Source: a virus
Direction: 5' to 3' (one strand)
Virus record (IMG/VR): IMGVR_UViG_3300045988_183322
DNA: 64,000 nt
Positions within the stretch are counted from its first letter, which is position 1. Each line of letters starts with the position of its first letter. Shown here one piece after another: positions 1 through 64,000 of the stretch. Below the pieces are notes generated by a model. The model worked only from the letters and a program-made list of their open reading frames with translations, searched no databases and was not told the DNA's origin. The translations under genes and the position numbers were made by a program.

Positions 1-262
1 ATGGCTTCTTCAATTTTAGAACTAGGGATAAATAAATAATCCAAATCTATCCCTATCAGATAATCTAAATCGTTATACTTGAAAACTTCTCTTTCAAAGA
101 GGGCTCCTAATGTTTCCCCTCGTTCATTATCAATTTCAGAAAAAATGATGTTATTGTCTTCCTTTTCAAAAAAAGGAGGTTCTTTCAAAAAAGAATAAAC
201 ATTTGTATTTTCAGGTTGAATTATGCTCTTGGTGTAAAGTAAAATGATACGGATTTTCTTCA
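1..262 (-). CDS. hypothetical protein, partial. The start codon is at 262 and the gene runs off the left window edge.
   Basis: The minus-strand ATG at 260-262 opens a frame with no stop down to position 1 (MKKIRIILLYTKSIIQPEN...). It is absent from the ORF track because it is incomplete. Confidence 0.25.
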
Positions 263-277
263 TTCAAAAAATTTAAT

Positions 278-943
278 ATGTTCAATTTTATTGCAGAAAC
301 GTCAATTCATGACACAATCATTTCCATTGCGAACTTGATTGGGTACATCATTGCTGTAGGGGTTGGAGGCACTGGATATCATTATTTAAATAAATCCAAA
401 AATAATTCAGAGAAAGAAAAAGGGGTAATAAATGAAATTTCATCTTCTATTATAAAGAATAAAATTATACAGTCTTGCCTAAGAGATTGCAGACAGTCTA
501 TCGATGCTGACCGCGCTCTGATTTTCTTATATCATAACGGGGAAATATTTGCAAACGGAAATCATCTACTGAAAGTGTCATGCGCTTTTGAAAGCCTTAA
601 CACGGGAATCACAAGCGTTTCTCCAAACTATCTAAATATCCCATATGTTATATTTAGAAAATGGGATGTAGGAAAAAAAGGAAATCCTTCTGTTTTTCAT
701 ATAAGTAAAAAAAATGATAATAATGAAGACCCACTTCTTGTTCAAATGCTAATAGAAGGTGGGGTGGAAAGTAAATATACTTTACCATTAGATAATGAGT
801 TCGGGGCCAATATTGGTTTCATTTCATTCCATTATTTAAGGGAAACAAATTTGAATGAAGATGAAATGAGAACATTAAAAACAATACCTCATAAAATAGC
901 AAGAGTTTTAAGCTCTTCCGCAATTGAAGAAAAGAAAAAATAA
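278..943 (+). CDS. membrane-anchored protein immediately upstream of the endolysin; candidate holin-like or lysis-associated protein
   Basis: It has a hydrophobic N-terminal segment (ISIANLIGYIIAVGVGGTGY) followed by a soluble domain. It sits 12 bp upstream of the endolysin gene. No family was recognised. Confidence 0.3.
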   Translation: MFNFIAETSIHDTIISIANLIGYIIAVGVGGTGYHYLNKSKNNSEKEKGVINEISSSIIKNKIIQSCLRDCRQSIDADRALIFLYHNGEIFANGNHLLKVSCAFESLNTGITSVSPNYLNIPYVIFRKWDVGKKGNPSVFHISKKNDNNEDPLLVQMLIEGGVESKYTLPLDNEFGANIGFISFHYLRETNLNEDEMRTLKTIPHKIARVLSSSAIEEKKK

Positions 944-955
944 TAAGTTGAATAT

Positions 956-1684
956 ATGAATTTTACTTATAATGTTAATTGGAAACCAATTCAAAAGAAA
1001 CTTAATATTGATGCTGATGGATATGCAGGTAAAAATACATTAAAGGCATTGAGTAATTATTTTGGTTGTGATGAAAATTGGAAATCTATCCAACTTGCAA
1101 TTGGAACAACAGCAGATGGTATTGCAGGACAAAATACTATTTCAAAAATTATGGAAAAGATGGGGATAGAAACTTTTTCGAACTCTAATATATTGCCGCA
1201 ATCCAAAGTCCGCACAAATAAATCTGTTTATGGAAGAGCAGGGGATGAAAGCAATTTAGTAAATGTTCCTGTTCCAACCAATTATCCTTTAAAGTATGAA
1301 GGAAAACCAGTTAAGACTATTCGAATTCATAAATTAGTAAAGGACAATCTTTCGAAAGCCCTACAAGAGATTGCAGATTATTATGAAAATAAATATGGTT
1401 CAGTTGAGGAAGCCGTAAAAAAGGTTCCGGGAATCTATAATTATTCTGGCTCCTACAATTTTAGAAAAACAACTGCTGGTTCTGTTTATAGCATGCACGC
1501 CTATGGTTTAGCTTTGGACTTTGATGCCGAAAATAATACTTATCATATGAAAAAAGATAAGGCTCGCCTTGCCAGACCAGAATATAAAGAGTTTTTTGAT
1601 ATTTTAGAAAAATATGGATGTTATTCTTTAGGCAGAAGGTCTAATTTGGATTGGATGCACATACAATTTTCAGATTGGAATTAA
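956..1684 (+). CDS. endolysin: two peptidoglycan-binding repeats plus a peptidase M15 domain (VanY/L-alanyl-D-glutamate peptidase-like)
   Basis: There are two PG_binding_1-like repeats (DADGYAGKNTLKAL and ADGIAGQNTISKI). The zinc-peptidase M15 signatures S-x-H-x-x-G-x-A-x-D (SMHAYGLALDFD) and D-x-x-H (DWMHIQ) are both present. Confidence 0.75.
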   Translation: MNFTYNVNWKPIQKKLNIDADGYAGKNTLKALSNYFGCDENWKSIQLAIGTTADGIAGQNTISKIMEKMGIETFSNSNILPQSKVRTNKSVYGRAGDESNLVNVPVPTNYPLKYEGKPVKTIRIHKLVKDNLSKALQEIADYYENKYGSVEEAVKKVPGIYNYSGSYNFRKTTAGSVYSMHAYGLALDFDAENNTYHMKKDKARLARPEYKEFFDILEKYGCYSLGRRSNLDWMHIQFSDWN

Positions 1685-1756
1685 ACGAGTTATGAATATT
1701 ATGTCATGGCTTGTATTTTTTAATGCACATTCACTAAGGTTTTGCTGTAATATCTC

Positions 1757-3448
1757 TTGATGAAACAAGAGATAAGAAGGCTATTTAAAGGAATACATCA
1801 TCCAAGAACTTTACATAAAATACTCAAGGACAATCCAGAGATAGTTGAGTACGCCAAAAGTGAAATAGAGAAATATTCGTATTATGAAAAAGTCGGATAT
1901 TATATCATATCTATAGCAAACGACATTGAGATAAAAAAGTGCCCTGTTTGTGGAAAAGAATTAAGCTATACTCAATGCATAAAGAATAAAAAGATATTTT
2001 GTAGTAGGTCTTGTTCAGCAACATATCAATTTTCTCATAAAAAAGATGCCTCTAAAAAAAAGCGTAGTACAGTAAAGTTACCTGCTCTTCCTTTATTTCC
2101 AATAAATGAAAAGGTAACATTGAGTAAACTAAGATGCCTGTATGCAGGAGCCGATATTACAAGGCTAAGATATGTAATAGCAAAGAACTCTTCAATCTTA
2201 TGTTTTTGCCAAAAAGCATTAGAAAAACATAAGGAATATCAAACAGAACAAATATTTCTTTACTGCATAATAAATAATCTAAAATTAAAAAAATGTAAGT
2301 TATGTGGAAAAAAGATGAACTATTATAAGTCCTATACTAGGCCAACATTTTATTGTTCATCAAAATGTAGTCACGCATCTTCTTCTTATAAAGAAAAGCA
2401 ACAAAAAAGTCATAACGATAGAAAATACGAAATATTAGTTCAGAGAGCCAGAGAAAAAAATTATGGAGTAATTACTCTTCGAGATGATTATAAGACTTCA
2501 AATCAAATTGAACTAAAGTGCTTAAAATGCAATAAAGTTTTCTCATCTCCATTATTGAATATATACAGAGACATGAGATGCCCATCTTGCGATAAAGTCT
2601 CATCTTTTTCATTCGAGAAAAAAATACGAGGCTTTATCTATTCATTAAACATAGATTTTACTTACAATAAGAAAGTTCTTCCTGATAAAAAAGAATTAGA
2701 TATATTTGTTCCTTCTAGAAATATCGCTATTGAATGCGATGGTCTCTATTGGCATTCATCTAAAAATGGAAAAGATAGAAACTATCATCTAAAGAAAACA
2801 AAACAGTGTGAAGAAAAGGGGATTTTTCTAATCCATATTTTTGAAGACGAATGGAGAGAAAAAAATAAAATTGTCAAGAATCGAATTAAATATATTCTCG
2901 GCAAAGCATCTTATAAGATAGGGGCAAGGGAATGCCGTATATCTCCAATTTCTAATGATGAAAGTAAAAAATTTTTAGATAAATATCATATTCAAGGAAA
3001 TGTATCTTCTCCTGTGAGATATGGATTATTTAAAAGAAACAGGCTAATAGCTGTAATGACTTTTGGCAAAAGCCGCTTCAACAAAAATTATGATTGGGAG
3101 CTTCTTAGATATTGTACTATTCCTAATTTCAATATAATAGGTGGGGCTTCTAAATTATTAAATCATTTTAGAAACCATCATTCTGGTTCTATTATTTCCT
3201 ATGCAGATAAAAGATGGAGCGATGGAAATCTTTATAGAAAACTTGGATTTATAGAATTAAAAGACAGTCAACCAAACTATTTTTATGTCAAAGACATAAG
3301 AAGATTTTCTAGAAATCAGTTTCAAAAGCACAAACTCAAAGATATTCTTAAAAAGTTTGACCCACTAATGACAGAAAAAGAAAATATGCTTGCTAATGGC
3401 TATTCTATTATTTGGGATTGCGGAAATAAAGTGTTTTCTTTAGAATAA
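1757..3448 (+). CDS. zinc-ribbon-rich endonuclease with a Vsr/DUF559-like PD-(D/E)xK core and a C-terminal domain of unknown function; putative free-standing homing endonuclease
   Basis: Three to four CxxC...C(S)xxCS zinc-ribbon units are present (CPVCGKEL...FCSRSCS, CKLCGKKM...YCSSKCS, CLKCNKV...CPSCD). The IAIECDGLYWHS motif resembles the E-x-DG-x-x-H core of Vsr/DUF559 endonucleases. The C-terminal block (IIGGASKLLNHF...ISYADKRWSDGNLY) is conserved-looking but unassigned. Confidence 0.45.
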   Translation: MMKQEIRRLFKGIHHPRTLHKILKDNPEIVEYAKSEIEKYSYYEKVGYYIISIANDIEIKKCPVCGKELSYTQCIKNKKIFCSRSCSATYQFSHKKDASKKKRSTVKLPALPLFPINEKVTLSKLRCLYAGADITRLRYVIAKNSSILCFCQKALEKHKEYQTEQIFLYCIINNLKLKKCKLCGKKMNYYKSYTRPTFYCSSKCSHASSSYKEKQQKSHNDRKYEILVQRAREKNYGVITLRDDYKTSNQIELKCLKCNKVFSSPLLNIYRDMRCPSCDKVSSFSFEKKIRGFIYSLNIDFTYNKKVLPDKKELDIFVPSRNIAIECDGLYWHSSKNGKDRNYHLKKTKQCEEKGIFLIHIFEDEWREKNKIVKNRIKYILGKASYKIGARECRISPISNDESKKFLDKYHIQGNVSSPVRYGLFKRNRLIAVMTFGKSRFNKNYDWELLRYCTIPNFNIIGGASKLLNHFRNHHSGSIISYADKRWSDGNLYRKLGFIELKDSQPNYFYVKDIRRFSRNQFQKHKLKDILKKFDPLMTEKENMLANGYSIIWDCGNKVFSLE

Positions 3449-3498
3449 TGTAGTTCAGTTACTTTCCTATAGCACCTGAAAAGGGGCAGGATTTAACA

Positions 3499-3780
3499 TT
3501 ATCGCGCGGCCTCGCTTTCATCAGAAAGCAGGTTTGCGTCTTTTCTATTTATGTCTGCAACTTCTTTCATGAGATTCATAAGTCTCTGTGAGGGTTCTTG
3601 CGAACTTTGTCTAATAGAACAAAACAGCTTGCTCGGTTCTTTGGAATAAGTCCGCTTGATTTGTTCGCCCGCTACTCCCGCAGGTCTGCTGTACCAAACA
3701 GAGGAGTTCTTCAAGCGGCGTTTTAGCATCTCTTGTCTCAAACTCATTTTAGAATGTTGTCCTAAATCCTTTAACAACAA
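3499..3780 (-). CDS. hypothetical small protein in a GC-rich patch
   Basis: This 93 aa ORF lies in a roughly 300 bp stretch that is visibly GC-richer than its surroundings (gcgcggcctcgc...). It overlaps the 3' end of the 769 aa gene by 32 nt. Whether it is coding is uncertain. Confidence 0.2.
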   Translation of the reverse strand: MLLKDLGQHSKMSLRQEMLKRRLKNSSVWYSRPAGVAGEQIKRTYSKEPSKLFCSIRQSSQEPSQRLMNLMKEVADINRKDANLLSDESEAAR

Positions 3781-6058
3781 CTGGGTGCTTTAACTGATAA
3801 TAAGGGTCTGCATAAGCAAATGCCCCAATTCTCTTTCCTGTATAAAAATAAGAGTTTGGAGAATTCTCATTTTTCTTAGGAATCTTTTCTTTTGTTTTTG
3901 AATTAAAAGAAGATAAAAATCGAACTTGCCAATCTTTAAGTTTTTCTTCTTTATCGACTGTTCTAACAAATAATCCTTCATATGTACTTCCATCCTCTTG
4001 AACAGCATACAATCTCCATCCTTCTGGAGAAGAACCATCATAAGGCATAGATAAATCGCTAAAACTTATTATGCTATAGCCATTCCATGTATCTTCATGT
4101 TGAGCTGGTTCAGTCGTTTTATAATAGATATCCTCATCATTATCAGAAACACGATTAATTTCCAATCTTATTTTAGACGAAACAACAGAATCGGCAACGG
4201 AAGAATCTTTAACGATAAAATATAATTTTTGCAATTTTAATGTAGACGAACTATTAAAAATATTACCTACCATAATCCACCCATTTTTAAATAAATCAAT
4301 AGAATTATCAGTTAAAGGCCAATCGCCAGAAGCATCTCTAGGCTCTTGTGGAGGTCTAACACCTCGATAAGGATAAGAGTATTGATAAGGATAAAGTCCA
4401 TATGTTTCCACACCGCATGCACTAGCCATCCAAACCTCCCCTCCTAAATCATCTGAAACAGGGATTTTTAGAAATCTATCTTGAGCTTTAGGAGAAACAA
4501 TTTTCGATGTTCTAAATGGAAACCAATTTAGACCGGGATTAGAACCATCTTCATCAATTATATTTAAATAATATTCATCAGAATCTCTATTAAAAACTAC
4601 TGCATCCTCTTGATTAGGAGCAAAAGGCTCGGTAGAAAACTTGGGAAAATGAAATCTTACTTTAACTACGCCTTCTTCTGGAGAAACAATTATTTCGCAA
4701 GAGGCCGAATCAAGAATAGACGTGTATTCCCAATATTCTGTATCTGGTTGACCAACCCATTCGCTAGGAATAATTATTTTCTTTCGAGTACAAATTTGGG
4801 CTTTTTTATAAGTATTATAAATACTTGGCGACCAGCTATTTGGATAGATGATTTCAATATATGAAATTTCGCTATAATTTAATACTTGCGTGCCTTCTAT
4901 AACAAAGAATGGTGCTTCATCCTGTGCTTTAGTATGGACAACAGTATCAGAAGGAACTAAAGCTCCATAATGGACATTTCTTCTATCATTAGCAAATCCT
5001 TCTCCAAAAACTTCCAACAATAGTCCACAATAGCCAGAAGTAATATAATGAGAAACTTTGAATTCCAAAGGAGAAGCCCCCATGTTCATATGTTCGCCAC
5101 CGACAGAAGTATTCACTAGTTCGCCAGCATTATTGAGAGTTAGATAGTATTCATTAAAATAAGTATTGCCAGAATCCGACTTAGCTTGAATAGAGTATGT
5201 TGCGGTTTGCCACATTGCAATAGGAAAACCATCAAAAATTAGCGGCTCTTCTGAATTAACAACAGAAAAAGCGGTATTTTGTTCAATAGCTACTGGGTCC
5301 TCTCCACGAGAGCCAGCTAAAAAATCAATACAACTGACAACCATACATGAAGGTTCCTCTTGCTGAGGGCACATATATCCATAGCCTTTTCTAAAAACAA
5401 TACCTTTTCCAATATTATCATAAGGGACTAAAGTAAAATGATAATCATAATATGGGTCAACTTGAGTGATAGAGAACTGATGAATTTTACTTTCTCCAAA
5501 TGACCAATATGTCATAATATAATGCTCATCATCAATAGGAAAATCAGGCTCATCTTTAGAACCATAGACTTCAATTTTTTGAAGGAATCTCCATCCAGCA
5601 GAAAAATATACATTCATTTGGATTTCTCCCATGATAGGAGATAAATCATATTCAATTTCTGCGCCACAATCGCTTGCCCTTCTTCGGCAATCCTGAACAA
5701 TTACATTAGAGATTTCCGGAGAAGGAATAGTAATCAATGCATTCGCTTCGTCAAAATGAGTATATTCTTCATCCAACGGCATTTTATCCCATAATTTAAC
5801 TAAAACATCAAACTTCCTATCATTCTCTGGATAAATATCCAATTTGGGGTCAATAGTTTGCGCCCTAATTTCTTCATATGGAGAATCTTCATTTGTTCTC
5901 ATATAAAATTGAAGAAATGGAGAATATAAAGAAGCTAAATAATCTGTAGCTTTTACTAATTTTTTACCAGACCTATCTTTTCCTTCAACATACAAAACAG
6001 GATTCCCCTCTACAGAAAATTTATAAGAAACTCTTGGTGCTAAATCAAAACTCTTCAT
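3749..6058 (-). CDS. tail fiber or virion structural protein (769 aa)
   Basis: It is the last gene of the L-K-I-J-like tail-tip operon, large and beta-rich by composition. No motif was recognised. Confidence 0.35.
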   Translation of the reverse strand: MKSFDLAPRVSYKFSVEGNPVLYVEGKDRSGKKLVKATDYLASLYSPFLQFYMRTNEDSPYEEIRAQTIDPKLDIYPENDRKFDVLVKLWDKMPLDEEYTHFDEANALITIPSPEISNVIVQDCRRRASDCGAEIEYDLSPIMGEIQMNVYFSAGWRFLQKIEVYGSKDEPDFPIDDEHYIMTYWSFGESKIHQFSITQVDPYYDYHFTLVPYDNIGKGIVFRKGYGYMCPQQEEPSCMVVSCIDFLAGSRGEDPVAIEQNTAFSVVNSEEPLIFDGFPIAMWQTATYSIQAKSDSGNTYFNEYYLTLNNAGELVNTSVGGEHMNMGASPLEFKVSHYITSGYCGLLLEVFGEGFANDRRNVHYGALVPSDTVVHTKAQDEAPFFVIEGTQVLNYSEISYIEIIYPNSWSPSIYNTYKKAQICTRKKIIIPSEWVGQPDTEYWEYTSILDSASCEIIVSPEEGVVKVRFHFPKFSTEPFAPNQEDAVVFNRDSDEYYLNIIDEDGSNPGLNWFPFRTSKIVSPKAQDRFLKIPVSDDLGGEVWMASACGVETYGLYPYQYSYPYRGVRPPQEPRDASGDWPLTDNSIDLFKNGWIMVGNIFNSSSTLKLQKLYFIVKDSSVADSVVSSKIRLEINRVSDNDEDIYYKTTEPAQHEDTWNGYSIISFSDLSMPYDGSSPEGWRLYAVQEDGSTYEGLFVRTVDKEEKLKDWQVRFLSSFNSKTKEKIPKKNENSPNSYFYTGKRIGAFAYADPYYQLKHPVVVKGFRTTF

Positions 6059-6059
6059 C

Positions 6060-9032
6060 TTATCTTCTCCCTTCTGCCTTCAACATAGTTATTTCTGGAC
6101 TTCTTAGAGTCATAGCCTCATCAACAAAATAATGGATAATCGAAGATGGATATCGACTTGCTAAATCATCAGCATTTAATGTCCACATATAAAAATAATA
6201 TTTATCTGATTCGGCACTAAAATAATAAGAAGTATCTCTATCAGCAGAAACTGTAATATCTATAAAAACTTGATTGGCTGAATTTTTGACGATAATCTTA
6301 TAAGCGGAAGCATGTTCTACAGCATCCCAAGTTAAAGTTAATCTTCCTAAATACCCTGTCTCTGGACTATCAAAAGATTCTTTTACAGCAAGATTATCTG
6401 GAGCAGGAAGAATACCCATCATTTTATCATACTCATCATCAGACATATCTTGATAATCCTTATTATAATTTTCGCTATTCGAAGCGTATAAAACTGGGTC
6501 ATTAGAAATTAAAGGAGAGGACTTTAATTTTGCAATAGATTTATAATGATTTTGTAAAGGAGTAGCAAGTTCTTCATACTGTTCTCTAGAAACATATGTT
6601 CCTACAACAGTATAAACACCATTACCTTCATCCCTAATAGTAGATAATCTATAAATTTGAGTAGAATTATCTTTTAAAGAAATAGAAACAACAGAACCTA
6701 TATAAAATCCACTAAAATCTGGACCAACATATTTCTTATGAACATAAAAAATTGTTTCTTCTACCCCAATAACCCATTTATCAGAAACTAATTGAAATAT
6801 GGTTTCTGGTGTAGGTTGTCCAGCTCCCCCCAAGGATTTATTAGGATTACTCCTATAAACTTGTATAATGATTTCTCCGTCGATATCAGCGCGTTCTAAA
6901 TCTAAAACGGTATCTACAGTAAAAGATAAATAATCATCTGCGTCTGGACCATGAATATCAACTAATCGCGCATAATTAACTGTTAAATTTATTAAATCAT
7001 CATCAACCAAAAACAAATCATTTAACTGCAACAATAAAGCATCATATCCTACAGAAAAAGATACTGTTTGGATAGCCTGAGATGATTGGACCAAAAATCT
7101 GTCTCCTATTCTTCGCGCCATCCCTTTAGAGCAACATCCCCAAGCATTCATAGCGACTTTTACGACTCCATTGTCTTTCAAGTCGCTTTCGTTCATTGCA
7201 TATTCAACTTTAGATTTATATAAATCTGTTTCATCATTATAAGTTACTTCAACCAAATTATATCTTTCATCTCTTCTGGACGAAGTATAGATAAATAATC
7301 CATCTACTACATTTCTATTATTAAATAACGCTCTAATTCGCGAATTAGATTCTTTATGAGTTAAAGAAATCTTACCATTATTCCAATAAAGAGAGGCATC
7401 TATTAAACCTAAAATTGAACTAACAACTTCTAACGTTTTCATCCTGTCCTTTAAAGTAGCAGAAAAGGAAAATCTTGGCTCTAGACCACCAAAACCATTA
7501 GAAAACCCAATAAAGTTCCCTTCTTCATCTACCCCATCACAATATTTTGCTACCTCATAAAACGAAAACATATCAATGTCTTCCATTGAAATGAAAGAAC
7601 CGAGGCCATACCTAGAATTAGTCAATAAATCCAAAGTTATCCAAACTGGATTATCTGTCCATCTCTTTACCAAAGAAATATAATCCCATTCGCCAACATA
7701 AACCTGTAATTTTTCTTCTTCTGTTGGCTTATCAATCGCTCTCTTATAACGCCTTCTATCCCTTTTGTGCTCCTTATAAATAGGAATTTTATTTCCCTCT
7801 TCGTCAAGAATAAAATTACCTTTGCTATCTTTTTCGTAACCGATGATTTCATATTCAGTTATCATCGGTTGGTAATTATTAGGGACGAAAACTTTCATTA
7901 GTCTCGCTAGATAAGCACGTTTAGGAACATTGGAAAATGTTCTTGCATCGCTTTTAACAGCCCCTAATGCACATAATGGATATTGCAAGAACATAGGGGA
8001 ATACTCACAAACTTTAGAAAGTGCTACAGTACGTTTAATGAGCGTAGAATAAGTTTCTGGAGTTGTTTTAGCCACCCTTAAAAATTTATAGGAAGTGTCT
8101 TCTCCACTCCAATTCTCCGGGAAAAAATATTTATCCATATTAACACCCGGTCTTCTATTTGAAATGACTCCCTGAAAAACCTTATATGGATTTTCAAAAT
8201 AGTTGTTAGCACCAAAATCAATAAAAACTTGGGATGTCGCCATCCCATACAAAACATAATGCTTTTTACCAGCAACTTCTTCTTTGCCATCTAAAGTAAC
8301 ACGACCCCAAGTTACATCAAATTCACAAAGTGTAGCATAATTGACTCCAGCTTTATATTCTTTGCCTGATATACTTCCCGGAATCCTATTATCTTTTTTA
8401 CTTCTCAAAGAGCCATCTTGACCTCCATCGATAGAACAAGTGTCGAATAATTGTTGTATGCCTATTGTAAAAGAAAAATAAATACAATCCTTATTTTTAA
8501 TTATATATGTTGCAGGGTCAGCAGTTTCATTAATATATTTTGAAGCTGTGTCCCACCATTTAGAGAAATCTTTATTATCATTAGCGGAACGAACGTCAAT
8601 GGAGTTCCATCCTTCTTTAGCTTGCCCATCACTCCTATTGTTAGGGAATAAATGCGGCCCAAATAAAGAACGATTGACATTATATTCCATTGAAGGACGA
8701 TTAAACCCTCTTAATGTGTCTTGATTAGAAAAACCTAATCTAGTATCATAAGCAAATCTTTGAAAATTATAAGAACCAGAAAGGTTCATCATTGGAACCT
8801 CGTCTAAATAAATAGCTTGAGGGATATCTTCTCCAACAACATTTTCCCCTGCTTCGCTAACAAAACCTTCAATGGGGCCTTCTGAAATAACATCAATAGC
8901 TTGGAAAGCCATGTTATTAACAAGAACATCTTCGACAGTATCAGGGTCAGGCGGATTTAATTTTGCTGGTTCCTGTTTGGCTTCACCACCACCACCACCA
9001 CCAATGATTTTTTTTACTTCAAAGTGTTTCAT
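6060..9032 (-). CDS. central tail fiber / host specificity protein J-like (990 aa)
   Basis: A ~1000 aa protein sits immediately downstream of the I-like gene, as J does in lambda. It has an N-terminal poly-Gly linker (GGGGGG). The assignment is positional only. Confidence 0.35.
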   Translation of the reverse strand: MKHFEVKKIIGGGGGGEAKQEPAKLNPPDPDTVEDVLVNNMAFQAIDVISEGPIEGFVSEAGENVVGEDIPQAIYLDEVPMMNLSGSYNFQRFAYDTRLGFSNQDTLRGFNRPSMEYNVNRSLFGPHLFPNNRSDGQAKEGWNSIDVRSANDNKDFSKWWDTASKYINETADPATYIIKNKDCIYFSFTIGIQQLFDTCSIDGGQDGSLRSKKDNRIPGSISGKEYKAGVNYATLCEFDVTWGRVTLDGKEEVAGKKHYVLYGMATSQVFIDFGANNYFENPYKVFQGVISNRRPGVNMDKYFFPENWSGEDTSYKFLRVAKTTPETYSTLIKRTVALSKVCEYSPMFLQYPLCALGAVKSDARTFSNVPKRAYLARLMKVFVPNNYQPMITEYEIIGYEKDSKGNFILDEEGNKIPIYKEHKRDRRRYKRAIDKPTEEEKLQVYVGEWDYISLVKRWTDNPVWITLDLLTNSRYGLGSFISMEDIDMFSFYEVAKYCDGVDEEGNFIGFSNGFGGLEPRFSFSATLKDRMKTLEVVSSILGLIDASLYWNNGKISLTHKESNSRIRALFNNRNVVDGLFIYTSSRRDERYNLVEVTYNDETDLYKSKVEYAMNESDLKDNGVVKVAMNAWGCCSKGMARRIGDRFLVQSSQAIQTVSFSVGYDALLLQLNDLFLVDDDLINLTVNYARLVDIHGPDADDYLSFTVDTVLDLERADIDGEIIIQVYRSNPNKSLGGAGQPTPETIFQLVSDKWVIGVEETIFYVHKKYVGPDFSGFYIGSVVSISLKDNSTQIYRLSTIRDEGNGVYTVVGTYVSREQYEELATPLQNHYKSIAKLKSSPLISNDPVLYASNSENYNKDYQDMSDDEYDKMMGILPAPDNLAVKESFDSPETGYLGRLTLTWDAVEHASAYKIIVKNSANQVFIDITVSADRDTSYYFSAESDKYYFYMWTLNADDLASRYPSSIIHYFVDEAMTLRSPEITMLKAEGRR

Positions 9033-9643
9033 CTTCCGCTCTCTTGGAGATAATCTTGCACTTCGACGTTTCCCCTTATGGAATTCAAAGAAGCGTAGAT
9101 AGACGTTCCGGGAACTAAAATCATTCCATACCCTAAAGGGACTGGCGTTCCCGAAGGAATACCTTGTTCTAATCCCATATAATTAGATGTCTTATTAGCA
9201 GACGTATCTGATTCTGCGCCTTGGCCGCCACCGCTAGGTTTAGAGAGAAGCGTTCCAATAGCAAGTAATGCGCCGCCAATCATAAGCATTGTCCCTGCTG
9301 ACATTCCTAAAATGGTTGTTGATAATAACGCCGCCGTTAAAGCTCCAGCGGTAAAAATAGCCCCAGCAACCGCTAAAACAGGAACTAAAACCCTAAATAT
9401 TCTTCCAATTCCCGCGCCGCAAATAATAGGAAGAATAATAAATTTCCCATCTTGTTTCATTAAAGTATATTCAAATCCATCTTTAGATAAGCGAATAATT
9501 CTATCTCTAAAACCTCTTAATTTTGAACAAAGCTCTTTTATGATATCTTTAATATCAGTAAAATACGTTTCGTATTTTAAATCATATTCAGTGCCTAAAA
9601 TTCCTTTAAACTCAACGATATACTTTTCCCTGCTCATAGTCAT
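9029..9643 (-). CDS. tail assembly protein I-like: small N-terminal domain plus a C-terminal glycine-zipper hydrophobic region
   Basis: This 204 aa protein lies directly downstream of the JAB (K-like) gene. Its C-terminal half is strongly hydrophobic and Gly/Ala-rich (ILPIICGAGIGRIF...LAVAGAIFTAGALTAALL...), as recalled for lambda gpI. Confidence 0.4.
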   Translation of the reverse strand: MTMSREKYIVEFKGILGTEYDLKYETYFTDIKDIIKELCSKLRGFRDRIIRLSKDGFEYTLMKQDGKFIILPIICGAGIGRIFRVLVPVLAVAGAIFTAGALTAALLSTTILGMSAGTMLMIGGALLAIGTLLSKPSGGGQGAESDTSANKTSNYMGLEQGIPSGTPVPLGYGMILVPGTSIYASLNSIRGNVEVQDYLQESGR

Positions 9644-10058
9644 GAATTATGATACTTTTTAAATCTTTAATTCCTTTTAAATAAGAAGATTTCTTATCTA
9701 AAATCTTGGGTAAAATTAAAGAAAAATTATTATCTCCAGCCCCATAAATAAGATATGGCAGACAAGTATTTCTACAGCCTAAATTATCATAAGCAGAAGG
9801 AGTAGATTCTTTTAAATGGTTATGATAAACAGCTATTATTTTATTTCTTATCAAAAAATCTAAATGGTCGTATGGACTGATTAAAAATGATTCATGCGGC
9901 TTATTGCACTTATTATCGCAAATAGCAACCACAAAACTTTTATGTCTTGGATTATAGCCTAAAAAACCGCAATTTTCAAGTGTGGGCATTTTTAAGCACT
10001 CATTTTCTATTCTTTGAAGGCACTCAGAAAGTGAGTCACAAAAAATTAAATCTTTCAT
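9612..10058 (-). CDS. JAB/MPN+ metalloprotease-domain protein (tail assembly protein K-like, without an NlpC/P60 domain)
   Basis: A JAMM motif is present: E (ENCGFLG)...H-N-H-x6-S-x2-D (YHNHLKESTPSAYD). It sits between the L-homolog and I-like genes. Confidence 0.55.
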   Translation of the reverse strand: MKDLIFCDSLSECLQRIENECLKMPTLENCGFLGYNPRHKSFVVAICDNKCNKPHESFLISPYDHLDFLIRNKIIAVYHNHLKESTPSAYDNLGCRNTCLPYLIYGAGDNNFSLILPKILDKKSSYLKGIKDLKSIIIHDYEQGKVYR

Positions 10059-10060
10059 TT

Positions 10061-11221
10061 TTATACATATGTTAATGGGTCAACCCCGGGAAATGCCCCA
10101 AAAGGTAATTGCTTATAAACCTGTTTGTTATCATACAAAGAATATCCTTCTTCGCCAAATCTTAAACAACATCCTGCTTGAGTCTTATCGCAGGAATCAG
10201 GAGACCAGTAATCAGGGTTAATAGCTGGGTCGCGCTTGTTGGAAGAATCATTAGCTTTTATGCAAACATAGAATGTTTTTACTGTTTGGAAATCAAGATT
10301 TATTCCTCCAATATTATATTTTATTTCATCGTTACTTTCTTCATTAAGACAATAAGTTGCAGGAGAAATCAAAAAACATACATCTCCAACTTTATAATTG
10401 CTAGTTGGGTCATATTCTAATATTTGATTGGGCCATTGAGGGATAAGCACTACGTCTTCCTTAATCCCAGTTACTGCATTGACGCTTTTAAACCAATCCC
10501 CATTCTTATCTCTCTTTGGCAAACCTGAATATTGACATCCTTCCCCACGATAAACAAATCCACAATATCTCGCTCCGAATCTTCTGTTTGGAGTATAGCT
10601 TTGTTCTACGTCAAAAACAGAAGTTAATTCTAATTCTACGAAAAATTTATTCTCATTTAACTTTTGAGAAATAACCCAACTTGAATCCTCAATTACAGCA
10701 TATGGATTAGGAACTCCAAACGGATTACCGCCATCAAAATTAATATCATCAATAAATCTTAAGAAAGTTTTTTTTCTATTAATGCGAGCATTCTTCAAAT
10801 CATTATATGAACGCATCATTGTTGATATGAATCTATGCCAAGACATATATCCATACCCTTCTTCATCAACATTAGGGCTTCTGAACTTATTAACAATATT
10901 AGATACTCTTATTTTTGGTCTTGGGAACTTATTTCCAACACTCATTTCGAACCCGTCTGCTTCGCATGGAATTGGAAAGTATTTTTTACCATTATAAATT
11001 AATTCTTTTGTAAAAGAATAGCCCGTCAGTTTGCCATCCTTCTCTGTTTCAATAACCCCGGGGAAAAAACGATAAGTTGATTCTCCATATGTCATTTCAT
11101 ATAGGGTGATAAGAGAAGAAGGTTCAAAAGACAAAAGCTCTTGAACATTTTCTTCATATCCTCGACTGAAAAATTCTCTCTGTTGTTCAGTCAATTGTGG
11201 AACAGTATTAGGCAGAGACAT
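10061..11221 (-). CDS. minor tail protein L homolog (lambda gpL family) with a Cys cluster
   Basis: Several blocks align with lambda gpL as recalled from memory: RPKIRVSNIVN resembles RPTLTVSNLYG, LRFIDDINFDGGNPF resembles ARFLDAVNFVNGNSY, and YCGFVYRGEGCQYSG resembles CTWTYRGDECGYSG. Cysteines CCLRF sit near the C-terminus. Confidence 0.55.
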   Translation of the reverse strand: MSLPNTVPQLTEQQREFFSRGYEENVQELLSFEPSSLITLYEMTYGESTYRFFPGVIETEKDGKLTGYSFTKELIYNGKKYFPIPCEADGFEMSVGNKFPRPKIRVSNIVNKFRSPNVDEEGYGYMSWHRFISTMMRSYNDLKNARINRKKTFLRFIDDINFDGGNPFGVPNPYAVIEDSSWVISQKLNENKFFVELELTSVFDVEQSYTPNRRFGARYCGFVYRGEGCQYSGLPKRDKNGDWFKSVNAVTGIKEDVVLIPQWPNQILEYDPTSNYKVGDVCFLISPATYCLNEESNDEIKYNIGGINLDFQTVKTFYVCIKANDSSNKRDPAINPDYWSPDSCDKTQAGCCLRFGEEGYSLYDNKQVYKQLPFGAFPGVDPLTYV

Positions 11222-11243
11222 CGGAATTTTTTACACTTGAATC

Positions 11244-11747
11244 TTGATAGAAATAAATTACACTCATAACATGAGCAGTCAAGAGAAAAAAGACGGCCAA
11301 GGGAAAATTTGTTTCCTGAAAGACCAGAGTATAGCTTGGAAAATAAAAAACGAAATTCTTAAATTTTCTAAAGAAAAAAATATACTAGTATATGGAAGAA
11401 CTTTGCGAGCGAAAGAATCTTTCGTTAATCAAATGATTGATTTATCCGTCAAAGGAGAATATGACACTTTGTATATTAAGGATGATAAAAATATCGGATT
11501 TGCAACATTCATTAAACATGCTGATTCTATAGAAATATTTTTTGCTTTTCATACTTCAAGAGATATTTTTTTAGCAAAAAAAACTTTTTTTTGTGCATTA
11601 GATATCATTAAAAAAAAATATGAATGCAATAAATTTTGGTTCTCATTTTGTCCAAGAGACAATTTTGAAAAATACAAACAATTTATAATATCATACATGG
11701 GATTCTCTGAAAATAAAAAAGATAAAAGATTTGAATTGGAAATATGA
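11244..11747 (+). CDS. hypothetical protein
   Basis: A 167 aa ORF with AT-rich codon usage like its neighbours. It overlaps the next gene by 4 nt (ATGA). Confidence 0.3.
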   Translation: MIEINYTHNMSSQEKKDGQGKICFLKDQSIAWKIKNEILKFSKEKNILVYGRTLRAKESFVNQMIDLSVKGEYDTLYIKDDKNIGFATFIKHADSIEIFFAFHTSRDIFLAKKTFFCALDIIKKKYECNKFWFSFCPRDNFEKYKQFIISYMGFSENKKDKRFELEI

Positions 11748-12517
11748 AAAAAGTTGCATTCCTTTTACTTACTGACGCAAACTTTTGTCGAATGGATATT
11801 TGGGAAAGATTTTTTGATAAAAAAGACAAAAGATGGAACTTATATGTTCATGCAAAAGAAGAACCTAATTTCAAATTTCTGAAAGATAGGCAAATAAAAA
11901 AACATGTTGAAACTGGCTGGGCAGAATTTGGTTTAGTCGAAGCAGAAAATGAATTGCTTAAAGAAGCTCTTGGCGATATGGATAATCAAGCATTTGTGCT
12001 TATAAGCGAGTCTCATTGTCCTTTATACGATATATCACGGACTATTGATAGAATATTATCTTTGAATTTGCCAATATTCTCAAATGAATCTCTAAAAGAA
12101 AATTTAGAATTCCGTTGGAAACGTTCTAATTTTGAAAGTGTATCATTCCTACATAAAATTCATTTCGCATTCTCATCTCAATGGTGGATTTTTGATAGAA
12201 ATACCGCCATTTATTTTTCAAGAACAAAAGACAATTTAAAAAAATACTTCAAAAATACCAATTTTGCTGATGAACATTACCATATTTCTCTTTGTAATTA
12301 TGAAGATATTGATTTTTATAAACAAACAACAACATATGTTAATTGGAAAGTTCCAACATCAAAACCTTATTGCAAATATGTGAAAAGAAAAAAACCAAAA
12401 ACATATTTCAAAGTGAAAAAGGCTTTTATAAAAAAATTAAGGAAAGAAGGGTATTTATTTTTCAGAAAAATAGATGAAAGAACAATAATTCCAGTAAAAG
12501 AAATTTTTGAAACTTAA
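11744..12517 (+). CDS. hypothetical protein (possible glycosyltransferase-like fold; weak)
   Basis: A 257 aa ORF translationally coupled to the upstream gene. There is no firm motif. Confidence 0.3.
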   Translation: MKKVAFLLLTDANFCRMDIWERFFDKKDKRWNLYVHAKEEPNFKFLKDRQIKKHVETGWAEFGLVEAENELLKEALGDMDNQAFVLISESHCPLYDISRTIDRILSLNLPIFSNESLKENLEFRWKRSNFESVSFLHKIHFAFSSQWWIFDRNTAIYFSRTKDNLKKYFKNTNFADEHYHISLCNYEDIDFYKQTTTYVNWKVPTSKPYCKYVKRKKPKTYFKVKKAFIKKLRKEGYLFFRKIDERTIIPVKEIFET

Positions 12518-12806
12518 TATTGAAATTTACTATAAAACGGAAATTCACTGCGTCAGTGAATTTACTGTAATTATCTATATGCAAGAGGCATTAGATTATC
12601 TTATCGCAAATTGGGAAATATCAATTCTTCCTACTCTATTGATACTCTGCGGCATAGCGGGTATTATTATTAAGAGGACTTCTACTAAAAAAGATGATGA
12701 AGTCTTGAATGATGTTGAAAAAACAATTCAAGAGGTAGATAAATTGATTACAGAAATAAAAAAATCCCAAAAGTCTATTAAGAAAGATGATTCAACTCCT
12801 GAATAA
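12507..12806 (+). CDS. small membrane protein with a TM segment and a charged coiled-coil tail; holin- or i-spanin-like
   Basis: It has a TM helix (ISILPTLLILCGIAGIIIKR) followed by a KE-rich helical tail. The true start may be the internal Met (MQEALDY...). Confidence 0.3.
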   Translation: MKLNIEIYYKTEIHCVSEFTVIIYMQEALDYLIANWEISILPTLLILCGIAGIIIKRTSTKKDDEVLNDVEKTIQEVDKLITEIKKSQKSIKKDDSTPE

Positions 12807-12892
12807 TCTTATCGAACTTGGCATTGAATATTTAAAACTGAAAAATCAATCTTTTATTTTTGATAAAATAGACTTTTACGAAAAGGAAAAGT

Positions 12893-13132
12893 ATGAAAAG
12901 ATTGGTAGGTTGGAAGAACTTAGGAATTCTGGCGTTAATTCTAACGAGTGCGTGTTCTTACGAAAAAGGATATCAGAACTCAATGGAAGAATTGAACATT
13001 TATCAGCCATCAATCTTAAAGATAAAAAAGGGAACGAAAATACAAACAATTGAAGGAATTTATATTCCTCAAACAAATGAGATTTGGTATTCTGAAAAAG
13101 AATTTAGAAATTTAGAACGCTCTATTTATTAA
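12893..13132 (+). CDS. small lipoprotein (o-spanin-like candidate)
   Basis: It has a signal peptide with an LTSAC lipobox-like motif (MKRLVGWKNLGILALILTSAC). It overlaps another frame (12787..13053), much like overlapped spanin genes. Confidence 0.3.
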   Translation: MKRLVGWKNLGILALILTSACSYEKGYQNSMEELNIYQPSILKIKKGTKIQTIEGIYIPQTNEIWYSEKEFRNLERSIY

Positions 13133-13194
13133 TTGTGTAATTAATAATACATAGCGATTGTTCTTCAATTTTATAAACAATGGCGAGTTCAATT

Positions 13195-13220
13195 CAACCA
13201 CACCTTTTTGGGTGTGGTTG
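13195..13220. terminator. hairpin H1 (CAACCACACC-tttttg-GGTGTGGTTG) between convergent genes
   Basis: A perfect 10 bp stem is followed by tcttattt. It lies between the plus gene ending at 13132 and the minus gene ending at 13250. It is a member of the conserved hairpin family. Confidence 0.5.
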
Positions 13221-13249
13221 TCTTATTTAAAGACATGTTTTCTCATTAG

Positions 13250-14023
13250 CTATTTTTTCATCTTCCTGATTTCCGCAGTCAATTTTTTGCACAAATCACT
13301 AGGAATATCTTCATATTTTTCATAAGAAAAGAAGGTATCATCAAGACCGAAAAGTTCAAGATTGGGCTTAACATACTTCTCTCTAAACTCTAGAAAAGTA
13401 TCAATATCGAGAAGAGTTGAAACTGTTTTTTCTAAAACTTTATTTGACCTTAAATTTTTAGGCCTAACATCTGTAGGTGCGGCATCAACTTCTTTCAAAA
13501 GACTAGGTTTGTCTAATTCTTCTTCACACGCAGAGGAAATACAAAAATATTCTCTTACCGCTCTAGCAAATGCCCGATTAGACGCATTAGCTTCTTTGAA
13601 TTTGAAAGCAATACCAAACATATTCTCTCTATTTGCAGAAGCAATACCCTCGGTAGTGACCTCTCTATACCCATTATACGATGTAGGTTCCCAAGTTATC
13701 CTACAACGCATAACGCAATTATCGTTATCAAGATGTAATGTCTCATAACGAGTAGATTTAAATCCATGCCTTCTGGCTAAATCACGAAGGCCAGCTAAAC
13801 GGATAATTACTCCATCATCTTCTGCGCTTGAAACATTTTCTGGAACCGATTTTTCTTTCCGCACATAATAGTTTTCATTTATGTAAAGAAAAGTTTCATC
13901 AACAAGTTCGCGCCATTTTATTTCAAAAAAATTCGGTTTTCCTTTCTCGTTCAAAAACTCGAATTTCTTATTGTCCTCTATTGCTTCGGCTCCTTTAATC
14001 TCGTTTTTCCGTGGTCTTCCCAT
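13250..14023 (-). CDS. hypothetical protein
   Basis: A 257 aa ORF at the distal end of the replication operon. No motif was recognised. Confidence 0.3.
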   Translation of the reverse strand: MGRPRKNEIKGAEAIEDNKKFEFLNEKGKPNFFEIKWRELVDETFLYINENYYVRKEKSVPENVSSAEDDGVIIRLAGLRDLARRHGFKSTRYETLHLDNDNCVMRCRITWEPTSYNGYREVTTEGIASANRENMFGIAFKFKEANASNRAFARAVREYFCISSACEEELDKPSLLKEVDAAPTDVRPKNLRSNKVLEKTVSTLLDIDTFLEFREKYVKPNLELFGLDDTFFSYEKYEDIPSDLCKKLTAEIRKMKK

Positions 14024-14501
14024 ATTTTTTTCTATCTTCTTGAGCTTTCATAATATTAGATTTCATAATATTAGTCAAACACATTTTCAAGCCTTCTCTC
14101 AATGCGATAGTTTCTCCTTCATCGAAAGAAATATAAAAACTTAAATCTCGACTTTTTGAAATGGTAAAATTAAAATAATGTGATACGCTCCCATCATCAT
14201 TATTCGATGTTTTTGGTGTTAAATTAATTTTAGAACTTCCACCATCGGATTGGTGATACAAATTGACAGGAACTCTCCTTTCAAAAGCGTTTATAAATTT
14301 ACCTAATTCAACAGCATTAAACTTGGCAGAAATTGATTTTGTAGGGTCTTTTGAATCTTGTTTAAAACTCCCATTTTTAGTTTGAGCATTCCACGATGAT
14401 TGTTTAATCATGCTAACAAAAAGGCATTTTTCTTCGGGATTGTAACTAAAATGCGCCGCATGACCAGAATTTTTAGAATTAGGCTTATAGATACTTAACA
14501 T
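13995..14501 (-). CDS. hypothetical protein
   Basis: A 168 aa ORF with no recognised motif. Confidence 0.3.
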   Translation of the reverse strand: MLSIYKPNSKNSGHAAHFSYNPEEKCLFVSMIKQSSWNAQTKNGSFKQDSKDPTKSISAKFNAVELGKFINAFERRVPVNLYHQSDGGSSKINLTPKTSNNDDGSVSHYFNFTISKSRDLSFYISFDEGETIALREGLKMCLTNIMKSNIMKAQEDRKKYGKTTEKRD

Positions 14502-14503
14502 AT

Positions 14504-15601
14504 TTAATTATAAACTAAATTCATAAATTTATCAACTAATTTTGAACATGAAGGAATAATTTTGTAAATATTAGATTTGAAATAATTTAATGTCTCAATA
14601 AACCTAACATGTTCTATCTTAAAAATAGAAGAAAATTCGCTTTCTATACATAATTTCATATATTCAACAATAGAGAGCCAGAATTTTAAAATAATAAAAT
14701 AATTGAAATATTCAATATACATATACTTCATCTCCGCCGCTAATTTAGAGTCAATCTTAGAGAACTCCTTAAAATAAATAGATTTATAATAATCAGAATA
14801 CTCAAATAATCTGTTCTCTAATATAAAATTCATGAAATCATACAATGGATTCCCTATAAAAGAATGTGACCAATCTAAAATATAGTGATTATGATATTTT
14901 CTTTCATTTCCACTAGGGAAAATAATATTGTCAGGATATAATGACGCATTAACTAATTTCCCTAAATCAAATTGAGAAGATTGAACAGTAAGAGATAATC
15001 TTATTCTATCTAATTCAGAAGTAAAATCATCAAAATTTACTATCTTTTTAAATTTTTCTAAAAAATCTTCTCCGAAAATCGGAGACAATTTTCCTACATT
15101 TTGTGCTATACTAGGCTCCGTTCGGCAAAACGCTATGTCTTTAGTATCAATAGAACTAATTTGAGCTAACACTCGAAAAAATCTTTCTATCTCTTGTTCG
15201 TCCGAAAAAACATTATTAATTCCGAACTCTGCAACAGAAGGACCTGATATAAAATTTGTTAGTAAAGCCAATCCTTCACTTGCAAAACAACTAATAGGAA
15301 ACTTATTCATTGCGCTAGGAGCACAATTCAGAGAAGAAATAGAGCGAAGAATATTATATTCAGCGACTAAACATTTAGATTCCCCAAAAGAAATTTTTAG
15401 AAGAAAAGAACCTTTATCTATAGAAGATACTTTATAAACATCATATTCAAAAGTGTTGAGATGTGGTTGTATATCACTAACATTAAATTGAATAATCGAA
15501 TTTTCATTAATCTGTTTAACTATATCAGAAACAACATTTTTTTCTGACTCGCTTATTTCTGCGATAGAAGCGCAAAAAATATCATTATTTTTTATACTCA
15601 T
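14504..15601 (-). CDS. protein kinase-like (APH/choline kinase family) phosphotransferase-fold protein
   Basis: Near the C-terminus, HNHYILDWSHSFIGNPLYDFMNF matches the APH/ChoK catalytic-loop and Mg-binding pattern (...iDwE.a..gdp.yDl). It is translationally coupled (ATGA) to the Clp-like ATPase upstream. Confidence 0.4.
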   Translation of the reverse strand: MSIKNNDIFCASIAEISESEKNVVSDIVKQINENSIIQFNVSDIQPHLNTFEYDVYKVSSIDKGSFLLKISFGESKCLVAEYNILRSISSLNCAPSAMNKFPISCFASEGLALLTNFISGPSVAEFGINNVFSDEQEIERFFRVLAQISSIDTKDIAFCRTEPSIAQNVGKLSPIFGEDFLEKFKKIVNFDDFTSELDRIRLSLTVQSSQFDLGKLVNASLYPDNIIFPSGNERKYHNHYILDWSHSFIGNPLYDFMNFILENRLFEYSDYYKSIYFKEFSKIDSKLAAEMKYMYIEYFNYFIILKFWLSIVEYMKLCIESEFSSIFKIEHVRFIETLNYFKSNIYKIIPSCSKLVDKFMNLVYN

Positions 15602-17025
15602 AAAACTAATCTGGCAACAATAGATTCAATACTTTCTTTCTTCTCATGAGAAAAACCTAAGGATGAACTTTCTTCATCAATAGTTAAATAAAATAGGCAA
15701 AATGAAGAGAATGATTTTTTATTAGCCTGTAAAGAATGAAGCTTCAGATATGCCCCATAAGAATCTAAAATATCTATAGCTTTATCAGGATATTTTCTAT
15801 TCTTAAAAAACTCTTCGCAAATACTAATAATATTTTTAATAGTATTTTTGCCGTATCTAATTTCATGATACTGTTCGAACTTCTCTTTTATACCATTAAG
15901 AATTATTTTGACAGAATCAACAGTAGGCTCATCTATTTCAAGAGTAGAAAATCTCCTTTCTAAAGCAGAATCAGGATATATATATTCATTATATTCTTGA
16001 TAAGTTGTCGCACCTATGCAGATAATCTTACCCCTAGATAAATAAGGTTTAAGAATATTAGACAAATCACAAGAATCTTGAACTGATTTGCCGCCAGCAC
16101 CAACTATCATATGTATTTCATCAATAAATAAAATAATATCATCTCTTAATTCGAAATGATTTAATATTTTAGAAATTCTTTCTTCTGCTTGGCCTCTATA
16201 AGAGGTTCCAGAAATAAGTTGACATATATTCAAAGAATAGATTTCTCTCCCATCTAAAGACCCGTTTTCACCAATTCCATTGACAATATTATAGGCTAGT
16301 CCTTCAACAATTGCTGTCTTACCAACACCTGCTTCACCAATGAGAATGCAATTCGGTTTATTTTTCTTATTTAAAATATGAACAATTTTCGAAATTTCTT
16401 TCTCTCTTCCAATTGCTGGATGATGGGGATAATTTTTTATTTCATCTGTTATATTATGAAAATAAGAAAAAATATTATCATTTTGTGCAAACTCATTTTC
16501 ATCAAACTTTACGCTTTTTTCATCTGATAAATCCAAAGCAGATTCTTTGCTGTCATAAGAAAGAAAAGAATTGATAGCACTTTTTTTACCATAAAAACAG
16601 CACTCTACAGCCTTCAAAAATTCAATTAAATCTTTGCAATCGAAAAACAATGAACAAAAATCTTTGCAAGTAGAAGAGTTTTCCAATAAAAATTTTAATA
16701 AGTGCTCTTTTCGTATATCGTTTCTGAGGTCCTTCCCGCAATTATAAAATATAGAGCTTAAATATCCACTAACATCATCGTTGGAAATAACATCATTATC
16801 TATCGACCCTTCTACAACAGAAATATGTGGGTCTAACTCGTTTATCCGTTTTAAAATAACATCTTGAGAGATATTTCTATTTATCAAATAATCAGAAATG
16901 AAAATTGTTGGTTCATTAAAAATAATGAATAAAAAGCATTTTAAAGAATCAATTCTACATTTCTCCTTTTGAGAAAAAATATACAATTCTTTTACAAGGG
17001 TCGAAAAACAATCGTTATTCTGCAT
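15598..17025 (-). CDS. ClpA/ClpB-like AAA+ ATPase (single D1-type module)
   Basis: AIGREKEISKIVHILNKKNKPNCILIGEAGVGKTAIVEGLAYNI matches the Clp ATPase D1 signature (IGRdeEi.r.iqiL.Rr.KnNPvLiGEpGVGKTAivEGLA). The Walker B motif is LFIDEIHMIVGAG. Confidence 0.7.
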   Translation of the reverse strand: MQNNDCFSTLVKELYIFSQKEKCRIDSLKCFLFIIFNEPTIFISDYLINRNISQDVILKRINELDPHISVVEGSIDNDVISNDDVSGYLSSIFYNCGKDLRNDIRKEHLLKFLLENSSTCKDFCSLFFDCKDLIEFLKAVECCFYGKKSAINSFLSYDSKESALDLSDEKSVKFDENEFAQNDNIFSYFHNITDEIKNYPHHPAIGREKEISKIVHILNKKNKPNCILIGEAGVGKTAIVEGLAYNIVNGIGENGSLDGREIYSLNICQLISGTSYRGQAEERISKILNHFELRDDIILFIDEIHMIVGAGGKSVQDSCDLSNILKPYLSRGKIICIGATTYQEYNEYIYPDSALERRFSTLEIDEPTVDSVKIILNGIKEKFEQYHEIRYGKNTIKNIISICEEFFKNRKYPDKAIDILDSYGAYLKLHSLQANKKSFSSFCLFYLTIDEESSSLGFSHEKKESIESIVARLVL

Positions 17026-20000
17026 CTTTTAAATCAGCAAATCTAGAATAAATCTTTTCTTCTACAATTGAAAGACCTGTAACAAAAACAATATCTTTAC
17101 TCTTTGAGCCAACGACAACAATTATATTTCCATCATGGGGGCGTTTACCGCCATTTGCAATATAATTACTTAGAGTAAGAGAAGGGTTTCTTCCATTTCG
17201 GGAATCCATCATTAAACACATGACTTTGCCTTTATCATCATTTATGGAAAAACGCCAATATTTTTCTCCATTCTTTTTGGATTTCCCCTCTTGAAAATCA
17301 TCAGAAGCCCATCCAACTATCTTAACTGTAGTATATTCTGCTAACTGTTTAATCTCTTGACAGTCTGTCATAGAAGAGCTTTTATCAGCAAAAATGTCTT
17401 TGACGTTTTTAGAATAAGCATAACCTAATACTCTTTTTTCATAATACCAGTCTGCAAAATCTGGCATTTTATTATTCTGTTCATAAATAGCTTTAAACTT
17501 TCTGCATTTATCTTGTAGAGATGAAAATCCACCACGGAATAGAACTCTTCCATTGGAGTCTCTAGTTTCGTTTTTAACGCAATCTGAAATAATCAACAAT
17601 AAATCAGGCTCATCTTGTGAAGATTCATTCAATTTATTTTTATAAATTGCAAAAACAGCGTCTCTTTGGCGCGGAGTTAGAACATTTATTACTTGCAATG
17701 TATAAACCATGTAACAACGTTCATGACCATTCAAGAAACTATCAAATAACCCAGCTTGAGCGAATGAACTTAACACTCCAATAGATAACCCAGCGCGTTT
17801 AGCGGAATTATAGATATCACAAATATCTCTTTGAGTATCATTTCTAAAATTAACTACTTTTTGAAGCGTTTGAGCGGAAACACCTTTAATAGATGCTAAA
17901 CCATACCTTATATTGTCGCCTTCAATAGCAAAATGAAGATGGGAATTAGCTAAATCAGGAGGTAGCAACTTTATACCAAAATAAGGAAGTTCTTGAGAAA
18001 TTTTTTCAATTTCAGCAAACGGGTCTGGTTCAGCATTAGCTTGCTCTAAAAGGGTACAGAAGAACTCTTTAGGAAACCAATATTTCAAATAAACTGTTTT
18101 TGCGGCTGTAGCGGCATAGGAAATGCTATGCGAATTAGAGACTACAACACCATTACAATAAAAATTATGGTCGGGGGAATCTACCTCTAAATCAATGCAA
18201 TCTTCAAACTTGATGTTCGAAAACTCTTCAAGTTCGGCTTCGCCAGATTCGGTCAAAATCATATGTGTTGGGGAGCCATAAGAAAGAGCATCATTCAATA
18301 TCTTGATTATTTCAATCATCTTGAAATTCTCACTATCAAGATACTTATGACGGAAAGACGAACGAATTTTAAATGTCTCAGAGACTTCTGTATAAGAAAA
18401 TGGACCATCTGCAAAACTTTCGTAAACAGATAATTTAAAATCGGCTAATACATTTTGGCTCTTATAAATATTAACCACTTTAACGAAATAGTCTTTCTTT
18501 CCTTTAACATCAAATGCCTTAATGGAGTCGCCAATTTTAACCTTTGAAAGAGGAATTTTTTCGCCAGATTCTAATTCTACCGTATTATTAAGGCCTAAAC
18601 ATCTATTAAAAGAGTAATTTGCAGACTCTTGGCATACATGCCAAAAATACAAAGCGGCTTCTTCTGAAATGCCATTCTTTTTAGCCCCATCAAGAATCTC
18701 TTGTTCAAACTGAGGCATCTTTTCCACCTGCTTCTTACCAACACATTTCCTGAGCGCATCAGCGCGTTCGAGAGTAAACCCAAAAATCTTGTGAGCAATA
18801 TTCATTAACGTCTCTTGGAATAAAAGAATGCCTTTTGTCTGGCCCAAAAGCGAATCCATATGTTCATCACCAGACGGGCGCATTTCGCCAGTATTCTTAG
18901 CTTTCACATAATCATTCACATAAGCCAAAGCGCCCGGACGTGCAAGAGCCACCACGTCAGAAAGTTCATCTAGATTATCAGGAGCTACCACTTGAGCGAC
19001 ACGATAATTTGTATCAGATTCAATCTGAAAAAGGCCTTTAGGCATTAAGTATTCATTGATATATTTATAGATTTCTGGATTTCTATAATCAATGTCCTTA
19101 TGATTAATGCCAAGCATATCGCAAGTTTCTTTAATTTGAGTAAGAGTCCTTAAACCTAATAAATCAAACTTGGTCATAATTTCGGCCACTTCTCCCATTT
19201 CAAACCCGGAGATTAAATCTCCTTCTTTTGTAGTTTGAAGAGGCATAGTTTCACTCAAAGGAAAAGCGCAAATAGCAATTCCCGATGGATGAACACCAGT
19301 ATTCTTATTCAAATTCTCTAATTTTAAAGAAATAAGATAAATCTTTTCATTAGAATTACAAAATTCTTTAAATTCTTTCGAAGTTTCATAAGCTTCTGAA
19401 AGTGGACGAACAACACCATATTTCTTAGGAATCAAATCAGAAATTGCCTTAGTGTCTTCTTCATGATAACCACCAGCTAATTTCATCGTTTCCTTAATAC
19501 AAAGTTTACCTGATAATGTGCTAACTGTCAAAATTTTGCAAGCATTTCCATTAAAACGTTGGAAAACGAAATCTACAACTTTTGACCTATCTGAATAAGA
19601 AATATCCAAATCACAATCAGCAAGTAATCCGCCATCCAAATAAACTTTACCATCTTTGCCAATTTTCTTTTGAGCACGAGCCATTGAAACAAATCTTTCA
19701 AAAATGAGATTATGTTCAAGAGGGTCAATGCCAGTAACACCAGTGAGGTAGAAAACTAAGCATCCTGCCGCTGAGCCTCGCCCATCACCAACTGGAATAC
19801 CAGAGGAATTGCAAAATCTTACAATTTCTCGGTTAAGAAGCATATAATCTATAAATCCACAAGCTTCAAGAACTTCTAATTCATAATCCAATCTTTTTTT
19901 GTAATCTTCAAAATTGGGAAGATTATCAATTCCTAATCTTTTAAATCCATTCTCGCAAAGAGCTTTTAAAAAATCATATGAAGAACAATTTCCATCTAAA

Positions 20001-21547
20001 CCTAATTGGATTGCTTCATCTTGGGGAATGTCCGCTTTAGGAAGTATAACTCCTTCCAACATAGGAGTATCATAAATTTGGTTATTCTCAATCAGTTTTT
20101 GAGAATATTCGTTCTCAAGAGAAAGAGAATAATCCTTGTTGATAAAACATGTTTCATTTTCTAAACCTAAAGCTCTTATAAGGCGAATGAATAATTCACC
20201 TGTCATTTCAGTGTCAACAAGGGCATCATGTAATTTATCTTCTTTATACTTGATGCCAAATTTATCAAGCATAGAACTTAATTTGACAGAGATTCTACCT
20301 TTCGGCTTAAAATTAAGAAGCTTATAGCAAAACTCAATCATAGTTTCATTTTCAGAACGATGGAAATTGAGTAGATAAGCCCTAGAAAGGGGAACAGTAT
20401 CTATACATTTATAAAGGAAAGAATAGTCTTCCAGATAACCAATGCATTTTCTTGCTATATTTAGAATAAAAATATCAAAACCAATGATATTTTGGCCTGC
20501 CAGAATTGTGTCTGGTTGATAAATTAAATTCCAAAATTTATCAATAATTTCTTTAGGATTTTCTTTCTTTACATCATATACTTTTTTATCAAAACCTGTT
20601 ACAGCCGCCGCTTCTTTTGAAACATTTAAATTATCCCATGCAAGATAATGCATTTCTTTGTTGAGAACCTTGCCATTTTTCATTTCGACCCAAGCAATCT
20701 GCCAAGGGCGGGAGGTTCTCAGATTCAATCCTTCGGTTTCTGTATCGAAAAGAATAATCCTTTTGTCTTTTAAAGAAAAATCTTCTTTAGGATGATAATT
20801 GAAGCTACATTTTCTATTTTCTTTCCAATCCTCAAAACAAAATTTATTACTACCAAAATGAGGGAGATTAGGTTTGTCTAAAGTGCTATTCCCATAAACA
20901 GAACGCCCACATATTAATCTATATACTGTGTAAGAATCAAAATCATCATAATTTTCATAATAGATTGATTTGCAAAATACGATGCGATTTTCATTGATGG
21001 AGCAATATTGTTTTACTCTATCTTGCACAATATCATCAAATGGATGACAATTATTTTCAACGCAGACAAAAGGAGACTTAATGCCGAAATCGGGCAAACA
21101 ATTCGATAGAGTCAAACAATTTTTTGCAATAAAAGAATCGTAGAATGGTAAACCGAAATCTATGTTGGACGAGCTGTCCCAAATATCTCTAAGAATCTTA
21201 TAATCAATACATTTTTTATCATTGGTGTGAACCGAGGTATAAAGCTTAATTAAGTCTTTGTAGCCATCATCATTTTTCATAATGGCTATCATTTTACAAC
21301 GCGAACTAACTATATCCTCATAAGATTCTTCTAAAGAATTACAAATATCGAATCTAATACCATAAATTAATTTAATGCCAGTCTTTTTGCTCAAACGTAG
21401 GGCTTCTGGAAACCCTATCATCATATCCTCAATAAGAACAACAGAATCAAGTCTATTATCTCCTGCTAAACGGAATACATCACTAACAGTTAAAATAGAT
21501 TTCCCTATTGAGTTGTGAGTCTTAAAGAATGGAATCGCATCTGGCAT
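17015..21547 (-). CDS. family C replicative DNA polymerase (PolC/DnaE-like alpha subunit) with a PHP domain, an inserted DnaQ-like 3'-5' exonuclease and a mini-intein
   Basis: The PHP N-terminus is present ([13 protein letters not shown]...). The exonuclease motifs are Exo I FDTETEGL, Exo II [9 protein letters not shown] and Exo III [14 protein letters not shown]. The pol III alpha signature [31 protein letters not shown] is present. The conserved F-N-K/R-SHS-AAYA motif is split by a 156 aa insert. Confidence 0.85.
   Translation of the reverse strand: [1510 protein letters not shown]
18134..18601 (-). mobile_element. mini-intein (156 aa) inserted in the pol III alpha FN(K/R)|SHS motif
   Basis: The insert begins with [27 protein letters not shown] (intein block A). 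It ends with [23 protein letters not shown], followed by SHS (blocks F/G). The +1 residue is Ser. Removing it restores [25 protein letters not shown]. Confidence 0.75.
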
Positions 21548-21641
21548 TCCTCTTTTATATAGAGAAAAATTTTATTGTCAAGTCATATCTAGGCTCAATC
21601 AAAAACATTGTAAAATGAATAAGTTACATGATAAAATAAGA

Positions 21642-21666
21642 CAACCACGCCTTTCGAGCGTGGTTG
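21642..21666. terminator. hairpin H2 (CAACCACGC-ctttcga-GCGTGGTTG) with conserved flanks AATAAGACA / AATAGAAT
   Basis: It lies in the 349 bp intergenic region between the nuclease and polymerase genes. It shares its flanks and stem core with H1 and H3. Confidence 0.5.
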
Positions 21667-21846
21667 AATAGAATTTATTGTCACCTTCACCACATGTTTC
21701 AGTGGCTAGTTACACTAAGCAACCAGTAACAACCTTGTGATTGAATCTTACAATAGTTTGTACACATGTCAACTGATTATTTTCTTATTTCTCGTGAGGG
21801 TGTATTCTAATGCTGTTTTAGGTCCAGCCATAAAGCATAAAAAAAT

Positions 21847-21868
21847 AGAAACGAGAATTTCCGTTTCT
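21847..21868 (-). terminator. intrinsic terminator after the Cas4-like nuclease gene (AGAAACG-agaatttc-CGTTTCT plus T-run on the minus strand)
   Basis: The plus strand reads gcataaaaaaatAGAAACGagaatttcCGTTTCT. On the minus strand the hairpin is followed by TTTTTTT. Confidence 0.5.
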
Positions 21869-21896
21869 ATCTAGAGAAGAGATTCGTTAGAATTAA

Positions 21897-22955
21897 TCAA
21901 TAATTGCATCTACAGTAATGTGGACAACCTGAATAAACAGCCCATTCAAAAAAATATGAATCTTTTGGGTATTTTTCTCTAAGTTTAGGTTTATCCTCTA
22001 AAAAACAAGTAGCAACAGTTTCTCCAGAATCTATCTTTTTTATTTTATAAAAATCGAAAGCAAATTTCGCTGGACAATACCACATAGGTGTTCCGTCTTT
22101 TTTAAGTTGATTAGGAGATTTAGCAAATCCACAGCTTAATGGACCACCAAAAGACCCATCTTTAGGATAATCTTTATAACAAGCCATGTCTGCATATGCG
22201 TTTCTTAAACAAAAAGAATCTAATAAAATTTGCCAATTCGTTAATTCATATTCAAAACCATCAAGAATATCATTATCAAATAAATCAATTGTTATAACCC
22301 CTGACGAATCCTTTTGAGACATACCATGCTTTAAAAATAAAAACTCTGTTCTTGACTGTTCAATTTGTGGGAAAAGCTCTCTGGCCGCTAAAGAATAAAT
22401 AAAATGCTGGATGTTGTCAGAAATTTCTTTACCAACATATACCTTTTTAGATGTCTTAAAGTCTCTTATTAAAGCTAATCTACCATTATCATATAAAAAT
22501 AATTTATCAAGGAATCCTCTTATTTTATAAAATTTCCCACCTTCATTTTTTGTTATATTAAATCCAATTTCAGAGAACCCTTCTGTCAATCTATCACTTT
22601 CTGCATAAAAATCATAATTTAATCCAGCCAAACACATTTGTTTGATATCAAATATATTTTCATCAGAATGAACGCCTAATTTCTTCGCATAAGAATAAAT
22701 CAATCTGGAAATAGAAGGACAAACATCAACATCTTGAGCTTTTATAATTTTTTCAAAATAATGCCCTCTTTTTTCTTTATCACCTAGAAGCTCCATAACC
22801 AAATGTGTTACAGAACCTTTTGAGGCCCCATCGTTACTTCTATCTGGAATTCCTAAAATATACTTTGCATAAAAAAGCCAACTACACGTTTCACATGTTT
22901 TTATTCTTGAAGCCGACAAGGGCATTTTAGGCTCTACTTTTTCTTCATTTTTCAT
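21897..22955 (-). CDS. Cas4/RecB-family PD-(D/E)xK nuclease with Fe-S cluster cysteines
   Basis: The N-terminal LSASRIKTCETCSWLFYAKYILG block is present. The D-x-K motif is LIRDFKTSKK. The C-terminal Cys triad is CPHYCRCNY, giving the 1+3 Cys arrangement typical of Cas4/AddB nucleases. Confidence 0.65.
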   Translation of the reverse strand: MKNEEKVEPKMPLSASRIKTCETCSWLFYAKYILGIPDRSNDGASKGSVTHLVMELLGDKEKRGHYFEKIIKAQDVDVCPSISRLIYSYAKKLGVHSDENIFDIKQMCLAGLNYDFYAESDRLTEGFSEIGFNITKNEGGKFYKIRGFLDKLFLYDNGRLALIRDFKTSKKVYVGKEISDNIQHFIYSLAARELFPQIEQSRTEFLFLKHGMSQKDSSGVITIDLFDNDILDGFEYELTNWQILLDSFCLRNAYADMACYKDYPKDGSFGGPLSCGFAKSPNQLKKDGTPMWYCPAKFAFDFYKIKKIDSGETVATCFLEDKPKLREKYPKDSYFFEWAVYSGCPHYCRCNY

Positions 22956-23998
22956 AAGATAGACTTCGCTTGTTTAATTTCTTTTATAGTAAATAAATCA
23001 GGAGAGCCATTAAAAATAATATTTTTCATGTATTCTCTTTGCATATCAGGTTCTATTTCTTTATTAATCCATTTATCAAAGATATTTTTGTCAGAAGAAA
23101 GAACCATATCGCCAAAATCATTACATAAGGGTAATTTTATTCTTAATTTATCTATACTAAAAATAGAAGACAAGGCTAAAAAAGATTTAATACTCCCAAT
23201 AAGACCTCTATTTATAGGAGATTTTTTGTCATTATTAAAAGAGATAGTTATAATATCTGGATTTAAACGGTTTAATGTTGCATAAAGAGAATCGCATCCA
23301 TTTAACCCAAAAGATACAAGATTATTAAAGAAACCATTTTGGTAAAGAGCCATGCTATCTCCAATACTTTCCACAAGAATTACTTCTCTTCCTTCATTAA
23401 AGGAAGACATGAATTTATTCTCCATCTCAGGAATAAAAAAAGGATAAACAAAATTTTTCTTCTTCCCTATAATTTTCCACTTGGGAACATTTTTGTTTTC
23501 TCTTCCATAAACATCTCTGCCAGCGAAACCAATAAGCTGTCTAATTTCATCATAAATTGGAAAAACCATTCTTCCATACATTTTTCCAGAAGACGCATAT
23601 CCAGCTAAATACGCAGATTGAGTCTCTTTCGAAATACCCCGCTTTTCATAAAAAGTATATAGATTCAAAAGATTGTTTAAGATAGATGGTGGAAAAATAT
23701 CGTTCTTCATATAATCATCTTTAATAAAAAGAGATTGTGGAGTAGAGAAACTTTCTGAATCAAGATATTTCTTTAAAAAATCATCTTGCGATTCTCCTAA
23801 AGTCAATTTTATTAATTTTTCAAATGGGGCGCTTCTTATTCCTTGAGGAAAATCGCACCATTTGCCAGTTTTTTTAGAAATACTTAATGCGGTCGGATTA
23901 TCGCCGCCTCTATAAATCGCGCAACATCTGTAATATTCCCCTTGTTCAGTAGGAGAATACCCCATTTGAACTAAAAAATTGTAAATATCATCTCCCAT
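22952..23998 (-). CDS. DnaG-like primase (TOPRIM)
   Basis: The TOPRIM glutamate/acidic motif is EVILVESIGDSMALYQNG and the downstream acidic motif is ISFNNDKKSP. An N-terminal Cys-rich segment (YYRCCAIYRGGDNP...WCDF) resembles a degenerate primase zinc ribbon. Confidence 0.55.
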   Translation of the reverse strand: MGDDIYNFLVQMGYSPTEQGEYYRCCAIYRGGDNPTALSISKKTGKWCDFPQGIRSAPFEKLIKLTLGESQDDFLKKYLDSESFSTPQSLFIKDDYMKNDIFPPSILNNLLNLYTFYEKRGISKETQSAYLAGYASSGKMYGRMVFPIYDEIRQLIGFAGRDVYGRENKNVPKWKIIGKKKNFVYPFFIPEMENKFMSSFNEGREVILVESIGDSMALYQNGFFNNLVSFGLNGCDSLYATLNRLNPDIITISFNNDKKSPINRGLIGSIKSFLALSSIFSIDKLRIKLPLCNDFGDMVLSSDKNIFDKWINKEIEPDMQREYMKNIIFNGSPDLFTIKEIKQAKSIL

Positions 23999-23999
23999 A

Positions 24000-26450
24000 T
24001 TAGAATGGAACAGTATAACCTTTCTCTTTTTTTATGGGGGTATTATTAGCAGAGAACGAACGAACAATATCTCTTAAATCTCCTTTATCTTCAATAGAAA
24101 AATTCTTAAAATCTAAATTAATGGAATTCCTTCTTACTGAACCATCAGGCATATTTACTAAATTTAAATATCCGCTAACATCTTCACCAAGAAATCTTCC
24201 TTTAATGAAGATTAATTTATGAGTCCCAAAATTGGGGCCTTGCAATTTATATTCGTCATTAGTGATATTTCTTAAAATAGCACAATGTGAAGCATAATGA
24301 ATCAACCTATCAGAAAGACCAAAAACATTTTCCGAATCTTCCATTTCATTGAAGGTTTTTTTAGCAACAATCCCCAACTTATTAGACTGAACAGAAGTCA
24401 ACATTGAAATAACAGGTTTCCTATCAACTTTAATTTCATCATGGATAAGAGTCTTAAACTTATCCATCAAGCGGCCTAAATATTGATGCTCCTGCTCATT
24501 AAATGTTCCATTTTGGGAAGGTTTCATATAGTCATAACAGAAAATCATCTGTCCACCATGACAAACATTGTCATAAAAGCTCTTTATCAAGTCTCTCATT
24601 TCTTCATAACTTTTCCCCGCTACTTGATAATAAAACATTTCTTTTCCTTCTGTTGCTAACAAAGCTTGTTTCAATTTAGCAACACTCTGAGGAGACTTGC
24701 ACCATTTACCAGACTCAATATCATAATAATTAACGCCGCTCAAAGCCGATAAACGCCTATATTGCAACTCGCGTTCTGACATTTCGCCATTATCAAAATG
24801 AAGGATAGGAACCTTATAAGTTTCAGAAACTTTAGTCGCAATATCCATTGTTATTTGCGTATTATGAGTCAATATATTATTTTCCAATAAGAATAAATGC
24901 GATGGATTATTGACTAAAATACAAGTACAGGATAATTTACCGATTGGCCGTGCGTCATATATTTTAATATAATCTTGAACATAGCGACTATGAATTCCAA
25001 CTTTATTTTTGCAAAGTTTATACTCTCCATATTTGCTAGTGAAACAAGTTACATCAAACTTTTTCTTTTTCGAAGAAAAATTAACCTTTCCAAATCCGCC
25101 AACAGAACGAAAAATATTAATAATTAAATTCGCATATTCATTATCTTCCGTAGAAAATCTAATTTTAGTTTTTATCCCTAATCTATCGTCCTTAGCGAGA
25201 CTCAAACTAGAATTATCTGTCTGAATATAAAATTGAGGATTTTCTCTGATATATTCTTTAATAAAGAATACCCTTCCATATAAAGGAAATCTTTCAAAAT
25301 CTATTTTATCTAAAGCTCTATCTTTTAATCCTTCCATATCTGGAAAAAGATTAGAAAGATGCTCATATTCTTCATCCTCAATTTTTCCATCTCTAAAATA
25401 TTTCCCAAGAAGAACGTAGTCTTTTCTTTCGGCTTTTTTATAAATATTCTTTTTGACGAAATAAGAAGTAGGAATATAAAGTTTTTCTCCCCCTTTCAAT
25501 CTGCGGGCAATTTCAGCAGAAGTAATAACTTCTATTTTCTTTTTCTTATTGATGAAACTGCAAACTTCCCAAAGATGGTCATAGGAGCTTACAGTAGGAT
25601 TTCTACTATCCTCCCAATAAAATTTAATCATGTTCTTTCTTCCTTGAGGAAAAACACCTAAAACTCGCGCTTTTTGTCCTTTAACAGAAAAAACTTCATT
25701 CCCCTTTTTTAGGTCGCAAATGCGCTTTAGAGACCCATCTGCCATACGAACATTTTCATAATCGGCCAAAGCTTTTCCAACGCCAGAACGAGAAGTAAAA
25801 AGAGTGATATTGCCCGGTCTAGTAAGAGAACCAAAGATATTCTGAACAGTGGGATAAGGGCATGGATAGCCCTTCGTTGAAAAATCCTGATTTTTTGTCT
25901 CTTCTAAGGCTTCTGCAATATCTTGATAAATATTAATAGGTCTATCTGAACCTCTATCGACTCTACTTACGCATTCTGAAAATATTTTTTCAGCTTTCGA
26001 AATTGATATATTAGGATTATCAAAGGGGGTATTTAAAAGATTATATTGAATTTCAGAAGTTGCGATAAAAATCTTCCTTCGGACAGAAGCTTCTTTTAAA
26101 ATATTAGCTAGCCCTTTATGATTATCATCTCTGATAATCATAACCCCTAAAGATTCAATATACTGACTAATGTCCATATTGGCAACACTAGTCAAACGGA
26201 CAACACCAGAGTTTTTTATTTCATCAATAACAGCAGGGATAGAAACATACTTATATCTATCGAAACATTTTAGACATAAGTCATAAACAGTTTTATTTAC
26301 GGTGTCGCTCCCATTTTCAAAATCATCTTTTTTTAAAATAGTAACAACATCATCAATAACACCTCTTCGCGTCAAAATTAAAGCAAGCAAGCTCTTTTCG
26401 ACGCCTAAAAGATTAAATTTCTTATTGAAAATATCTCTATTCATCCTCAA
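24000..26450 (-). CDS. DnaB-like replicative helicase containing a ~304 aa intein in the Walker A P-loop
   Basis: The N-terminal domain is DnaB-like (LLGVEKSLLALIL...). The P-loop SRSGVGK|...|TQITMD is split by an insert. The C-terminal part carries the LHFDNGEMSERELQYRRLSALSGV motif (DnaB motif SLEMS..qL..R.ls..s.v). Confidence 0.7.
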   Translation of the reverse strand: MRMNRDIFNKKFNLLGVEKSLLALILTRRGVIDDVVTILKKDDFENGSDTVNKTVYDLCLKCFDRYKYVSIPAVIDEIKNSGVVRLTSVANMDISQYIESLGVMIIRDDNHKGLANILKEASVRRKIFIATSEIQYNLLNTPFDNPNISISKAEKIFSECVSRVDRGSDRPINIYQDIAEALEETKNQDFSTKGYPCPYPTVQNIFGSLTRPGNITLFTSRSGVGKALADYENVRMADGSLKRICDLKKGNEVFSVKGQKARVLGVFPQGRKNMIKFYWEDSRNPTVSSYDHLWEVCSFINKKKKIEVITSAEIARRLKGGEKLYIPTSYFVKKNIYKKAERKDYVLLGKYFRDGKIEDEEYEHLSNLFPDMEGLKDRALDKIDFERFPLYGRVFFIKEYIRENPQFYIQTDNSSLSLAKDDRLGIKTKIRFSTEDNEYANLIINIFRSVGGFGKVNFSSKKKKFDVTCFTSKYGEYKLCKNKVGIHSRYVQDYIKIYDARPIGKLSCTCILVNNPSHLFLLENNILTHNTQITMDIATKVSETYKVPILHFDNGEMSERELQYRRLSALSGVNYYDIESGKWCKSPQSVAKLKQALLATEGKEMFYYQVAGKSYEEMRDLIKSFYDNVCHGGQMIFCYDYMKPSQNGTFNEQEHQYLGRLMDKFKTLIHDEIKVDRKPVISMLTSVQSNKLGIVAKKTFNEMEDSENVFGLSDRLIHYASHCAILRNITNDEYKLQGPNFGTHKLIFIKGRFLGEDVSGYLNLVNMPDGSVRRNSINLDFKNFSIEDKGDLRDIVRSFSANNTPIKKEKGYTVPF
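24861..25772 (-). mobile_element. intein (~304 aa, Ala1-type) in the helicase P-loop, large enough to carry a homing-endonuclease domain
   Basis: The insert begins ALADYENVRMADGSLKRICDL (block A pattern CLAxDTxVxLADG with Ala at position 1). It ends LFLLENNILTHN, followed by T (+1). Splicing would restore GVGKT. The central region has LAGLIDADG-like stretches (VLLGKYFRDGKI and LIINIFRSVGGFGKV), which is a weak call. Confidence 0.65.
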
Positions 26451-26709
26451 AATCAGAAAAAGGATATCCTACAGAACAATAATTAGCATCATATTCTGCA
26501 ATCATATTTCTTATGTTCTGAATTAAGCCATCAAAAATGACTCCTTCTCCAGCCTCATATCTGCAAACTTTTCCATTCTTGTCGCAAGCAAAAAGAATAT
26601 ATCCTTTGAATTCTCCTGATGCTGAACCAGAATATTCATATATGACCTTTCTTACTTCGGGAGGAATTGCCTCCAATTTTTCGCAATCCATACTATAATT
26701 CCACGCCAA
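26437..26709 (-). CDS. hypothetical protein
   Basis: A 90 aa acidic ORF that overlaps its neighbours by a few nt. Confidence 0.25.
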   Translation of the reverse strand: MAWNYSMDCEKLEAIPPEVRKVIYEYSGSASGEFKGYILFACDKNGKVCRYEAGEGVIFDGLIQNIRNMIAEYDANYCSVGYPFSDFEDE

Positions 26710-27106
26710 ATTTGTTCAGAATTTCGTTTCTATCCAATTTATCGTTTGGATAGATTTCAACAAGAACTATACCATTCCTTTCGCAAAACTCAAGCTTTTT
26801 CCCATCTCTCTCTATCTGATTCAGAAAATTCACTTTTGAATTACTATGTAAAAATGGAGAATATCTTGCATGTTGCATGCCTTGAACTTCGACAGCTATT
26901 TTTTTTGTATAATTATAAAAATCTATAGAGAGCTTTGTTCCAACAACAGGAAACTCTTCATATACAAAATCATATTTCCAATAATCATTTAAGAACTCCT
27001 TAACTCTAGTTTGGAATTTACTTCTAGAGTTGGCCTTCCAATCTACTAAAAATCTTTCAGGCCTCTTTAGAGATTTAGTTTTACCATTTAAAGCAATAAA
27101 CTTCAT
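26693..27106 (-). CDS. hypothetical protein (possible PD-(D/E)xK-like nuclease fold)
   Basis: SIDFYNYTKKIAVEVQG resembles a D...E-x-K/Q nuclease core. This is weak. Confidence 0.25.
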   Translation of the reverse strand: MKFIALNGKTKSLKRPERFLVDWKANSRSKFQTRVKEFLNDYWKYDFVYEEFPVVGTKLSIDFYNYTKKIAVEVQGMQHARYSPFLHSNSKVNFLNQIERDGKKLEFCERNGIVLVEIYPNDKLDRNEILNKFGVEL

Positions 27107-28329
27107 TATATAAGTTCATCAATAATAGTATATCCAATATGTTTCCCATTGTCATCAAACTTATTTTTTTCAGAAATTTCTTTTCGGAATAAGTCTCTGA
27201 ATAATTTTAATGCCCCACTGTCTAACAATTCTTTCTCTGCCTTAGCTTTGCCACGAACACCATTAAAGATGGGAATGCCATGTTTCTCTAAAATTATATT
27301 GAAATAGTCATTTGGAGTTACTGAGGTTCCAATAGCTATCCAGCCATCGGCAATTAACTTTAACATTGTTTCTCGTTCCCACCAGATAGATTCTCCCGGC
27401 ATTCTATCATATCGGACTGGATATTCAAAGGGACGGTTTTGCACATTAGCATCTGCCTTTCTAACATACCCTCTCGCCAAATGTCCGTAAGGCTCATCCT
27501 TTTTCGAGGAAGAGAAATCTCTTATGGAAGCCGCTCTCGCTGGTTCTAGAGTATTATCATTAGATGGGAAATATTGCTTATTAACATCTACAGAAAGGAA
27601 CTCTAAAATGACATCTGGAAAATGGGTCAGGGCATGCCCGCCAGAACAATCTAATTTCATCTGGTTGACTTCATGAACATAACCTATAGACACCTTACTT
27701 CGTTGTTGTGAAATGATAGCCCAATAATGCCCTTTGGCACTGATAGGAGTAGCAAACTGTTTCATTGCAAGAGTCGCTAAAGTAGCACCAGCGGCTACTT
27801 TAGAAGCTTCGTCAAAACTCTTCTTGCTATCATCATATCTGATAAGCCCGTCGATAGAATCAATGATAAAAAAGTATTTTTGGGAGTTTTTAGGGGTATT
27901 GATGAGTCCTTGAATGGGATTAAAAACCCCTTCGTAAAAGTTAGTCTCAATAATTAAGCAAGTCCCCTCCAACCAATCTTCTGCCTTATCGACAAATTTC
28001 ACACCAGAACCCCTTTTGAGGGTATCGCTGAACCTGCCTTCTGACTTAAAATAAACGCCTTTGCTATTAGGAACTGTAGTTAGGAAATTTCTTAAATAAG
28101 ACAACACGCAAGACGTTTTCCCACTGCCCGAAGCCCCATAGAGACGAAAAAGACAAGGGGGCAACAATCCTATCATGTCATCCAAAATCAAACTTCCGCT
28201 AGATATTCTATAATCAGATTTATTCGAATCACCGTAGTAATAAATAGAATTTTCTTTGTCTTTAATGAAATTCTTGATGAACTCAATGGAAGGGTCCTTT
28301 TCGTTCTGCGATTTTTTTTCTTCGTCCAT
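27106..28329 (-). CDS. RecA-superfamily ATPase, most similar to RecA/UvsX recombinases (a DnaB-like alternative is not excluded)
   Basis: SSGSLILDDMIGLLPPCLFRLYGASGSGKTS parallels the RecA motif STGSLsLDiALGaGGLPmGRivEIyGPESSGKTT. The Walker B-like motif is FFIIDSIDGL. Confidence 0.5.
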   Translation of the reverse strand: MDEEKKSQNEKDPSIEFIKNFIKDKENSIYYYGDSNKSDYRISSGSLILDDMIGLLPPCLFRLYGASGSGKTSCVLSYLRNFLTTVPNSKGVYFKSEGRFSDTLKRGSGVKFVDKAEDWLEGTCLIIETNFYEGVFNPIQGLINTPKNSQKYFFIIDSIDGLIRYDDSKKSFDEASKVAAGATLATLAMKQFATPISAKGHYWAIISQQRSKVSIGYVHEVNQMKLDCSGGHALTHFPDVILEFLSVDVNKQYFPSNDNTLEPARAASIRDFSSSKKDEPYGHLARGYVRKADANVQNRPFEYPVRYDRMPGESIWWERETMLKLIADGWIAIGTSVTPNDYFNIILEKHGIPIFNGVRGKAKAEKELLDSGALKLFRDLFRKEISEKNKFDDNGKHIGYTIIDELI

Positions 28330-28330
28330 A

Positions 28331-29047
28331 TCAACAAATATATTTTTTAGAATCTTCTAAAGGGTAAGAGGAAAACTCATATTCTAAAAGAATCTTATCA
28401 GATTTATCTTCCCCATCAAGAAAAAGATTTCTATATTTCTCCAAAGAATATAAATTAATCCAAAAATCAATCTCATTAGGATTTGGAAAATCAGAAAAAT
28501 AACTATAGCAATCTGATATGGGCACTATTTCATTTTTTGGAATAGATATCGGTAAGATACGATACCGTAAAATATTTCTACCTATTTCAGAAGAGAAGAA
28601 TACGATATTAACGTCAAAAGCATCGCTTTCTATAGATGATTCATAAGGGATATATAATTTTTTCTTATAGAGAAAATTGAAATCATCTTCATCTATGATT
28701 AGATTCTGAAATGAACCATATATCTCTTCGTCTGAAAAGTTATGCTCTTTGTATACTAAATAAGCTTCTGCTTTTTCTGCATTTGAAATGTTGTCATTGC
28801 AAAAAAGATGCATCGCGTCTTTAGAAGAACAGCTTCTCAGAATCATAACCAATGTTATCACATTAAAGTTCTTGGGGTGAATTTTAGCCTGATTCTTATT
28901 AGAATATTCTACTATCCTTGAATAATTTTCTCTAAACCCTTCTCGCAATCTTCCAACAGGAAAACCGGACGTAATAGACAATTTGCTCAAAAGAAGTCCA
29001 AGCTTCCTTCTAAATTCAATTTCTCTTCTAATAAGAATATGTTCCAT
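28331..29047 (-). CDS. hypothetical early protein
   Basis: A 238 aa ORF, the second gene after the divergent control region. Confidence 0.3.
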   Translation of the reverse strand: MEHILIRREIEFRRKLGLLLSKLSITSGFPVGRLREGFRENYSRIVEYSNKNQAKIHPKNFNVITLVMILRSCSSKDAMHLFCNDNISNAEKAEAYLVYKEHNFSDEEIYGSFQNLIIDEDDFNFLYKKKLYIPYESSIESDAFDVNIVFFSSEIGRNILRYRILPISIPKNEIVPISDCYSYFSDFPNPNEIDFWINLYSLEKYRNLFLDGEDKSDKILLEYEFSSYPLEDSKKYIC

Positions 29048-29086
29048 TGATTTTAATATGATACAATATAGTAGATTATGTTATAT

Positions 29087-30982
29087 TTATGAGACTTTAT
29101 AAGAAGCAGGAACTTTATTCAAATGCGTAAAATATTCAATTCCATCTATGACGCTTGGCTCTATCTTTTCGAACCATTCAAAAAGACTCTGTAAACATTC
29201 ATCGTGCTGATAGCCATTCGTAGCTATATCAAGAACTCTTTGAGCGTCTGTTATCAATAGAGCGAGTTCTGGATTAGAAAAATTTTTATCGACAAAGGCT
29301 CTAATTCGTCTCAAATCAAGAAGATATTTTTCATGAATAATCTTTTTCACCCCAGTTTTTTTAACTTCCATCATTCTAGAAACTTCATTTCCTGATGAAT
29401 CAAAAATACTTTCATCATATGTGGGAATATTTTCACAAATTTCTGCAACTTTAGAATTAATGTCATCTTCAAAATCTTCTTTATTTGTAGAATTCAAAAA
29501 TGTTTTTCCATCTGAAAAATTATTTTTGTAATTTAAGAAGGCGACTCTGTTTTCTTCTTCCATACGCAGAAGAATATTCTTATTCTTAGAAAAGAATGGT
29601 AGAGTCACCATCCCATTGTTTTTTTTCAATTCTTCTTTTACCTCTTCTTCCAATCTTAGAACTGCCTGAGCAAGTCTAGTAATATCGCATGATGGAATAT
29701 ATTTTTCATTTGCATATTCGGCAATTAAATTTTTTATGCTACTTATGAGGCGCACTAATTCAGCCTCTTTGTCTAAAAGAATTGGTTCTTTAAAATCTTT
29801 TATCCCCTCTTCGTATCTGTGCGATTGCTCAAAAGCCTTGTCAAAATCATATACGTCTATAAAGTTTCCAACTCCTTTAAAATCAAGGAAGTTTCTCCCT
29901 TTTCTGTCTTCAAAAAAATTCTCTTTTGTGATTATGCTATTCCTATCATCAAAAAAACAATCAAAAGAAAAAATTGGAGGATAATAGCCTTTTACGAGAA
30001 AATAATAAAATACTTGTTTTATGGTGTCATAATCTATTTCTTCATTATCAAAATCATCTTCATACCCTTTGAATTTCTCTAATATCGCCCCGCCGTCATC
30101 ATGAAGATATGCCTCAAAAGAGATAGATTGAATCTCTTCTCTCTCTTCATTAGAAAGATTTCTATAGACATTCTTATAGAATTTAAGAGGCATTCTGTAT
30201 TTAAACAAATCATCCATGCACTCTGGATATTTCCCACGGAAAAAACTTTCCTCAAAAGGGATGATTTCATATTTTCTGCAAATATCCCTATAAGAAGAAT
30301 AAATCCAATGTACAGAAGACTCAATAAACAATCCCGCGCCCTCAATAGGAGAGAGAGTAGAAAGTTCCCATTCATAACGAACAGAAGCTATCTCTTTCGC
30401 CATGCCGACACTCAAATTCTCCCCCTCAATTTTAATAATTTCCTCTGCGATACAAATAAAAGAAAAATACCTTGCAACATCTCTAGCGCAACTACTAATG
30501 ATATCCTCTTGTATTTTTTTCCTTATCTTATATATTTGAATATCTCCGTAATCATGACAATATGATTCAATTTTTTTATCGTCAAGGAGGAAATTTTCTT
30601 TTTCAACTTTCTTCCCTAGAGAACAAGAGACGGAGCAACACAAATCAACAAAATAATTAAAACTGGACACAAAACTTCTGATTTTGCATCTAAGCCTATC
30701 ATCAGTAATTCTTTTGCCTTCTGGCTTCAAATCTTCCAAACAGCTAGTGATATCATAACGGCAAGAACTTATTCTATTCCTTTCTAAAACACATTTAGAA
30801 AAATCATCTCCAAGAGGAATCAGAACTTCGTTGCAAAACAAATGGTAATATTTTCGAGCGACATAATTGCAGAACAATTCATCTGCTATCTCTAAAGAAA
30901 AAAGATATCTTTCCGGACTATCAGCAAATTGAAAAATATTCTGATTGTCAATTCTTAATCGAGAAATATTGATATCCTGCAT
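29087..30982 (-). CDS. hypothetical early protein (631 aa), Cys-rich and acidic
   Basis: It is the first gene of the leftward early operon. No domain was recognised. Confidence 0.35.
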   Translation of the reverse strand: MQDINISRLRIDNQNIFQFADSPERYLFSLEIADELFCNYVARKYYHLFCNEVLIPLGDDFSKCVLERNRISSCRYDITSCLEDLKPEGKRITDDRLRCKIRSFVSSFNYFVDLCCSVSCSLGKKVEKENFLLDDKKIESYCHDYGDIQIYKIRKKIQEDIISSCARDVARYFSFICIAEEIIKIEGENLSVGMAKEIASVRYEWELSTLSPIEGAGLFIESSVHWIYSSYRDICRKYEIIPFEESFFRGKYPECMDDLFKYRMPLKFYKNVYRNLSNEEREEIQSISFEAYLHDDGGAILEKFKGYEDDFDNEEIDYDTIKQVFYYFLVKGYYPPIFSFDCFFDDRNSIITKENFFEDRKGRNFLDFKGVGNFIDVYDFDKAFEQSHRYEEGIKDFKEPILLDKEAELVRLISSIKNLIAEYANEKYIPSCDITRLAQAVLRLEEEVKEELKKNNGMVTLPFFSKNKNILLRMEEENRVAFLNYKNNFSDGKTFLNSTNKEDFEDDINSKVAEICENIPTYDESIFDSSGNEVSRMMEVKKTGVKKIIHEKYLLDLRRIRAFVDKNFSNPELALLITDAQRVLDIATNGYQHDECLQSLFEWFEKIEPSVIDGIEYFTHLNKVPASYKVS

Positions 30983-31715
30983 GAGCCTACTGCCTTTGAT
31001 GGGACTAACAGTACACGATAGATGGATTGTGTCAAGACAAAAAAATCGGCATAATAGTTGACAAAAAAGAAAAACGGGTGTAAATAACCAATGAACTCGC
31101 CCGAACAGGGAACATAGAGTCTTATAGGTTTCCTAAATCGCCTGTAAGCGGAATAGGCAAGCAATACTGGAAAACGGGTTGTGGAGCTTCCGTAGAAAAA
31201 ACAAATCGATTCAATGTAGAACATTGCCCCGCCAGTTCCGAAAGGAAGGTGGACATGGAGAGATAACTTGAGACGGAAATCTTATCAAGCTTATCATTGT
31301 GTACAGGCTGACCGACACGATAAAAAGGGGAATAATCTCCATGACATTGTATACCGCGACACTCCGTTTATACGGAAGTTTTGAACAATGCACTCCACTA
31401 CCCTTTTAGGGGTGGAGTGTGCCCGCTCCCCTCGTTTGCCGGAAGCCTTTGAACAAGGGGGATAACTTACAATATATTAATAATATATAATATATACTGC
31501 GGAAGATTTACCTCGGAAGGAGAAATTATCATAAGGTAAATTTATAATATATAATAATATAAATAATGAAAATCCTACTTATATGATGGGATTAAGATAA
31601 GACCATCATATAAAAATACTAGAGTTACCAATTTGCTTGTCAAATTGATGTGACTCTAGTATCAATGAAATATATGTTGACAAAATAGAAAATTTGTGAT
31701 TCACATGAATGTGTT
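30983..31715. promoter_or_regulatory. divergent control region, likely holding promoters and operators and possibly an origin, with repeated motifs and a GC-rich structured segment
   Basis: It is the longest non-coding stretch, 733 bp. CGGAAG occurs at 31373, 31440, 31500 and 31514, and its complement CTTCCG at 31187. TTGTCAA/TTGACAA-like motifs cluster near both flanking start codons (31025-31065 and 31630-31682). AT-rich direct repeats (TAATATATAATA...) lie at 31468-31560. A GC-rich segment spans 31150-31460. Confidence 0.45.
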
Positions 31716-32243
31716 ATGTGTGGAACAAATATTATTTCTTTAAAAGACTTTGATAATACTGAATCAAGAATAATCAAACCTAAATGTGGAGATATCGGTT
31801 ATGATTTGATTGCGTATCAAGAACCTGATATTATTGGTGCTCATTTTGAAAAAGATAGTGAAATATATTATTCTCACGTTGACTATATTGAATATAAAAC
31901 TGGGATATTTATTCAACCTCAGAGCAAAAATTTATATTCCTTAGTATTTCCAAGGAGTAGCATTTCCAACACAAGATTGTCTTTAGCGAACTCTGTTGGT
32001 GTCATTGATACATCATATACAGGGGAAATTTTGTGTAGATTCAGATATAATTATTCTCCGAAAGATTTTAAAATATTCAATGATAGATTCTATTTCATGA
32101 TTGATGAAGATAAAATTTATCATGCGGGAGATAAAATTGCTCAACTTGTCTTCATAGAGAAAACAAATGTTGATTTTAAGCTAGTTGATGAATTATCTTT
32201 GACTTCTCGAAATGATGGAGGATTTGGCTCTACTGGAAAATAA
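31716..32243 (+). CDS. dut: dUTP diphosphatase (dUTPase)
   Basis: Motif 1 is DIGYDL. Motif 3 is PRSSISNTRLSLANSVGVIDTSYTGEILCRFRYNY (RSgla.k.gi...GvIDsDYrGei.v.l.N). The C-terminus is glycine-rich (GGFGSTGK). Confidence 0.75.
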   Translation: MCGTNIISLKDFDNTESRIIKPKCGDIGYDLIAYQEPDIIGAHFEKDSEIYYSHVDYIEYKTGIFIQPQSKNLYSLVFPRSSISNTRLSLANSVGVIDTSYTGEILCRFRYNYSPKDFKIFNDRFYFMIDEDKIYHAGDKIAQLVFIEKTNVDFKLVDELSLTSRNDGGFGSTGK

Positions 32244-32277
32244 TTTATGAAAGGTCTTAAATACCTAAGTTAAGTAT

Positions 32278-32862
32278 ATGAAACCCAAAGGCATTTTACT
32301 TATATCTGGAAACGCTACTTCTGGAAAAGATACATTTTTTCGCGGATTAAGATTGATTTTTGGTAAATCTGTAGAACGTTTTGCCTTCGCAGATTCTTTA
32401 AAAAACGACACAGATATCCTAGCGGAGCGTATTTTTAATAAAAAGATAATTTTATTATCAAAAGAAGAAAAAGAGATATTTAGGCCAATTCTTGTCGATT
32501 ATGGTAATATTATGAGGAAAGTTAATCCTCTGCATTGGGTTAAAGAAGTAAATAAGTCAATACAATTAAGTAATGATGATTTTGATTATGTTGTTATTAC
32601 TGATTGCCGATATGAAAATGAATTAGTTTTTTTTCAGGAAAACTACTCTTGCCCCGTTAAATTGTTGTATCTTGAACGATATGATTGCTTGGGAAATACT
32701 ATTCCACCAGCAAATGAAATAGAAAAAGAAAATAACATTAAATTAAAAACTATAGCCGACTTCTTTTTCTCTTGGATTACTATTGGGGAAAATAATGAAA
32801 TTATGAAAACTTTAGTAAAAGATTATGTCAAGTTCAATATGCAAAACTTTTTTAAGCCATAA
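32278..32862 (+). CDS. deoxynucleoside monophosphate kinase-like P-loop kinase
   Basis: The N-terminal P-loop ILLISGNATSGKDTF resembles T4 dNMP kinase (LIFLSGVKRSGKDT). Confidence 0.5.
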   Translation: MKPKGILLISGNATSGKDTFFRGLRLIFGKSVERFAFADSLKNDTDILAERIFNKKIILLSKEEKEIFRPILVDYGNIMRKVNPLHWVKEVNKSIQLSNDDFDYVVITDCRYENELVFFQENYSCPVKLLYLERYDCLGNTIPPANEIEKENNIKLKTIADFFFSWITIGENNEIMKTLVKDYVKFNMQNFFKP

Positions 32863-33475
32863 AGAAATAAATTCGCTTGTTCTCAAACTCAAAAATGAGT
32901 TTGATGAAAAAAAATTTAATATTATTGTAGAAAATACAAAAAGAATTTATTTTAAGAGAATAGAATCTTACTTTAGATGCAAAAATTTTCTTTCAGAATT
33001 AGAAAAAGATAACCTGAAAGATGAGTATAAATCATTCATATATAACGCAATATATACATATGATTCTTCAAAAATGACCAGTTTTACAACTTATCTTCAT
33101 AATCTAACAAATTATACGCTATATACATTATATACTGTTGAGTTCAAAGAGGAAAGAAAAAAAAACGCAGAATGGTCTATTGCCTATGAAGGAAAAATAA
33201 ATGATGGGGATAATTTGTTAAATCAACTCTATAAAAAAGAAGAGTATTTCTTTGTCAAAGAAATTTTGAAAAACTGTTTAGATAAGTTTCATGACAAAAG
33301 AATAAAAAAAATACTTGACATACGATTTAATACATACGAGCATAAAAACGCTCCTTGGAAGGAAGTGTCTGAGAAAATTGGTTGTTCTAAACAATACTGT
33401 CATTTCCTCTTAGAGCAATTTTTTAATCGGCTAAGAATTGAACTTAAAAAATATTCATATGTCAGCACTAAATAA
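32825..33475 (+). CDS. sigma-70-family-like transcription factor (region 2 and region 4 HTH-like segments)
   Basis: The C-terminal KRIKKILDIRFNTYEHKNAPWKEVSEKIGCSKQYCHFLLEQFFNRLR matches the sigma region 4 pattern (..il.lRf....t..Eiae.lg.S...V.q....A...LR). The motif is weak. The ORF overlaps its upstream gene, so the real start is uncertain. Confidence 0.4.
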   Translation: MSSSICKTFLSHKEINSLVLKLKNEFDEKKFNIIVENTKRIYFKRIESYFRCKNFLSELEKDNLKDEYKSFIYNAIYTYDSSKMTSFTTYLHNLTNYTLYTLYTVEFKEERKKNAEWSIAYEGKINDGDNLLNQLYKKEEYFFVKEILKNCLDKFHDKRIKKILDIRFNTYEHKNAPWKEVSEKIGCSKQYCHFLLEQFFNRLRIELKKYSYVSTK

Positions 33476-33956
33476 CGTATCTATTCAAGGTAGACTTTCC
33501 TGTGACCCTGAACTTCGCTATACGCAAAATGGAAAAGCGTATTGTTCTATCTCAATATTTCTTGAAAACTCATACCCAACAAAAGATAATACTGGCGGAT
33601 TCATCGATGTCATTTCTTTTGAACAAAAAGCAGAGTTTCTTGCAAAATATTTTTCTAAAGGAGATGCTATTTTAATTTGTGGTAGCCTTAAGCATGATTC
33701 TTGGATAGATAAAGAAAGTAATAAATCCAGAAGCAAGTGGAGTATTGTTGCAAATAGCATCCATTTTTGTGGAAAGCGAATGACAGAACAAGATAATAGG
33801 GAAGATTCTAACCCACAAGAACAATCTAATAGAAAGCAGAATAATTATCAACAGCCTCAATATAAACAACAATCTCAACAATATTCTTATAAGAGAAAAG
33901 AAGAAAACCCTCCAGCTTGGGATGATAATAGATTTGATGACGAAATTCCGTTTTAA
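33459..33956 (+). CDS. ssb: single-stranded DNA-binding protein
   Basis: The OB-fold SSB pattern NNVSIQGRLSCDPELRYTQNGKAYCSISIF is present. The middle is Q/N-rich and the acidic tail ends DDEIPF. The ORF track starts at 33438, but Met at 33459 gives the canonical N-terminus. Confidence 0.8.
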   Translation: MSALNNVSIQGRLSCDPELRYTQNGKAYCSISIFLENSYPTKDNTGGFIDVISFEQKAEFLAKYFSKGDAILICGSLKHDSWIDKESNKSRSKWSIVANSIHFCGKRMTEQDNREDSNPQEQSNRKQNNYQQPQYKQQSQQYSYKRKEENPPAWDDNRFDDEIPF

Positions 33957-33986
33957 AATGTAATAAATGGACGCAGAGAGAAATCT

Positions 33987-34331
33987 TTGCGTCTTTTTAA
34001 TTCTAGCAAAATGAAGCATTTAGATATAATTGAAAAAAAAGAAAATAAACTTCAGTTTTTTTCTACAGGAGAAATAAGATATATTGGTCAAATTTTAAGT
34101 CATAATTCCGACCATAATGGATATGAATATACAAAAATCTGGATGGGTGACTTAGAGAAAGAGAAAATAAATGTAAAAGTTTCAGAGAATGGATTGATAT
34201 TTATTAAGTTCAATGTAGAAGATTCTGATTTATTGAAGAATATAGAAGTAAAACATGAAAAATGTTCTTTAGATAAATCCGAAGCTGTTTTATATGCTGG
34301 CGTTTTGACTATATTAACTAAATTTAAGTGA
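33987..34331 (+). CDS. hypothetical protein
   Basis: A 114 aa ORF. Confidence 0.3.
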   Translation: MRLFNSSKMKHLDIIEKKENKLQFFSTGEIRYIGQILSHNSDHNGYEYTKIWMGDLEKEKINVKVSENGLIFIKFNVEDSDLLKNIEVKHEKCSLDKSEAVLYAGVLTILTKFK

Positions 34332-34681
34332 TGCCAAATTATCTTTTTCGCAAAGAAGATGGGAGTATTATAGAACTTTTTTTTTCAATGAAAGAAGCTC
34401 CAAGAATAGGAGAAAGAATAATTCTTGATGATTTCACAAAGGCTATTAGATTAGCTTCTATACCTTCATTCAAACAAGGTCTCCCCAATGATATTTATGA
34501 TATTGATAAACTAGCTCAATTTTCTACCCCTCATGAGACAATAGGAGATACTATGGAAAGAAGCAGGGAACTTTCTCATAAAAGAGCAGAAGAAAATGGT
34601 GGTATCGACCCAATAAAAAGAAAGTTTTTTGATAATTATTCAAAAGAAAGAAAAGGGAAGAAACATCCTAAAGATGTTTAA
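34328..34681 (+). CDS. hypothetical protein
   Basis: A 117 aa ORF coupled (ATGA) to the upstream gene. Confidence 0.3.
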   Translation: MMPNYLFRKEDGSIIELFFSMKEAPRIGERIILDDFTKAIRLASIPSFKQGLPNDIYDIDKLAQFSTPHETIGDTMERSRELSHKRAEENGGIDPIKRKFFDNYSKERKGKKHPKDV

Positions 34682-34685
34682 TGAT

Positions 34686-34706
34686 TTACTTCTTTCTAAG
34701 AAGTAA
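34686..34706 (+). terminator. stem-loop at the end of the plus-strand nucleotide-metabolism operon (TTACTTCTT-tct-AAGAAGTAA)
   Basis: A perfect 9 bp palindrome lies a few bp after the stop codon. No strong T-tract follows. Confidence 0.35.
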
Positions 34707-34750
34707 TCGGAGTTAAGTATATAGGACCCATAATATACCTGTAAAGCACC

Positions 34751-34869
34751 ATGAATACAAATAACATAATGTTAAGTACAGATGAAGAAATTCGTCCCGA
34801 AGGGAAAGAAGCATTAAATCGTCTTTATAAAAATAATAAAAATCTTTCTCTGGATGATAAGATAAATAT
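34751..34869 (+). pseudogene. 5' portion of a small phage ORF interrupted by the transposon-like insertion
   Basis: The frame MNTNNIMLSTDEEIRPEGKEALNRLYKNNKNLSLDDKIN runs into the 8 bp target duplication ATAAATAT and then the left inverted repeat. Joined in frame to 39577..39727, it gives an 89 aa ORF. Confidence 0.55.
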
Positions 34870-34890
34870 GGAACCTATATACTTAAGTAG
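34870..34890. repeat. left terminal inverted repeat
   Basis: It is identical over 21/21 nt to the reverse complement of 39548-39568. Confidence 0.8.
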
Positions 34891-34925
34891 CCTTGTCGGT
34901 AAAAGACAGTAGAATAGAGCAATGA

Positions 34926-35861
34926 TTATTTTTTCGTTTCTTCTTCCGTAGAATTTTCTAACAGTCTAATTTGAGAATACTCAATTATCTCTGGAAGATA
35001 AGGCAATGCTTTTTTGTCTTTTTTATCAAAATAACTTATCATCTTTTCCGGAATCCAGACTGTATAAAAATGTTTTCTAAAGTCCGCTAAAAGTCTATTA
35101 GGATAAAGCTTGGCCCGTACAACTCTTCCGTCCTCATAGCGATGATTATAAGTAGGAAAATCATTAGGCTCTTCACCATTTTGACGTAGCCAACGACAAA
35201 ACATTTTGCCTTGAGAAATATCGGGTACAAGATTTTCAGGAAGCTCATAACCTTTGTCTTCTAAGGGAGCAATCAAATTGAATGTAAGTTCGTTCAGTAT
35301 AGAGAAATGCGTCGGAGGTATTTCAGAACGGTTAGCTAAATAACGCCTCAAATGGTAAGGTAATTCTGCTTTTCCTTTTATACTTCCTGTCATCCATTCA
35401 CGAACCCATCTTGAAACTGCAACGGCGAATTTCGGAGAACACCATTGAGCTAGATGAATTGCTACGTCAGGATGAACCCATGTACCTTGTTGCCACTTGT
35501 TTCCTGCCTGTTTTTGAATGATAAGGGTCGTTACGGGAATTCCCGTAACGATAACCAACTCGTTAAGAAACTCTTTTGTATATTTAAGCCTAGAATAGTC
35601 ATTAAACTTTTTCCCTACGGCCTGACACATTGCGGTAGCATTAACGTATCCATCTGCCATTCTTTGGGGAATCAAGTCACCGTCTACTTCATGGGGGATA
35701 ATACGTAAATCGAGTAGGCTTTGGCCGTTTTCTTCCTGTAGTATTTTTCTTGTACGACCAATTTGTTCTTTTTCAGAACTTACAGAATCAGTAATCTTTT
35801 TTGTTACGTCATCAAAACTCGCCTCAATAGGCTGAATCTCTTCCTTATTTTTACGTGCCAT
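34926..35861 (-). CDS. KilA-N domain protein
   Basis: DGYVNATAMCQAVGKKFNDYSRL...GTWVHPDVAIHLAQWCSPKFAVAVSRWV matches the KilA-N/APSES core (dgyvNat.mc.aagk....w.rl...GtwvHp.vA..fA.Wcsp.f). Its start lies 7 bp after the transposase stop, so the two are co-transcribed. Confidence 0.65.
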   Translation of the reverse strand: MARKNKEEIQPIEASFDDVTKKITDSVSSEKEQIGRTRKILQEENGQSLLDLRIIPHEVDGDLIPQRMADGYVNATAMCQAVGKKFNDYSRLKYTKEFLNELVIVTGIPVTTLIIQKQAGNKWQQGTWVHPDVAIHLAQWCSPKFAVAVSRWVREWMTGSIKGKAELPYHLRRYLANRSEIPPTHFSILNELTFNLIAPLEDKGYELPENLVPDISQGKMFCRWLRQNGEEPNDFPTYNHRYEDGRVVRAKLYPNRLLADFRKHFYTVWIPEKMISYFDKKDKKALPYLPEIIEYSQIRLLENSTEEETKK

Positions 35862-35867
35862 AATTTA

Positions 35868-36794
35868 TTAATCGGTCAATTCTTTATAGGAAATATGCTT
35901 TCCATACATCATTTCGAAGGTTCTGTCAATGAAATTCATTGTTTCCCAAGACGCTGTATTATGTCTGAAAGCGAATTCTTGAATGTAGCGTTCAAGATGC
36001 TTGGAACTCATAAAATGATAAATGCCGTAATATCCTCGCTTTAGTAAAGCCCAAAAGCTTTCTATGCCGTTAGTATAGGCTTTCTGGTTAACATATTCAC
36101 CTACGGAATGGTTTACGGATAAATGATTGTATTTGTTTAAGCCTCGATAGGATTTGAAATCATCAGTATAGACGGTGGCCCCTACTACAACGTTATCTTC
36201 AATGAAACCATGAAGAGTTTTGGCAGTTACGTCCGGGGCATGCTTAACAACAACTTCTCCATTTCGTTGTTTGATACCAATAACAACCGCTTTCCCAACA
36301 CTGCCCCTGCCTTGCCTAAGTTTCTTCTTAGAATGCTTGTTGCTTTCCTTACCGCCAATGAAAGTTTCATCTACTTCCACTTCTCCATCAAGCTTATCGG
36401 AATCAGAAGATTCCTCGGTTTGTTTATTTAGCCATGCCTCCCTGATTCTCTGTGCCAAAAACCATGCTGATTTTTGCGTGATGCCAAGTTCTTTTGCCAT
36501 TTGAGTAGAAGGAATACCTTTCCGAGAGGAAGTCATCATGTAAATAGCGAGAAGCCATTTCTTAAGAGGAAGCCGCGATTCTTCTAAAACTGTTCCAGTT
36601 CTAACAGAGAAATGTTTTCGGCATTCTTTGCATCTATAAGGCATCGGCTTATGATTTTTGCATTCGGAAACTTTATGGCTTCCACAATGAGGACAGACAA
36701 TTGAGCCATTCCATCTTTTCTTTTCCAAGTAAAGACGGGCGGCTTCTTCATCTGGAAACTTCTGAAAGAAATCGTAGATGCTGACTATCTTCAT
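35868..36794 (-). CDS. IS1595-family (ISXO2-like) DDE transposase with an N-terminal zinc ribbon
   Basis: The zinc ribbon is CPHCGSHKV...YRCKECRKHF. The ISXO2-like core is VEVDETFIGGK...VYTDDFKSYRGL...HLSVNHSVGEYV...TNGIESFWALLKRGYYGIYHFMSSKHLERYIQEFAFRHN. Confidence 0.85.
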   Translation of the reverse strand: MKIVSIYDFFQKFPDEEAARLYLEKKRWNGSIVCPHCGSHKVSECKNHKPMPYRCKECRKHFSVRTGTVLEESRLPLKKWLLAIYMMTSSRKGIPSTQMAKELGITQKSAWFLAQRIREAWLNKQTEESSDSDKLDGEVEVDETFIGGKESNKHSKKKLRQGRGSVGKAVVIGIKQRNGEVVVKHAPDVTAKTLHGFIEDNVVVGATVYTDDFKSYRGLNKYNHLSVNHSVGEYVNQKAYTNGIESFWALLKRGYYGIYHFMSSKHLERYIQEFAFRHNTASWETMNFIDRTFEMMYGKHISYKELTD

Positions 36795-36908
36795 GATGTT
36801 TACCTCCTTGTTTATCCAAAGAATAGCATAATATCATGGGTAGTCAAGTATTTTTTGGCTAGTTAAGTTCTCAATGTATTTCTTCATCTAAAGTAAGATA
36901 AAGAAAGG

Positions 36909-37841
36909 TTATTTTCCTTGACGTAATTTTCTGACTTCATTGACCTTCTGTTTGCTGAGAGGCCGACTTTCCAAAGAGAGATTAGCCATGAAGCCTTCCC
37001 AATAGTGGGTAAACTCTCTTGTATATCGGAAATCCACCCTTTTTGCCTCGTTCTTAAGTGTCGCTTCCCCCTTGAAGCAGTTAATATTCTTTTTGTCATT
37101 CACGACTTTCAGAGGGGTATCAGGAAGCAACATTTTCGTAATTACCAAAGCTTCTTCCTTGCTAATGCAAAACTCTTTTACTCCCTTGCGAATCTCAAGT
37201 CTGAAGCAAATATTCGATTTCGGAGTGAACAGGGCTTCTACCTTAAAAAATTCCCAGTCATCATTGCCCCAATGAAGCTTTGTAAGTCCTTCCTCTGTCT
37301 TGGATTTTTTCCCTCCCGGAAATTGAGCTTCTATTTTTTCGAGAGTCTCGCCTAATAGAGGAGAAGCCGGGAGTTTGATATCTTTTTCCGTGATGGTTTT
37401 CCCTATTTGCTGGGTTTTCAATAGAAGGTCATTATCTTTGACGGTAACTTTTTTCTCTTTTACAGAATAGTAGGTCTCAATGAACTTCGATTGATTTCTA
37501 GAACGCCCCTTGAACCCGTCGTCTTTCAATGAATATTGGAATTTGAAATCACCAGCAATATGCTCCTTTAGTAGATTCAAAGCTCCCGCTCTATTAGAAC
37601 AGTTGAAGAACTCCATTTTGAAGCATTTGTTCTGGAAGGTGAAATAGGCCTTTAGTTCCACTCCTTCCTTTTTCCATGTGAGGGTTTTGAAATCATGAGT
37701 GCCTCCGGCTTTTCCTTCCTTCCCTTCTCCCCACTTCTCATTCATTTTCTCAGGGGAATCTCCCAAATCGGCCTTAGCAGAAGGAAAAGCTGATAACAAA
37801 AGAGTTATCAAAATTGCGATATGATATGTTATTTTTTTCAT
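36909..37841 (-). CDS. secreted protein of unknown function (cargo)
   Basis: It has an N-terminal signal peptide MKKITYHIAILITLLLSAFPSAKA. Its GC-richer codon usage is like the transposase. Confidence 0.4.
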   Translation of the reverse strand: MKKITYHIAILITLLLSAFPSAKADLGDSPEKMNEKWGEGKEGKAGGTHDFKTLTWKKEGVELKAYFTFQNKCFKMEFFNCSNRAGALNLLKEHIAGDFKFQYSLKDDGFKGRSRNQSKFIETYYSVKEKKVTVKDNDLLLKTQQIGKTITEKDIKLPASPLLGETLEKIEAQFPGGKKSKTEEGLTKLHWGNDDWEFFKVEALFTPKSNICFRLEIRKGVKEFCISKEEALVITKMLLPDTPLKVVNDKKNINCFKGEATLKNEAKRVDFRYTREFTHYWEGFMANLSLESRPLSKQKVNEVRKLRQGK

Positions 37842-37926
37842 GCGTATAGCGGAGTTGTTTCTTTCGAATAAAAAACGCCCCTTCTTCCAAAATCAGAAAA
37901 AGGGACGTTCAGTCATGCTTTGAGAA

Positions 37927-38565
37927 TTAAAAATCCCAGCTAAATCCTGCCTCAATGGCATGCCATACAAGAGCATTTGAACCCGCAATCATACACTCGT
38001 ACCCTAGCACGAATTTTACATGTTCGCTGATTGCAAAATTGAATCCTGCATTAGCAGTAAACATTCCCACAATCTGGCTTACCTTCGCTCCTTTGGTCAA
38101 ATTAAAGCTTCCCCGGCTCTCTATACTCGTAAAGGCTATGCCTCCTTTCACGCCAAGATAGAAAGAAGCGGCGTCAGACATGGGAAGGTAGAGAGTATAT
38201 CCACCCAAAACAGGAATCAGTTTTCTCTTCTGATGAAGGGTTCCATAGTAGGTAGCTTCAAAATTATCACTCCCTGTCATATAACCTGACATTAATGAAA
38301 ATTGATGAATAACAGATTCAGTAGCTACGTTTTGATGAATGTCCAAGAGAGCACCCGCTAAGTTCGGTTGGTACAATTCAGAAGTCCAAGCATAAACCCC
38401 TTTTACTCCTATACCAAAACCGGATTGTTCGTAAGCTTGACTGTAAGACCTCGATTTCTTCTGAGAACTACCAGCCCAATAGTATTCCCAAGGATTATCA
38501 TAAGCGTGTGCGGTACATGAGAGGCCCAGAAGCCCCAAACTGGCTATGATGGTTTTCGTGTTCAT
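37927..38565 (-). CDS. outer-membrane beta-barrel protein (OmpA-like N-terminal / OMP_b-brl family) (cargo)
   Basis: It has a signal peptide (MNTKTIIASLGLLGLSCTAHA) and alternating aromatic/hydrophobic beta-strands. The C-terminus ends FSWDF, the terminal aromatic signature of beta-barrel OMPs. Confidence 0.55.
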   Translation of the reverse strand: MNTKTIIASLGLLGLSCTAHAYDNPWEYYWAGSSQKKSRSYSQAYEQSGFGIGVKGVYAWTSELYQPNLAGALLDIHQNVATESVIHQFSLMSGYMTGSDNFEATYYGTLHQKRKLIPVLGGYTLYLPMSDAASFYLGVKGGIAFTSIESRGSFNLTKGAKVSQIVGMFTANAGFNFAISEHVKFVLGYECMIAGSNALVWHAIEAGFSWDF

Positions 38566-38720
38566 GATGTTTTTAGGTCAATATGTTCTCTGAATACGGC
38601 CTCACAATAGAAGAATCCATATCTTCATTGAAGGCTAATGTCATTCATTGTGGTTAAATTAGACATTCATTGAGCGATTGTCAATCATGCTATGCTCAAA
38701 ATCTTTGATTCATCATCACA

Positions 38721-39095
38721 ATGAGCAAAGTTCCTTACATGGAAGAACCTCTTGTGAATATTTTAGAGTTAGGACGTTGGATGACGGAAAATCAGATAAG
38801 CCGAGCAACATTGGCTTCGGCTATTGGCATGAACAGAAGTGCCATTGATAACTATTTTGTCCGTAAAAAGCTTCCTAGGCACGCTCAAATCCTCATTAAA
38901 AGATTCATGGACGGTCAGGAAGCCGTCTTTGCCTCAAATGAGATAACTTCCCTCATTACTATCCCTCTTAGCAACCGAGTAATTAATCTTGCCATGAAAG
39001 CCGCCGTTGAAAAAAACGTCACGATGGAAGAGTTTGTGGGGTGGGCTGTTGAAAGGACGGCAAAGAAAATTGTGGAGGGAAGCGGGTGTAATTAG
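38721..39095 (+). CDS. putative HTH DNA-binding regulator (cargo)
   Basis: The helix-turn-helix-like segment is ISRATLASAIGMNRSAIDNYF. A truncated paralog lies at 40295. Confidence 0.35.
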   Translation: MSKVPYMEEPLVNILELGRWMTENQISRATLASAIGMNRSAIDNYFVRKKLPRHAQILIKRFMDGQEAVFASNEITSLITIPLSNRVINLAMKAAVEKNVTMEEFVGWAVERTAKKIVEGSGCN

Positions 39096-39175
39096 AAAGA
39101 AAGGGGGGCTAATTTCTATGTCTGCAGTTAAGCTTTTTAGATTGAATCACTCTAAAAGCTAGTATAGAAGAACGC

Positions 39176-39451
39176 ATGACTATTACTGCGGCGTTTATGC
39201 AAAAACAAGGGATAAATTTCGTAGTTATCCCTGTTAAATATAGGGCGATGGATACTCCTGAAAAAGCAAAAAGAACTATTGAGGGATTTCGTTCAGCGAT
39301 AGCAAATTTTTCAGAGCTTCCTCTGATTTTAGCCACTCAGAATTCACATGGAGACTCTGTATATTGGGGAGAACCGCGCGTGGTAAGGATGCTTCGGAAC
39401 ATGTCTGTTTCTGAATTTTCTTGGAAGGAGTACAAACTCGAACGTAGATAA
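39176..39451 (+). CDS. hypothetical protein (cargo)
   Basis: A 91 aa ORF inside the element. Its coding status is uncertain. Confidence 0.2.
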   Translation: MTITAAFMQKQGINFVVIPVKYRAMDTPEKAKRTIEGFRSAIANFSELPLILATQNSHGDSVYWGEPRVVRMLRNMSVSEFSWKEYKLERR

Positions 39452-39547
39452 AATCATCTTCTTTACATTCAACCATAGCAATTCCCAAATCTTTATCTCC
39501 ATCTATATTACACCAAAAGGTGCATAAGCATATCTCATGATGCGCGG

Positions 39548-39568
39548 CTACTTAAGTATATAGGTTCC
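39548..39568. repeat. right terminal inverted repeat
   Basis: It is the reverse complement of 34870-34890 and is followed by the TSD ATAAATAT (39569-39576). Confidence 0.8.
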
Positions 39569-39727
39569 ATAAATATACTTAAAGAACGTCTTTATTCTGA
39601 CTTTACTTATTGTTTCTTTGATGGAGATGCGTCATTAACACCTGATAAAGCGAAAGAGAGAATTGTCGCAAATTTAGAATTTGATTATTTAGTTAAAGAA
39701 GGATTGGCAGCAGTTGTAGAATTATAA
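39569..39727 (+). pseudogene. 3' portion of the interrupted small phage ORF
   Basis: ...INILKERLYSDFTYCFFDGDASLTPDKAKERIVANLEFDYLVKEGLAAVVEL* continues the frame of 34751-34869 across the target duplication. Confidence 0.55.
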
Positions 39728-39742
39728 TAAGATGCCTTTAGT

Positions 39743-40237
39743 ATGCAATCTATCATGTCCAATAATGCGTATAGAACTTATGTTGAAGTTATGAAGGACG
39801 CACCAAAGAATGCGTATTTTTATAATGATTCTACAGACGATGCAAAAATTGTTTTAGCTCAATTCATCAATGCGGCCACATTTTCTGTTCGTATTTTTGC
39901 TCGAAGCTTGAACCATGAAATTTATGCTGATAAGGGTGTATTTTTAGCTATTAAACGCGCTCTCAAAAAAGGCGTCCGTTTTACAGTAATGATTCAGGCT
40001 GAACAAGCAGATGCATTAAGTTCTAAGCTCATTAATTTATTTTGTAAGTTTAAGGACTCGGTTGATTATCAAACAAAAAAGGGAGTAGGTTTATCCGCTA
40101 ATGTTTGTACTGTCGATGACAGAATGTTTCGATATGAGTATGCTCCTGATAAACGCAAAGCTAAAGCTTCTTGGAATGATAGAGATACAGTAAAGAAACT
40201 CAATCTTGCCTTGGATAATATTAAGCAAGCTATTTAA
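39743..40237 (+). CDS. hypothetical protein
   Basis: A 164 aa ORF between the insertion and the tail operon end. Confidence 0.3.
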   Translation: MQSIMSNNAYRTYVEVMKDAPKNAYFYNDSTDDAKIVLAQFINAATFSVRIFARSLNHEIYADKGVFLAIKRALKKGVRFTVMIQAEQADALSSKLINLFCKFKDSVDYQTKKGVGLSANVCTVDDRMFRYEYAPDKRKAKASWNDRDTVKKLNLALDNIKQAI

Positions 40238-40294
40238 TATCATAAATAACCCGGATTCTTCCATTCATCATCCTGATAGGAGAAAATTGCCCGC

Positions 40295-40426
40295 ATGGAC
40301 GAGAAACGCCCGCTGGATATTCAGACTTTGGGAAGGTGGTTAGAAGAGAACAAAGTGTCTCGCACCGAACTCGCTTTACCATCGGAAGCAATCATTTTCA
40401 ACTGTACGATTTTTTCGTACAGTTGA
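40295..40426 (+). pseudogene. truncated paralog (43 codons) of the HTH gene at 38721
   Basis: MDEKRPLDIQTLGRWLEENKVSRTELAL aligns with MEEPLVNILELGRWMTENQISRATLAS. It lies in a short GC-richer patch outside the right IR. Its 3' end runs into the 40399-40425 hairpin. Confidence 0.3.
40399..40425. terminator. perfect 11 bp stem-loop (CAACTGTACGA-ttttt-TCGTACAGTTG) downstream of the minus-strand tail operon
   Basis: A perfect inverted repeat lies 32 bp after the stop of the 760 aa gene. There is no flanking U-tract, so it may be a processing or attenuation hairpin. Confidence 0.4.
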
Positions 40427-40456
40427 CTAAACCCTTCTTCATGATAAAGAATTTTC

Positions 40457-42739
40457 TTATTGATAAGAACTCTCTTGGCATTCTTCTCCACTAGGTGGTT
40501 CACTTCCCTTATAAACTAATTTCCATTCATCAATAGCTTCTTCATCAGAAGAAAACTTTTTATATCCTAATTGAGATGCATTTTTTGAATCACAAAAAAT
40601 TTCATCTGCTCTTAAAATTTGCCACCTTCTCCCATATTCGTCTTCGTATTCTCCCCCATCATATTCTTGTTTTTTGAACCAAGACGGTTTTTCTTCTTTT
40701 AAGATTGCCCTTTTTGCTCTCGAAGAATTTTTAAAAGGATTATATGGAGTCATCCATGTCATATTAACTTGCCACCCTCTTCCCGTGGCTTGTTGTATTG
40801 CTTCTAACACACTTTGATTCTCTTTATAAGTATTTTCCATGCCCAACGTAAGAATCCATTTAGCGCTTGTCCCTAAAGATGTATCTTTTTGTTGTAGACT
40901 TTTGAGAATGCTTACAGCGGAAGGTAAATCAACTCGGCAATTGATGAATGCATTAGTTCCATCTATTAAATTTGGCAAAGTGAGATATTCATAAATACCA
41001 CTTCCGTCAGTATTTTTAGCTTGCGGTCTTCCGCTCACATATATGCAATTCCCATCTTCATCTATTGGGTATCTAAATGTTCTTATAAAAGCATATCCAA
41101 AAGCATTACTTGCATATTTTACAAGAGGAAAAGGAGAATTAAACTCTTTCATTTTTTCTGAATGAAAAAGGAAATTATTTATATTTGATATCTTAGTTGT
41201 ATTATGCTTAAATTCAGTAAAACCACATCTCTCTCCCATATAGCTTAAAGAGGTGATATTACTGAAATCCATATCTATTTTTTGAAGTTTAGCGCATATA
41301 TAAGCTAACGTTGATGCAGAAGTGGAATTATGCCTCTTAATAATTAATTTTTTAAGAGATGTACAATTTCTAAATAAACTATTGATATTAGTACACTTCG
41401 GTAGGTCTACTATAGCTTCTTCAATCGAAGTACATGGATAAAACATTTCATTCGCTGTAGTACAATTTGGAAGATATAAACTAATTTTCTTTAAATTATT
41501 TGCGCCCCTAAACATTCTATTAGCATTCACTAATTTTGGGCATGAACTAACGAACTTTTCTAATGTATTTTCGCTTGGATATGTTAGATAATCAAATAAA
41601 GAAGTTCCATTTTCTAAATTATCAAGTTCCCAATCCCAAACTCCATTTTGTAAATCTGTTCTATAACTTTCATTAATATTTAGAATTTCACTTCTATTTT
41701 TAGCTGGAATATATTTTTCATATCTTTTTCTTGTGGTAATCCCCTTGCGAATATCACTAATTGTTTCTGTTGGTACTACAACATTAAAACTGTAAGATAT
41801 ATTCATAAGTCCATCAACATTTTCTTCAATACTAACACTATTTAATGTCGTATTATAAAAATTTATAGATGTTCGTATTGGAGCATTATTTTTAGATGGT
41901 TCATCATGTATTATTCGGAAGTCCTTCAATAAAGATTTTGCATTTCTTAAATATTCCGTAGTAAAATCTTTGCTTTTTAAATCACTTACGGTATTAATAG
42001 TTAAAGTACAATTCGATGAACTTTCTGCTTTATTAATTTTTGGGGCCAAAAAATTATTTGTACTATTTGGAATGTCTATTTTTCTTGAAAAAGTATATTT
42101 TATTTTTCTATCGATATTTAAGTCAATTGAAAAAGAAGATACTGGTTGATTAAATAATCCATCAGAGCTATATAAATTAAGTTTATAAGCTAATCCAATA
42201 TTTTTAGGCACTAAGCTTAAATTATTTTCAGCATCTTCTTTAATTTCTATTCTTTTCCCTTCAATATTACTTCCTGAAAATCCTAAATTATGATTTATTA
42301 AACCTCCAGCCTCAATAGAAAGAGAATAAGAATTAATGTAGCAATTATCAATTTTTAATCCGTATACATCATGTTTTTCTCCCATAGAAGCCATTTCGAC
42401 TGCTCTGATTAAATCATCATAATCATTTGTATCATTTAATAAAATAAAAATATTTATTGGAGAATTAATATCATTGAAAATTTGACGTTCTATCTCATTT
42501 GGAGAATTAAAAAAATATAATTCTTCATTTATTATATTATCTTTACCTAAAATTTCGATGGAAGTTTCGACCGTGGGGGCAGTCAGTACCTCTTGCCTTT
42601 TTTCGTAAGTACCAGATTGACTGATGGTTGATACATTCGTACTTACATTCACATCCAAAGATTGAACTAATGGAACATAATATTGTATTCCATCGTTCCC
42701 CCAAGCTACTAATATATCATCTCTTCTCGTAAATTTCAT
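40457..42739 (-). CDS. tail protein with BspA-type leucine-rich repeats (candidate receptor-binding protein)
   Basis: The C-terminal half has repeated F..C.sL..I.lP..vt.I motifs (KISLYLPNCTTANEMFYPCTSIEEAIVDLPKCTNINSLFRNCTSLKKLII; FSNITSLSYMGE), as in Bacteroidota BspA-like LRRs. It is the last gene of the TMP operon. Confidence 0.5.
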   Translation of the reverse strand: MKFTRRDDILVAWGNDGIQYYVPLVQSLDVNVSTNVSTISQSGTYEKRQEVLTAPTVETSIEILGKDNIINEELYFFNSPNEIERQIFNDINSPINIFILLNDTNDYDDLIRAVEMASMGEKHDVYGLKIDNCYINSYSLSIEAGGLINHNLGFSGSNIEGKRIEIKEDAENNLSLVPKNIGLAYKLNLYSSDGLFNQPVSSFSIDLNIDRKIKYTFSRKIDIPNSTNNFLAPKINKAESSSNCTLTINTVSDLKSKDFTTEYLRNAKSLLKDFRIIHDEPSKNNAPIRTSINFYNTTLNSVSIEENVDGLMNISYSFNVVVPTETISDIRKGITTRKRYEKYIPAKNRSEILNINESYRTDLQNGVWDWELDNLENGTSLFDYLTYPSENTLEKFVSSCPKLVNANRMFRGANNLKKISLYLPNCTTANEMFYPCTSIEEAIVDLPKCTNINSLFRNCTSLKKLIIKRHNSTSASTLAYICAKLQKIDMDFSNITSLSYMGERCGFTEFKHNTTKISNINNFLFHSEKMKEFNSPFPLVKYASNAFGYAFIRTFRYPIDEDGNCIYVSGRPQAKNTDGSGIYEYLTLPNLIDGTNAFINCRVDLPSAVSILKSLQQKDTSLGTSAKWILTLGMENTYKENQSVLEAIQQATGRGWQVNMTWMTPYNPFKNSSRAKRAILKEEKPSWFKKQEYDGGEYEDEYGRRWQILRADEIFCDSKNASQLGYKKFSSDEEAIDEWKLVYKGSEPPSGEECQESSYQ

Positions 42740-43698
42740 TATTTATAATTTCTTGGAGCGTGGTTTTGATTAATTGATATATTTAAGGAATGATAATCAC
42801 CAACATTCCATACATGAGTCCATTTTTGAGTATTCCACCAATATGAATCATTTTCTATTTGTGGAATTCTAAAATTTTTATATCCGTATTGATGTTCCAA
42901 AAAATGAAGGCAACAAAGAAGCTGTTTCTTCTCTAAAGAAGGGATGTTTACAGATACATCTTGAAAATCGTATGTTTGTTCTCCTTTCCATGCTCGGACA
43001 GGATAGGATTCTTTGAAATCATTAATGTAATAATCAGGCGATAATTGTCTTTCAAATGGGGTGATGACTTCCAAAGGAAGAACATACTTTTTTCCTTCTG
43101 CTTTAGCCGCATCTACTATATCTCCATTATATTTTTCTATCAAATCTGTATCAATTACTTCATCAAGCATATAATAAAATACTTTATCTGAATAAACTAT
43201 ATCATATTTTTCAAGATTATTTTTTGTTCCATTATCATTTTCATCAAAAGTGCGCACATTTATAAAAAATGAATCTCTCCATTTTGTTATAGTTGAAGCA
43301 GTATCAGTGACTAAAGCTAATGATAAATTTATTCTCCCATTTTCTGCATTAGTTATTGTTAAATTATCTATGTATAAAAGCATTTCTTTCAGAATCCCAC
43401 TTGGGTCGATATAAGAAGATGGGGTCATCACCGTATTAACTTGATTCATTTTAAGATTGTGAATCATATTATCTGCCTCATCTTCTGATAAATCAAAAGT
43501 TAAATTAGCATTTATTCTAGTAGAGTTTACCCCTTGAGCTGAAATTTGATATGATTTATCAAAAATATTTGACGAGAATACCCCACAGAACCAATTAAAC
43601 TCTGCTTGGACAGGAACTAGTCTATAATTATAATCTTTTGATACTAAAAATCCTACTTTATTATCTTTATTATCGATTGGATTTAATGGGGTTGTCAT
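42739..43698 (-). CDS. tail or baseplate protein
   Basis: A 319 aa ORF in the block downstream of the tape measure. The assignment is positional only. Confidence 0.3.
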   Translation of the reverse strand: MTTPLNPIDNKDNKVGFLVSKDYNYRLVPVQAEFNWFCGVFSSNIFDKSYQISAQGVNSTRINANLTFDLSEDEADNMIHNLKMNQVNTVMTPSSYIDPSGILKEMLLYIDNLTITNAENGRINLSLALVTDTASTITKWRDSFFINVRTFDENDNGTKNNLEKYDIVYSDKVFYYMLDEVIDTDLIEKYNGDIVDAAKAEGKKYVLPLEVITPFERQLSPDYYINDFKESYPVRAWKGEQTYDFQDVSVNIPSLEKKQLLCCLHFLEHQYGYKNFRIPQIENDSYWWNTQKWTHVWNVGDYHSLNISINQNHAPRNYK

Positions 43699-44564
43699 TA
43701 TACTATAGTTTTACTTCCTAAAAAATCTATTCCAAATAGTAAATAATCTGAATCAGAAATACTCGTGCTCAAACTATTTAATTTAGAATTCTTCAAAAAA
43801 TAGTCATTATTTTCATCAAATTTTTCTGATTGTATTCTCACTCCTAAAATTTCATTCCGCTGATTTAAATACTTTTCAATTAAATCTATATTTCCTCTAA
43901 ATGGGAAATCTGAAAGAGAAGAAGTATATCCAGATGCCGAAAATTGTTGATTTATTAGTGGAGATTCAAGAACAATCATTTTGTCTTTCCAATTTATCGG
44001 CCATCTTATAAGAACATTTTTCCTTTCAGAAAAATTCATAGTAAAAATTGCTTCATCATCAAATATATCTAAGTATGGGATTATCCTATCCATCTTAGGT
44101 ATTTCCTTCTCTTCTGTTTCCGAGTTTCTTTTAAGAATTGCCGTCCATTTCTCTGGGGCATAAACCTTTTTTCCCACGAATGATGCTGATAATAATGGAA
44201 TTTCTCCCGGGTTCAATGATAAAGAATACTCAGTCATTACTACATCAAAATTAGCCCCATTCACATTCATTAGTGTTTCGCCTTGGATTAAATCATCAAA
44301 AGATGCTTCTACTAATGCGGCGGTATGTTGACCTATGAAATAATCCAGCAATTTTTCATTGAATGTTAATGGTTTTTCTATAGAAAAGCTTATAGTTGGC
44401 GCCCCATTTGGAATAGTTTGTGATAATCCTCCTAATAAAGCACCTGTTGAATTAGAAAAGTCATTAGTCATCGATATGACATTAACATCTTTCCAAAAAT
44501 CGGAAATTTCCCCATTTTCTTCCCCAATGCAAAATATTATATTATTGATATTTAACGCATTCAT
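43698..44564 (-). CDS. distal tail protein-like
   Basis: A 288 aa ORF immediately downstream of the tape-measure gene, with stop/start overlap. The assignment is positional only. Confidence 0.3.
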   Translation of the reverse strand: MNALNINNIIFCIGEENGEISDFWKDVNVISMTNDFSNSTGALLGGLSQTIPNGAPTISFSIEKPLTFNEKLLDYFIGQHTAALVEASFDDLIQGETLMNVNGANFDVVMTEYSLSLNPGEIPLLSASFVGKKVYAPEKWTAILKRNSETEEKEIPKMDRIIPYLDIFDDEAIFTMNFSERKNVLIRWPINWKDKMIVLESPLINQQFSASGYTSSLSDFPFRGNIDLIEKYLNQRNEILGVRIQSEKFDENNDYFLKNSKLNSLSTSISDSDYLLFGIDFLGSKTIV

Positions 44565-47500
44565 TATGCCTTAGTCGTGTTCAACATGCCACCTACTCTT
44601 TTTTCCTCAAGTATAGTGCTTCGGACAACTTCCTTAATCCTTTGGGCAAGTCTTTGATTATCTTCTGATGTCTCGCCCTGTTGAGATTCTTGGGTTCCAC
44701 CTGTGCTATTGTCTGTTATATTGATTGTAATATTTCCAGTTGAAGTTTCGAAAGCTTCTTTGACAACTGTAATCATTTCATCAAATTTATCAATAAGCTT
44801 CGAAAAATCCATTCCAACAGGCCCAGAAGTTTGACTTCCTCCATCATTAGCAAATGATACACGGTTATTGTTCAAAGCATCTAAGAATGGCGTTCCAATG
44901 TTACGAGCGACATCTCTACTGATAACGTATTCGCCATTCATGGCATTTATAGGCGTAGTATCACGCCCAGCAGTTCCAGATGTAATAGGACCACCAGAAG
45001 CTCTCTGTTTTTCAAGCTTCTTCATGCCAAAAATTCCTCGAAGTATATTAACTTGGTCACTCCCTCTTGGCCCATTACCAAATGCCCCTTGAAACTCTTG
45101 AATTCCTTTCCCCCAAGATGAATTACCTCCACCAAAAAGTCCAGCTAATCCCCATGTGCTATTGCCTCCTATCCCGCCAGTAATATAATTAAGACCAATC
45201 ATAGCCCCCATGCCTATAATTGATTTCCACATGCTTTTCTTACGTTTTTTTCTTTCTTTCTCTAAAGCATCAGCTTGTTTCTGTTCTTGGTCTGCAAGAT
45301 TAAATGCTTCACGCTTATCAGCTTCCGTAGTTTGATTTTCTACTGTATCGGCATTTCTTCCATACGCAGAAATTCTCCAGCTCTCATTTTCTAATCCAAT
45401 CACTCCACCTGTGTCATTTTGCTTGATAACATCGTATTGACCAGACGTAAATGATTGAGTAGCAAATGATTTTAAATTATTTCTTCCTACAATCGAACCA
45501 TAACCATATTTTCCGGGAGAATAAAATCCATTATTTCCACCAGTATTGCTTTTACTTGTATCAGTAGGATAACCGCCATTATCTAAATACCATCTTTCCG
45601 AGTTTCTTCCTTTAACATAGCCACCAGTAGCAAACTTGCTGACTTTACCAGAATTGAGCATGTCTAAATAATCTTTACCAACTCTGGAAACTACGTCTTT
45701 CTTTAAAACATATTCGCCACCAGTCAATAAAGCTGGAACATCATCTCTTACGCCAGAACCTCCGACGACTTGGCCGCCCTCAGCAAAAAGATTAGTCAAC
45801 CAACTAAATATTCCTCCTCCCATACCACTTTGAGAAGAATAAATAGCGGGTGTCGATTGTTGACCCCCACTTCCTAATCCAGCCACCCCGCTAAACATAT
45901 TGGAAATTAAACTATTTAAACCATGCTTAATTATTTGGTTGGCTACATTCGTAACCATATCTGTCATAGCATCTTCGAAGCTTTTCGCGCCAGTAATAGC
46001 ATCTGTGAAAACATCAACAAAACCATCTTTAATTGTTCCAATCATTTTACCCATATTTTCTTCTAGCCGTTTGGCATCATCGGACATTTGGGCTAATGAT
46101 TCGCTCCAACCTTCGTTGAATGTTTTGAACTCCAATCTTTTATTAAATTGTTCTTGAATTTTTAATAAATCTTCTTTTCCTGCATCTCCTTTCTTCAACG
46201 CCTCTTCCATAGCCTGTTGATAGGTCATATTTTCATAACCTTTAATATTTTTAGGCCCTTCATTATTAATATTTACTTGTCGTTGATAAGAATATTTTTC
46301 TGCCGCTGTAGCCGCAGTGATAGCTTTATTTCCTATAATCGTAAATCTCTCTAAGAATTTTTGAGCTTCATTAACAGCCTTTTTGTAATTAATTTGTGCT
46401 TCTGTAGCTTTAGTGGTAGCATCATTATTTTTTAACAAATCAGCATTGGCCTTGCCAAGTGCATCAATTTGTTCCTCTGTTTTTTCTTTTTGTTTAGATA
46501 CTATTTCTGTGGCTTTAGTGGTAGCATCTGTTAAATCAGACATAGCTACCGCTGTTGTCTCTACATCTTCTATATAACCTTCAAATGGGTTCAAATCATC
46601 ATCAGAAGGAATGTCCGTTGGTCCTCCTGCATTAACAATTCCTATTCCATTATACGAAGTTTGAGAGTTTCTTTCTCGTGCAAGCGATTGAATAGAAGAA
46701 CCTCTTATATTTTCCAATTCTCTTGGATTTTTATCTACAATTTTATCTACGGCCTTATCAAATTCATTGATAGCCGTTTTAAATATCTCATTAAATTTCC
46801 CAAAATCATCAACTGAACTCTTAAAAATATCGGTTGATTTTAATCCCAATACTTCCTGTTCTGCTAAAGCTCTACCAATTATATTGGCTAATTCATCATT
46901 AGATTTTCTACTATCAAATTGTTGTACTATTTCAGCGCGTTTTCCGACATCTTCTATTCTATTAGTAGCCTCCAGAAGACTTCTCCGTTGTTCAAGATTG
47001 GCTTGAGCAACCTCCATTTGTCCAATAGCTAATTCTTTATTAGCTTTATTTAATAAATCAAAGCCTCGAACAACTTCTTTAACCTCATCCGGTAAAAGAA
47101 GTATATCTGATTCTAAATCAACATCTTCTTTTTCCATATTCAAACGCATTTTAGTGATAGCATCAGAAGTTTGTTTAATTTTTGCCGAGAAACTAGTAAG
47201 TTGAATATTGACTCTCTGATTTAATGCGTTTCCTAGTAAAGTAAATTGCTCTTGGAGCTTTTTAATAGATTCTTGAGCTTTTTGAGTACTTATATCATAA
47301 GTTTTCCCGTACATAGAAAAACTTTGTTGTCTTCTAGCATTCTCTTCGATAGAATTGGGCGTTACAATATTAAGAGTCTTATCAAAAGCTTTTTGTAATT
47401 CTGACAATAAACTTTGTGAGAATTTTGTAATATTATCTCCTTCAAAACTTCTCTTGCCACTAAGGGTATTTGTAACAGAAGGGAGATTTTTTAATAAACT

Positions 47501-50500
47501 TGGTAGTATATTTTGGACAGAAATCTTAGCTTGTCTATTGTTTAACTGTTCTTGAATGGCTTTTGACGTTTGCTCAGCGGCACTTAATTGAATATTAGCC
47601 GCTTTATATTGCATATCAGCACTTCTAAGTTCTTGTATAGCTAAAGCTAATCTTTGTCTATTCTCTTGTAGGGAAGCTTCTTCTTCCGCTTTTGCTATTT
47701 TCCCAATTAGAGCACTCACCTCTTGAATGTCTGAGAATCCCCCTTCGGAACGCCTAATTCCATTAACAATATTCATGAGTTCATCTCTATCTTGAGAAGA
47801 ACTGAGATTAGATATCCTTTGAACTACTTCTTTCTCAACTTCGGCAAAATATCTTTGCTGTTCCAACATTATTTTTCTCATATTAGATTCATAATCTAAT
47901 TGAGATTTTTGGGCTTCAATTCCAGTACTTAATGATGGGCTAATAGTTTTTCTTGCAGAAAGAATTGTTTGCTGTATTGTATTATTATAATCAATATTTT
48001 TAATTCTTGCTGTGAACTCATTAATTTGAGTTTCTAAATTATTTAATGCTTCTTTGAATCTTGTACTAGAAAAATATTTGTCGAATTCACCTAAAGCTGT
48101 TGAAGCCTTATTTATAGAATCTTTTAATTCTTTTGATGCAGTTTCTAAATCTTTATTTTCAATCGTCCTAAAAAAATCTTTGGCTTTTTGTGCCGCTTCA
48201 TGATTTAAGTTTTGAAATTGCTTACCCCATTTTCCTATCTCAATGAATATATTTTGTATTTCATTAGCTGATGTAGCTTGGTTTATTTTTCTAAGAGTTT
48301 CATCAAGGTTATCTTTCGAAAATCCAGAGCCTAAACTTGTTAAATTTTCTTTCAAAAATTTTGCGGCTAATTCCCTTATGGAGAGGATATTAGAAGTCCT
48401 TTCTCTTAATATATTTCTTTGCTCTATAGAGCCTTGAGCTTGAATCTTCTCTGCCGCAGAACCATAAATATTTTTTCTTATTAGAGATGAATCTAATTCT
48501 GTTGGAATATTATTTAATATTGATGTCTTTTTTAATATATCTCCTATGTCAGATATAAAATTCTTAATCTTAGTTACTATACTAATTTGTATCTCTCTTA
48601 TTTTTTTGGCATCTTTATCTGATATCCCTAGTTTTTTTAATTCATCCTCTCCCATTATTGGAGCCTTTTTTAAAAATTCTACTAGGCTCCTATAAGCCCT
48701 ATCAGATGATAATGCGGCCTCATCTCTATATTTTTTAGTTTCTGTAAATGCTTCTATTAATTTATCAACTTCTGCGGCATAAATTATATCTGCTTCATTT
48801 GATATTTTTTTTAAATATTCAGGAATCTCTGCTATTCTTCCAGAAGTTCTTAATTTTGTTATTTCTTCTTGTACCTCTTGAGATTGAAGTTTTTGCGCTT
48901 TTCTCTGTTGAATATATATATCTGCCGCTAATTTTGCTGAACCAGCGTTATCTCTAAGAGATTCATAACTGATATTTCCTCGCGTACTATAAGTTGCCCC
49001 AGCCCCAGCATAAGGCCCAAGTTCTGCCGTTATTGCCGTTCCTTTATACACGTTCTCCCAATCGCCTTGCTCAACAGCCTTCGAAATACGGTTTTTTATA
49101 CTTTTATTTATTTCATTTTGAAGTTCTGGAGTTATTCGAACTCTAGACCATTGATTAGTTATCCGAACATTTTTCAATACTTCATCTAAAATAGCATTTG
49201 TTAATGATTTAGGTGTCCCCACAGAAGATTTTAGAACTTCTTCTATTGATTTATTGATAAGTTCGTCCCCTGTTTTTACCTCTTCATATGCCTTTTTATC
49301 TTTAGTAATATTAGAAACTCTATAATTTTCTATAGCTTTCTCAATATTCTTTGCAATATCTTGACCTGAAATTCCTTCTGTAGCTTTAGCTGATTGAATC
49401 GCTAATTCTTCCAAAGATTTCGCCGCTCTATCTGCGGGCGTTTCTAACAGTCCAAATGATTTTTTGAATCTATTTATAATAGAATCTTGCCATCTGTCTG
49501 GCATTAGTTGCCAAGCAGTTGCAACCCAACCTATAATTGGTAAGAATTTAGTAAATGCTCCAATAACCCCTTTCAGAACAGGCCCAAGAGTTTTGAAACT
49601 ATTAAGAATGAGGGAAATAGTTTTTGTGTCGCCAGCTCGCCAAGACGCCATATTAGACTTTCCTATTTCCCTCGCTTTACTAAATCCTCCAAGAAAACTT
49701 TTTGCTGATTCCAATGGAGCATTTATCACATCTTTTCCAGACATTCCAAACCCAAAAGCGGAAGAAGCCATTTTCATTGTGATAAAAGTAGAAAGCGCTT
49801 TCCCTAGTTTAGAAAAAACAATTGCTGTAGTACTAGCTCCTTCTGATACATCTAATAATGCTCCATTTAAGAAAGAAGCGGCTATAGACCATTTTATAAG
49901 TCCTGTCAAACTTTTTTCTCTTTCCACAGAATCTTTAGATATAGCTTTTGATAAGTTCTCTGTTGAACCAGCGGCCTTATCTGCTACTCCGCTCAGAGCA
50001 TTTATTTTATTTATAACACCTTTCGTTATATCTCTTGTTATAAATGCTTCTCCAATTGGATTAAACTTGCTACTTTCTCTAATACTTCCCTTCGCGAAAT
50101 TTTTAGAGTTAGTAAGTTCTTTTATTTGATTCCTATTTAATATTTTGTATTTCCCATTTCCAGCGTCAACAATAAGTTCGTCAGTATTAGCGACAACAGT
50201 TTGTTTTATTCCATCTAATGGAAAATTATTCATAATGACGGGAGAAGCATTTTTTCTAGCACCACCTATCCCCATTTGAATAGCTTTTTGTTCTTTAACA
50301 AAAGCATTATCTCCGCTTGCTCTATTTTTGACAAATTTTCCCTTTTGATATGCCCCGATATTAGCTTGAGAAACATTCAATGTTGTCATTGAAGTCATTG
50401 TCGCCGCAATTTCAGCGTATATTTTTGCTAAAGTTTGACTTTTGGCAACTTCTGCATCAAGAAGAGAAATTACTTTTTGAGCTTGAGCCGTTCTACTAAT

Positions 50501-52249
50501 AGTTTTGTCAGTTATAACTGCTTGAATATCAGCATTATTCTGATATAAATTATTTAAAAGCTGTTCATACTGAACTTGCCTTTGAGAGGCTTTGTTTAAA
50601 TTCATGAAAGAAACCCATGAATCCTTAGTTTGCATTGCCATATAGGAAATACCTTTCCCTATTGTTGCAATAGCTAAAACCAATCCTGGTCCAGTCAAAA
50701 TAGAACCGATTCCTTGAACCACATTTTCAAGAAATGCCAAAGAACCTTCTCCTTTAATACCATCTGTTATTTTTTCAAGTAAATTATTAACTGTAGATAA
50801 TCCACTCGTCAAATCATCTAGAAAAGCCGTGTTGCCAAAAGCAGAACCTAATTCAATGCCCGTTGTTTTAAGTTTTTGGATTTGCGCATCCAATGTTTGA
50901 TTTAATATTGCATTTTTTTGGTAAGCTTCATCTACAGCTTGATTAGCATTTAATAAATTTCTATCATAACGAGATACCCCTTTTTCTACTTCTTTATAAA
51001 GTTGTTGCAATTTACTTTTTTGCGCCTCATCAGAAGTATTTTTAATTTGAATAGAAATTTCTTTAAGGACATCAACTCCTTGTTTTAATCCATCTGGCCC
51101 ATTTAAAGAAAGCCCGAATGAATTTAAAGAGTTTTCGATTTCCTTTATTTTTTCTTCAGGAAGACTTTCTAAACTTCTTCCTAAATCATTCATCAAGGAG
51201 GTCAGTTTATCAATTTGATAAAGCCCCGACATTTCTTTTAAAAATTTAACTAATTCTGACCTATCTCCGAATACTTGAACGCCTCCTAAACCATTGATAG
51301 TTTTAGCCATATTTTTCAATATGTCCATTGTTTCAAGCAATTCCCCATTATCAGATTCTACTTTAATTCCAAACCCTTTTAAAGTTTGCAATTTTGAAGG
51401 GTCAATAATTCTAGTGAATATTGATTTAGCAGAGTTGCCTAAGACACCACCTTGAAGACCTGTCGTTTCTTGTAATGTTGCAATAAATGCGGCTAATTCT
51501 CGGAACGAAACCCCTGCTGAACGCGCGGCAGAAGCAGAGCGCGCCATACCTTGAATGATACCATCAGTAGAAGCCGCCGCCGCTAAGTCGATAGCAGAAA
51601 GTGCATTCAGAATTTCACTAGAAGATAAATCTTCGTTGGAAAATGCGTTGATGGTGGCAGTTAAACCATTAATAGCTTCATCAAGACTGATACCCGTAAG
51701 GCGCATCATAATCATGGTATCATTAGTTCTCTCAATGATTTGATTCATGGCTAGGCCTTGTCTAGAAAACTCTAATGCCGCTTTTGCCGCATCTTTAAAT
51801 GAAGTTGCTGTATTTCTTGCTACGTCGAAAAGCCGATTTCCATATTCTACAATTTCAGAATTAGATGCTTCCGAAATGACTTGAAGTTCTTTTAATGCTT
51901 TTTGAACATCAATAGTAGAATCTAATAAGCTTGAAAAAGCTCTTTCTACCGCGCCCACAGAAGCGACGGAAGCCCCGAAAGCAAGGACTCTAGCATTAGA
52001 TGCGGCTAAACTCTTATCGAAGTCATTGACGAGTCCATTTATTTTTCCTAGTGGTGCTTCATAATCTCTGAATGCTCGAGATGGCATGTTAGCTCTGATA
52101 AGTTTAGTCACATCAACTTGGCTTGCTAAGCTAGCTATTTCTCTCTCTACAGTTTTTACTGCCCTCCTAGCCTGTTGTTGTAAAGACTTAGAGTTCAGGC
52201 TAACATTTAATTCAGCATCAATTTTTACTTTGTTATTATTTCCTGCCAT
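44564..52249 (-). CDS. tail tape measure protein (2561 aa)
   Basis: It is very long, coiled-coil-rich and Ala/Gln/Lys-rich, with glycine-rich hydrophobic segments (IGSILTGPGLVLAIATIGKGI; IIGMGAMIGLNYITGGIGG). A ~55 aa motif is duplicated near the C-terminus (GG..vGg.g.RDd.Pa.LTgGEYVl..dV...G...LD.LN..kVS.FA.GG). Confidence 0.65.
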   Translation of the reverse strand: MAGNNNKVKIDAELNVSLNSKSLQQQARRAVKTVEREIASLASQVDVTKLIRANMPSRAFRDYEAPLGKINGLVNDFDKSLAASNARVLAFGASVASVGAVERAFSSLLDSTIDVQKALKELQVISEASNSEIVEYGNRLFDVARNTATSFKDAAKAALEFSRQGLAMNQIIERTNDTMIMMRLTGISLDEAINGLTATINAFSNEDLSSSEILNALSAIDLAAAASTDGIIQGMARSASAARSAGVSFRELAAFIATLQETTGLQGGVLGNSAKSIFTRIIDPSKLQTLKGFGIKVESDNGELLETMDILKNMAKTINGLGGVQVFGDRSELVKFLKEMSGLYQIDKLTSLMNDLGRSLESLPEEKIKEIENSLNSFGLSLNGPDGLKQGVDVLKEISIQIKNTSDEAQKSKLQQLYKEVEKGVSRYDRNLLNANQAVDEAYQKNAILNQTLDAQIQKLKTTGIELGSAFGNTAFLDDLTSGLSTVNNLLEKITDGIKGEGSLAFLENVVQGIGSILTGPGLVLAIATIGKGISYMAMQTKDSWVSFMNLNKASQRQVQYEQLLNNLYQNNADIQAVITDKTISRTAQAQKVISLLDAEVAKSQTLAKIYAEIAATMTSMTTLNVSQANIGAYQKGKFVKNRASGDNAFVKEQKAIQMGIGGARKNASPVIMNNFPLDGIKQTVVANTDELIVDAGNGKYKILNRNQIKELTNSKNFAKGSIRESSKFNPIGEAFITRDITKGVINKINALSGVADKAAGSTENLSKAISKDSVEREKSLTGLIKWSIAASFLNGALLDVSEGASTTAIVFSKLGKALSTFITMKMASSAFGFGMSGKDVINAPLESAKSFLGGFSKAREIGKSNMASWRAGDTKTISLILNSFKTLGPVLKGVIGAFTKFLPIIGWVATAWQLMPDRWQDSIINRFKKSFGLLETPADRAAKSLEELAIQSAKATEGISGQDIAKNIEKAIENYRVSNITKDKKAYEEVKTGDELINKSIEEVLKSSVGTPKSLTNAILDEVLKNVRITNQWSRVRITPELQNEINKSIKNRISKAVEQGDWENVYKGTAITAELGPYAGAGATYSTRGNISYESLRDNAGSAKLAADIYIQQRKAQKLQSQEVQEEITKLRTSGRIAEIPEYLKKISNEADIIYAAEVDKLIEAFTETKKYRDEAALSSDRAYRSLVEFLKKAPIMGEDELKKLGISDKDAKKIREIQISIVTKIKNFISDIGDILKKTSILNNIPTELDSSLIRKNIYGSAAEKIQAQGSIEQRNILRERTSNILSIRELAAKFLKENLTSLGSGFSKDNLDETLRKINQATSANEIQNIFIEIGKWGKQFQNLNHEAAQKAKDFFRTIENKDLETASKELKDSINKASTALGEFDKYFSSTRFKEALNNLETQINEFTARIKNIDYNNTIQQTILSARKTISPSLSTGIEAQKSQLDYESNMRKIMLEQQRYFAEVEKEVVQRISNLSSSQDRDELMNIVNGIRRSEGGFSDIQEVSALIGKIAKAEEEASLQENRQRLALAIQELRSADMQYKAANIQLSAAEQTSKAIQEQLNNRQAKISVQNILPSLLKNLPSVTNTLSGKRSFEGDNITKFSQSLLSELQKAFDKTLNIVTPNSIEENARRQQSFSMYGKTYDISTQKAQESIKKLQEQFTLLGNALNQRVNIQLTSFSAKIKQTSDAITKMRLNMEKEDVDLESDILLLPDEVKEVVRGFDLLNKANKELAIGQMEVAQANLEQRRSLLEATNRIEDVGKRAEIVQQFDSRKSNDELANIIGRALAEQEVLGLKSTDIFKSSVDDFGKFNEIFKTAINEFDKAVDKIVDKNPRELENIRGSSIQSLARERNSQTSYNGIGIVNAGGPTDIPSDDDLNPFEGYIEDVETTAVAMSDLTDATTKATEIVSKQKEKTEEQIDALGKANADLLKNNDATTKATEAQINYKKAVNEAQKFLERFTIIGNKAITAATAAEKYSYQRQVNINNEGPKNIKGYENMTYQQAMEEALKKGDAGKEDLLKIQEQFNKRLEFKTFNEGWSESLAQMSDDAKRLEENMGKMIGTIKDGFVDVFTDAITGAKSFEDAMTDMVTNVANQIIKHGLNSLISNMFSGVAGLGSGGQQSTPAIYSSQSGMGGGIFSWLTNLFAEGGQVVGGSGVRDDVPALLTGGEYVLKKDVVSRVGKDYLDMLNSGKVSKFATGGYVKGRNSERWYLDNGGYPTDTSKSNTGGNNGFYSPGKYGYGSIVGRNNLKSFATQSFTSGQYDVIKQNDTGGVIGLENESWRISAYGRNADTVENQTTEADKREAFNLADQEQKQADALEKERKKRKKSMWKSIIGMGAMIGLNYITGGIGGNSTWGLAGLFGGGNSSWGKGIQEFQGAFGNGPRGSDQVNILRGIFGMKKLEKQRASGGPITSGTAGRDTTPINAMNGEYVISRDVARNIGTPFLDALNNNRVSFANDGGSQTSGPVGMDFSKLIDKFDEMITVVKEAFETSTGNITINITDNSTGGTQESQQGETSEDNQRLAQRIKEVVRSTILEEKRVGGMLNTTKA

Positions 52250-52279
52250 CTCTCTTTAATTTACACAGAGGTCTTAATA

Positions 52280-53236
52280 TTAAAGTGTGGACAAATCTTT
52301 AATATCTAACTTGCCACCTTTTTTCCTTAATAAATCAACTAGTTTTATTTTACTTGATTCAGGCTCTAAAGTATCTAAATCTTCTTTAGTGCTTCCGACA
52401 TAAGATTTCATCGTGTGAGAATCGTCTTTCTCTTTATTTTTACTATTTTCTTTTTTTACGAATGCAATAATTCTTTCATAATCATGAACTATTGACTCTG
52501 GTATTTGATAATTTTTGAATATGTTCGTATATGTTTTTGCTAAACTAACTAAACGAACTTGAAAAGATGTTAATTCAAATACATTTTTGCCGAAAAATGC
52601 TGTTGGGTCTTCGGCTATGATTAAATAGGAAGAAAAAAATTCGCTTACTACTAATTCATTTAATTTAGCTTCTGATATAGACTCTTTAATTCTTTTGAAT
52701 ATTTTAAATATTTCTTCTACTTCATCAGTTTCTAATAATTCAATATCTTCTTCTGAAAAAAGAGGTATCGAAAGCTTTTCGTCTTTATAAAGAAGAGAAA
52801 GGACAAATTTTTCATATCCTTTCGCATTTGCAAAATCTTCTGCTGTTCTCCCTAATAAATCTTTTCTTTTTCTCTCCATCCTGATAAGGTTAAAACGTTC
52901 CTTATCTATTGTTTTTTGTTGCTCTTTTTTTTGTGATGGAAGAATAGTTTTCTCTTGTGTTAAAATTAAAGATTCAACAAATCCTCTTTGTTTGATGACT
53001 TCATCTTCTTCTTTCTGACTCCATGCTCCATTTTTATAAGCTATTTCTAAAGCTGTTTTTTCAAGAGGCATACCTTGCCTAACACATTCGTTTATTATTC
53101 TTTGTGTTTCTTCTGGAATAATACTTCTCTCATAGTCAGAATAATGTTTGAGGTATGCAGTCGTCCCACATACCTCAACAATAGAATATCCTGACACGAT
53201 TTCCTTCAATAGAAAAGCCGCATCATGTTCTTTCAT
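52280..53236 (-). CDS. acidic helical protein upstream of the TMP (tail assembly chaperone-like, second segment)
   Basis: This 318 aa E/K-rich ORF starts with the ATG immediately after the in-frame TAA of the upstream ORF. Confidence 0.3.
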   Translation of the reverse strand: MKEHDAAFLLKEIVSGYSIVEVCGTTAYLKHYSDYERSIIPEETQRIINECVRQGMPLEKTALEIAYKNGAWSQKEEDEVIKQRGFVESLILTQEKTILPSQKKEQQKTIDKERFNLIRMERKRKDLLGRTAEDFANAKGYEKFVLSLLYKDEKLSIPLFSEEDIELLETDEVEEIFKIFKRIKESISEAKLNELVVSEFFSSYLIIAEDPTAFFGKNVFELTSFQVRLVSLAKTYTNIFKNYQIPESIVHDYERIIAFVKKENSKNKEKDDSHTMKSYVGSTKEDLDTLEPESSKIKLVDLLRKKGGKLDIKDLSTL

Positions 53237-54244
53237 TTAAGCTCCTTCAAGTTTATCTTCTTTTTTTCTTCTTCTCTTTGGCCTCTCTTGTTTTTTTTCT
53301 AAATTTGAAGAATTAGAAACGGCTTCCTCGTTAGATTTCTTTTCTTCTCCCTTAGCCTTTGCTTCTTCGATTTTTTGTTTCATCTCTAATTTTTGAGCTT
53401 TTTCTCTCAAATCCTTTTCTTTTTGCTCATTTTTTTCAAGAAGCTCCATTGCCTCTGTAAATTGTTCTTTAGTGAGAACATCAGCGCGATAGAAATACAA
53501 ACCATACACCTTTTGAACTTTTTCTAGAATTTGGAAATAAATAGGGTCATCTTCATCTTCCAAATCAAGATACTTTTCTACTTGGTCATTGAACTCAATC
53601 TTTTTTGTGACTGTATCAACAGGAACTTCATATAAATCTTTATAATCTTCTTCTCCCGGATTCTTTATTTGAGTTCCTTTAATAATAAAGTATCTTAATT
53701 TATGATTTTCCGCTAGTTTATCAGCAGTATGAGTAAATAAGGTGTCATATTCACTCTCAATTTCTAAAATTCGCTGATAATTTTTCCCATATTCAGGAAT
53801 TAGTTTCTGCAATTCCTGAATCTTATTTTTCTCTTCTTCTGTCAATTCGTCATCTTCTTTGTCGGATAATGTTGAACTTAGCAGAGTGAATAATTCTTTT
53901 ATTTCCACTTGACGCTCATATCTTTCAGTAAGTTCTTTGAAAATTTCATTTGTATAAAGACCGCCTGTATCTGTGTATTTTTTATACAGCATTTGCTTTG
54001 TCATGATACCCATATTGAGACATTCAGATAACTTCAAAGAATATTGAAATTCTGCTTCTTCAATATTTTTTCTTGTTGGTCTTAAACATCTTATGTTAAT
54101 TTCTTCAACTGTTTCAACCTTCTTTTTTCGAACAATTTCTTCTCCTGTCTCAGTATCTTTTTCGGAAATTTCGATTGTCTTTTCTACAGGTTTTTTTATA
54201 ATAAACTCATAAAGAACTCTGTCTTTTTTGGCTGTCTTGAGCAT
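53237..54244 (-). CDS. acidic coiled-coil protein upstream of the TMP (tail assembly chaperone-like, first segment)
   Basis: A 335 aa ORF whose KE-rich C-terminus ends ...RPKRRRKKEDKLEGA-TAA-ATG. It is in the same frame as the downstream ORF. Confidence 0.3.
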   Translation of the reverse strand: MLKTAKKDRVLYEFIIKKPVEKTIEISEKDTETGEEIVRKKKVETVEEINIRCLRPTRKNIEEAEFQYSLKLSECLNMGIMTKQMLYKKYTDTGGLYTNEIFKELTERYERQVEIKELFTLLSSTLSDKEDDELTEEEKNKIQELQKLIPEYGKNYQRILEIESEYDTLFTHTADKLAENHKLRYFIIKGTQIKNPGEEDYKDLYEVPVDTVTKKIEFNDQVEKYLDLEDEDDPIYFQILEKVQKVYGLYFYRADVLTKEQFTEAMELLEKNEQKEKDLREKAQKLEMKQKIEEAKAKGEEKKSNEEAVSNSSNLEKKQERPKRRRKKEDKLEGA

Positions 54245-54261
54245 ATGTGTAATAAATTAAG

Positions 54262-54708
54262 ATGTTATTGAATGATTCTCAGAAAGAAGCTATCAGAAGT
54301 AAATTGACTATTCTTCATAATGAATTATCGAGAGATATTACAATTTTTCAAGCAGAAAAAATACTTTTTATTTCAACAGACGATTCTTATTCTGGTGCAT
54401 ATAAACATAGTCTTTCTCAAAAAGAAGTTGTATATACAGAAAATAATGTAAAAGCCCGCATCTATTATAATAATACGGACTTCAATAGTTTGAATACATT
54501 AGATTCTAATATCCATGCAAATTTAGTTGATGGTAAATGTGTTGTGCGTGTTGATAAAGAAGGCTATGAATTATTGAAAAATGCAGAAAAAGTTATTATT
54601 GATGGTAAGGAAATGACTTTAACTTCAAGTTCGAAACCAGTTGGCAACGGAGTATTTAATGGATTATTTTGGGATTTCATCTTAAGCCCTGACACATCAG
54701 AAGTTTAA
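54262..54708 (+). CDS. hypothetical virion/tail protein
   Basis: A 148 aa ORF, the first gene of a rightward operon that diverges from the tail operon across only 17 bp of spacer. Confidence 0.3.
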   Translation: MLLNDSQKEAIRSKLTILHNELSRDITIFQAEKILFISTDDSYSGAYKHSLSQKEVVYTENNVKARIYYNNTDFNSLNTLDSNIHANLVDGKCVVRVDKEGYELLKNAEKVIIDGKEMTLTSSSKPVGNGVFNGLFWDFILSPDTSEV

Positions 54709-55340
54709 TGAAGGTCAATACAAAATCTGTAAGAATAAATTATAAAGCCTCCATTATAGAAAGTGGCTCATTGACGACAATAGATAGGTCCATTACCCCA
54801 AAACTTAAAGATTATATAGCAATTGCAAAGGACGAACTCCTTCAACAATTTAATTCTCATCCTGTTACACAAGAGATAGATATGGGTCCAAATGGGAGTA
54901 ATATATCAGGAACATTAAGCGGGTATGGATGTCTTTTTTCTTTCATTGGGTTTGATAGTGGCGACAATCCTACTGATATCATACGGAGAAAAATAAAAAA
55001 TATTCAACTTCGTATTTATCAAAAAGGTTCAAAAGTAGATTATAAAATAATTGCCCCATCTATAGAGAATATCTATCGCGATACCCCTTTACCTTGGGCA
55101 AAGGGAAGAAGTTGGGTTAGAGGAATAGAGCATGGATTGCCTAATATTGCTCAATATAAGCATAGTAAAGAAATATCTTCTTATTCTCGTTCTGGAACAG
55201 GCCTTTTAATTAAAGAACCCAAAACATTCGCTCTAAAAAGTCATATAAGAAGATTTAAAAATACGCCGTATGTAACAATGATGCTTCGGGATTTTGATGA
55301 AAAAATGAAATCATATATTAATTTTATTCTAAAATCATGA
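54708..55340 (+). CDS. hypothetical virion/tail protein
   Basis: A 210 aa ORF coupled to the upstream gene. Confidence 0.3.
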   Translation: MKVNTKSVRINYKASIIESGSLTTIDRSITPKLKDYIAIAKDELLQQFNSHPVTQEIDMGPNGSNISGTLSGYGCLFSFIGFDSGDNPTDIIRRKIKNIQLRIYQKGSKVDYKIIAPSIENIYRDTPLPWAKGRSWVRGIEHGLPNIAQYKHSKEISSYSRSGTGLLIKEPKTFALKSHIRRFKNTPYVTMMLRDFDEKMKSYINFILKS

Positions 55341-56164
55341 AAAAACAATTCATTCATAAATTTTCTACTTCTTATCTGTTATGGTTTGAGAATTTCCTTA
55401 ATAAGAAAGGAGAAATATATTCCACTGAAGAAGTTGAATTTAAATATTCAGGAAAATCTTCTTTTTATATTGGATTAGATGAATGGCAATCACCATATGA
55501 ATCAATTATTTATGATTCTTCTCTAAAAAATGTTTCAGTAACCCCTAAGATATTATTAGATATTTTCAAAGCAAGAGTTCAGTTCGCTGGTGGTAATATA
55601 TTATGTCAACCAGTACATAAAGATAGCATAAAATTACTTTGCTCACCTCAAGAATGCTCTGTTTCTTTCTCTAATTTAACAGAAGGCGAGATTATTACGA
55701 ATGTAGTAGAAGAAGCTCAGGAAAAAAGAAAAAAGAAAAAAAATATATTTTTAACTCCTAAAATTATTTTATGTATAGATGATTTTACAAATGAGCCATT
55801 TGCCTTTGGTGGCATGATGAACAGCAAAATAGCCTGTAAAGCGGTCATTTTCTCTCAAGACCAATACTTTTTAGATGGTGTTCTATCAATCTTTAATGAT
55901 TCTAGAGATGAAATATTTGTTGAGATTGATGATGAAAATTATCCTTTGAATGAAATGGGAGTTTTTAAGGAAAAATTTATTGAGTTAGGCGAATTTAATT
56001 ATGACAATATTTCTAAAGAATCTGTGCAAAATAAAAATAATATTTTTTATATAGAAAATGTTTTTTGCTCTAAATCTAATGATAAGATAAGCAGAGAAGC
56101 TACCGCTAATTTATATATTGGGTTCATAGAATTTGACATAAATTGCGAAAGATATAGAGAATGA
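55337..56164 (+). CDS. hypothetical virion/tail protein
   Basis: A 275 aa ORF. Confidence 0.3.
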   Translation: MKKQFIHKFSTSYLLWFENFLNKKGEIYSTEEVEFKYSGKSSFYIGLDEWQSPYESIIYDSSLKNVSVTPKILLDIFKARVQFAGGNILCQPVHKDSIKLLCSPQECSVSFSNLTEGEIITNVVEEAQEKRKKKKNIFLTPKIILCIDDFTNEPFAFGGMMNSKIACKAVIFSQDQYFLDGVLSIFNDSRDEIFVEIDDENYPLNEMGVFKEKFIELGEFNYDNISKESVQNKNNIFYIENVFCSKSNDKISREATANLYIGFIEFDINCERYRE

Positions 56165-56838
56165 AAAAAAATCCTTACGAAAGAATTAAGCATGGATTCG
56201 ATAGGTTTCCCACATCTCCTCCAATCGCGACTACAGATAGAGTAGGTGGCTTCTTGTTAGAAGAAAATGGAGATTTTGTCCTTGATAAACTTGGTCATTT
56301 GAAATTAGCAAACTCAGGTGGTGGAGGCGGTGGAGGTAGCTCTAGCGATTCTGGCAGAGTAGGTGATATTGTTTTCACTTTTAATCCTTCCATTGAACTC
56401 GGTGGGTATTGGCTTGAAAGTGCTGGGCAAAGTATGAGCAAACGAGAATATCCAGAGCTTTTTGAAGTTATTGGCTATAAATATGGTGGTCAAGGAGATA
56501 ATTTCCTTCTTCCTAATTTTAAACAAAATCAATGGTTTGTTCGTTCTTATAGCTCCGATAATCCAATCGGCTCAACTCAAATTGATGCGATTAGGAATAT
56601 TACTGGTAAAGTTACATTGTTAGGTACTGGTGGGTCCTATCTATGGGGAGGTGCTAAATCTGGCGTTTTTGATTTTGAAAAATACGATAATTTCAGCAAA
56701 TATTCCGTTCCTTCTACGTCTTCTCAATATAAAGGACTCGTTCAAAATATCACTTTCGATGCTTCTAAAAGTGTCACAACTGCAAATGAAAATAGGCCTG
56801 TTAATATAGCAATGAGAGTATTGATTAAAGTGAAATGA
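56161..56838 (+). CDS. tail fiber protein with a phage tail-collar domain
   Basis: VGDIVFTFNPSIELGGYWLESAGQSMSKREYPELFEVIGYKYGGQGDNFLLPNFKQNQWFVRS matches the Collar domain consensus (iG.i..f...P.GwL.cnGq.ls...Yp.Lf.~iG..yGg.g.tF.LPdlRGrf.r). An N-terminal Gly-rich linker (GGGGGGGSSSD) is present. Confidence 0.6.
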   Translation: MKKNPYERIKHGFDRFPTSPPIATTDRVGGFLLEENGDFVLDKLGHLKLANSGGGGGGGSSSDSGRVGDIVFTFNPSIELGGYWLESAGQSMSKREYPELFEVIGYKYGGQGDNFLLPNFKQNQWFVRSYSSDNPIGSTQIDAIRNITGKVTLLGTGGSYLWGGAKSGVFDFEKYDNFSKYSVPSTSSQYKGLVQNITFDASKSVTTANENRPVNIAMRVLIKVK

Positions 56839-57056
56839 TGAATTATTTTTCAAAAAAGAATCTAAGTTACAAAAAAGAGGGGTTAATTGTTAAACGGGAT
56901 GCTAAAACTGGTAAAGTTAGTGTTTCTGTAAAACTTCTTGATAGAGAAAAAACAGCTAGTGATTTTTTCGTAGAATATGAAGAAAAAAGTCATAAACGCG
57001 CAATGGCTACAATGAGAGAAATATTGAAATCTAGGAATAAAGATATTAAATCATAG
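56835..57056 (+). CDS. hypothetical small protein
   Basis: A 73 aa ORF coupled to the upstream gene. Confidence 0.25.
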   Translation: MMNYFSKKNLSYKKEGLIVKRDAKTGKVSVSVKLLDREKTASDFFVEYEEKSHKRAMATMREILKSRNKDIKS

Positions 57057-57132
57057 TTCTTTAATTTTTAATAATTTTTTCGTTTGAATGTAAAGATATT
57101 AGAAACGCAGATTAATTTCATAAAATTTTGTT

Positions 57133-58335
57133 ATGGCTAAAAGAAAAAATAGACTCATTTATCAGTCTTTAGGTATTCAGGTTCTCCCAATTGGGGCTGA
57201 TGGAACGACTGCCGATAATTTAAAACAACTTTATCGCGTTCAAAGCTTTTCCACAACTTCTTCTATCTCATTCCAAGACATTAATGAGTTTGGTCAGTTA
57301 GCCGCTATTGATAGAATCAACTTAGAGGCTCCTACAATTAGTGGCACTATTGAATATTATATCACAGAAGGATTCAACGAGGAAGCTCTTGGTTTTACAG
57401 TAAATAGAGGGACAAAGACCGGTGGGGCATGGCCTACAAACAACTCCTTTATGGGAGATATGCTTGAAGATACGTCTGGTGGATTGGACTTTTTTGAAGG
57501 TATCGCTGATGAAGGTGTTGACCTCAACCAATTTTATGCAACTAACATTGAACCTTGGTCTTTAGCTGCTGGTTCTCAAGAGACGGTTGGTATTCTTGGA
57601 TTTGGTAATGTTTACGTTACTGATTACACAGTCAATTTTTCTGTTGGCGAATTACCTACTGCATCAATTTCCATTGAAGGTTCAAATGCTAATGGTGTTT
57701 TGGTGAGTGGTGGAGAAGAAGCTGTAAAAGTCGAGGCTACTTCCCCTGAGGTTAGCCTCGAAGACGGAACAGCAAGTACTGATAAAGTCCAACTGAATAC
57801 TTTCCAAAAATATAGGAAAACAGAAGCTCCTGCTATTTCGGCTTTGCGTCCCGGAGATATTAATGTGAAGATAGTTGAAGCTGGGACAGATACCGAACAA
57901 AAGAAAACTTTAATTGACTTTTCCCAAATTGGCTCTACTGGCTCTTATATTCAGAGCGTAAGTATTTCTGTTCCTCTTGCTCGTGAAGGCTTGCAAAGAT
58001 TGGGGACTAAGTATTTCTATGCGCGTGTTGTTACTTTCCCGTTGACAGCTACAGTTTCTATCTCTGCTCTTGTTAATGGAGTTAATAGTAATGTTTCCAT
58101 TGCTGATATCTTATCTACTAATCCAAAGGTTGACGTTATTGTTTCTATTAAGAATCCAAACGATGATTCTAAAATTGCTTTAGAATATCGAATCAAAAAT
58201 TGCACTATTGATGAACAACCTATTAACGCTTCTATTGGTAGTAATACTACAGCTGATTTGACCCTTTCTACTCAAATTGGCTCTAAGACTGACACTGATA
58301 ATGGCGTATTTGTTTATTCTGAATATACTCTCTAA
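57133..58335 (+). CDS. virion structural protein (major tail or fiber-like; 400 aa)
   Basis: It has beta-rich, Thr/Ser/Gly-rich composition. It is the last gene before the convergent terminators. Confidence 0.35.
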   Translation: MAKRKNRLIYQSLGIQVLPIGADGTTADNLKQLYRVQSFSTTSSISFQDINEFGQLAAIDRINLEAPTISGTIEYYITEGFNEEALGFTVNRGTKTGGAWPTNNSFMGDMLEDTSGGLDFFEGIADEGVDLNQFYATNIEPWSLAAGSQETVGILGFGNVYVTDYTVNFSVGELPTASISIEGSNANGVLVSGGEEAVKVEATSPEVSLEDGTASTDKVQLNTFQKYRKTEAPAISALRPGDINVKIVEAGTDTEQKKTLIDFSQIGSTGSYIQSVSISVPLAREGLQRLGTKYFYARVVTFPLTATVSISALVNGVNSNVSIADILSTNPKVDVIVSIKNPNDDSKIALEYRIKNCTIDEQPINASIGSNTTADLTLSTQIGSKTDTDNGVFVYSEYTL

Positions 58336-58369
58336 TCAGTAATTTAGCTTCAAAACTATTATAAGACAT

Positions 58370-58398
58370 AAGACCTTACTTTTTAAAAGTAAGGTCTT
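58370..58398. terminator. near-perfect 29 bp palindrome (AAGACCTTACTTTTT AAAAGTAAGGTCTT), a bidirectional terminator candidate
   Basis: It lies between convergent genes ending at 58335 (plus) and 58560 (minus). It is preceded by tataagacat, which shares the TAAGAC motif of the hairpin family. Confidence 0.5.
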
Positions 58399-58489
58399 AT
58401 TTTATATGCTAGTACTCGCAGATAGCTCTAATCTTTCTTGAAATGATATGCTCTATTGATTTTAATGTACTAATCTAAACTAAATAAGA

Positions 58490-58529
58490 CAGCCACATTT
58501 TCGCTCAAAATGAGCAAAAGATGTGGCTG
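58490..58529. terminator. hairpin H3 (CAGCCACAT...ATGTGGCTG with a nested GCTCA-aaa-TGAGC stem) with conserved flanks AATAAGACA / AATAGAAT
   Basis: It is the third member of the hairpin family, in the same convergent intergenic region. Confidence 0.5.
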
Positions 58530-58559
58530 AATAGAATGTCGCTTTTTAATCTAGCACGA

Positions 58560-59039
58560 CTAAGATTCGAAACTCAAATATGGTGGGATAGCTGGTATTT
58601 GGACTATTTGATAAGGCATAAGTTTATGCATTTTATAAGAATTTATTAGATTATCGAGATAGGTTTTGCTTGAATCATATAGACTCTTATAAGATTTCGA
58701 TACTTCGTTCTTATTTTGAAATGTCACAGAAGAAGTTCCATCTTTAATAGAAAGAATAGTTGATTCACCAGAAGATGTAATAACCCCATCTAAAGCCTTT
58801 CTCACTAATCCGTTGAAATATTTGCAAAAGTACATGGCCTTAAATACAGCTTGAGCTAACAAATCTTCGGCTAAATCTTCTTCTGTTAAATTTTCTAAAA
58901 TATTGAGATTTAATACTTGAAGATTATATTTTAACCATTCTGATACTTGAGCCTCATTTAAGGAATCATCCCCTAATTCGGCTATAATTTCTCTGGCTAA
59001 AACATCAAAAATTGTTTCATTCATCCCTACTTCGGACAT
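58560..59039 (-). CDS. head-tail joining or head completion protein (hypothetical)
   Basis: A 159 aa acidic ORF, the last gene of the head operon. The assignment is positional only. Confidence 0.3.
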   Translation of the reverse strand: MSEVGMNETIFDVLAREIIAELGDDSLNEAQVSEWLKYNLQVLNLNILENLTEEDLAEDLLAQAVFKAMYFCKYFNGLVRKALDGVITSSGESTILSIKDGTSSVTFQNKNEVSKSYKSLYDSSKTYLDNLINSYKMHKLMPYQIVQIPAIPPYLSFES

Positions 59040-59379
59040 ACATCAAGTCTCTAATTTCATCTCTATCATCCTCACTTAAATCATCAAAATTTTTTGTTCT
59101 TTTGATTTCATCAAGAGAATATTCCTTTTTCGAAGTCCCATATCTTTCAACAAACTCTCTTTTAAGAGTTGCAACAATTCGTTGAGAAGGTTGACGAACA
59201 TTAATACCCAATTTCCGAGCAAGTTCTATCATATCTTCATATTTCATTGTTTTAAGATTTTCTTCAAAAACTTCTAAATCTCTCGTCCCAAATATGTTTG
59301 TTATATTTTCTCCAAGAAGTTCTTCTGTTTCACGAACCTCTTGTCTTCTCGCTGAATCTAAATTTTTTCTCGCTCTCAT
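59017..59379 (-). CDS. hypothetical protein downstream of the MCP. The start is probably the internal Met at 59379; the ORF track extends it to 59430.
   Basis: The longest ORF overlaps the terminator hairpin and T-tract. The Met at MRARKN leaves the terminator intergenic. Confidence 0.3.
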   Translation of the reverse strand: MRARKNLDSARRQEVRETEELLGENITNIFGTRDLEVFEENLKTMKYEDMIELARKLGINVRQPSQRIVATLKREFVERYGTSKKEYSLDEIKRTKNFDDLSEDDRDEIRDLMYVRSRDE

Positions 59380-59397
59380 TTTCTTATTATTTAAGAT

Positions 59398-59426
59398 AAA
59401 AAAAGGAGGTCTCCTGAGAGACCTCC
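59398..59426 (-). terminator. rho-independent terminator after the major capsid protein gene
   Basis: The plus strand reads aaaaaaaa-GGAGGTCTC-ctga-GAGACCTCC. On the minus strand a 9 bp GC-rich stem is followed by a 7-8 nt U-run, 17 bp after the MCP stop codon. Confidence 0.65.
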
Positions 59427-59442
59427 TCATAAATTGTCTCTT

Positions 59443-60552
59443 TTAGACAATTATAGCAGTTAATGCTCGGTCGTCAAGAATAATTCTTCCTTCGTCCTTG
59501 TAACCATACCAACCAATCTTGCCAGAACGCCTTGTATATTGGTCATCAGGTTCAAATGTCATCGTTCTACCATCACCATTGGTGGAAGCGAAACGATACA
59601 TAGAATCGACAGAATTATCAATACCTAAGATAATTTGAGAAGTAGCTTCCTCAAACTTCGAGCCACCGAATTCTGTTTCTCCAGCTAATTTAGCAAAAAG
59701 TTTATTATACTTTTGACCGATACCGAATTCATTATATTCATGGAATGTCACACCAAAGAATGTCGGGTCGCCAGCAGTAGAATATAATTGTCTTCGGATT
59801 TCATCAGGGGCGCCAATGCCATTTTTAATAGCGCCTTCCATAGGCGCGGCTTCGGTGTTGACCGGATTGTAAGCCATTTTGCGAATATCGCCCATAGCTT
59901 CTGGAGACAAGAACAAATCAGTAAATCCAGCTTTACTTGGTCCTTCTGGGGTGCCCCCAGCCCAAGATTTGTAAAGCCTCTTCGAGAATGTCTTCAAATT
60001 ATTGAAATCATCAAGAGTAATTCTTCCTGACACTACAGAGCGTACCACATGTTGTTTGCCATTAGTGACTGCTTTGGCAAGTGCGGTAAAAATCATGGTG
60101 GCAGATAAAGTTTCATCTTTTACAAGCATCTCTTGAGCCATACGTTCAAATGCTTTAGCTACCACATCAATTTGCCCTTGAGCGATATATTTTTTATGGA
60201 AGTTCTGCGCCGAATCAATTTTAGATAAGGTGATTTTCAGTTCTCCCGTGACAGGACGGATTTCATTGGATGGGAGGCCCCCATCAACAGCTTGAGTCCA
60301 AACAGAAAAATAATTTTCGTCTGTTATGTCTCTGTAAGCATCAAGAGGAATAGATGGATTAGCTCCTTCATCAAAAGTCTTTAGCTCGAATAAATTAGAA
60401 AGGACAGGGGCTTGATTTGCCTGAACTTCGAGAACTGGCCCTACTATTTCCGCAATAGCGATTTGAGCATCCCAAACTTCATTTGGATTCTTGCTTGCAA
60501 GAGCCTTAATCAGTTCAAGGGATTCATTGCTTCTTTCGATAGTGATTTTCAT
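59443..60552 (-). CDS. major capsid protein (HK97-fold family, 369 aa)
   Basis: Its size, its position after a scaffold/protease-like gene, the strong terminator immediately downstream, and its Gly/Ala/Thr-rich composition are all typical of HK97-like MCPs. No single signature motif was verified. Confidence 0.55.
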   Translation of the reverse strand: MKITIERSNESLELIKALASKNPNEVWDAQIAIAEIVGPVLEVQANQAPVLSNLFELKTFDEGANPSIPLDAYRDITDENYFSVWTQAVDGGLPSNEIRPVTGELKITLSKIDSAQNFHKKYIAQGQIDVVAKAFERMAQEMLVKDETLSATMIFTALAKAVTNGKQHVVRSVVSGRITLDDFNNLKTFSKRLYKSWAGGTPEGPSKAGFTDLFLSPEAMGDIRKMAYNPVNTEAAPMEGAIKNGIGAPDEIRRQLYSTAGDPTFFGVTFHEYNEFGIGQKYNKLFAKLAGETEFGGSKFEEATSQIILGIDNSVDSMYRFASTNGDGRTMTFEPDDQYTRRSGKIGWYGYKDEGRIILDDRALTAIIV

Positions 60553-60568
60553 ATCTTAACTTAAAATC

Positions 60569-61189
60569 TTACTTAATTCCAAATTGTACACGATAATAAG
60601 GCTGAGCTTCTTCATTCTGAGAAGTGCCCTTAGCCCGCACGATACCAATTACCTCATCTCCTTCCTCAGCAACGGCAAACTTACCAGCTGTATTTGTAGC
60701 AAGAGTAAGTTTCGTGTTAAGGTTAATACCCGGATTTGCTTCATCATCGACCTCAAAGCAATCAAGAGAAAAATCAAGCCATCCACGAGTAAGAACAGGA
60801 ACGGTTTGACCCGGAAGCACAGCATGATTTGCCCCTAAAAGGTCGCGTTTATTGATAAGCTTTTCTCCATTGTCATCGTATTTGCAAGTTTGCCATAAAG
60901 TTACCCCGAAGAAAACGTCTCCCTTTTTAGCGGGTTTAAATTGCAATGGATTGATTGGATAAAGATTAGTTGTACCTAAATGTTTCGCTTTCGTTTTGCC
61001 AAGATAGGCGTTATCTTCCCACATAATAGTAGGATTATCTAAATCTGCTTTGGAGATAGTAACGAGTACACCAATATCTCCACTTCCTGTAGAAATTTGG
61101 TCTTCATTAGCTAACTCAGGTTCAAGAGCATACATATTGATTAAATCATGCTCTTCATAGTTTTGGAATGGACGGATTCTTATTGCCAT
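60569..61189 (-). CDS. head protein (possibly decoration or auxiliary), 206 aa
   Basis: It lies between the scaffold/protease-like gene and the MCP. The assignment is positional only. Confidence 0.3.
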   Translation of the reverse strand: MAIRIRPFQNYEEHDLINMYALEPELANEDQISTGSGDIGVLVTISKADLDNPTIMWEDNAYLGKTKAKHLGTTNLYPINPLQFKPAKKGDVFFGVTLWQTCKYDDNGEKLINKRDLLGANHAVLPGQTVPVLTRGWLDFSLDCFEVDDEANPGINLNTKLTLATNTAGKFAVAEEGDEVIGIVRAKGTSQNEEAQPYYRVQFGIK

Positions 61190-61199
61190 AAAATTATAA

Positions 61200-62741
61200 T
61201 TAGTTAATTTTGATTGTCACTCCACCAGCAAGCTTTTTGAACTTTTCACGAAGTTCTTCTTCATCTCCGATAGAGTTAGGAACTTGTTTATCAATAGAAG
61301 CTTTAGCTTCTTCTAGCTTTTTCTTGTCATTCTTTTCTATTTCAGTTTTATTCTTCCATAAAACAGACATTTCTGATTCAAAAACATTAAAGTCTTCTTC
61401 GGAAGCTATGGTAGAAAGTCTTTTCGCAATGACTTCTCTTTCTGCATCATCCATAGCATATTTCCCCTCAAAGTGGCTCATTCTCTGATTAAAAATTTCT
61501 TGAACTTCGGCTTCCTTCTGTTTCTCTTGAAGTTCTGAAACCTGAGCTTCTAAATCCGCTATTTTTGCATTAGATTCCTCTTGAGCTTTTTGTGCTTTTG
61601 CTAAAGCTTCTTCTTTATCTTTAATATCTTGAAGATATTTTTCATTACCTTCTCTTAATACATTTGTACAAGCTTGAAAAAGAGAGGAAGCAGTAGCTTC
61701 TTCAATAGTCACATTTTTTTCTTTCAAAAGCTTAATAAAATCTTCTTGAGTCATATTATTTAAATTGAAGTCTTCTAAAGTGTTTACATTAAATGCAACT
61801 GTTTTGTTTATTTTTTTAATTTTATCTTTCGTTATTTCTATATTTTCTTCTTCTTTTCCTTCGCTCTTCTCTTTTTTTTTAATTAAATATTCTTCTCTCG
61901 CTTCATTATATAATTCCGATGCGGCGACTTCATCATAAATAACTTCTGTGAAGAATTGATAATTTTCATTTTCTTCTTTCGGTTTAAATTCTTGAATAGG
62001 TTCTACATCAGCCGCTGGATTTTCTGTAAATCCAATTCCTAAAAATACAGCTTCTTTAAGAATCCTTTTCACCATTCTCCCATCTCTCAATCTTCCAGAA
62101 CCTCCATTAGCTCTCAATCTCCAAGAATATTCTCTGTACAAATCATTATCGGACGATATTCTTTCGCAAGTATAAATATCATCCTCTTCTGAATTGCAGA
62201 TTGCAATATCATAATCAGAGAATCCAACTTCCCAACTTGCGGAAATTCCTAAATAATTATCGCTATCCGGGTCAGTAGAACGGATAATATTGTATACATC
62301 CCATGAATAAACTCTTTTGTAAATAACGGAAGCTAGAGATATATCAAAAATTTTAGCTTCTAAAGCTTCTTCCGGGGTAAATATTCTGTCTCCTTCATAT
62401 TGAGTGAACCCATAATTTACGATATGTCCAACTATATTGTTAGAATCATGTCCGTAATTACATGGTTTATGAATGAAGGAATCTGCAATACTTACAGCCT
62501 CTTGGGCATCAATACCATCATCGTTTGCGTTGAATATTCCGACCACAGCGGCATCAAAAACAACTCCAAATAAATCATTATTTGTCTGGAAGTCTACCCC
62601 TTCTGGCATAAGAGAGGAAAGCTCTTTACTCGCCTTAGCCAAAAATTCTTGATTTATTGGTCTACATTTAAAATTAAGTGGTATATGCGCTATTGAATAC
62701 ATAGTTATTGTTCTGAATGATATAGAATTAAAGCTCCCCAA
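61200..62741 (-). CDS. prohead scaffold/protease-like protein with a C-terminal coiled coil
   Basis: This 513 aa ORF has a C-terminal heptad-rich segment (EEALAKAQKAQEESNAKIADLEAQVSELQEKQKEAEVQE) typical of scaffolding proteins. It lies between the portal and the MCP. A protease function is not demonstrated. Confidence 0.4.
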   Translation of the reverse strand: MGSFNSISFRTITMYSIAHIPLNFKCRPINQEFLAKASKELSSLMPEGVDFQTNNDLFGVVFDAAVVGIFNANDDGIDAQEAVSIADSFIHKPCNYGHDSNNIVGHIVNYGFTQYEGDRIFTPEEALEAKIFDISLASVIYKRVYSWDVYNIIRSTDPDSDNYLGISASWEVGFSDYDIAICNSEEDDIYTCERISSDNDLYREYSWRLRANGGSGRLRDGRMVKRILKEAVFLGIGFTENPAADVEPIQEFKPKEENENYQFFTEVIYDEVAASELYNEAREEYLIKKKEKSEGKEEENIEITKDKIKKINKTVAFNVNTLEDFNLNNMTQEDFIKLLKEKNVTIEEATASSLFQACTNVLREGNEKYLQDIKDKEEALAKAQKAQEESNAKIADLEAQVSELQEKQKEAEVQEIFNQRMSHFEGKYAMDDAEREVIAKRLSTIASEEDFNVFESEMSVLWKNKTEIEKNDKKKLEEAKASIDKQVPNSIGDEEELREKFKKLAGGVTIKIN

Positions 62742-64000
62742 TCATTTAGGCCATCATGTTCATTTAATATTTCTTTAATTCCTTCTAAAGGCTCTAATAA
62801 GAATAGGTTTTCTGGATTTTTTACACATTCTAATGTTTTTTTCTTCCAATCTTCCATAGGGCAAGCCATTCCTACTGTTGTCAAAATGGAATAAACTTTA
62901 TCGCAAATAACTTTTTCATCCTTTGACCTAAAGAACTCCCTCCCTTCTTCGATACAAGATTCCGCTACTTTATTAAAATAATCACATATTGGTTTTATTT
63001 TTTTGATGCTATAAGATTTCTCTTGAGACGCATTTGATGAACCTTGTGGCCTTCCTGCTTGATTAGGAGTTTTATTTTCTTCTTCGGTGGGAATATTAGA
63101 TGATAAATTATTTTCTTTTATATTTAATTTCAATTGTTCTTTTGAAATTTTTATTCTCTCTTGCTCGCTCCTAGAGGCAATCATAGGAACCCCGCCAACG
63201 ATAGGATTATAGAATCCTTTCTTTCTGTCTTCTATAAATTCTTCTTGACTATCTTTTATTTCCTCCCCAAGAGGATAGATTCCATTATCGAATACTTCCA
63301 TGAGTTGTTGTGGGGTTATTGCCCCAAGTTCATACAATCGCAGAGCTACTCGTTGCAGAGCTTCTTTATTTTCGAAATCTATTTCTTTAAACTTAGGCTC
63401 TGGAATTTTTTTAAATCCAAGTCTTTCTCCAATTAACTCCATTTGAGGCTTTAAGAAATCAGTTAAGAACCTTCTTCTCCCCTCTTGAAGTGTCTTCATA
63501 AAAATTTTTAATTTTGTACTTAATCCACTATATGTTCCTTCTAAATTAAGTATATTTTGAAGTCCTTCTTTAATATCTTGATTCAAAACTTCGTACTTTT
63601 CCTTTCCAAGAACTTTATTTAAATCTGGAATAAGGAAATCTGCTTTCGTTGTCCAATCAGAGACTAAAACTCTTCCTACGCTCCCATTAGCCAAAAGTTC
63701 TTTCAGCTCTTTCATGTATCTATCATTTACTCCGCCCTTATCTGGTTCTGCCCCCATTGTTATGAGTAAAACTATCTGGTCAACCATCCTCATAGCGGCG
63801 GCATCAAGTTTCTTCATCTCTATTTTCATATTGACATCTCTCAAAACAGGCCATACCATAGGAATAGCAAACGGTTCGTAATCCTGTTTTTTATAAAATG
63901 ATAATATTAAATTAGATGGTTCTAATGGATAGAAGATTTGAGCCTCAAATCCGTTTGAAGAATCTATTCTTTTTAAGACATCTTTTGGCAGACTATTCCT
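62705..64000 (-). CDS. portal protein candidate, partial. The frame stays open upstream to the right window edge.
   Basis: The ORF track starts at Met 63859, but the same frame has no stop from 63860 to 64000, so the true start is beyond the window. It is the first large gene of the head operon and overlaps the next gene by 37 nt. Confidence 0.4.
   Translation of the reverse strand, partial: RNSLPKDVLKRIDSSNGFEAQIFYPLEPSNLILSFYKKQDYEPFAIPMVWPVLRDVNMKIEMKKLDAAAMRMVDQIVLLITMGAEPDKGGVNDRYMKELKELLANGSVGRVLVSDWTTKADFLIPDLNKVLGKEKYEVLNQDIKEGLQNILNLEGTYSGLSTKLKIFMKTLQEGRRRFLTDFLKPQMELIGERLGFKKIPEPKFKEIDFENKEALQRVALRLYELGAITPQQLMEVFDNGIYPLGEEIKDSQEEFIEDRKKGFYNPIVGGVPMIASRSEQERIKISKEQLKLNIKENNLSSNIPTEEENKTPNQAGRPQGSSNASQEKSYSIKKIKPICDYFNKVAESCIEEGREFFRSKDEKVICDKVYSILTTVGMACPMEDWKKKTLECVKNPENLFLLEPLEGIKEILNEHDGLNDWGALILYHSEQ

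What the first reader, a model, noticed from the sequence alone, without database searches (positions are those of the whole stretch)
24861..25772. Large Ala1-type intein splitting the Walker A P-loop of the DnaB-like helicase
The helicase P-loop reads SRSGVGK, then a ~304 aa insert, then TQITMD. The insert opens with the intein block A pattern (ALADYENVRMADGSLKRICDL, compare CLAxDTxVxLADG) and closes with ...LLENNILTHN followed by Thr(+1). Splicing would restore GVGKT. Position 1 is Ala rather than Cys or Ser, so it belongs to a non-canonical, class-2/3-like splicing group. Its size leaves room for a homing-endonuclease domain, and there are weak LAGLIDADG-like stretches. An intein in an essential replication gene is a clear sign of selfish-element traffic in this phage.
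Basis: partly seen in the sequence, partly recalled or inferred. Interest (0 to 1): 0.75.

Follow-up and report, generated by a model that had tools for sequence, protein, structure and literature searches.

The report
Class 3 intein in phage helicase
A 304-residue self-splicing protein element (a class 3 intein carrying a shrunken remnant of a homing endonuclease) interrupts the ATP-binding loop of this phage's replicative helicase. It is real, but it is an ordinary example of a well-described kind.

Summary
The minus-strand gene 24000-26444 encodes a DnaB-family helicase whose Walker A loop reads GVGK, then 304 residues (window 24861-25772), then T. Of the 113 best homologs of about 504 aa, 108 read RSxxGK[T/S] without interruption, so the segment is an insertion into a conserved site. 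It has the intein (HINT) fold (AlphaFold pLDDT 82.7; Foldseek PI-SceI E 2.6e-14). Every class 3 sequence signature is present: Ala1, block B His66-x-Trp68, block F Cys284, Thr302-His303-Asn304, Thr+1. These residues are invariant in seven diverged orthologous inteins and match the experimentally studied prototype from mycobacteriophage Bethlehem. Nearly all of 183 intein segments in its closest sequence relatives are class 3 P-loop inteins too. Residues 104-265 are a LAGLIDADG-derived domain that has lost about 50 residues, the beta-sheet of its first half. It also has Asn at the second catalytic Asp position, so it is probably not an active homing endonuclease, yet it remains under purifying selection (dN/dS about 0.2). 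The intein looks old and fixed in this phage clade: no empty allele was found. Verdict: a new member of a known kind, of low to moderate interest.

The parts
24000..26444 (-). Host gene: DnaB-family replicative helicase precursor, 814 aa plus stop. The ATG at 26444 is used by homologs; the ORF listing extends the ORF to a TTG at 26450.
   Evidence: Pfam DnaB N-terminal domain E 1.7e-7 and DnaB_C; TIGR00665 E 9e-23; phrog_19. Homolog starts; coordinates checked.
25773..26444 (-). N-extein (aa 1-224), ending in the first part of Walker A, ...SRSGVGK (GVGK = 25773-25784).
24861..25772 (-). Intein, 304 aa (Ala1 ... Asn304).
   Evidence: The insertion is absent from about 504-aa homologs. HINT fold; 1503 intein relatives.
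25734..25772 (-). Block A, ALADYENVRMADG. Position 1 = Ala (25770-25772), so there is no N-terminal nucleophile.
   Evidence: Ala1 in 7 of 8 orthologs, Ser in P0007.
25563..25604 (-). Block B, RNPTVSSYDHLWEV. His66 (B:10) and Trp68 (B:12, the W of WCT) lie at 25569-25577.
   Evidence: H66, L67 and W68 are invariant in 8 orthologs. They align with His65/Trp67 of the Bethlehem prototype.
24978..25463 (-). Middle domain (intein aa 104-265): a truncated LAGLIDADG-type domain. The first half keeps only helices; the second half is a complete alpha-beta-beta-alpha-beta-beta-alpha unit.
25386..25412 (-). LAGLIDADG motif 1, LLGKYFRDG (aa 121-129). The catalytic-position Asp128 is retained.
   Evidence: Aligns with LGVLLGDG of relatives and LGLWLGDG of the Bethlehem intein. 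Asp in 7 of 8 orthologs.
25239..25265 (-). LAGLIDADG motif 2 remnant, FIKEYIREN (aa 170-178). The catalytic Asp position is Asn178.
   Evidence: Aligns with LLQGLMDTDG of relatives. Asn in the four family members in that alignment (window, P0004-P0006) and read as Asn in P0001-P0003 from the alignment; Lys in P0007.
24861..24926 (-). Blocks F and G, TCILVNNPSHLFLLENNILTHN. Cys284 (F:4; 24921-24923), His292, Phe294, Thr302 (G:5), His303, Asn304 (24861-24869).
   Evidence: T283, C284, I285, S291, H292, L293, T302, H303 and N304 are invariant. Spacing is the same as Cys320/His328/Phe330/Thr339/Asn341 of the prototype.
24003..24860 (-). C-extein (286 aa), starting with Thr+1 (24858-24860), the Walker A Thr and the +1 nucleophile.

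Best explanation
This is a class 3 ('WCT') intein inserted between the Lys and Thr of the Walker A motif of a tailed phage's DnaB-family helicase. The helicase is made as an 814-aa precursor whose ATP-binding loop is broken. The inferred reaction follows the class 3 pathway established for the Bethlehem intein. Cys284 (block F, position 4) attacks the Lys(-1)-Ala1 peptide bond, helped by His66 and Trp68, and the N-extein moves onto the intein as a thioester. It is then passed to the hydroxyl of Thr+1. Asn304 cyclises, helped by His303, and releases the intein. An O-to-N shift restores GVGK-T and yields a 510-aa active helicase. The middle of the intein is what remains of a LAGLIDADG homing endonuclease. 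It has lost the DNA-binding sheet of its first half and the second catalytic Asp. So it most likely no longer homes and is kept because its correct folding is needed for splicing of an essential protein. Shown here: position, fold, motifs, conservation, empty-site homologs, domain truncation and selection pattern. Inferred: the chemistry, actual splicing, and loss of endonuclease activity.
For: Insertion into a conserved site: 113 of the 120 best homologs are 434-523 aa, and 108 of these read RSxxGK[T/S] uninterrupted. The spliced sequence scores better against DnaB_C. Fold: AlphaFold pLDDT 82.7, pTM 0.78. Foldseek PDB hits are PI-SceI (E 2.6e-14), TliVMA and PhoVMA inteins, PI-PfuI, and the class 3 MchDnaB-1 (6rix/6riy) and M. 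smegmatis DnaB (6bs8) inteins. Class 3 signature: Ala1, His66-x-Trp68, Cys284, Thr302-His-Asn304, Thr+1, invariant in 8 orthologs whose inteins are only 28-99% identical. The signature aligns residue for residue with the prototype in Bethlehem gp11 (residue roles from PMC2807308). Relatives: of the 190 intein segments paired in the 155 proteins analysed (the seven orthologs plus the other listed hits), 188 have Thr at G:5, 187 a block F Cys, 187 HxW and 187 Thr/Ser at +1; of the 183 outside the family, 152 follow GK and 119 of these start with Ala. Selection (dN/dS): exteins 0.03-0.07, splicing domain 0.08-0.10, middle domain 0.20-0.26. Endonuclease remnant.
Against: No experiment was possible, so splicing and the order of its chemical steps are inferred from sequence. 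Pfam Hom_end_hint is below its cut-off (19.9 vs 32.1 bits), and NCBIfam has no hit for the insert. Grafting WCT onto a class 1 intein did not give a splicing-proficient class 3 intein (PMC7664689), so the triplet alone does not prove activity. The middle domain is still under purifying selection and keeps Asp128, so some activity cannot be excluded. dS is about 1, so dN/dS values are rough.
Confidence: 0.87

Rival explanations
1. The intein is still a mobile element. Its compact LAGLIDADG domain would be an active endonuclease, perhaps a single-site nickase or a dimer, that cuts intein-less helicase alleles of co-infecting phages and drives homing.
For: Motif 1 keeps Gly and Asp-Gly at the canonical positions, with Asp128 in 7 of 8 orthologs. 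The domain folds confidently and evolves under purifying selection, dN/dS about 0.2. Inteins move in this phage group, as shown by the polymerase site polymorphism.
Confidence: 0.1
2. The insert is a dead or non-splicing HINT-derived insertion, either a structural domain kept in the mature helicase or a pseudo-intein.
For: Position 1 is not a nucleophile. A class 3-like intein pseudogene is documented (Arthrobacter Arth_1007, PMC3196547).
Against: The insertion breaks GxxGK|T of an essential ATPase. All catalytic residues are invariant across orthologs down to 28% intein identity, and the splicing domain has dN/dS 0.08-0.10. The gene sits in a conserved replication module of many related phage contigs. 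The Arth_1007 case has WDT instead of WCT and only 66 extein residues.
Confidence: 0.03
3. It splices by the class 1 or class 2 route: residue 1 acts, or the +1 residue attacks the N-terminal junction directly as in KlbA inteins.
For: Ala1 is shared with class 2 KlbA inteins. One ortholog (P0007) has Ser1.
Against: The +1 residue is Thr, not the Cys of the class 2 KlbA intein. The full WCT triplet is present. In the sequence survey of PMC2807308, KlbA inteins lack it, and 34 of 37 WCT inteins lack an N-terminal nucleophile. The closest relatives are WCT inteins.
Confidence: 0.03

Closest known systems
Mycobacteriophage Bethlehem 'DnaB' intein (MP-Be DnaB; prototype class 3 intein, PMC2807308). 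I located it in gp11 of AY500153, aa 141-481.
   Same: Ala1, block B His-x-Trp, block F Cys-Ile-(6 residues)-His-Leu-Phe, Ile-Leu-Thr-His-Asn|Thr, phage origin, and a LAGLIDADG domain between blocks B and F.
   Different: The Bethlehem intein is 341 aa with a full two-half LAGLIDADG domain (Asp/Asp, 97 residues apart). In the record used it lies in a 903-aa gene annotated 'hypothetical protein', just upstream of the portal gene, not in the annotated DnaB-like helicase gp62. Its N-terminal flank is ...SQDQPL, not GK. Overall sequence similarity is low.
Mycobacterial DnaB P-loop class 3 mini-inteins (M. smegmatis DnaBi1, PDB 6bs8; M. chimaera MchDnaB-1, PDB 6rix/6riy).
   Same: Class 3 WCT inteins inserted in the P-loop of the replicative helicase DnaB, with a hydroxyl +1 residue (PMC6195587). 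They are structural matches of the splicing domain.
   Different: They are mini-inteins with only a linker in place of the endonuclease. They are cellular, not phage. Sequence identity is about 9-11% in the structural alignments.
PI-SceI and other LAGLIDADG-bearing inteins (TliVMA, PI-PkoII, PI-PfuI).
   Different: They are class 1 inteins with Cys1 and complete, active two-half endonuclease domains. Here half of the domain is reduced to helices and one catalytic Asp is replaced.
Class 2 KlbA inteins (Methanococcus jannaschii KlbA).
   Same: Ala at position 1.
   Different: In PMC2807308, KlbA inteins lack the WCT triplet, and Mja KlbA has Asp at F:4. From general knowledge of this family, Cys+1 attacks directly. 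Here the WCT triplet is present and +1 is Thr.

Membership tests
Intein (HINT splicing domain) | In-frame insertion in a conserved site of a host protein, with homologs that lack it. | tested here: met
   113 of the 120 best homologs are 434-523 aa, and 108 of these read RSxxGK[T/S] contiguously. The alignment gap is exactly the 304 aa.
Intein (HINT splicing domain) | Hedgehog/intein fold formed by the N- and C-terminal parts. | tested here: met
   AlphaFold pLDDT 82.7. There are 42 PDB matches at E<=1e-3, almost all intein chains and the rest Hedgehog or BIL (HINT-fold) domains. The Pfam Hom_end_hint hit is only sub-threshold.
Intein (HINT splicing domain) | C-terminal His-Asn followed by a Cys/Ser/Thr +1 residue. 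| tested here: met
   His303-Asn304 | Thr+1, invariant in 8 orthologs.
Intein (HINT splicing domain) | Autocatalytic protein splicing. | not testable with these tools
   Needs expression followed by Western blot or mass spectrometry.
Class 3 intein (WCT) | No Cys/Ser/Thr nucleophile at position 1. | tested here: met
   Ala1 in the window and in 6 of 7 orthologs; Ser in P0007. PMC2807308 reports 3 of 37 WCT inteins with Ser or Cys at position 1.
Class 3 intein (WCT) | Trp at block B position 12, two residues after the block B His. | tested here: met
   His66-Leu67-Trp68 is invariant and aligns with His65/Trp67 of the prototype.
Class 3 intein (WCT) | Cys at block F position 4. | tested here: met
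   Cys284 is invariant. It aligns with Cys320 of the prototype and with the engineered D107C of gp41-1_WCT.
Class 3 intein (WCT) | Thr at block G position 5, and Thr or Ser at +1. | tested here: met
   Thr302 and Thr+1 are invariant.
Class 3 intein (WCT) | Obligate block F thioester branched intermediate. | not testable with these tools
   Needs C284A, N304A and T+1A mutants and trapping of the intermediate.
Class 2 intein (KlbA type) | Ala1 with Cys+1 attacking directly; no WCT triplet. | tested here: not met
   +1 is Thr, and the WCT triplet is present.
Class 1 intein | Cys/Ser/Thr at position 1 and usually Asp at F:4. | tested here: not met
   Ala1; Cys at F:4.
LAGLIDADG homing endonuclease (intein-borne, monomeric) | Two LAGLIDADG helices, each ending in a catalytic Asp or Glu. 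| tested here: not met
   Motif 1 LLGKYFRDG keeps Asp128. In motif 2, FIKEYIREN, the position aligned with the catalytic Asp is Asn178.
LAGLIDADG homing endonuclease (intein-borne, monomeric) | Two alpha-beta-beta-alpha-beta-beta-alpha half-domains forming a DNA-binding saddle. | tested here: not met
   Only the second half has the four strands. There are 49 residues between the catalytic positions, against 95-110 in full-size relatives.
LAGLIDADG homing endonuclease (intein-borne, monomeric) | Overall fold similarity to solved LAGLIDADG enzymes. | tested here: met
LAGLIDADG homing endonuclease (intein-borne, monomeric) | Site-specific DNA cleavage. | not testable with these tools
   Needs an in vitro cleavage assay.
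DnaB-family replicative helicase (host protein) | DnaB N-terminal domain plus a RecA-type C-terminal ATPase domain with Walker A. | tested here: met
   PF00772 E 1.6e-7 and PF03796 E 4.6e-11 on the spliced sequence; TIGR00665 E 9e-23, below its equivalog cut-off. Next to the primase, PD-(D/E)XK nuclease and Pol III alpha genes.

The most novel reading that the evidence does not exclude
The half-deleted LAGLIDADG domain may not be mere debris. It keeps one intact catalytic motif (Asp128), folds confidently and is under purifying selection (dN/dS about 0.2) across a phage clade in which the intein is fixed. It could have a retained or new role. One option is a single-site nickase or DNA-binding module. 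Another is a regulator that, together with the conserved Cys282-x-Cys284 pair, makes helicase maturation conditional on redox or metal state, as shown for the mycobacterial DnaB class 3 intein.
Probability: 0.12. Interest if true: 0.45.

Novelty: new member of a known kind. Interest (0 to 1): 0.25.

Why it matters
For annotation, the helicase gene should be described as an intein-containing precursor: a mature 510-aa helicase plus a 304-aa intein. It should not be read as an 814-aa helicase or a fusion. For intein biology, it adds a divergent class 3 intein at the classic Lys|Thr P-loop site. This one comes from a low-G+C, uncultured tailed phage far from the actinobacteriophages where the class was defined, which fits the proposed phage origin of class 3 inteins. 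The family also offers a graded natural series, 28-99% identical, of a class 3 intein with a half-deleted endonuclease domain. That series could help in studying how endonuclease domains decay without breaking splicing, or as raw material for compact class 3 splicing tools. None of this changes current understanding.

Tried and rejected
1. A word-indexed protein search with the intein alone found nothing, although orthologs exist in that collection. The exhaustive HMMER search was needed.
2. NCBIfam gave no hit for the insert, and Pfam gave only a sub-threshold Hom_end_hint hit.
3. A profile of the middle domain against PDB sequences gave only noise, best E 0.21. Its LAGLIDADG ancestry became visible only through structure prediction and alignment with full-size relatives.
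4. My first reading put Glu177 as the second catalytic residue. I dropped this after alignment with full-size relatives placed Asn178 at the Asp position.
5. I looked for the prototype intein in Bethlehem's annotated DnaB-like helicase gp62. That gene is only 273 aa and intein-free; the intein is in gp11.
6. Megablast of 12 kb around the gene against 50,697 phage genomes gave no match.
7. A search for an intein-free allele of this clade (DNA encoding GVGKTQITMD) found none in IMG/VR or in JGI metagenomes.
8. An HMM of this intein family found no second copy in the window.
9. There are no tRNAs in the window.
Full report
**1. Observation**

The region lies in a single minus-strand ORF, 24000..26450. 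Homologs start at the ATG at 26444, which gives an 814-aa product. The translation reads ...LFTSRSGVGK | ALADYENVRMADGSLKRICDL ... PSHLFLLENNILTHN | TQITMDIATK...

The host protein is a DnaB-family helicase:
- Pfam DnaB N-terminal domain, E 1.7e-7.
- TIGR00665, E 9e-23.
- phrog_19, E 2.6e-21.

In the intact sequence the DnaB_C match begins only after the insert and scores 26.1 bits, below the cut-off of 27. With the insert removed it scores 43 bits (E 4.6e-11) and runs through the rejoined P-loop.

**2. It is an insertion into a conserved site**

A search with the spliced sequence returned 985 homologs. Among the best 120:
- Seven are 804-820 aa and 56-100% identical in the exteins.
- The other 113 are 434-523 aa (median 504) and 37-40% identical over 93-97% of the spliced query.

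In the alignment the short homologs have one gap, which coincides exactly with the 304 residues. They read GVGK-T without interruption. Of the 113, 108 contain RSxxGK[T/S].

**3. It is an intein**

Several independent searches agree.
- phmmer of the insert against 1.84 billion representative proteins gave 1503 hits at E<=1e-3. The typical hit matches residues about 10-130 and about 200/265-304 as two separate stretches. Many target proteins carry two such pairs, which is the pattern expected of the split splicing domain of inteins.
- Against PDB sequences the best hits are the gp41-1 intein and PI-SceI.
- An AlphaFold model from the 8-sequence family alignment is confident: mean pLDDT 82.7, pTM 0.78.
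- Foldseek against the PDB returns almost only inteins. These include PI-SceI (E 2.6e-14, TM 0.65), the TliVMA and PhoVMA inteins, PI-PfuI, Prp8, GyrA, DnaE and RecA inteins. They also include the class 3 inteins MchDnaB-1 (6rix/6riy) and M. smegmatis DnaB (6bs8).

**4. It is class 3**

Class 3 inteins are defined by three features (PMC2807308; PMC5050341):
- A non-nucleophilic residue 1.
- A co-varying Trp (block B position 12), Cys (block F position 4) and Thr (block G position 5).
- Thr or Ser at +1.

Here the block B motif is Ser63-Tyr-Asp-His66-Leu-Trp68. Block F is Thr-Cys284-Ile-Leu-Val-Asn-Asn-Pro-Ser-His292-Leu-Phe294. Block G is Ile-Leu-Thr302-His303-Asn304, followed by Thr+1.

Conservation supports this. 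In the eight orthologous inteins, 28-99% identical overall, the invariant residues include H66, L67, W68, T283, C284, I285, S291, H292, L293, T302, H303 and N304. Position 1 is Ala in seven and Ser in one.

I located the prototype intein in Bethlehem gp11 (aa 141-481). Its residue numbers reproduce those in the paper: His65, Trp67, Cys320, Ile321, Asp324, His328, Phe330, Thr339, Asn341. In a joint alignment the window's residues fall on the same columns.

The window's relatives are of the same kind.
- I paired 190 intein segments in 155 proteins (the seven orthologs plus the other listed hits of the exhaustive search). Of these, 188 have Thr at G:5, 187 a block F Cys, 187 His-x-Trp, and 187 Thr/Ser at +1.
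- Of the 183 segments outside the family, 152 lie directly after a GK, and 119 of those begin with Ala.

Class 2 and class 1 are therefore excluded on tested features.

**5. Likely mechanism (inferred from the prototype)**

1. Cys284 attacks the Lys(-1)-Ala1 bond, and the N-extein moves onto the intein.
2. The N-extein is transferred to Thr+1.
3. Asn304 cyclises, helped by His303, and the intein is released.
4. An O-to-N acyl shift restores GVGKT.

Because the insert splits Walker A, the precursor should be inactive as an ATPase until it splices. The same was argued for the mycobacterial P-loop DnaB intein (PMC6195587).

**6. The middle domain**

The secondary structure of residues 104-265 runs in this order:
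- A helix ending in LLGKYFRDG (121-129).
- Two to three short helices.
- A helix carrying FIKEYIREN (170-178).
- Then beta-beta-alpha-beta-beta-alpha.

Alignment with full-size class 3 relatives of about 340 aa, and with the Bethlehem intein, makes the homology explicit.
- Motif 1 aligns with LGVLLGDG and keeps the catalytic Asp (D128).
- Motif 2 aligns with LLQGLMDTDG, but the catalytic Asp position is Asn178. It is Asn in seven of the eight family inteins and Lys in P0007.
- Only 49 residues separate the two catalytic positions, against 95-110 in full-size relatives.
- The missing stretch is the beta-sheet of the first half-domain.

The modal size of related inteins is 325-375 aa; this one is 304. 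It is unlikely to make the double-strand cut needed for homing.

**7. Evolutionary state**

Extein and intein identities to the window fall in step across the orthologs:

| Ortholog | Extein identity | Intein identity |
|---|---|---|
| P0001 | 100% | 99% |
| P0002 | 94% | 77% |
| P0003 | 87% | 77% |
| P0004 | 84% | 47% |
| P0005 | 78% | 47% |
| P0006 | 68% | 28% |
| P0007 | 56% | 30% |

Gene order around the helicase is conserved in the related contigs.

Nei-Gojobori dN/dS for window/P0002/P0003 pairs is as follows, with dS near 1, so the values are rough:
- Exteins: 0.03-0.07.
- Splicing domain: 0.08-0.10.
- Middle domain: 0.20-0.26.

The middle domain diverges fastest (19-35% identity in distant orthologs), but it is not evolving neutrally.

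A degenerate DNA pattern for an intein-free allele (GVGKTQITMD) found nothing in IMG/VR or in JGI metagenomes. The occupied junction (THN|TQITMD) is present on 7 IMG/VR contigs of 39-173 kb. Six of these have both junctions on the fetched DNA and carry the full intein with WCT.

The intein therefore looks ancient and fixed in this clade. It is in the post-homing, endonuclease-decay stage of the intein life cycle. The simplest reason for the residual constraint is that a misfolded insert would block maturation of an essential helicase.

**8. Context**

The window is from a tailed phage. It carries:
- A 2561-aa tape-measure protein.
- A tail fibre J-like protein.
- A UvsX-like recombinase.
- A replication block of Pol III alpha, PD-(D/E)XK nuclease, DnaG-type primase and DnaB.

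It has no close relative among 50,697 deposited phage genomes.

**9. Comparison with known systems and verdict**

Class 3 inteins in P-loops of phage and bacterial helicases and terminases are well documented. The Lys|Thr position is called the 'classic' P-loop insertion (PMC5050341). DnaB itself hosts class 3 P-loop inteins in mycobacteria (PMC6195587).

This is a new, divergent member of that kind. Its only mildly unusual trait is a half-deleted LAGLIDADG domain that remains under selection. I score interest at 0.25.

Noticed in passing
window 17015-21547 (-), site at 18743-18748 (Lys934|Cys935, ...ADALRK|CVGKKQ...): The Pol III alpha gene here (1510 aa) has an empty intein site. Close relatives carry an intein at exactly this point. 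L005 has a 159-aa class 1 mini-intein (CVSGNT...MVIHN|CVGKK) there. The same 1669-aa Intein_splicing product length is listed for L001 and L006. L008 has a larger insert beginning at the same point, and L008/L009 products carry Intein_splicing and LAGLIDADG_3 Pfam hits. L002 is empty like the window. This presence/absence polymorphism is the real sign of ongoing intein traffic in this phage group.
   Followed up: partly
window 24921-24929 (-), intein Cys282-Thr283-Cys284: A second Cys sits two residues before the catalytic block F Cys (a CxC pair). It is conserved in 7 of 8 orthologs and present in 52 of about 180 related class 3 inteins. Given the redox and zinc control shown for the mycobacterial DnaB class 3 intein, it might make splicing sensitive to oxidation or metals. 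This is untested.
   Followed up: partly
window 26444-26450 (-): The mechanical ORF starts at a TTG (26450), but orthologs begin MNRDIF/MNKDIF, which points to the ATG at 26444. The upstream gene (26437-26709) then overlaps the helicase start by 8 bases.
   Followed up: partly
P0007 (ortholog, 804 aa), intein position 1: The most divergent ortholog has Ser instead of Ala at intein position 1 and has lost both LAGLIDADG catalytic positions (Lys/Lys). It keeps the full WCT triplet, so it is a class 3 intein with a potential N-terminal nucleophile.
   Followed up: no
L013 and L015 (IMGVR_UViG_3300045988_183135, 173,439 bp; _181608, 100,684 bp): In the stretches printed (block A, block B, blocks F-G and the flanking extein residues), two IMG/VR viral contigs encode the same intein and junction sequence as the window. 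The window's phage may therefore have a genome of 100 kb or more. Four other IMG/VR contigs carry the P0006-type ortholog.
   Followed up: partly
window 1757-3448 (+): This 563-aa protein has strong PHROG matches labelled 'homing endonuclease' or 'HNH endonuclease' (phrog_3339 E 9e-116; phrog_559 E 3e-112). Its Pfam hits are only weak, to the Mom DNA-modification family and REase_MTES_1575. It may be a DNA-modification enzyme rather than a nuclease.
   Followed up: no
AY500153 (mycobacteriophage Bethlehem) 7260-9971, gp11: The literature's 'MP-Be DnaB intein' lies in a 903-aa gene annotated as hypothetical (terminase-like position, just upstream of the portal gene). It is not in the phage's annotated DnaB-like helicase gp62, which is 273 aa and intein-free. 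The name is historical.
   Followed up: yes
(method): The word-indexed protein search returned no hit for the intein alone, even though near-identical orthologous inteins (P0001, 99%) are in the same collection and were found through the extein query. A null result from that tool is not evidence of absence.
   Followed up: no
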